A stretch of DNA of 20,000 bases from an uncultured virus (IMG/VR IMGVR_UViG_3300032722_000013) (taxonomy: Duplodnaviria > Heunggongvirae > Uroviricota > Caudoviricetes). The DNA lies in the IMG/VR virus record IMGVR_UViG_3300032722_000013; one strand, given 5' to 3'. The notes beneath the pieces were generated by a model that was given only the letters and a program-made list of their open reading frames with translations, did not search any database and was not told the origin of the DNA. The position numbers and the translations under genes are program-made. Below, piece by piece: positions 1-20,000 of this stretch (position 1 is its first letter; every line of letters begins with the position of its first letter).

Positions 1-2
1 TC

Positions 3-377
3 AATGGGCTAGAAGAGCGGATCGAGTTCTGGCGTGGGATGGCGAAACGTTCTGCTGACATCATCACTGAGCGTCTCGAGATCGCGCTCGAGAACCACAA
101 GACTGTCTACGTCATGACACACGTGCCGCCTTGGAAGGAAGCAACAAGGGCTGTCGGTACGTTGTTCGAGGACTACTGGCTCCCGTACAACACAAATGTC
201 GTGTTGGGTCAGGCAATAGAACGCGTGATGACAGGTCGCAAGAAAAAGAAGGTCGTCGTGCTGGCGGGTCACACTCACACGCCGTGTCACATCCGCGTGT
301 CTAGGTCGATAGAGTGCATGGTCGCACGGGCTAGCTACTGGGGAAGCGTCAAGCCGGAACTGACGATCATCGTCTGA
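3..377 (+). CDS. Calcineurin-like metallophosphoesterase, C-terminal part (5' truncated by the window)
   Basis: Frame is open from nt 3. Motifs MTHVPPW and VLAGHTH match THFPPF and LCGHTH of the 3316..4146 paralog. Confidence 0.75.
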   Translation, partial: NGLEERIEFWRGMAKRSADIITERLEIALENHKTVYVMTHVPPWKEATRAVGTLFEDYWLPYNTNVVLGQAIERVMTGRKKKKVVVLAGHTHTPCHIRVSRSIECMVARASYWGSVKPELTIIV

Positions 378-379
378 CA

Positions 380-409
380 GTGTAAATCGTCCGCCTCTTG
401 TGTTAGGAT
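380..409 (+). promoter_or_regulatory. Putative sigma70-like promoter TGTAAA-N17-TAGGAT
   Basis: Same architecture recurs at 4919, 7167, 11020, 12547 and 18272. An ATG (417) follows 7 nt after the -10 box. Confidence 0.65.
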
Positions 410-416
410 GGTGTAC

Positions 417-719
417 ATGAGTGGTCGTGGTGCCATCAGTGTCGAAATTTTCGAGCGTTTGCTCGTCGAAGACGAAAGTCCTGAGCAACACGTACTGATT
501 CCAGGTGCGCTCTTCTACGCCGTTCGTGACAAGAATGGTCACTACTATCGAACATACAGGCGACTCAGTCGCCGGGCGGGATGGGAACGTGACTATCGGA
601 ACGCGAGCGTGTACACGAGGTCCGGACCGGCACGTTCCCTCGTTACAAGGTTGAAGAAGTCGGGTGTGGAAGCTTTGCTCGTTGAGTTTGTTGTCAATGA
701 GATCAGGACGCTGGTGTGA
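417..719 (+). CDS. Hypothetical phage protein
   Basis: ORF fills the gap between genes. ATG 417 chosen because 408 lies inside the -10 box. Confidence 0.6.
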   Translation: MSGRGAISVEIFERLLVEDESPEQHVLIPGALFYAVRDKNGHYYRTYRRLSRRAGWERDYRNASVYTRSGPARSLVTRLKKSGVEALLVEFVVNEIRTLV

Positions 720-732
720 GGAAAGGATCGCG

Positions 733-1737
733 ATGAGGACCATCTATGTCATGAAGGGACTTCCGGGCTGTGGTAAGTCAACGTTCGCTGCGGAGCTCAT
801 CAAGCGTGAGCCTGGTCGTTGGATCCGGATCAACCGTGACGACCTGCGTGGCATGGCTGTGGGCCCGGGCAACAACCCGCACGATCGTCAGTACGGGAAG
901 GATCGCGAGGACCTGATTCGTACGTTCAAGGAAGATGCGACGCGCCAGGCGATCCGTGCAGGGTATGATGTCATCTTGGACGACACACACCTCGTGCCAC
1001 AGACCGTGAAGAAGATTCACACGCTCGCTATGTCTATCGGGGACGTCAATGTCCTAGAGAAGGCATTCAACGTCAGCGTCGCAGACTGCGTCGCTCGTGA
1101 CGAGAAGCGAACCGGGTTCGCACGAGTCGGCGAGAAGGTCATCAAGGACATGGCCCGCGGCGCCGGGCTTGACAAGGGTCGCAAGCTTCAGGACAAGGAG
1201 ACATACTACGAACCCCGCGCAAACTCGTTTCAGGCCGTCGTCCAGGACAGCAATCTGCCCAAGGCGATCATGTGCGACCTGGACGGTACACTTGCGATCA
1301 TCGGCAATCGCACGCCATACGACGCGACCAACTGCGATGAGATCGACCTGCCAAACTTGCCTGTCATCGCCGCTGTCATGGCGATGCATGCCCAAGGCGT
1401 GAAGGTGATCTTCATGTCCGGTCGTGATGTCAAGTATCGACCCGAGACTGAACGCTTCATCGAGCGGTACTGTCGCGTTTCGAATCCCAACTTCACGAAG
1501 GACGTGATGGAGACGACGGAAACGAAGTCCATTCCGTACGAGCTTCACATGCGCGGTGAACTGGACCTGACAGTGACTGACCAGCGCAAGGACGCCATCA
1601 TCAAGAGTGAGCTTTTCAATGCTCACGTCGCCGGCAAGTACAACGTGTTGTTCGTTCTTGACGATCGCAATCAGGTCGTCGACTTTTGGCGGGAGATCGG
1701 CCTGACTTGCTTCCAGGTGAACCCCGGTGCGTTCTAG
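733..1737 (+). CDS. pseT: Bifunctional 5'-polynucleotide kinase / 3'-phosphatase (T4 PseT-like)
   Basis: N-terminal P-loop GLPGCGKST and RINRDDLR. C-terminal HAD motifs DLDGT, FMSGR and LDDRNQVV. SD AAGGA precedes ATG 733. Confidence 0.92.
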   Translation: MRTIYVMKGLPGCGKSTFAAELIKREPGRWIRINRDDLRGMAVGPGNNPHDRQYGKDREDLIRTFKEDATRQAIRAGYDVILDDTHLVPQTVKKIHTLAMSIGDVNVLEKAFNVSVADCVARDEKRTGFARVGEKVIKDMARGAGLDKGRKLQDKETYYEPRANSFQAVVQDSNLPKAIMCDLDGTLAIIGNRTPYDATNCDEIDLPNLPVIAAVMAMHAQGVKVIFMSGRDVKYRPETERFIERYCRVSNPNFTKDVMETTETKSIPYELHMRGELDLTVTDQRKDAIIKSELFNAHVAGKYNVLFVLDDRNQVVDFWREIGLTCFQVNPGAF

Positions 1738-1741
1738 CACG

Positions 1742-1969
1742 ATGAGCCCGGACAATCGAAAGCGCGTTCAAGATGCTGTTGCAACTGCTGGAGACGAGTT
1801 GAAGGGTAAGCTTCCACCTTTGCCTGATCACCCTGACCGCAACTCCTATGCTCACGTCTGGCGAGAGATCAAGCAGAAGTTCAACGTTGCGTCGTACAAG
1901 GAGTGCGATGACTCTCAGGTCGAGGACATCCTTGTGCTGGTCGAGGAATTGAGATTGAATCCGAGATGA
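1742..1969 (+). CDS. Small hypothetical protein, weak resemblance to ORF6C-type domain
   Basis: YAHVWREIKQKFNVASYKE pattern. Stop overlaps the next ATG (ATGA). Confidence 0.55.
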   Translation: MSPDNRKRVQDAVATAGDELKGKLPPLPDHPDRNSYAHVWREIKQKFNVASYKECDDSQVEDILVLVEELRLNPR

Positions 1970-2772
1970 ATGACATTCGAAAGTACCCACGCACAAGACA
2001 CGTGAGAGGTTCGCGCTTCCAACACGGAGACGATGACCTCGAGGCTGTTCCATGGGACGATCTCAAGGGGAAGTATCTCGTGGTCGAGGAGAAGGTCGAC
2101 GGCGCAAATTGCGGCATCTCTTTCTCTTCTGAGGGGGACCTGTTACTTCAGTCAAGGGGTCACTACCTTCGAGGAGGCCCACGAGAAAAACATTTCAACC
2201 TTCTGAAGCAGTGGTCAGCGGCCAAAATGGACGAATTGTTTGACCTGCTGACCGATCGGTACGTACTGTACGGTGAATGGATGTACGCAAAGCACACGTG
2301 CTTCTACGATGCATTGCCGCATTACTTCATGGAGTTTGACGTGCTCGATACGAAGGGGAATGTCTTCCTGAGCACTGAAGCTCGACGAAAGCTGCTCAAT
2401 CACTCGAGTGAGGGTTGGTCTGTCGTGTGCCCAGTCCGTGTCATCACGGAAGGAGTGTTCGAGAATCTGACTGAGCTTGAAACGCTGAACACACGTTCTG
2501 CATTCATCACAGATGATAGGCTTGCGAACCTGACCGCTGCCGCGATCGATGCAGGCGTTCTGCCCATTGATGCGATCAAGCACACCGACATGGACGAACG
2601 TATGGAGGGCCTCTACATCAAGTGGGAGGAGGACGGGGTGATCAAGGGACGTTACAAGTACGTGCGTTCCTCATTCACTAGTTCAATCCTGGATCAGGAA
2701 ACACACTGGCACGATCGCCCAATCGTGCAGAACAAGCTATCACCGGGCGCTTTTGAGAGGATGCTAACGTAA
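1966..2772 (+). CDS. ATP-dependent RNA ligase family protein
   Basis: KYPRTRH N-terminus, motif I EEKVDGAN, motif III LYGEW, IIIa FMEFDV, IV EGLYIK and V RYKYV. Adjacent to a Pnk gene. Confidence 0.88.
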   Translation: MNDIRKYPRTRHVRGSRFQHGDDDLEAVPWDDLKGKYLVVEEKVDGANCGISFSSEGDLLLQSRGHYLRGGPREKHFNLLKQWSAAKMDELFDLLTDRYVLYGEWMYAKHTCFYDALPHYFMEFDVLDTKGNVFLSTEARRKLLNHSSEGWSVVCPVRVITEGVFENLTELETLNTRSAFITDDRLANLTAAAIDAGVLPIDAIKHTDMDERMEGLYIKWEEDGVIKGRYKYVRSSFTSSILDQETHWHDRPIVQNKLSPGAFERMLT

Positions 2773-3308
2773 TGGAAGGGCAGCACCACGTCAGTCACAT
2801 CGCAGCGTTCATTGGCGCACGTTTGCAGCATCCACGTCCGAGCATGAACGGAAAGAACTCTCGTGTGTCGACGATCAAGGTCGATCAGTATAAGGACAAG
2901 TTCAACTACGTGCGCATCTACTGCACGTTGGCAGACGACGAAGAGGTCAAATCTTGCTGGCAGGAACAGAACGGCGATGAGAATCTGGCACTCACGAAGG
3001 AGATGTTCAAAGCACGGTGCCTCAGGAACGATGCTCGACACTACCGCAGGTGCTACATGGACATGGTCGAGATCATTCCACATCTTCGTGCAAGGATCTG
3101 TGCTCAAGCAGACTACGCTGAACTTTTGTACGGAACATACGATGAGGTGTGCGCTCGGATCGATGAGATCGAATCACTTTCAAAGGTTGCATCCAGTCCC
3201 ACCAAAATTGATAGTGTAAGGCGTCGGTACGGCTGTGCCACGAACGACGAACTGAAATCGTTCATGAGCGACATTTACCTAAGCTATGACTTCAATCACG
3301 GAGTATGA
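2772..3308 (+). CDS. Hypothetical phage protein
   Basis: Start overlaps the upstream stop (TAATG). Contains QYKDKFNYVRIY, similar to a 'QxKEKFGxLRxY' pattern seen in phage hypotheticals. Confidence 0.65.
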   Translation: MEGQHHVSHIAAFIGARLQHPRPSMNGKNSRVSTIKVDQYKDKFNYVRIYCTLADDEEVKSCWQEQNGDENLALTKEMFKARCLRNDARHYRRCYMDMVEIIPHLRARICAQADYAELLYGTYDEVCARIDEIESLSKVASSPTKIDSVRRRYGCATNDELKSFMSDIYLSYDFNHGV

Positions 3309-3315
3309 TAGGGCC

Positions 3316-4146
3316 ATGGCAAAGTACGTTTGGGCAACAGACATTCACCTCGACCTTCTTGGGGAAGACAATCAACGCTTGATCCAGTTTGGAGAGTCTC
3401 TGGTGAGAACGAATCCCACAGGAATCTTTCTCACGGGTGACATTTCGACAGCGAGGAAGCTTGTCTATCACCTGTCAGCTCTCGACAGGATCGCAAAGCG
3501 CCCTATCTTCTTCGTGCTGGGCAATCACGATTACTGGGACGCTGACACGACGCAGGTCAGGAAGGCGATGAAGGAACTGACGAATGTCAGCCCGTTCCTG
3601 CGCTACATGCCCACAATGCTTTACCAGGCGATCACGCCGTCGACCGCAGTCGTGGGGCATGATTGTTGGTACGACGCCGGTGCTGGGAACTGGCAGAACA
3701 GCAACATGGTGTTACAGGACTGGAAGCGAATGGGCGATTACGTCCAGGTGAACAAGAACAAGGCGACGATCGTAGCAACTTCCAGGAAGCTAGCTCATGA
3801 AGGTGTTCAGCACATTCACAACGGCATCAAGGCCGCGGCGAGGTATCACAAGAACATCATCGTTTTGACGCACTTTCCTCCGTTCGCACAGTCACACGTA
3901 CATGAGGGACATGCAGGGAGCGTTGATGCCATGCCCTGGTACGTCAATCACATGATGGGACAGATGCTCATGGACGCATCGAAGGCGTTTGATGGTCAGG
4001 ACGGACGTCCCAAGGTTCACTTCAACGTTCTCTGTGGGCACACCCACGGTACATTCAATGGGAACATCACGCCCAATCTTGAAGTGCACGTCGGCGGAGC
4101 TGAGTACGGCGCCCCGGGCGTAGCAGGCATCATCGAAATCGCATGA
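3316..4146 (+). CDS. Calcineurin-like metallophosphoesterase
   Basis: Complete motif set TDIH, TGDIS, LGNHD, THFPP and GHTH. An alternative start at 3286 is possible. Confidence 0.9.
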   Translation: MAKYVWATDIHLDLLGEDNQRLIQFGESLVRTNPTGIFLTGDISTARKLVYHLSALDRIAKRPIFFVLGNHDYWDADTTQVRKAMKELTNVSPFLRYMPTMLYQAITPSTAVVGHDCWYDAGAGNWQNSNMVLQDWKRMGDYVQVNKNKATIVATSRKLAHEGVQHIHNGIKAAARYHKNIIVLTHFPPFAQSHVHEGHAGSVDAMPWYVNHMMGQMLMDASKAFDGQDGRPKVHFNVLCGHTHGTFNGNITPNLEVHVGGAEYGAPGVAGIIEIA

Positions 4147-4934
4147 GAGTCGAGCGGATTGGGTCGAGCTACGCAATTTGTGCTGATTGTACGCTAAAGT
4201 CAACTTTGGACCTGGTCAAAGAATTGACGGGTGAAGTTCCTTTGATATTGTGCGACCCTCCATATGGCAAGATTCTTCCTGACGGATGGGATCACGAGAT
4301 TGAGGACGAGTCTGAGTTCGTGAAGTGGATGCTTGATTGGACACAGAGCTGGTCAGAGCTACTGCTTCCGAACGCTGCATTTTACGTGTGGGGAGGCATT
4401 GGGACTCCGGGTTTCAGGCCCTTCTTCAGGTACATACCTGAGGTCGAGACCGGTGAACATGTTGCCGGAATGACACTAGCAAATCTGATCACGTGGAAGA
4501 AGAAACGTGCGTACGGCGTTCAACACAACTACCTCTTCACTCGTGAGGAGCTCGCGTACTTCATCAAGGGTGATAACATCAAGAAGCCACGATGCTTCAA
4601 CGTGCCGTTGCTTGACGAGAAGCGTGGGTACGCAGGTTATGATGAAAAGTACCCCGCGAAGAGCGAGTTCTACCGCAGGACGAACGTGTGGACGGACGTT
4701 ACTGAGGTCATGCAGAAGAAAGTTCACAGTGCACAGAAAGCGCAGCGCGTGATCGAGGTCCCCATTGAGGTTCACACAGTACCGGGTGAGTTCGTGATCG
4801 ATCCATTTGCAGGATCGGGCACGACAGGTATAGCTGCGATGAAACTCGGTCGGCGGTTCGTGTGCATCGAACGTGATGAACAAGAATTCAACAAGATGTT
4901 ATTGCGTTTGCGTGCAGGTGTAAAGCAACCCTAG
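4143..4934 (+). CDS. DNA N4-cytosine/N6-adenine methyltransferase (beta-class order)
   Basis: Catalytic DPPY near the N-terminus, HSAQK, and SAM-binding DPFAGSGTT near the C-terminus. Confidence 0.9.
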   Translation: MRVERIGSSYAICADCTLKSTLDLVKELTGEVPLILCDPPYGKILPDGWDHEIEDESEFVKWMLDWTQSWSELLLPNAAFYVWGGIGTPGFRPFFRYIPEVETGEHVAGMTLANLITWKKKRAYGVQHNYLFTREELAYFIKGDNIKKPRCFNVPLLDEKRGYAGYDEKYPAKSEFYRRTNVWTDVTEVMQKKVHSAQKAQRVIEVPIEVHTVPGEFVIDPFAGSGTTGIAAMKLGRRFVCIERDEQEFNKMLLRLRAGVKQP

Positions 4935-4947
4935 CGTGTGGTAGTGT
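4918..4947 (+). promoter_or_regulatory. Putative promoter TGTAAA-N17-TAGTGT
   Basis: Matches the recurring motif. GTG 4954 follows 6 nt after the -10 box. Confidence 0.55.
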
Positions 4948-4953
4948 TGGTAG

Positions 4954-5358
4954 GTGAGCAACATCATCTTCAAATCACGAACGAAAGGCATGACCACAAT
5001 GCACGAAGCAGTCAAGCAGTCACTCATCGGAAATGAACCTTCTGAGAAGAAGGAGAATCCCCTCGAACTCGCTCGACAGATTCACTTCTACACGCGTACG
5101 CAACACAGTGCAAAGGATCGCCATGAGCGATTGCTCGATCTCATGCAGCGCCGCAGCGCCAAGAAGTGGATCCCAAAGAAGAAGCAGAAGATGGTCCGAC
5201 GATTGCAGAGCACGTCCCAAATCCTGGAACAGTGCGACAGTGCACTCGATCAGTTGACTACGCGGCTGCAGCAGCTCATGCAGGAAGCGCAGACCGCGAG
5301 GCAGGCTGTCGAGGCCGGCCTCAAGCTCATTGCAGAACCTCCCACGACAACGGGATGA
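4954..5358 (+). CDS. Hypothetical coiled-coil protein
   Basis: Heptad-like Q/L-rich C-terminal half. Stop overlaps the ATG of the next gene. Start could be ATG 4990. Confidence 0.65.
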   Translation: MSNIIFKSRTKGMTTMHEAVKQSLIGNEPSEKKENPLELARQIHFYTRTQHSAKDRHERLLDLMQRRSAKKWIPKKKQKMVRRLQSTSQILEQCDSALDQLTTRLQQLMQEAQTARQAVEAGLKLIAEPPTTTG

Positions 5359-6134
5359 ATGCCGTCCACCATCGGGAGGCAATGAGCCTCCTCCTCGACA
5401 CGCCCGACGACAGCGTAGACCTGATCTATGTTGATCCTCCTTTCGGCACCGGTGCAAGGCAGTCCCTTCACGGAATGTCGTACGAAGATGACGAGGAGGA
5501 CTACGAGGAATGGTTGTTCGTCCACGTGTCGAGGATGTGGCACGTGCTCAAGCAAACGGGCACGTTATACCTTCACCTTGATTGGCGAGAGATTTGTTCC
5601 GCTCGCCACGCCTGCAATTACAAGTTTGGCAAAGAGAACTTCCTCGGAGAGATCATCTGGAGTTACAACTACGGTGGCCGCGGGAAGCACTTCTTCGCTG
5701 CAAAACACGACAACATCCTTGCTTTTGCGAAGAAAAAAGGCGATCATGTCTTCAACTACGATGACGTAGATCGCATCCCGTACAAGGCGCCTGAGATGCA
5801 GTACGTGGGTCGCACGAAGGAAGAGGCTGAGAAGCGTATCGCTCGCGGGCAAGTGCCGACTGACGTGTGGGACCTTAGCATTGTCGGCACGAACTCGAAG
5901 GAGCGCACAGGGTATCCGACCCAGAAGCCTCTGAAGCTCGTTGAGCGCATCGTGGTCGCTAGCTCACCGCCAGGAGGCACGGTGCTCGATGTCTTCGCAG
6001 GGTCGGGGACGACAGGAATGGCAGCTCACAAGCACGGGAGGAATTTCATCCTCTCTGACACGAACCCACAGGCGATTGCTGTCATGCAGGAGCGGTTCAA
6101 AGGCATCGAAGTCGACTGGCACGTCGATAGTTAG
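5355..6134 (+). CDS. DNA N4/N6 methyltransferase (beta-class order)
   Basis: SVDLIYVDPPF, GYPTQKP and LDVFAGSGTT. Start at ATG 5355 via ATGA overlap, not at 5166. Confidence 0.92.
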   Translation: MNAVHHREAMSLLLDTPDDSVDLIYVDPPFGTGARQSLHGMSYEDDEEDYEEWLFVHVSRMWHVLKQTGTLYLHLDWREICSARHACNYKFGKENFLGEIIWSYNYGGRGKHFFAAKHDNILAFAKKKGDHVFNYDDVDRIPYKAPEMQYVGRTKEEAEKRIARGQVPTDVWDLSIVGTNSKERTGYPTQKPLKLVERIVVASSPPGGTVLDVFAGSGTTGMAAHKHGRNFILSDTNPQAIAVMQERFKGIEVDWHVDS

Positions 6135-6136
6135 AC

Positions 6137-7093
6137 ATGATGTACATCGCACCCAAGAGACTACGCGCCGGATCGCGGGTCGCCATCATCGCGCCAGCAT
6201 CACCATTCAAGACAGACGAGCTCGTCGCAGGCCTTGACATCATCAAGGCGGCTCAGTTAGAACCTGTCTTGGGACCCAACGTCAGGAACATGAGATCTTC
6301 AGACATCCAGTCCGCCCCAGTCGTTGACAGGGCCGAGGAACTGATGTGGGCATTCACTGATCCTGACATCGACGGAATCATCACGGTTACCGGTGGATTG
6401 GGTTCAGGTGGAACGTTACCGTACCTCGACTTTGGCAGGATCCGCGAATCTCGACGCGTCATCATTGGGATCAGTGACATCTCAGCCCTCAACAACGGTA
6501 TCCTCGCAGGATCAGGGTTGATCAACATTAACGGACAGTACCCATCGATCCGCCTTGACAAGGGTACACGCATCCGTGAAGCCGACAGTGAATCGATGAA
6601 GTTCACGCTTGAGATGCTCATGAGCTCGAGCGAATGGGCTGACAGACCCTTCGAGATAAATCAGTACCTGCCCAGGACAGTGTCTTCAGGCAAGGCTTCG
6701 GGTCATGTTGTCGGAGGAAACCTCGACACGTTTTGCACGCTACTTGGGACGCCTTTCATGCCCGATGTAGAGGGCGCAATCCTGTTCATCGAGGACGTTC
6801 ACAAGAGTGGCGAGACGATCGCAAGGGAGTTGCTTCACCTGAAGTTGGCCGGCGTTCTCGATCAGGTCGCAGGAATCGTCATCGGTGAGTTCGTTGATGT
6901 ACCCAAGAAGGACGAGGAACGCGTCCCCGCAATCGAGGACGTCCTCGAGGAGTACATGTCTGAAGGCGTGCCCTGCAGCTACGGGTACAGCTTCAGTCAC
7001 GGGCCCTTCACCATCCCGATCCCAATCGGTGCTCAGTGTGACATGGATGCGGACACAGGTATGGTCTCCTTCCGTTTCACGATGGCTCCCTGA
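6137..7093 (+). CDS. ldcA: LD-carboxypeptidase, peptidase family S66 (LdcA/MccF-like)
   Basis: IIAPAS N-terminus, GISDIS (Ser nucleophile), GGNL, LFIEDV (Glu), FSHG (His) and IPIG. Confidence 0.88.
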   Translation: MMYIAPKRLRAGSRVAIIAPASPFKTDELVAGLDIIKAAQLEPVLGPNVRNMRSSDIQSAPVVDRAEELMWAFTDPDIDGIITVTGGLGSGGTLPYLDFGRIRESRRVIIGISDISALNNGILAGSGLININGQYPSIRLDKGTRIREADSESMKFTLEMLMSSSEWADRPFEINQYLPRTVSSGKASGHVVGGNLDTFCTLLGTPFMPDVEGAILFIEDVHKSGETIARELLHLKLAGVLDQVAGIVIGEFVDVPKKDEERVPAIEDVLEEYMSEGVPCSYGYSFSHGPFTIPIPIGAQCDMDADTGMVSFRFTMAP

Positions 7094-7165
7094 ATAATCG
7101 GGGGCACGTATTTGGTTGTCCTATACACGTGCAGGGTCAATTATTGATGGTACAGGCACGGATGG

Positions 7166-7195
7166 GTGCAAATGTGCCATCTGATGAGATAGATT
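7166..7195 (+). promoter_or_regulatory. Putative promoter TGCAAA-N17-TAGATT
   Basis: Recurring motif upstream of the HNH gene. The -35 box lies within an inverted repeat (7146-7181). Confidence 0.55.
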
Positions 7196-7214
7196 CTAAC
7201 ACAGAGGCCGTCAA

Positions 7215-7748
7215 GTGAAGCGTGCTCTTCTTCTCAATTCTGACTACACCCCTTTGCACTTCCTGAGTGACGAGGACGCGATCATCCTGTTCTACAAGGG
7301 ACGGGCGGAGGTCGTTGCATCGTTTTCGACTGGTATGCCGTCACAGTGGGACGAGGTGTACAACTCACCGTCTACTGCAATTCATGTGCCTGCTACGATG
7401 AGGCTCAAGAAGTACGTCCACAAGAAGTGGAAGCCGCCGCGGTTTCGCAAGAAGGTGCTCTTCAATCGTGATGGTTGGAGATGTCAGTACTGCGGGACGA
7501 AGCTCAATGCTCACACGGTCGAGGTGGAACACGTGATGCCTCGCTCTCGAGGTGGTCCGACCTCGTGGTTGAACTGTGTCACTGCATGCAAGGCCTGTAA
7601 CAAGCGCAAGCTAAACATGACTCCTGAGGAGGCAGGTATGCCTCTTCTCAAGAAGCCTGCGAATCCTACGCCCCTTCATTTCTGGGACGCTGCAAGAAGT
7701 GAGGCTTGGCATCCCGATTGGGAGCAGTACTTGCAAATCAAAGGTTGA
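7215..7748 (+). CDS. HNH endonuclease (McrA-like family)
   Basis: ALLLNSDYTPL N-terminus, RDGWRCQYCG and EHVMPRSRGG..SWLNCVTACKACNKRK. SD GAGG precedes the GTG. Confidence 0.9.
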   Translation: MKRALLLNSDYTPLHFLSDEDAIILFYKGRAEVVASFSTGMPSQWDEVYNSPSTAIHVPATMRLKKYVHKKWKPPRFRKKVLFNRDGWRCQYCGTKLNAHTVEVEHVMPRSRGGPTSWLNCVTACKACNKRKLNMTPEEAGMPLLKKPANPTPLHFWDAARSEAWHPDWEQYLQIKG

Positions 7749-7755
7749 ACGCCGA

Positions 7756-7763
7756 ATACATAC
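7756..7763 (+). promoter_or_regulatory. Putative late promoter element ATACATAC
   Basis: Variant of ATACTTAC (also at 8392 + and 10995-11002 -). Lies 4 nt before ATG 7768. Confidence 0.5.
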
Positions 7764-7767
7764 AAGC

Positions 7768-8154
7768 ATGAGAACGACTATCGGCGAGTTGCGTGTGCTT
7801 GTGAGGAAGGTGCTTCTGGAGATGAGTGGACCTCGAGGCAAGCTACGCCCTTCGAAGGGTGGCCGGCAGTACAAGATCGGAAAGGTTGAGGACGAGAACA
7901 GGGAACTTTCCTCTGTTGAAGCTGAGCACATGTTCCCTGACTCGACAGAGGCGTGGGCTGAGATCGCGCCGGGCTTGTACCCAGAATTCCCATACGATCC
8001 TGATTCTCGGACAGTCAAGCGCAAGACAACCTGGTTCATGATCGGAAATGAACTTCAGGCAATGATCCAAGACGTTCCGGACGCAGAGCCGATGAAGTGG
8101 GATCCGCAGAGGATGGACTGGTTCCCTATCGATGATCTTGCATCACCGGTGTGA
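7768..8154 (+). CDS. Hypothetical protein, probable virion/internal head protein
   Basis: N-terminus MRTTIGELRVLVRKVLLE shares a pattern with neighbouring genes. Preceded by the late-type motif. Confidence 0.65.
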   Translation: MRTTIGELRVLVRKVLLEMSGPRGKLRPSKGGRQYKIGKVEDENRELSSVEAEHMFPDSTEAWAEIAPGLYPEFPYDPDSRTVKRKTTWFMIGNELQAMIQDVPDAEPMKWDPQRMDWFPIDDLASPV

Positions 8155-8162
8155 GGTCATGC

Positions 8163-8387
8163 GTGAGGATCAGCGTCGGAGAACTGCGTCTCCTCATCCG
8201 CGAGGCTATCGACTGCTGGGGAGGCACTCGTCCTGAAGAAACGTATGACGAGGTTCTCGCAAATGATCCTACTTTCCTCAAGAGAAGCGTCCTGGTACCA
8301 GACGACATCAAAAACACGATTGTCGTGTGGATGCAGCTGATGGGTCTATCGCGCCCGATCAACAAGCCGACGTCATGGCCTCGCTGA
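8163..8387 (+). CDS. Small hypothetical protein, probable virion protein
   Basis: GTG 8163 follows SD GAGGT. N-terminus MRISVGELRLLIREA resembles that of the previous gene. Confidence 0.6.
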   Translation: MRISVGELRLLIREAIDCWGGTRPEETYDEVLANDPTFLKRSVLVPDDIKNTIVVWMQLMGLSRPINKPTSWPR

Positions 8388-8391
8388 TGCC

Positions 8392-8399
8392 ATACTTAC
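8392..8399 (+). promoter_or_regulatory. Putative late promoter element ATACTTAC
   Basis: Intergenic, upstream of SD AGGAG and ATG 8419. Confidence 0.55.
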
Positions 8400-8418
8400 G
8401 TCTCAGGAGTTTCATGCA

Positions 8419-9579
8419 ATGCACCTGAAGCTTGATGATCTAGCAAACGTTGTGCGAACGACGATCAATGAGGAAAAGCTGACGCAAGCGTTCAAAGCGG
8501 AGATCAGCCGCGTTCTCGGTCCGATTGTCTTCGTTGAAGGCAAGCTCAACGAAGTTGCCACGAACGCAAATGACAGGCTCGACGTCCTCGATCGCACAGG
8601 TCGAACGGGCAGCCTGGATTTCAAACCGTCAATCACTGCGGGGTGGCTCGATTGTTCGGATCCTGAGGTCCGCAAGTTTGCGTCAAGGGTGTGTCCCGAG
8701 AAGTTCTTGCCGAAGATGAAGGCAGATCGCAACCCAGAAGTACGGGCAGCTGTCGCGGCGAGGCTTTCGCTACCAGCGGTCCGCGAGATGATGAAGCACT
8801 TTCCGCAGGACGATCAGCTGCGCACGATCTACAGGCAGAAGAAGAAGTTGCACGAGGATGGCATTCCGAACGCAAAGCCTGAGCCCATCGATTTTGACAT
8901 GTACGGTGAGAAACGTTTGGGTGACGCTGTCAAACAGAAGCCGGGCCGCGACCTCAGCGACGAGGACTATCATCAACTAGCGATGCAGTTCATGCACCAG
9001 TACGGTGGTAACATCGAGTACGCCTGGGAAGAACTAGCAGTGAGTCGTTACTGCAGGAGCCTGAAGCTGTCCTCCAACATCGAGGTCGATGAGAAGGAGT
9101 TGCTGAAGGCGATCAAGGACATGATCAAAGAGAAAGAGGATGATGCGATGAAACGGAATCCGTTGAAGGAGACGCTGGGCTGGCTCGAGGGTCAGGAAGA
9201 TCTCGAGAACCTCGCCGAGGGCGCGATGCCTGAGGTTGTCGAGCAGATCGACCCGGTCACTGAGCTTGTACACGGTGGCCACACCGGTGAGAAGTTCCTG
9301 GAATATGCGATGAAGCTGTTTCGCATTCAGGAAGCAATCCTTCCGATGTCAATTCGCAAGTGGCGGATGGCAGAAGGCAGCGCACGTCAGACGCGTGTTC
9401 CGTGCATCGGCATGCTCCCACACAAGGGTGGCTTCCGTGCTGTCGACGAACGCGCTCTCGACATGTTCTGCGAGGCGTGGGGACGTCAGCAGTCACTTGT
9501 AGGGGAGCCCTTCCGCCTTGAGTGGACGAACCATCCTTCGGACATGAACAAAATCGGTTTCACCTGCATCTTGAAGTGA
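8419..9579 (+). CDS. Hypothetical protein with two HEAT/LRV-like repeats, probable virion protein
   Basis: DCSDPEVRKFAS and ADRNPEVRAAVAARL repeats. N-terminus MHLKLDDLANVVRTTINEE. Strong SD. Confidence 0.7.
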   Translation: MHLKLDDLANVVRTTINEEKLTQAFKAEISRVLGPIVFVEGKLNEVATNANDRLDVLDRTGRTGSLDFKPSITAGWLDCSDPEVRKFASRVCPEKFLPKMKADRNPEVRAAVAARLSLPAVREMMKHFPQDDQLRTIYRQKKKLHEDGIPNAKPEPIDFDMYGEKRLGDAVKQKPGRDLSDEDYHQLAMQFMHQYGGNIEYAWEELAVSRYCRSLKLSSNIEVDEKELLKAIKDMIKEKEDDAMKRNPLKETLGWLEGQEDLENLAEGAMPEVVEQIDPVTELVHGGHTGEKFLEYAMKLFRIQEAILPMSIRKWRMAEGSARQTRVPCIGMLPHKGGFRAVDERALDMFCEAWGRQQSLVGEPFRLEWTNHPSDMNKIGFTCILK

Positions 9580-9586
9580 GGCACGC

Positions 9587-10213
9587 ATGCGCAATCGCAC
9601 TCTCGCGGAGTGGATAGCGGTCGAACCCGGGCCCTCGACGGGCGATGACGAGTTCGATTCGTTGATTGACAAGAAGGTTGGGCAGGTCAATGCGCTCAAC
9701 GCTCGAGACCGTGATCCTCAGATCGACGGTGAGTGGTGGAGCGGAATGCCATGTGGGCAGCTATCCGTCGTACTTGCCGGCCTGCGTTTCCTTGCAATGC
9801 TGCACCAGACGCATCACTGGATCTCACGCGGCGACACGTACTACGGTGATCACCTTCTCTTTGAGCGTCTCTACAACGAGACAGTCGATGAGATCGACAG
9901 CGTCGCAGAAAAGTCGATCGGACTAGGCGGCGAACAGAACGTGAACTTGCAGACGCAGATCAGGCAGATCGCGAGGCTTGTGACGATCGCGTCAGACGCG
10001 CAGACGATCCCGAATGCGAACGATCTTGCAAGAATTTCGCTCGCAGCTGAGAAGGCTTTCCTGACAACGCTCGACACGATGCTGGACTCCATGAAGCAGA
10101 CAGGTTGCTCAACAAACGGCGTTGACAACTTGCTTCAAGGGATTGCAGATGTTCACGAGACGCACGTCTACCTGCTCAAGCGTAGGTGTCAGAACAACGC
10201 ATTAGGGATGTAA
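9587..10213 (+). CDS. Dps/ferritin-like protein
   Basis: HQTHHWISRG..YYGDHLLFERLY..EIDSVAE matches the Dps ferroxidase pattern (HW..G....H..FE..Y.....D..AE). Confidence 0.8.
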   Translation: MRNRTLAEWIAVEPGPSTGDDEFDSLIDKKVGQVNALNARDRDPQIDGEWWSGMPCGQLSVVLAGLRFLAMLHQTHHWISRGDTYYGDHLLFERLYNETVDEIDSVAEKSIGLGGEQNVNLQTQIRQIARLVTIASDAQTIPNANDLARISLAAEKAFLTTLDTMLDSMKQTGCSTNGVDNLLQGIADVHETHVYLLKRRCQNNALGM

Positions 10214-10216
10214 CGG

Positions 10217-10990
10217 TCAGATTTGACCGCGGTTCCTCATGGCCCAAGCGACGGCCCATGGGTTCTTGACGCCCTTTGCCTTCTTCAAGGCCTTGACGGT
10301 CCTCTCGCCTTTCTTGCCGGGTGGCGCTTTCTGTGTAAGGTCATCCTCAGTGATGCCGACCTCATCATGCAGCAGCTCGCCGTTCTTGTCGTCCTTCGGG
10401 CGCGAGCAGTCGGGACACGTGCAGCTCGATGCATGACCCGGGTGACGTCCCCCTGCACCTGCTTCGTGGAACGATCCTCTGTACATGTTGAGGTCACGAC
10501 GTTCTGGTTCCACATTGATCATGCAGTCATCGCAGACGCGGTACGGGTTCTTCGCTTCCTCGGGCGAGAGAGGTTTGTCACAATCCTCGCATCGATCTCG
10601 CTTGCCCATGTCGATGCCCCAAGTTCCGCTTGATGTGATTCCCAGCTTAGCTTGGTTCATCTCATCATCCTCGTTGACGTTCGCAATGGGCATGCTTCCC
10701 GGGATCATACCACACTTGTGGCACTCTCCTCCTTCCATGGGAAGCATCGCACCACATTCATCGCAGATAACGCTTGCAGCTTCGTTGACGCTGACGGGGT
10801 TACTGTGCTCGAAGTCTGCGCCCCACCCGTTGTTCTCAGGTTCCTTGCCTTTGCCCATGTGAGAATGTCCGCCGCGTTCATCTGCAACGCCCGGGCCCAG
10901 GTCTGCCGCCTTCCCGATCGGTTCGCCGAACTTCTCTAGGAGAGTCTTGTAGATCTTCGTGACGGTGGCTTCATTCAACATGCGCTTCAT
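10217..10990 (-). CDS. Hypothetical Cys-rich protein, probable virion protein
   Basis: Start MKRMLNE lies 4 nt after ATACTTAC on the minus strand. Two CxxC..CxxC clusters, and a C-terminal KAPPG..VKALKK..NPWAVAW module. Confidence 0.7.
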   Translation of the reverse strand: MKRMLNEATVTKIYKTLLEKFGEPIGKAADLGPGVADERGGHSHMGKGKEPENNGWGADFEHSNPVSVNEAASVICDECGAMLPMEGGECHKCGMIPGSMPIANVNEDDEMNQAKLGITSSGTWGIDMGKRDRCEDCDKPLSPEEAKNPYRVCDDCMINVEPERRDLNMYRGSFHEAGAGGRHPGHASSCTCPDCSRPKDDKNGELLHDEVGITEDDLTQKAPPGKKGERTVKALKKAKGVKNPWAVAWAMRNRGQI

Positions 10991-10994
10991 GCAT

Positions 10995-11002
10995 GTAAGT
11001 AT
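10995..11002 (-). promoter_or_regulatory. Putative late promoter element ATACTTAC (minus strand)
   Basis: The + strand reads GTAAGTAT. It has the same 4-nt spacing to ATG as the element at 7756. Confidence 0.55.
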
Positions 11003-11018
11003 ATGCGCTTCTGCGGTG

Positions 11019-11048
11019 TTGAACATGATGGTCATGATGAGGTACCTT
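11019..11048 (+). promoter_or_regulatory. Putative promoter TGAACA-N17-TACCTT
   Basis: Recurring spacing. ATG 11055 follows 6 nt after the -10 box. Confidence 0.5.
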
Positions 11049-11054
11049 GAAGGC

Positions 11055-12032
11055 ATGAAATATGTACTCGTCACAGGCGCAGCAGGATTCCTCGGGAGTC
11101 ATCTCGCGCAGCGTCACCTGGACGCAGGCGACAGGGTGTGGGGTTTCGATTGCTTCATTTCGTCAGATCCAAAGTCGGGACACTTTGTCGACCTCCTGGC
11201 GAATGAACAGTTTGTCTTCAGGGAGCATGACATCACGGAGCGATCACTTCCGCCCGGGTTGCCCGCAAGGTTCGACACGATCTACAACTTTGCATGTCCG
11301 GCTTCGCCGCCTGCGTACCAAGACGTTCCTGTTTTCACTACGTTGACGTGTGTTGTCGGTACGTCTAACATGCTTGACCTTGCGGGCAGGATGAACTGCA
11401 CTCTCATTCATGCATCGACGTCAGAGGTGTACGGAGATCCATCAATCTCTCCTCAGGACGAGTCGTACAGGGGTTATGTCAACTCTTACGGTCCCAGAGC
11501 GTGCTACGACGAGGGAAAGCGCGCTGCTGAGGCGCTGTGCTACGACAACCTGCATTCGCACGAGGTTGATGCAAGGCTTGTCAGGATTTTCAACACGTAT
11601 GGGCCTCACATGGACCCGTACGACGGTCGTGTCGTCAGTAATTTCATCAGGCAAGCGTTGAAGCATGAAAAGCTCACGATCTACGGTGATGGACGGCAAA
11701 GTCGCAGTTTTTGCTACGTCGACGATCTGATCAGGGGCATCGTCGCAGTGGGTGCGTTGGAAGAGAACCCGCAGGGGCCCATCAACCTGGGAAATCCGAA
11801 TGAGTTCACCGTCAAAGAGCTAGCTGAGCAGGTGATCAAGAAGATCTACAGTGGAAATGAACTCAGCCTAGAGCTGAAGAACATGGTTGAATACAGTGAC
11901 ATCCCTGTCGACGATCCGAAGCAACGATGTCCGAACATCGCACGTGCGAAGAAGTTGCTGGATTGGGAACCAGAGGTGATGCTCGATGAGGGTCTAGACA
12001 AGACGATCGCGTACTTTAGGACGGTGGTGTGA
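11055..12032 (+). CDS. NAD-dependent epimerase/dehydratase, UDP-glucuronate decarboxylase (UXS)-like
   Basis: VTGAAGFLG, ACPASP, ASTSEVYGDP, CYDEGKR, RIFNTYGP, DGRVVSNF and DDPKQR. Confidence 0.92.
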   Translation: MKYVLVTGAAGFLGSHLAQRHLDAGDRVWGFDCFISSDPKSGHFVDLLANEQFVFREHDITERSLPPGLPARFDTIYNFACPASPPAYQDVPVFTTLTCVVGTSNMLDLAGRMNCTLIHASTSEVYGDPSISPQDESYRGYVNSYGPRACYDEGKRAAEALCYDNLHSHEVDARLVRIFNTYGPHMDPYDGRVVSNFIRQALKHEKLTIYGDGRQSRSFCYVDDLIRGIVAVGALEENPQGPINLGNPNEFTVKELAEQVIKKIYSGNELSLELKNMVEYSDIPVDDPKQRCPNIARAKKLLDWEPEVMLDEGLDKTIAYFRTVV

Positions 12033-12514
12033 TGCACAAGCGCGGGCCTATCTTTGACACGACCTGGTGCGAACGCAAGACGCTCGAGGAAGCTCAGAAG
12101 TTAGCGTTGAAGCTCTACGACGATCCTAAACACAAGCGTACGCCTGAGATGAAGATTCGCGACACCCATGTTGGCTTCGTGGGCGAGGTGACGAATGCCT
12201 GGCGAAATGACGCATTGAAAGGGTGGATCAGGAGACACATCGCGCTCAAGGACAAGACCGATGATGGCGGGATCGACTTCGTGGAAGAGGACGGCACGAC
12301 TGTCGGCGTCAAGACGATCGAAGTCGGCTACGCCTGTGTCAAGGTCTGCTCCCGCCGCGATGGCGTCTACCCTGACGTCTACATCGTGTACGAATGGGAC
12401 AGGAAGAACCACAAGATCTGGGAGGCTGGGCGCTTTACACAGAGCGACGTGCACGACATCATGTACCCCAACGGCTACCCCTGCAGGGGCGTCTACGTAA
12501 GTGAGCTAGTGTAG
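12032..12514 (+). CDS. Hypothetical protein, possible PD-(D/E)xK nuclease-like fold
   Basis: GFVGE ... DDGGIDF ... VGVKT pattern. Start coupled to the upstream stop. Confidence 0.55.
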   Translation: MHKRGPIFDTTWCERKTLEEAQKLALKLYDDPKHKRTPEMKIRDTHVGFVGEVTNAWRNDALKGWIRRHIALKDKTDDGGIDFVEEDGTTVGVKTIEVGYACVKVCSRRDGVYPDVYIVYEWDRKNHKIWEAGRFTQSDVHDIMYPNGYPCRGVYVSELV

Positions 12515-12545
12515 TTTGGGTCGGGAAGGGGTACGATGAAAGACG

Positions 12546-12575
12546 GTGTAAAGTACGCTGACTTGAGGGTACAGT
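12546..12575 (+). promoter_or_regulatory. Putative promoter of dnaE, TGTAAA-N17-TACAGT
   Basis: Recurring motif about 40 nt upstream of ATG 12613. Confidence 0.6.
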
Positions 12576-12612
12576 ACAAGCAACAGCTCACTCTAACGTG
12601 GGAAGGAAAGTG

Positions 12613-14976
12613 ATGACCTCAGACAACAGAAAGGAGACATCAGGGAACCCAGTGAGAGTGCCTCGCCGATTTTTCGGCCTGCACAACCACACTGGGTTCT
12701 CCTGATGAAGTAGATCCCCATTCGACGGGCTCGGCTACCCTGACGACCACTTCAAGTTTTGCATAGAGAACGGCCTTGACGGCCATGCAATCACCGAACA
12801 CGGTCAGATGACGTCCTATGCGCACGCTCAGCTCTGGGTCGAGAAACACAACAAGGAACGTGGTGACAAGCCACCGTTTCTGTACATCCCGGGCGTCGAA
12901 GCGTACTATCACCCCGACCTCAGCGCTTGGGCGAAGGACAAGGAACTCGCAGAGCAAGCTCGTGATGATAAGGCGGCTGCAAAGAAGCTAGCGAAGAAGC
13001 AAGAGGAGATCCGGACTCCGATCGTAGCAGTCGTGGACGCTAGCGACGAGACGGATGACTTCGAGACCAACAACGCCCTTACGATCGAGGACGAGGACGA
13101 GACGAAGTCGAACAAGCACTTCAACCCTGTCAACAGGCGACATCACCTCGTCGTCCTACCGAAGAACCAAAAAGGACTGCTGAAGATCTTCGCCGCTTGT
13201 TCAAAGGGCGCATTGCATGGTTTCTACAGGTTCCCTCGTATCGACTGGAACGTGCTCCGCGAAGCAGGAAAGGACGGCGACATCATCGCTAGCTCTGCGT
13301 GCATGGGCGGGCCGATGGCATACGCCGTCTTCCAGGAGGTCCAACGCACGGAGTTCGACAAGCTCAGCGAGAAATTGCTCGATGACGCTGCGCTTCGAGA
13401 AAGATGCATACTCAAGGTCGGCGACGTCTACGATCAGATGGTGAGTGCAATCGGAGAAGGAAACTTCTACCTTGAGTTGCAGTTCAACCGCATCCCAGCG
13501 CAGAACCTCGTCAACAGGGCGATCATTGAGTTCGCTAAGCGCTCCGGTCTGCAAAAGCAGCTGATCGTGACGGGTGATGCTCACTACTACGGTCCCGAGC
13601 TCTGGAAGGAACGTGAGCTGTACAAGCGTCTCGGTTGGATGGGACGTGAGATCAATCCTGAATCACTGCCTAAGTCTCGAGCTAGCCTGGCATGCGAGCT
13701 GTACCCGAAGAACGCTTCCCAGATTTGGGAGGAGTATGGGCGATCAAAGGAGGGCACGTCCTTCTATGATGATGAACTCATCGCTGACGCCATTGAGCGG
13801 ACGCATGACATTGCCCACAACGTCATCGGTGACATTCAGCCCGACCGTTCTCCAAAGTTCCCAACTGACAAGCTGATTCCGAAGGACACGCCTTCATTCG
13901 TGCATCTCCTGAACCTGTGCAAAGAAGGCATGCACAAGCGTGGGCTTCAGGACAAGCCCGAGTACATCACCCGACTCAAGGAGGAACTCGGAGTCATCAA
14001 GGCGATGAAGAACGAGGTGTACTTCATCTCGTATCAGAAGATCATGGAGCTAGCTCGCAAGGTGTGCCTGTGCGGACCTGGACGAGGTTCGGGAGGCGGC
14101 TCTTTGGTGGCATACGTCCTGTACATCACGGACATGGACCCGATCAAGTGGGACCTTCCGTTCGCTCGGTTCTTGAGCGTGTACCGAAAGGGATCACCTG
14201 ACATCGACACTGACCTTGCAGACCGCGACAAGGTGCTTGACCAGCTTCGCGGGTTCTTTGGTTTTGAGAACGTGGTGCCCATCTCGAACTACAACACGTT
14301 CAAGCTCAAGACGCTCGTGAAGGACATCGGCAAGTTCTACGGCGTTCCGTTCGAGGAGACGAACGCAGCCACGAGAACGGTCGAGGACGAGTGTCGCAAG
14401 GCAACGATGAGGGAGGGTGATGACAAGAACCTCTTCGTCTTGACATACGACGACGCAATGGGTTATCACTGCGTGCAGAAGGGCCCAGATGCGAAACCCG
14501 TCTGCGATGGCTGCACGCCTGGCTGTACGACCATGGTCAGCCCTTCGTTCAGGGCGTTCATGGAGAAGAATCCTCAGGTGCAGGAGAGTATCAAGATTCT
14601 GTTCAGACAGAACCGATCGCTAGGTCGCCATGCAGGTGGTGTACTCATTGCTGACGACCTTCCCAACAAGATGCCACTCATCGCCAGCAAGGGTGAACCG
14701 CAGTCACCGTGGTGTGAGGGTGTCAACTTCAAGCACCTCGAGTACATCGGCAACTTCATCAAGTACGATCTGCTCGGGTTGACGACGATGCGTATCATCG
14801 AGCGGACGATCGAGCTCATCCTTCAAGGGGAGGGCGGTATTGTAGAGCTTGATATTGATGGTGTACAGTATCGTTTGACAAGGAAGACACGTGTTCGACT
14901 AACGGACAAACGTATCGTTGAAGTTGGTTCACTGTGTGAAGGTGATGACATCATTGTGCCCATCGAAGTTTGTTGA
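12613..14976 (+). CDS. dnaE: DNA polymerase III alpha subunit, N-terminal part (PHP + palm/thumb), interrupted by a 15-nt in-frame gap with two TGA codons at 12703-12708
   Basis: LHNHTGFS[**SRS]PFDG, AITEHG, GVEAY, SSACMGG, GDAHY, GPGRGSGGGSLVAY, SPDIDTD, GRHAGG and KYDLLGL. ATG 12613 (SD AAGGA) is in frame with ORF 12808..14976. Confidence 0.88.
12638..12717 (+). other. Candidate translational bypass element: long hairpin plus matched TCC take-off (12700-12702) and landing (12715-12717) codons
   Basis: CATCAGGGAACCCAGTG (12638-12654) pairs with CACTGGGTTCTCCTGATG (12690-12707), giving 17 bp with one bulge. Inner stems are GTGC/GCAC and GCCGA-TTTT-TCGGC. Confidence 0.6.
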
Positions 14977-15682
14977 CGTCTGGCACGTCTATCAAGACTG
15001 GACGATCGAAGACGTTCCTCGTTGCTTCTATTGTGGTAAAGGCGATGATGATCGTATTGCTCGTAGGTACCGCAACAAACATCACAAGAACGTTGCGTTG
15101 AAATACGGTATGAAGCGTATCATTGTAATGAGCACACATGATGAGCAGTTCGCTCTTGATGAGGAGATTAAGAACATCGCTGAACAACACACGTATGTCT
15201 ATGATCCACAGTACAATGGAATTGGTACGAACTATACCATAGGTGGTGAAGGAACATCCGGACATAAGGATACCCCTGAGCAAAGAGATCGTCGACGTAT
15301 TTCGCAGACATTGGCGTGGCGTGATCCTGTTGTGCGACTCGCACGTATAAAAGCGCGTAATCGTCCGGATGTCAATGAAGCGTTGAAAGCTCGCGCTCGT
15401 ATTACGCAAAGCGCGAATTGGAAGGATGATGATTATCGTGCAACACAATGCGTTGCGATTCGAGTTGCGCAAAATAATCCACAAACACAAGCAAAAAGAC
15501 GAGCGTCTAATTCGATTGCTGCACAAGAACAGTGGTGCAGCAATCGTGAGATGATGCTTTCTATTCTGCAAAGTGATGCGTACAGAGAAAAGCAACGTCT
15601 AGCTCATGTGGGGAAGAAACAACGCTGCGGATTGTGCGGTGAATTAGGACACAAACGTTCTTCATGTAAGAAAGGACGATGA
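14945..15682 (+). CDS. Putative homing endonuclease (GIY-YIG-like N-terminus, helical repeats, C-terminal CCHC zinc knuckle) inserted in dnaE
   Basis: VYQDW....PRCFYCGKG...R, ALDEEIKNI and NYTIGGEG, ending CGLCGELGHKRSSC. AT-richer than the flanks and overlaps both dnaE halves. Start uncertain (TTG 14918 or ATG 14945). Confidence 0.78.
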   Translation: MTSLCPSKFVDVWHVYQDWTIEDVPRCFYCGKGDDDRIARRYRNKHHKNVALKYGMKRIIVMSTHDEQFALDEEIKNIAEQHTYVYDPQYNGIGTNYTIGGEGTSGHKDTPEQRDRRRISQTLAWRDPVVRLARIKARNRPDVNEALKARARITQSANWKDDDYRATQCVAIRVAQNNPQTQAKRRASNSIAAQEQWCSNREMMLSILQSDAYREKQRLAHVGKKQRCGLCGELGHKRSSCKKGR

Positions 15683-17310
15683 TGGCAAAGATCACCTCAG
15701 TAAAATTGAGCAGTACTACTTTTGAGGACATCAAGTGTTGGTACGACGCCCATCTGGCGCCAGACATCATCGATTTTGATGATCCGAAGCCTTACGAGGT
15801 ATACGCGCAGGGGAAATTTGCGGGTATATTTCAGGTTACGGGTCCTGGAGCCCAGCGTCTCTTCAAGAAGGCGAAGCCGCAGAGCATCATTGATATCGCA
15901 ACGCTTACATCGATCTATCGCCCGGGTCCATTGGCCGCCCACGTTGATAAGCTCTACCTTGAGGCTAAGAATGAAGGCAAAAAGATGGAGTGGGGTGATC
16001 AACGGATCAATGATATTCTTGAAAAAACATATGGATGCATCATCTTTCAAGAGCAGGTGATGGAACTCGCTGAAAAGTGTGCAGGATTTCCGAAAGACAA
16101 GTGCGACGAAGTACGTCGTGCGATCATGAAACGTAGCATCTCGGGCGGCGAGGCGGCGAAAAAAGTCGCGCAGGAGACACGTACTAGCTTTGTCGCAGGA
16201 TGCGTCAAGAACGGGTACCTAGAAAAAGTTGCAAACAATCTTTACGATCGCATACTATTTTTTGCGGGCTATGGCTTTAACGCAGCCCATGCGACTGCTT
16301 ATGCCATCGACAGCTACTGGTGCGCATGGCTACTGACGTACTACGAGGAATTCTGGCTATGTGCGTACCTCGAGTCGATGTCCTCCACGCCTGACAAGCG
16401 GGCAAAGGCATTCGGTGAGGCGAAGGCGTTGGGTTACCAGATCGTTCCAATTGACATCAACTATGCTGAACTTGGTTGGACATCTCTCCCGGGTAAGAAG
16501 CTCATGCCCAGCATGACGTCATGCAAGGGCGTTGGTGCCTCTGCGGTGCAAGAGATCATGTCAATGCGGCCTTTTGAGAGTGTTGAGGACATGCTCTACG
16601 AACCCGATGGTTCGTGGCGCTTGAGCAAGTTCAACAGCAAGGCCCTCACGGCGCTCATCACGGTCAGGGCGTTTGATAGCTTGGGATGCGTCGGACCTGA
16701 CAAGGTCTTCAAGAGCTACAGGCACATGTACGAGACCATGATGGGTGAGTTCACAGAGACCGTCACAAAGAAACGTAAAGGAGTCGAGGAAACGCTTGAC
16801 GTAGTACGTGATCACAGTGCTCTGATCAAGAGGTCGACGAAGAAGGATCCGCAGGAAGGAAGAAAGAACTTTTACGAGCTAGCTCGTGGTCTATCGGAGA
16901 TCTTCAAGGAAGAGTGGACGAGCAGGGAGCTAGCTGAGCTCCACGCGAAGGTGTTCGGGTCGGTTGACGTCATGATGATGTTCGACCAGAGCATCTTTGA
17001 CAAGCTGGCCGAGAAGGACGTCAAGTCGATCGAGGAGCTCGAGGTGGGCGACACCGACGTGGTCTGGTTCGTCACCGTGCTGGCCGCGGGCAAGAAGGGC
17101 AAGACACCCTCAGCGGGCACGATGAAACAGACGAAGAACAAGAAGAACTATGCGCAGGTCTTCGTCTCGGGTCCCACGGGCAAGGCGCTGCGCGTCAACG
17201 TATGGGGTGCGAACGAGCTGTTCGAGCCTTACAAGCTCTTCGTGGGAGAGGTTAAGAGGGACGATTTCGGTTACAGCACGACTGCATGGAAGTCGAAGGA
17301 GATCGCATGA
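15679..17310 (+). CDS. dnaE: DNA polymerase III alpha subunit, C-terminal part (fingers, HhH, OB)
   Basis: GIFQ, SIYRPGP, TYGCIIFQEQVM, FAGYGFNAAHATAY, PIDIN and KGVG. Has its own SD (AAGGA) and ATGATG start. Confidence 0.9.
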   Translation: MMAKITSVKLSSTTFEDIKCWYDAHLAPDIIDFDDPKPYEVYAQGKFAGIFQVTGPGAQRLFKKAKPQSIIDIATLTSIYRPGPLAAHVDKLYLEAKNEGKKMEWGDQRINDILEKTYGCIIFQEQVMELAEKCAGFPKDKCDEVRRAIMKRSISGGEAAKKVAQETRTSFVAGCVKNGYLEKVANNLYDRILFFAGYGFNAAHATAYAIDSYWCAWLLTYYEEFWLCAYLESMSSTPDKRAKAFGEAKALGYQIVPIDINYAELGWTSLPGKKLMPSMTSCKGVGASAVQEIMSMRPFESVEDMLYEPDGSWRLSKFNSKALTALITVRAFDSLGCVGPDKVFKSYRHMYETMMGEFTETVTKKRKGVEETLDVVRDHSALIKRSTKKDPQEGRKNFYELARGLSEIFKEEWTSRELAELHAKVFGSVDVMMMFDQSIFDKLAEKDVKSIEELEVGDTDVVWFVTVLAAGKKGKTPSAGTMKQTKNKKNYAQVFVSGPTGKALRVNVWGANELFEPYKLFVGEVKRDDFGYSTTAWKSKEIA

Positions 17311-17597
17311 AGCTCAAGGTCGAGATCAGCGTCAGGGTGCCGCAGACGGCGGACGAGTGGGAGCTCTACACAAGTTCCATGAAGTGCGGGTCGGCCGCCC
17401 GGGCCCTCACGGCCGCCCTCAAGAAATCCATGAGGCTGTACGCCAAGGACTCCACCCTCTACATATCCGACGCATTGGAGCCGTTCTACGTCGCTGCGAG
17501 GAAATGGTCGAAGTACGGCGCTGACGACAGCGAGCCTCACTACCACGCCCGTGACGTGATGCGACGTCTTCAGGAACAGCTCGGGAGGAGCGCATGA
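17307..17597 (+). CDS. Hypothetical protein
   Basis: SD AAGGAG, with ATGA overlaps at both ends. Confidence 0.65.
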   Translation: MKLKVEISVRVPQTADEWELYTSSMKCGSAARALTAALKKSMRLYAKDSTLYISDALEPFYVAARKWSKYGADDSEPHYHARDVMRRLQEQLGRSA

Positions 17598-18274
17598 AGT
17601 TCGGCGAGCTCGAGCTCCAGTTCAATCCTCGGGAAGAGGGCTACTGTCCCGCCGTGTTCGCCATGCGGGAGTTCACGAAGTTGGGTCTCGACCTTGCGTA
17701 CAAGGACGTCCTGGAGGTCGGGCCCAAGCATGGCGTCCACACGCGCATGCTTGACGCGCATTGTCCGAAGAGCATCACCTGCATCGAGCTTCCCAACAAG
17801 AGGGGTGTCAATGAGACGTGGAGGAACCTCATCAGGTCGCCGCTCGACCTGGTCTACTGTGACCTGCTCCGTTTCCAGACGGCGATGAGGTACGACGTCA
17901 TCCTGTTCTGCGGCGTCCTGTACCACAACACAGAACAGCTCAGGTTGCTGAAGAAGCTTCGGACCTTCACAAAGACGAAGGAGACGCTGATGGTGTTCGA
18001 GTGCTCGACCACTCGCAATCCAGAGTTGATGAACATGAACGTCATCGAGGTTCACTGGCCCAAGACGTACAGAGACGTTCCAACGATCATGTTCCACCCA
18101 TCGAAGCTAGCGTGCAGGTCCCTATTAGAGATCGCGGGATGGGACATCATCGCTGATGCTGACTTTCATTCAGACCTGACCAACCCTGAACGATCGACGT
18201 TACTGTGTCGAGCATCGGATCGCGTCCTCGAGACTTACGGTTCAGAGAACGTCGACCACGCATACGTTGAGTGA
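17594..18274 (+). CDS. Class I SAM-dependent methyltransferase (CmoB/DUF1698-like)
   Basis: VLEVGPKHG (motif I), ITCIE and YDVILFCGVLYH. Confidence 0.8.
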   Translation: MKFGELELQFNPREEGYCPAVFAMREFTKLGLDLAYKDVLEVGPKHGVHTRMLDAHCPKSITCIELPNKRGVNETWRNLIRSPLDLVYCDLLRFQTAMRYDVILFCGVLYHNTEQLRLLKKLRTFTKTKETLMVFECSTTRNPELMNMNVIEVHWPKTYRDVPTIMFHPSKLACRSLLEIAGWDIIADADFHSDLTNPERSTLLCRASDRVLETYGSENVDHAYVE

Positions 18275-18300
18275 AAATTGGTGCTCGTCTGTGGTAGGAT
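18271..18300 (+). promoter_or_regulatory. Putative promoter TGAAAA-N17-TAGGAT
   Basis: Recurring motif. ATG 18307 follows 6 nt after the -10 box. Confidence 0.6.
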
Positions 18301-18306
18301 GTCTGC

Positions 18307-18654
18307 ATGCACATAGTATATGACAACGTCTTCTGTGCAGAGAAGACTGCGATGAGCGATCCAGTCGACATGCTTGTGTCTGCACGTGGCGTGTTTTCGA
18401 TCAGTCTCAGCACGTCTGACTTCAAGATCGAGTATGTTGATGGCAAGGCAAGCGTCAGCCTGCACAAGCACATCACTTCTGATCAGGCACGGAAGCTTGC
18501 AGAAGCAATCATCAAGAAGGCTGACGAGCAGGATGCACAGAAGACAGCAATCACGCAGATGGTGTGCGGAGGTCTCATCACTCAGACGATCGACCCAGAG
18601 AGCGGACATGTCATGGTCACATCATCACGCTGCGTTGATCCGGATCAGAAATAA
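18307..18654 (+). CDS. Hypothetical protein
   Basis: ORF directly after the promoter, filling the gap before the next gene. Confidence 0.6.
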   Translation: MHIVYDNVFCAEKTAMSDPVDMLVSARGVFSISLSTSDFKIEYVDGKASVSLHKHITSDQARKLAEAIIKKADEQDAQKTAITQMVCGGLITQTIDPESGHVMVTSSRCVDPDQK

Positions 18655-18657
18655 CAC

Positions 18658-19800
18658 ATGCCTGGCGACATAACACGTGTTGAGTACTACGGTTATAAAC
18701 ACTGGACTCTTGAGGATGTTCCACGTTGTTTCAACGTAGGTAAAGGTTTGATTGGTCGTTCTGACAGTCATTATGCTCGCAATCATAAGTGGCATGCGAT
18801 CGTCAATCGTTTGGGTCTTCGAGTTGAAGTTTGTGTGGGTCCGGTGACGAATTTCGATGCTTGCTCTTGGGAGATTGAAAACATTACGTTGATGGGAACG
18901 TTCTCAACGAATCATTCTCATGACGATGACAGTGACATTGGGTGCAATTTCACAAAAGGTGGAGAGGGTGCCGCTGGTCGACCTGTGTCCGCAGAGACAA
19001 GGGAAAAGATTGCAGCGACCCAACGTGGTGAAAAAGCAGCATGGTTTGGTCGTAGGCACAATGCCGTAACAAAGCGTTCAATCAGTATGAAGAACACTGG
19101 AAAGGTCCGCACTCTTAACGCGCGCACGAGAATTGCTTCGAAGTTAGTTGGGAAATCCCTCTCTGAAAGAGGGTCTGAGTGGCGACATAAGATCGGAGAG
19201 TCAAATTCTCGACGAAGGGGCATCAAGTATCATTATGTTGCACGAATTCGTAAGATGAACAAAGTTAAGAATCAACTTGTACTCCTCTGCGGAGGACCTG
19301 ATCGATGTGGAAAAACGAATATTCTTCGTGAACTTGAAAAGCGCTTACATGTGCCTTATTTCAAAGCCTCACAAGAGCACGAGAACTTTTTACATTCTCA
19401 AGATCAATTCTTGAATGAGTTGAGGTACGCAGATCCACGTGTTGCTGACATGTTGTACCAGACAGGATTTAGCATTTTGGTCGACAGAGCATACATGTGC
19501 GAGTGGGTATATGCTCAGTTCTTTAACCGTGAGACTGATATGCGTATGCTTCGAAAGATGGACGATGCTTATTGCAAGCTCGATGCAAAGATCTTAATTT
19601 GCACTCGTAAGTCGTTCGTTGGTATCGAAGATGATCTTGATCCAAAACTTAATGGGGAAGCTCTTCAGAAGATTTCTGACTTGTACACAGATTTCACGAA
19701 ATGGACAAAGTGTCAGACATATACGTTGTACGTGGATGATGAAGACATCAATCGTGAGGTAGAAGAAATTCTTGAGTTCATTGGTGGGCCTTTGAAATGA
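18658..19800 (+). CDS. GIY-YIG-like/NUMOD3 homing endonuclease fused in frame to a thymidylate/dNMP-kinase-like P-loop domain
   Basis: N-part: YKHWTLEDVPRCFNVGKG, NFTKGGEG and SAETREKI..GEKAAWFGRRH (NUMOD3-like). C-part from Met at 19255: GGPDRCGKT and LVDRAYMCEWVY. Confidence 0.8.
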   Translation: MPGDITRVEYYGYKHWTLEDVPRCFNVGKGLIGRSDSHYARNHKWHAIVNRLGLRVEVCVGPVTNFDACSWEIENITLMGTFSTNHSHDDDSDIGCNFTKGGEGAAGRPVSAETREKIAATQRGEKAAWFGRRHNAVTKRSISMKNTGKVRTLNARTRIASKLVGKSLSERGSEWRHKIGESNSRRRGIKYHYVARIRKMNKVKNQLVLLCGGPDRCGKTNILRELEKRLHVPYFKASQEHENFLHSQDQFLNELRYADPRVADMLYQTGFSILVDRAYMCEWVYAQFFNRETDMRMLRKMDDAYCKLDAKILICTRKSFVGIEDDLDPKLNGEALQKISDLYTDFTKWTKCQTYTLYVDDEDINREVEEILEFIGGPLK

Positions 19801-20000
19801 GCTTCTGCGACTTCTGTCCATGCGAAGATTGCAGGACAGGCAATGAGCCGCACTTGGAGCATGCGCAGACGGCCGACGGCCGATGGGCGCTGGATCTGCG
19901 ACGTGTGTTACGCGTATGAAGTGTGTCAGGAGGATCCGAAGCGCAAAGGCAAGGGTCCCTGCGACGAAGAGTTCTGTGAACACCGACCCAAAATCGTCAG
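19797..20000 (+). pseudogene. Small Cys-rich protein gene frameshifted by a 7-nt tandem duplication (runs off the window)
   Basis: MSFCDFCPCEDC...HAQTADGRW continues as ICDVCYAYEVC...CEHRPKIV in the +1 frame. GACGGCC is repeated at 19868-19881. Confidence 0.55.

What the first reader, a model, noticed from the sequence alone, without database searches (positions are those of the whole stretch)
12638..12707. Long coding-region hairpin whose 3' arm covers the take-off codon and the stops
Seen: 12638-12654 is complementary to 12690-12707 (17 bp, one bulged nt), with inner stems GTGC/GCAC and GCCGA/TCGGC around a T4 loop. The pairing runs into the inserted TGATG, so the poorly conserved N-terminal extension (TSGNPV codons) appears matched to the insert. 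This suggests a selected element and not a random insertion. Known: stem-loops 5' of and at the take-off site promote gene 60 bypassing. Inference: refolding behind the stalled ribosome could push it on to the landing codon.
Basis: partly seen in the sequence, partly recalled or inferred. Interest (0 to 1): 0.8.

Follow-up and report, generated by a model that had tools for sequence, protein, structure and literature searches.

The report
Ribosome-hop hairpin in phage polymerase gene
An uncultured phage's DNA polymerase gene is interrupted near its start by a short stop-containing insert, left by a mobile nuclease gene, and a conserved RNA hairpin with a ribosome-binding motif beside it most likely lets ribosomes jump over the insert, a very rare way of reading a gene that has not yet been shown in the lab for this family.

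Summary
The hairpin is real: -42.2 kcal/mol, z -8.3, and 0 of 2000 synonymous shuffles match it. It lies in a phage dnaE whose PHP motif is split after Ser (TCC 12700) by two stops; coding resumes after a second TCC 15 nt on. I found 68 distinct relatives with 5-16 nt gaps in all three frames, always a stop directly after the Ser codon. A hairpin of z<=-3 occurs in 55 of 68 gapped and 0 of 77 ungapped loci, and covaries at wobble positions. The landing triplet's third base tracks the take-off codon. Best reading (about 0.78): programmed ribosomal bypass, working like T4 gene 60/MobA and phiHau3 terminase but a separate family. No RNA or protein data exist, so the hop and the hairpin's role are inferred. 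Seven literature searches found no description. This scan reported the same kind of cassette earlier on other DNA (e1-5644472).

The parts
12536..12613 (+). 25-codon remnant of the C-terminus of the cassette's PD-(D/E)xK-type nuclease gene (ends WEGK-stop); its stop overlaps the dnaE start (TGATG)
   Evidence: Aligns with the C-termini of 20 intact 253-318 aa genes found upstream of gapped dnaE loci, 61% identical to the first row over the aligned piece; intact genes hit Pfam Phage_endo_I and PHROGs endonuclease families
12600..12607 (+). Purine-rich RBS-like motif for the dnaE start, formed by the nuclease's last codons
   Evidence: Sequence; the same motif precedes most gapped ORF1 starts. 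Function inferred
12613..12702 (+). ORF1: 30 codons, replacement N-terminus of DnaE with the PHP HxH motif, ending in the Ser take-off codon
   Evidence: ungapped homologs read HxHTGFSPFDG without a break; the motif aligns with the first PHP strand of PDB 2hpi_A (weak domain score)
12630..12636 (+). Internal Shine-Dalgarno-like motif (AAAGGAG) at the 5' foot of the hairpin
   Evidence: GGAG 55-85 nt before the Ser codon in 64 of 68 gapped vs 27 of 77 ungapped loci; 11-16 nt from the helix partner in 63 of 68; in all three frames 21/22/20
12638..12654 (+). 5' arm of the long hairpin
12658..12684 (+). Inner stems and 4-U loop; not conserved in register across relatives
   Evidence: absent from the consensus
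12690..12707 (+). 3' arm of the hairpin: His-Thr-Gly-Phe-Ser codons plus the first 5 nt of the gap
12700..12702 (+). Take-off codon TCC (Ser)
   Evidence: Ser codon followed by a stop in 68 of 68 gapped loci
12703..12714 (+). Non-coding gap starting with two TGA stops
12715..12717 (+). Landing triplet TCC, identical to the take-off codon; 7 nt after the helix end
12718..14976 (+). ORF2: resume codon CCA onward; rest of the PHP domain and the Pol III alpha domain
   Evidence: Pfam PHP and DNA_pol3_alpha

Best explanation
The hairpin is the RNA signal of a programmed ribosomal bypass carried by a mobile nuclease cassette. SHOWN BY COMPARISON: a free-standing PD-(D/E)xK-type nuclease gene inserts into the 5' end of phage dnaE at the HxHxG(FS) site, strands the old N-terminus upstream, and supplies a new 26-36 codon N-terminus whose codons also encode an SD and a hairpin, followed by Ser-stop, a 5-16 nt gap and a Ser-like triplet. 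Here the nuclease has decayed to 25 codons while the cassette persists. INFERRED: the ribosome starts by coupling at TGATG, unwinds the hairpin and stalls with peptidyl-tRNA-Ser on TCC and a stop in the A site. The mRNA leaving the ribosome re-zips and draws the ribosome forward until the helix is complete, 7 nt short of the second TCC. The finished hairpin loops out about 70 nt and brings the upstream SD to an initiation-like distance (7 unpaired nt here), which fixes the landing. The tRNA re-pairs and decoding resumes at CCA, giving an intact PHP domain. INFERRED BY ANALOGY with MobA: the gap protects the allele from its own nuclease without changing the protein.
For: Gaps are of 10 lengths in all frames (27/17/24) and start with TAA 31, TGA 19 or TAG 18 of 68. 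In the scan anchored only downstream, 10 of 85 loci had a gap and all 10 had a stop right after Ser. Landing matches take-off at 3, 2 or 1 positions in 13, 51 and 4 of 68, the middle base in 65. After TCC/TCT the third base is a pyrimidine in 36 of 36 tree rows, after TCG a purine in 17 of 21; 8 independent pairs, median sign-test p 0.031. The one AGT take-off has an AGT landing (L157). Hairpin z<=-3 in 55 of 68 vs 0 of 77; 25 cells with double-sided change vs 7.8 shuffled, 0 of 500, at the three wobble positions. SD distance to take-off varies 65-77 nt with hairpin span (rho 0.84) while its distance to the helix stays 11-16 nt. Helix end lies 4-9 nt from landing in 46 of 64. Nuclease or remnant upstream in 6 of 8 gapped vs 1 of 51 ungapped loci of the unbiased set. 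Orphan old N-termini upstream of the nuclease in 7 of 46 loci and 21 of 50. Gap state changes at least 21 times on a 132-row tree, with gapped and ungapped sisters on starred branches.
Against: No protein or RNA evidence exists for any member. Only 13 of 68 have an identical landing codon; first-position mismatches are common (27 of 68 differ there), looser than the gene 60 family as described by Manning and Atkins. L095 and L141 have a gap with no strong hairpin and no SD, L141 with an intact nuclease; 13 of 68 miss z<=-3. The SD-to-landing spacing is not a tight ruler: 0-15 nt by minimum-energy folding, 5-13 nt in only 27 of 44, and the unpaired lengths on the two sides correlate positively, not negatively. 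In 18 of 64 the helix runs to within 0-3 nt of the landing triplet and would have to be partly open. RNAalifold on the full 43-row MAFFT alignment found no pairs; the covariation comes from 23 rows I chose for equal hairpin length. 17 of the 50 best nuclease loci have ungapped dnaE, two with an unchanged GFS site (L032 outside that set, L191 in it), so the gap is not required for carrying the nuclease.
Confidence: 0.78

Rival explanations
1. Split protein by re-initiation: ORF1 ends at the stop, and the hairpin-bridged SD starts ORF2 at a non-AUG codon (a split RBS as in T4 genes 38 and 25). The 30-aa peptide would complete the PHP barrel in trans.
For: SD-hairpin-codon geometry resembles T4 genes 38/25, where a stem shortens SD-AUG spacing from 22 to 5 and 27 to 11 nt (passage of PMC3014915). 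ACG and TTG, possible start codons, are frequent landing triplets after TCG (14 of 26 TCG loci). Nuclease insertions elsewhere give two-chain enzymes (Manning and Atkins).
Against: An in-frame ATG/GTG/TTG between stop and landing exists in only 8 of 68 loci, any near-cognate start in 27 of 68. This window has none before the landing triplet, and its first in-frame ATG is at 12808, beyond the conserved D and TEH. It does not explain why the landing's third base follows the take-off codon or AGT-to-AGT.
Confidence: 0.08
2. RNA-level removal: the gap is a micro-intron cut at the foot of the hairpin and sealed, for example by the phage's own kinase and RNA ligase.
For: The window encodes a polynucleotide kinase and an RNA ligase at 664-2772, and the gap sits at a helix end in every case.
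Against: No Rfam match in the window. Gap sequences share nothing but a leading stop of any of three kinds, never TGG although the pattern allowed it (the one TGG hit, L126, was not a gapped dnaE). An intron needs neither an SD nor wobble-type matching.
Confidence: 0.06
3. A mix of ordinary recoding: stop readthrough in the in-frame cases (including this one, or a recoded TGA) and +1/-1 frameshifts in the others, with a few extra residues tolerated.
For: This gap is in frame. Some ungapped subfamilies have one extra residue here. L176/L187 carry a 1-nt insertion without a stop behind a similar hairpin, which looks like a +1 shift.
Against: 41 of 68 gaps change frame and all three stops are used with one shared architecture. 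Here two consecutive stops would have to be read. TGA ends other genes of this window, including ORF2.
Confidence: 0.05
4. The gapped alleles make no intact PHP domain (dead or N-truncated gene), and the hairpin serves something else such as mRNA stability or repression.
For: A -42 kcal/mol stem 25 nt after the start could lower expression by itself. Gene callers list N-truncated forms such as P0001.
Against: ORF2 stays open for 753 codons. HxH is kept in all 10 gapped loci of the downstream-anchored scan and all 31 stop-gapped loci of the nuclease-anchored set, neither of which was selected for it. Orphan copies decay while the cassette copy does not.
Confidence: 0.03

Closest known systems
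T4 gene 60 bypass in the MobA element (Manning and Atkins, bioRxiv 10.1101/2022.08.31.505936: abstract and Discussion read; Wills et al., bioRxiv 10.1101/2024.12.09.627546: abstract, first part of Introduction and section 18 read)
   Same: Mobile endonuclease plus non-coding gap in an essential replication gene; stop right after the take-off codon; landing triplet readable by the same tRNA; SD and RNA structure as signals; replacement N-terminal extension; nuclease decays while the bypass stays; scattered recent insertions.
   Different: Host gene is dnaE (PHP motif), not topoisomerase; nuclease is PD-(D/E)xK-type; gap 5-16 nt, not about 50; Ser take-off, not Gly or Asp; two-of-three landing is the rule; SD lies 65-77 nt 5' of take-off, not in the gap; one long covarying hairpin, whereas the gene 60 5' stem-loop is reported as not conserved between clades.
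Streptomyces phage phiHau3 terminase bypass (Antonov et al. 2023, PMC10732093: passages and section 19 read; supplements with the structures not read; Smith et al. 2013 not seen)
   Same: Short gaps (7-10 nt) in a phage gene, with a stem-loop and flanking SD proposed as 5' stimulators; a junction peptide was found in E. coli with a UAA variant.
   Different: Trigger is a hungry UUA codon and a regulatory role is proposed; 3 of 100 terminase genes; no nuclease cassette in the parts read. I could not compare the SD-stem geometry, which is in the supplements and in Smith 2013.
Split ribosome-binding sites of T4 genes 38 and 25 (passage in PMC3014915)
   Same: A stem between SD and codon shortens a long spacing to a working one.
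   Different: There it serves initiation at AUG; here it lies inside a coding sequence before a non-start triplet.
Magnusiomyces mitochondrial bypassing inserts and synthetic stop-hops (passages in PMC5009743)
   Same: Short inserts, imperfect two-of-three landing; stop-hop with matched codons around one stop is exactly L092.
   Different: Mitochondrial ribosomes and unused codons there. The 2016 review says no natural in-frame stop hop was known.

Membership tests
Programmed translational bypassing (general) | Two ORFs that together match one uninterrupted homolog, separated by a non-coding gap present in DNA | tested here: met
Programmed translational bypassing (general) | Stop or hungry codon in the A site at take-off | tested here: met
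   68 of 68 (partly selected by the pattern); 10 of 10 in the unbiased scan
Programmed translational bypassing (general) | Landing triplet that the take-off tRNA can re-pair with | tested here: met
   Identical TCC here; 64 of 68 match at two or three positions; third base tracks take-off, median p 0.031
Programmed translational bypassing (general) | Gap retained in the mRNA and one polypeptide made across it | not testable with these tools
   No RNA holder listed; no proteomics
T4 gene 60 / MobA bypass element | Inserted in the topoisomerase large-subunit gene at Gly46 or Asp45 | tested here: not met
   Host gene is dnaE; definition
T4 gene 60 / MobA bypass element | Gap of about 50 nt with a mini-SD about 6 nt 5' of the landing codon | tested here: not met
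   Gaps 5-16 nt; SD 65-77 nt 5' of take-off
T4 gene 60 / MobA bypass element | MobA (or VSR/GIY-YIG replacement) endonuclease upstream | tested here: not met
   Upstream gene hits Phage_endo_I in 7 of 9 proteins scanned, one above cut-off, and PHROGs endonuclease/resolvase families
T4 gene 60 / MobA bypass element | Nascent-peptide signal acting in the exit tunnel | not testable with these tools
   ORF1 is 20-36 codons, 67 of 68 at 26-36; its extension is constrained by the RNA signals
phiHau3 terminase-type bypass | [quoted passage not shown] | tested here: not met
   Stops only, in dnaE
phiHau3 terminase-type bypass | Short gap with stem-loop and SD 5' of it | tested here: inconclusive
   Present here; their geometry is in supplements I did not read
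Free-standing homing endonuclease cassette | Nuclease gene at a fixed site, patchy among close relatives, with insertion scars | tested here: met
   50 of the 50 best relatives precede dnaE; orphan N-termini; 21 state changes
Free-standing homing endonuclease cassette | Cleaves the empty allele and spares the occupied one | not testable with these tools
   Needs a cleavage assay

The most novel reading that the evidence does not exclude
A widespread natural bypass family in which one covarying hairpin both drives the ribosome off a Ser-stop site and, once formed, loops out 55-70 nt to place a distant SD at landing distance. Position would then set the landing site, so a two-of-three codon match is enough on ordinary bacterial ribosomes. 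It would include natural stop-hops (6-nt gaps).
Probability: 0.4. Interest if true: 0.9.

Novelty: new variant of a known kind. Interest (0 to 1): 0.8.

Why it matters
Programmed bypassing in bacteria and phages rests, in the papers I read, on gene 60 and its relatives and on a few Streptomyces terminase genes. This is an independent family with 68 natural variants of gap length, frame, stop and landing codon in a cassette of about 100 nt. Wills et al. name events at the mRNA exit as arguably the main unsolved problem of gene 60 bypassing and propose that continuous pairing of exiting mRNA drives the ribosome; a single covarying hairpin ending 4-9 nt before the landing site is a simple test object for that. 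It also shows a second, convergent way for a homing nuclease to sit in an essential gene without an intron or intein. Practically, gene callers give these polymerases false or truncated N-termini (for example P0001, P0025, P0038, P0058).

Tried and rejected
No whole genome is held for the window, so I could not look for other gapped genes or a second polymerase in this phage. Rfam: 0 matches in the window. The gap pattern found 0 matches in genome contigs. No close cultured phage: 117 records matched, all under 60% identity, so the host is unknown. No RNA holder listed among 21 runs; this says nothing on expression. No joint that removes the gap in 4 DNA runs, but contigs drop rare variants and X18 does not cover the gap. 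RNAalifold on 43 rows aligned by MAFFT gave no pairs because a gap split the 5' arm and registers differ; I then used 23 equal-length rows, so that result covers one length class. A strict SD-to-landing ruler was tested and not supported. The idea that the SD is only part of the stem (pairing with the Ser-Pro codons) fits some loci such as L017 and L022, but the motif is kept where the downstream codons cannot pair (L063, L100). The idea that the SD is just the old start's RBS fits L092, where it serves an ATG, and may be its origin; in the others a 5' arm lies between SD and the old start position. Pfam gave no intein hit on the tails at the second dnaE break. Rows dropped: L103 (contig end), L126 (TGG, not a gapped dnaE) and the orphan copy in L012; L176 and 14 rows under 200 aa from the tree; one ungapped locus with too little upstream DNA. 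The script mislabelled L153, L154 and L163 as ungapped; I recounted them as gapped (one search agrees for L154 and L163; L153 shares the L154 ORF1 and its contig ends). The tree is FastTree only, with long-branch warnings. Literature searches with no description of this family in their listings: (open-licence PMC and bioRxiv only).

Full report
Observation. In the wider 12600-12760 stretch the signal is diluted, z -2.48 with 3 of 200 shuffles as stable. With the amino acids and the gap fixed, 0 of 2000 synonymous shuffles reach it, and it gives the two most stable of 3986 sampled 70-nt windows.

Context. The window looks like a large phage (kinase, RNA ligase, methylases, HNH, DnaE). No genome is held and no cultured phage is close. 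From ATG 12613 the frame reads 30 codons to HNHTGFS, then two stops, two more triplets, TCC and PFDG. Most of the 120 listed homologs read HxHTGFSPFDG-like without a break. The motif aligns with the first PHP strand of a solved DnaE; that HxH and the following D bind the PHP metals is recalled knowledge. The insert is in DNA beyond this contig: L120 is identical, and X5 and X8 contigs cross it unchanged.

A family. A scan anchored only on the downstream FDGLGYP codons gave 85 viral loci, 10 with a gap, all 10 with a stop directly after the Ser codon. A pattern with the upstream codons plus TRR gave 52 metagenome loci, 50 of them gapped dnaE, and none in genome contigs. A search with the upstream nuclease added more. 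Pooled: 187 loci, 147 distinct, 68 with a stop-led gap, 1 with a 1-nt insertion, 78 ungapped. Gaps are 5-16 nt, in frames 0/1/2 in 27/17/24 loci, led by TAA 31, TGA 19, TAG 18. The pooled set is biased towards gaps by design; only the 10 of 85 is a frequency.

The hairpin is selected. A 75-nt stretch ending at the Ser codon has z<=-3 in 55 of 68 gapped and 0 of 77 ungapped loci (medians -4.6 and +0.3). RNAalifold on all 43 rows aligned by MAFFT found nothing. On 23 equal-length rows it found an 8-bp core with double-sided changes at three pairs. These are the third positions of the Phe, Gly and Thr/Ser codons. For a 12-bp helix, 87.5% of cells pair and 25 cells change on both sides, against 7.8 in shuffles (0 of 500); slid registers pair 32-59%. 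Two other measures, pairs with double change and extra pair types, did not exceed shuffles. The tool warns that relatedness inflates such counts. Pairing into the gap appears in the three longest gaps, bringing the helix end to 6-7 nt from landing; overall that distance is 4-9 nt in 46 of 64 and 0-3 nt in 18. L095 and L141 lack both hairpin and SD.

An SD at the foot of the hairpin. GGAG lies 55-85 nt before the Ser codon in 64 of 68 gapped and 27 of 77 ungapped loci (in the latter it is mostly the start's own RBS, by inspection). In 63 of 68 it is 11-16 nt from the helix partner, while its distance to take-off runs 65-77 nt and follows hairpin span (rho 0.84). It falls in all three frames about equally, so it is kept as RNA, not as peptide. 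In this window it is AAAGGAG at 12630-12636, with 7 unpaired nt between SD and landing once the hairpin is looped out. Across the family that spacing is 0-15 nt and is not a tight ruler.

Landing follows take-off. The triplet before the resume codon matches the take-off codon at 3, 2 or 1 positions in 13, 51 and 4 of 68 loci. After TCC or TCT its third base is a pyrimidine in 36 of 36 tree rows; after TCG it is a purine in 17 of 21. Over 8 independent pairs the trait never goes the other way (median p 0.031). L157 takes off from AGT and lands on AGT. This is what re-pairing of the same peptidyl-tRNA predicts. An in-frame NTG start in the gap exists in 8 of 68.

A mobile cassette. Many gapped loci have a 253-324 aa gene directly upstream, with CxxC motifs and a C-terminal YTPDF...ExKG domain, often ending WEGK with its stop at or near the dnaE start. 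It hits Phage_endo_I and PHROGs endonuclease families. This window keeps its last 25 codons at 12536-12613. In the unbiased set, nuclease or remnant is upstream of 6 of 8 gapped and 1 of 51 ungapped loci with enough flank. The 50 best relatives of the nuclease all precede dnaE: 31 with a stop-led gap, 2 with a 1-nt insertion, 17 ungapped (three labels corrected by hand). The 29 weaker hits examined do not. An orphan copy of the old dnaE N-terminus, broken at HxHxG to FS, lies upstream of the nuclease in 7 of 46 and 21 of 50 loci, which marks the insertion site. On a FastTree of 132 rows the gap state changes at least 21 times; the window's sister L001 (80% identical, support 100) is ungapped. 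A count of changes cannot tell gain from loss.

Mechanism. The comparative facts above are shown. The steps on the ribosome are inferred from gene 60 work: stall at the stop, forward drive by pairing of exiting mRNA (proposed in Wills et al.), landing helped by SD pairing, and looping out of a spacer between SD and codon as in T4 genes 38 and 25. Protection of the occupied allele is inferred from MobA, where the bypass insert blocks nicking. The 17 ungapped nuclease loci show the gap is one option, not a requirement. Rivals are re-initiation (0.08), RNA excision (0.06), mixed readthrough and frameshift (0.05) and a dead allele (0.03).

Comparison and novelty. It works like the gene 60/MobA element but fails that family's defining features of host gene, gap size, SD position and nuclease. 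It is closer in size to the phiHau3 terminase bypass, whose 5' stem-loop and SD I could not compare in detail. Seven searches listed no paper on a bypass in dnaE; subscription journals are mostly outside the library. An earlier report of this scan describes a 10-nt stop insert with a nuclease-linked cassette at the same motif in another phage (e1-5644472); I saw it after forming my reading and it is not independent proof. Verdict: real, selected feature; new variant of programmed bypassing; interest 0.8, held below higher values because no product has been observed.

Noticed in passing
window 14809-15810: dnaE is broken a second time: ORF2 stops at 14976, a 254-aa ORF with no Pfam or PHROGs hit (14918-15682) overlaps it, and the finger/HhH part restarts at 15679. 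Both ends carry short extra tails that look by eye like decayed intein pieces; Pfam found no intein. Layout resembles the fractured genes of PMC2677866 (passages) and earlier scan notes on dead intein clasps.
   Followed up: partly
window 12029-12514: 161-aa ORF between the epimerase and the nuclease remnant; no Pfam or PHROGs hit; Atlas neighbours are viral clusters, some with DUF5843 on 22-29% of members. It has a D...xK pattern suggestive of a nuclease, untested.
   Followed up: partly
L176 and L187, dnaE start: Nuclease-bearing alleles with a single extra base after a Phe codon, no stop, behind a hairpin: possibly a +1 frameshift version of the same cassette.
   Followed up: no
L092:1132-1224 and L101: 6-nt gaps: L092 has identical Ser codons on both sides of one TGA, a literal stop-hop candidate; its SD also serves the ORF1 ATG.
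   Followed up: partly
L095 and L141: 5-nt gap with neither strong hairpin nor SD; L141 has an intact nuclease. Unexplained exceptions.
   Followed up: partly
proteins P0045 and P0040: Called as uninterrupted but carry cassette-like N-terminal extensions (ENPVR, RKE), which suggests precise loss of the gap; no DNA was available.
   Followed up: no
L162 and L125, upstream of the nuclease: L162 has two orphan dnaE N-termini (983 and 1839 nt upstream); in L125 the orphan lies 1.6 kb upstream with another gene between. Suggests repeated insertions at this site.
   Followed up: no
L148, L172-L175, L177, L178, L180-L185, L188-L191, L032: Nuclease upstream of ungapped dnaE; 15 of these 17 distinct loci lack the GFS form of the site, two keep it. 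Possibly immunity by substitution, not tested against background.
   Followed up: partly
window 664-2772: Polynucleotide kinase-phosphatase next to an RNA ligase, an RNA-repair pair.
   Followed up: no
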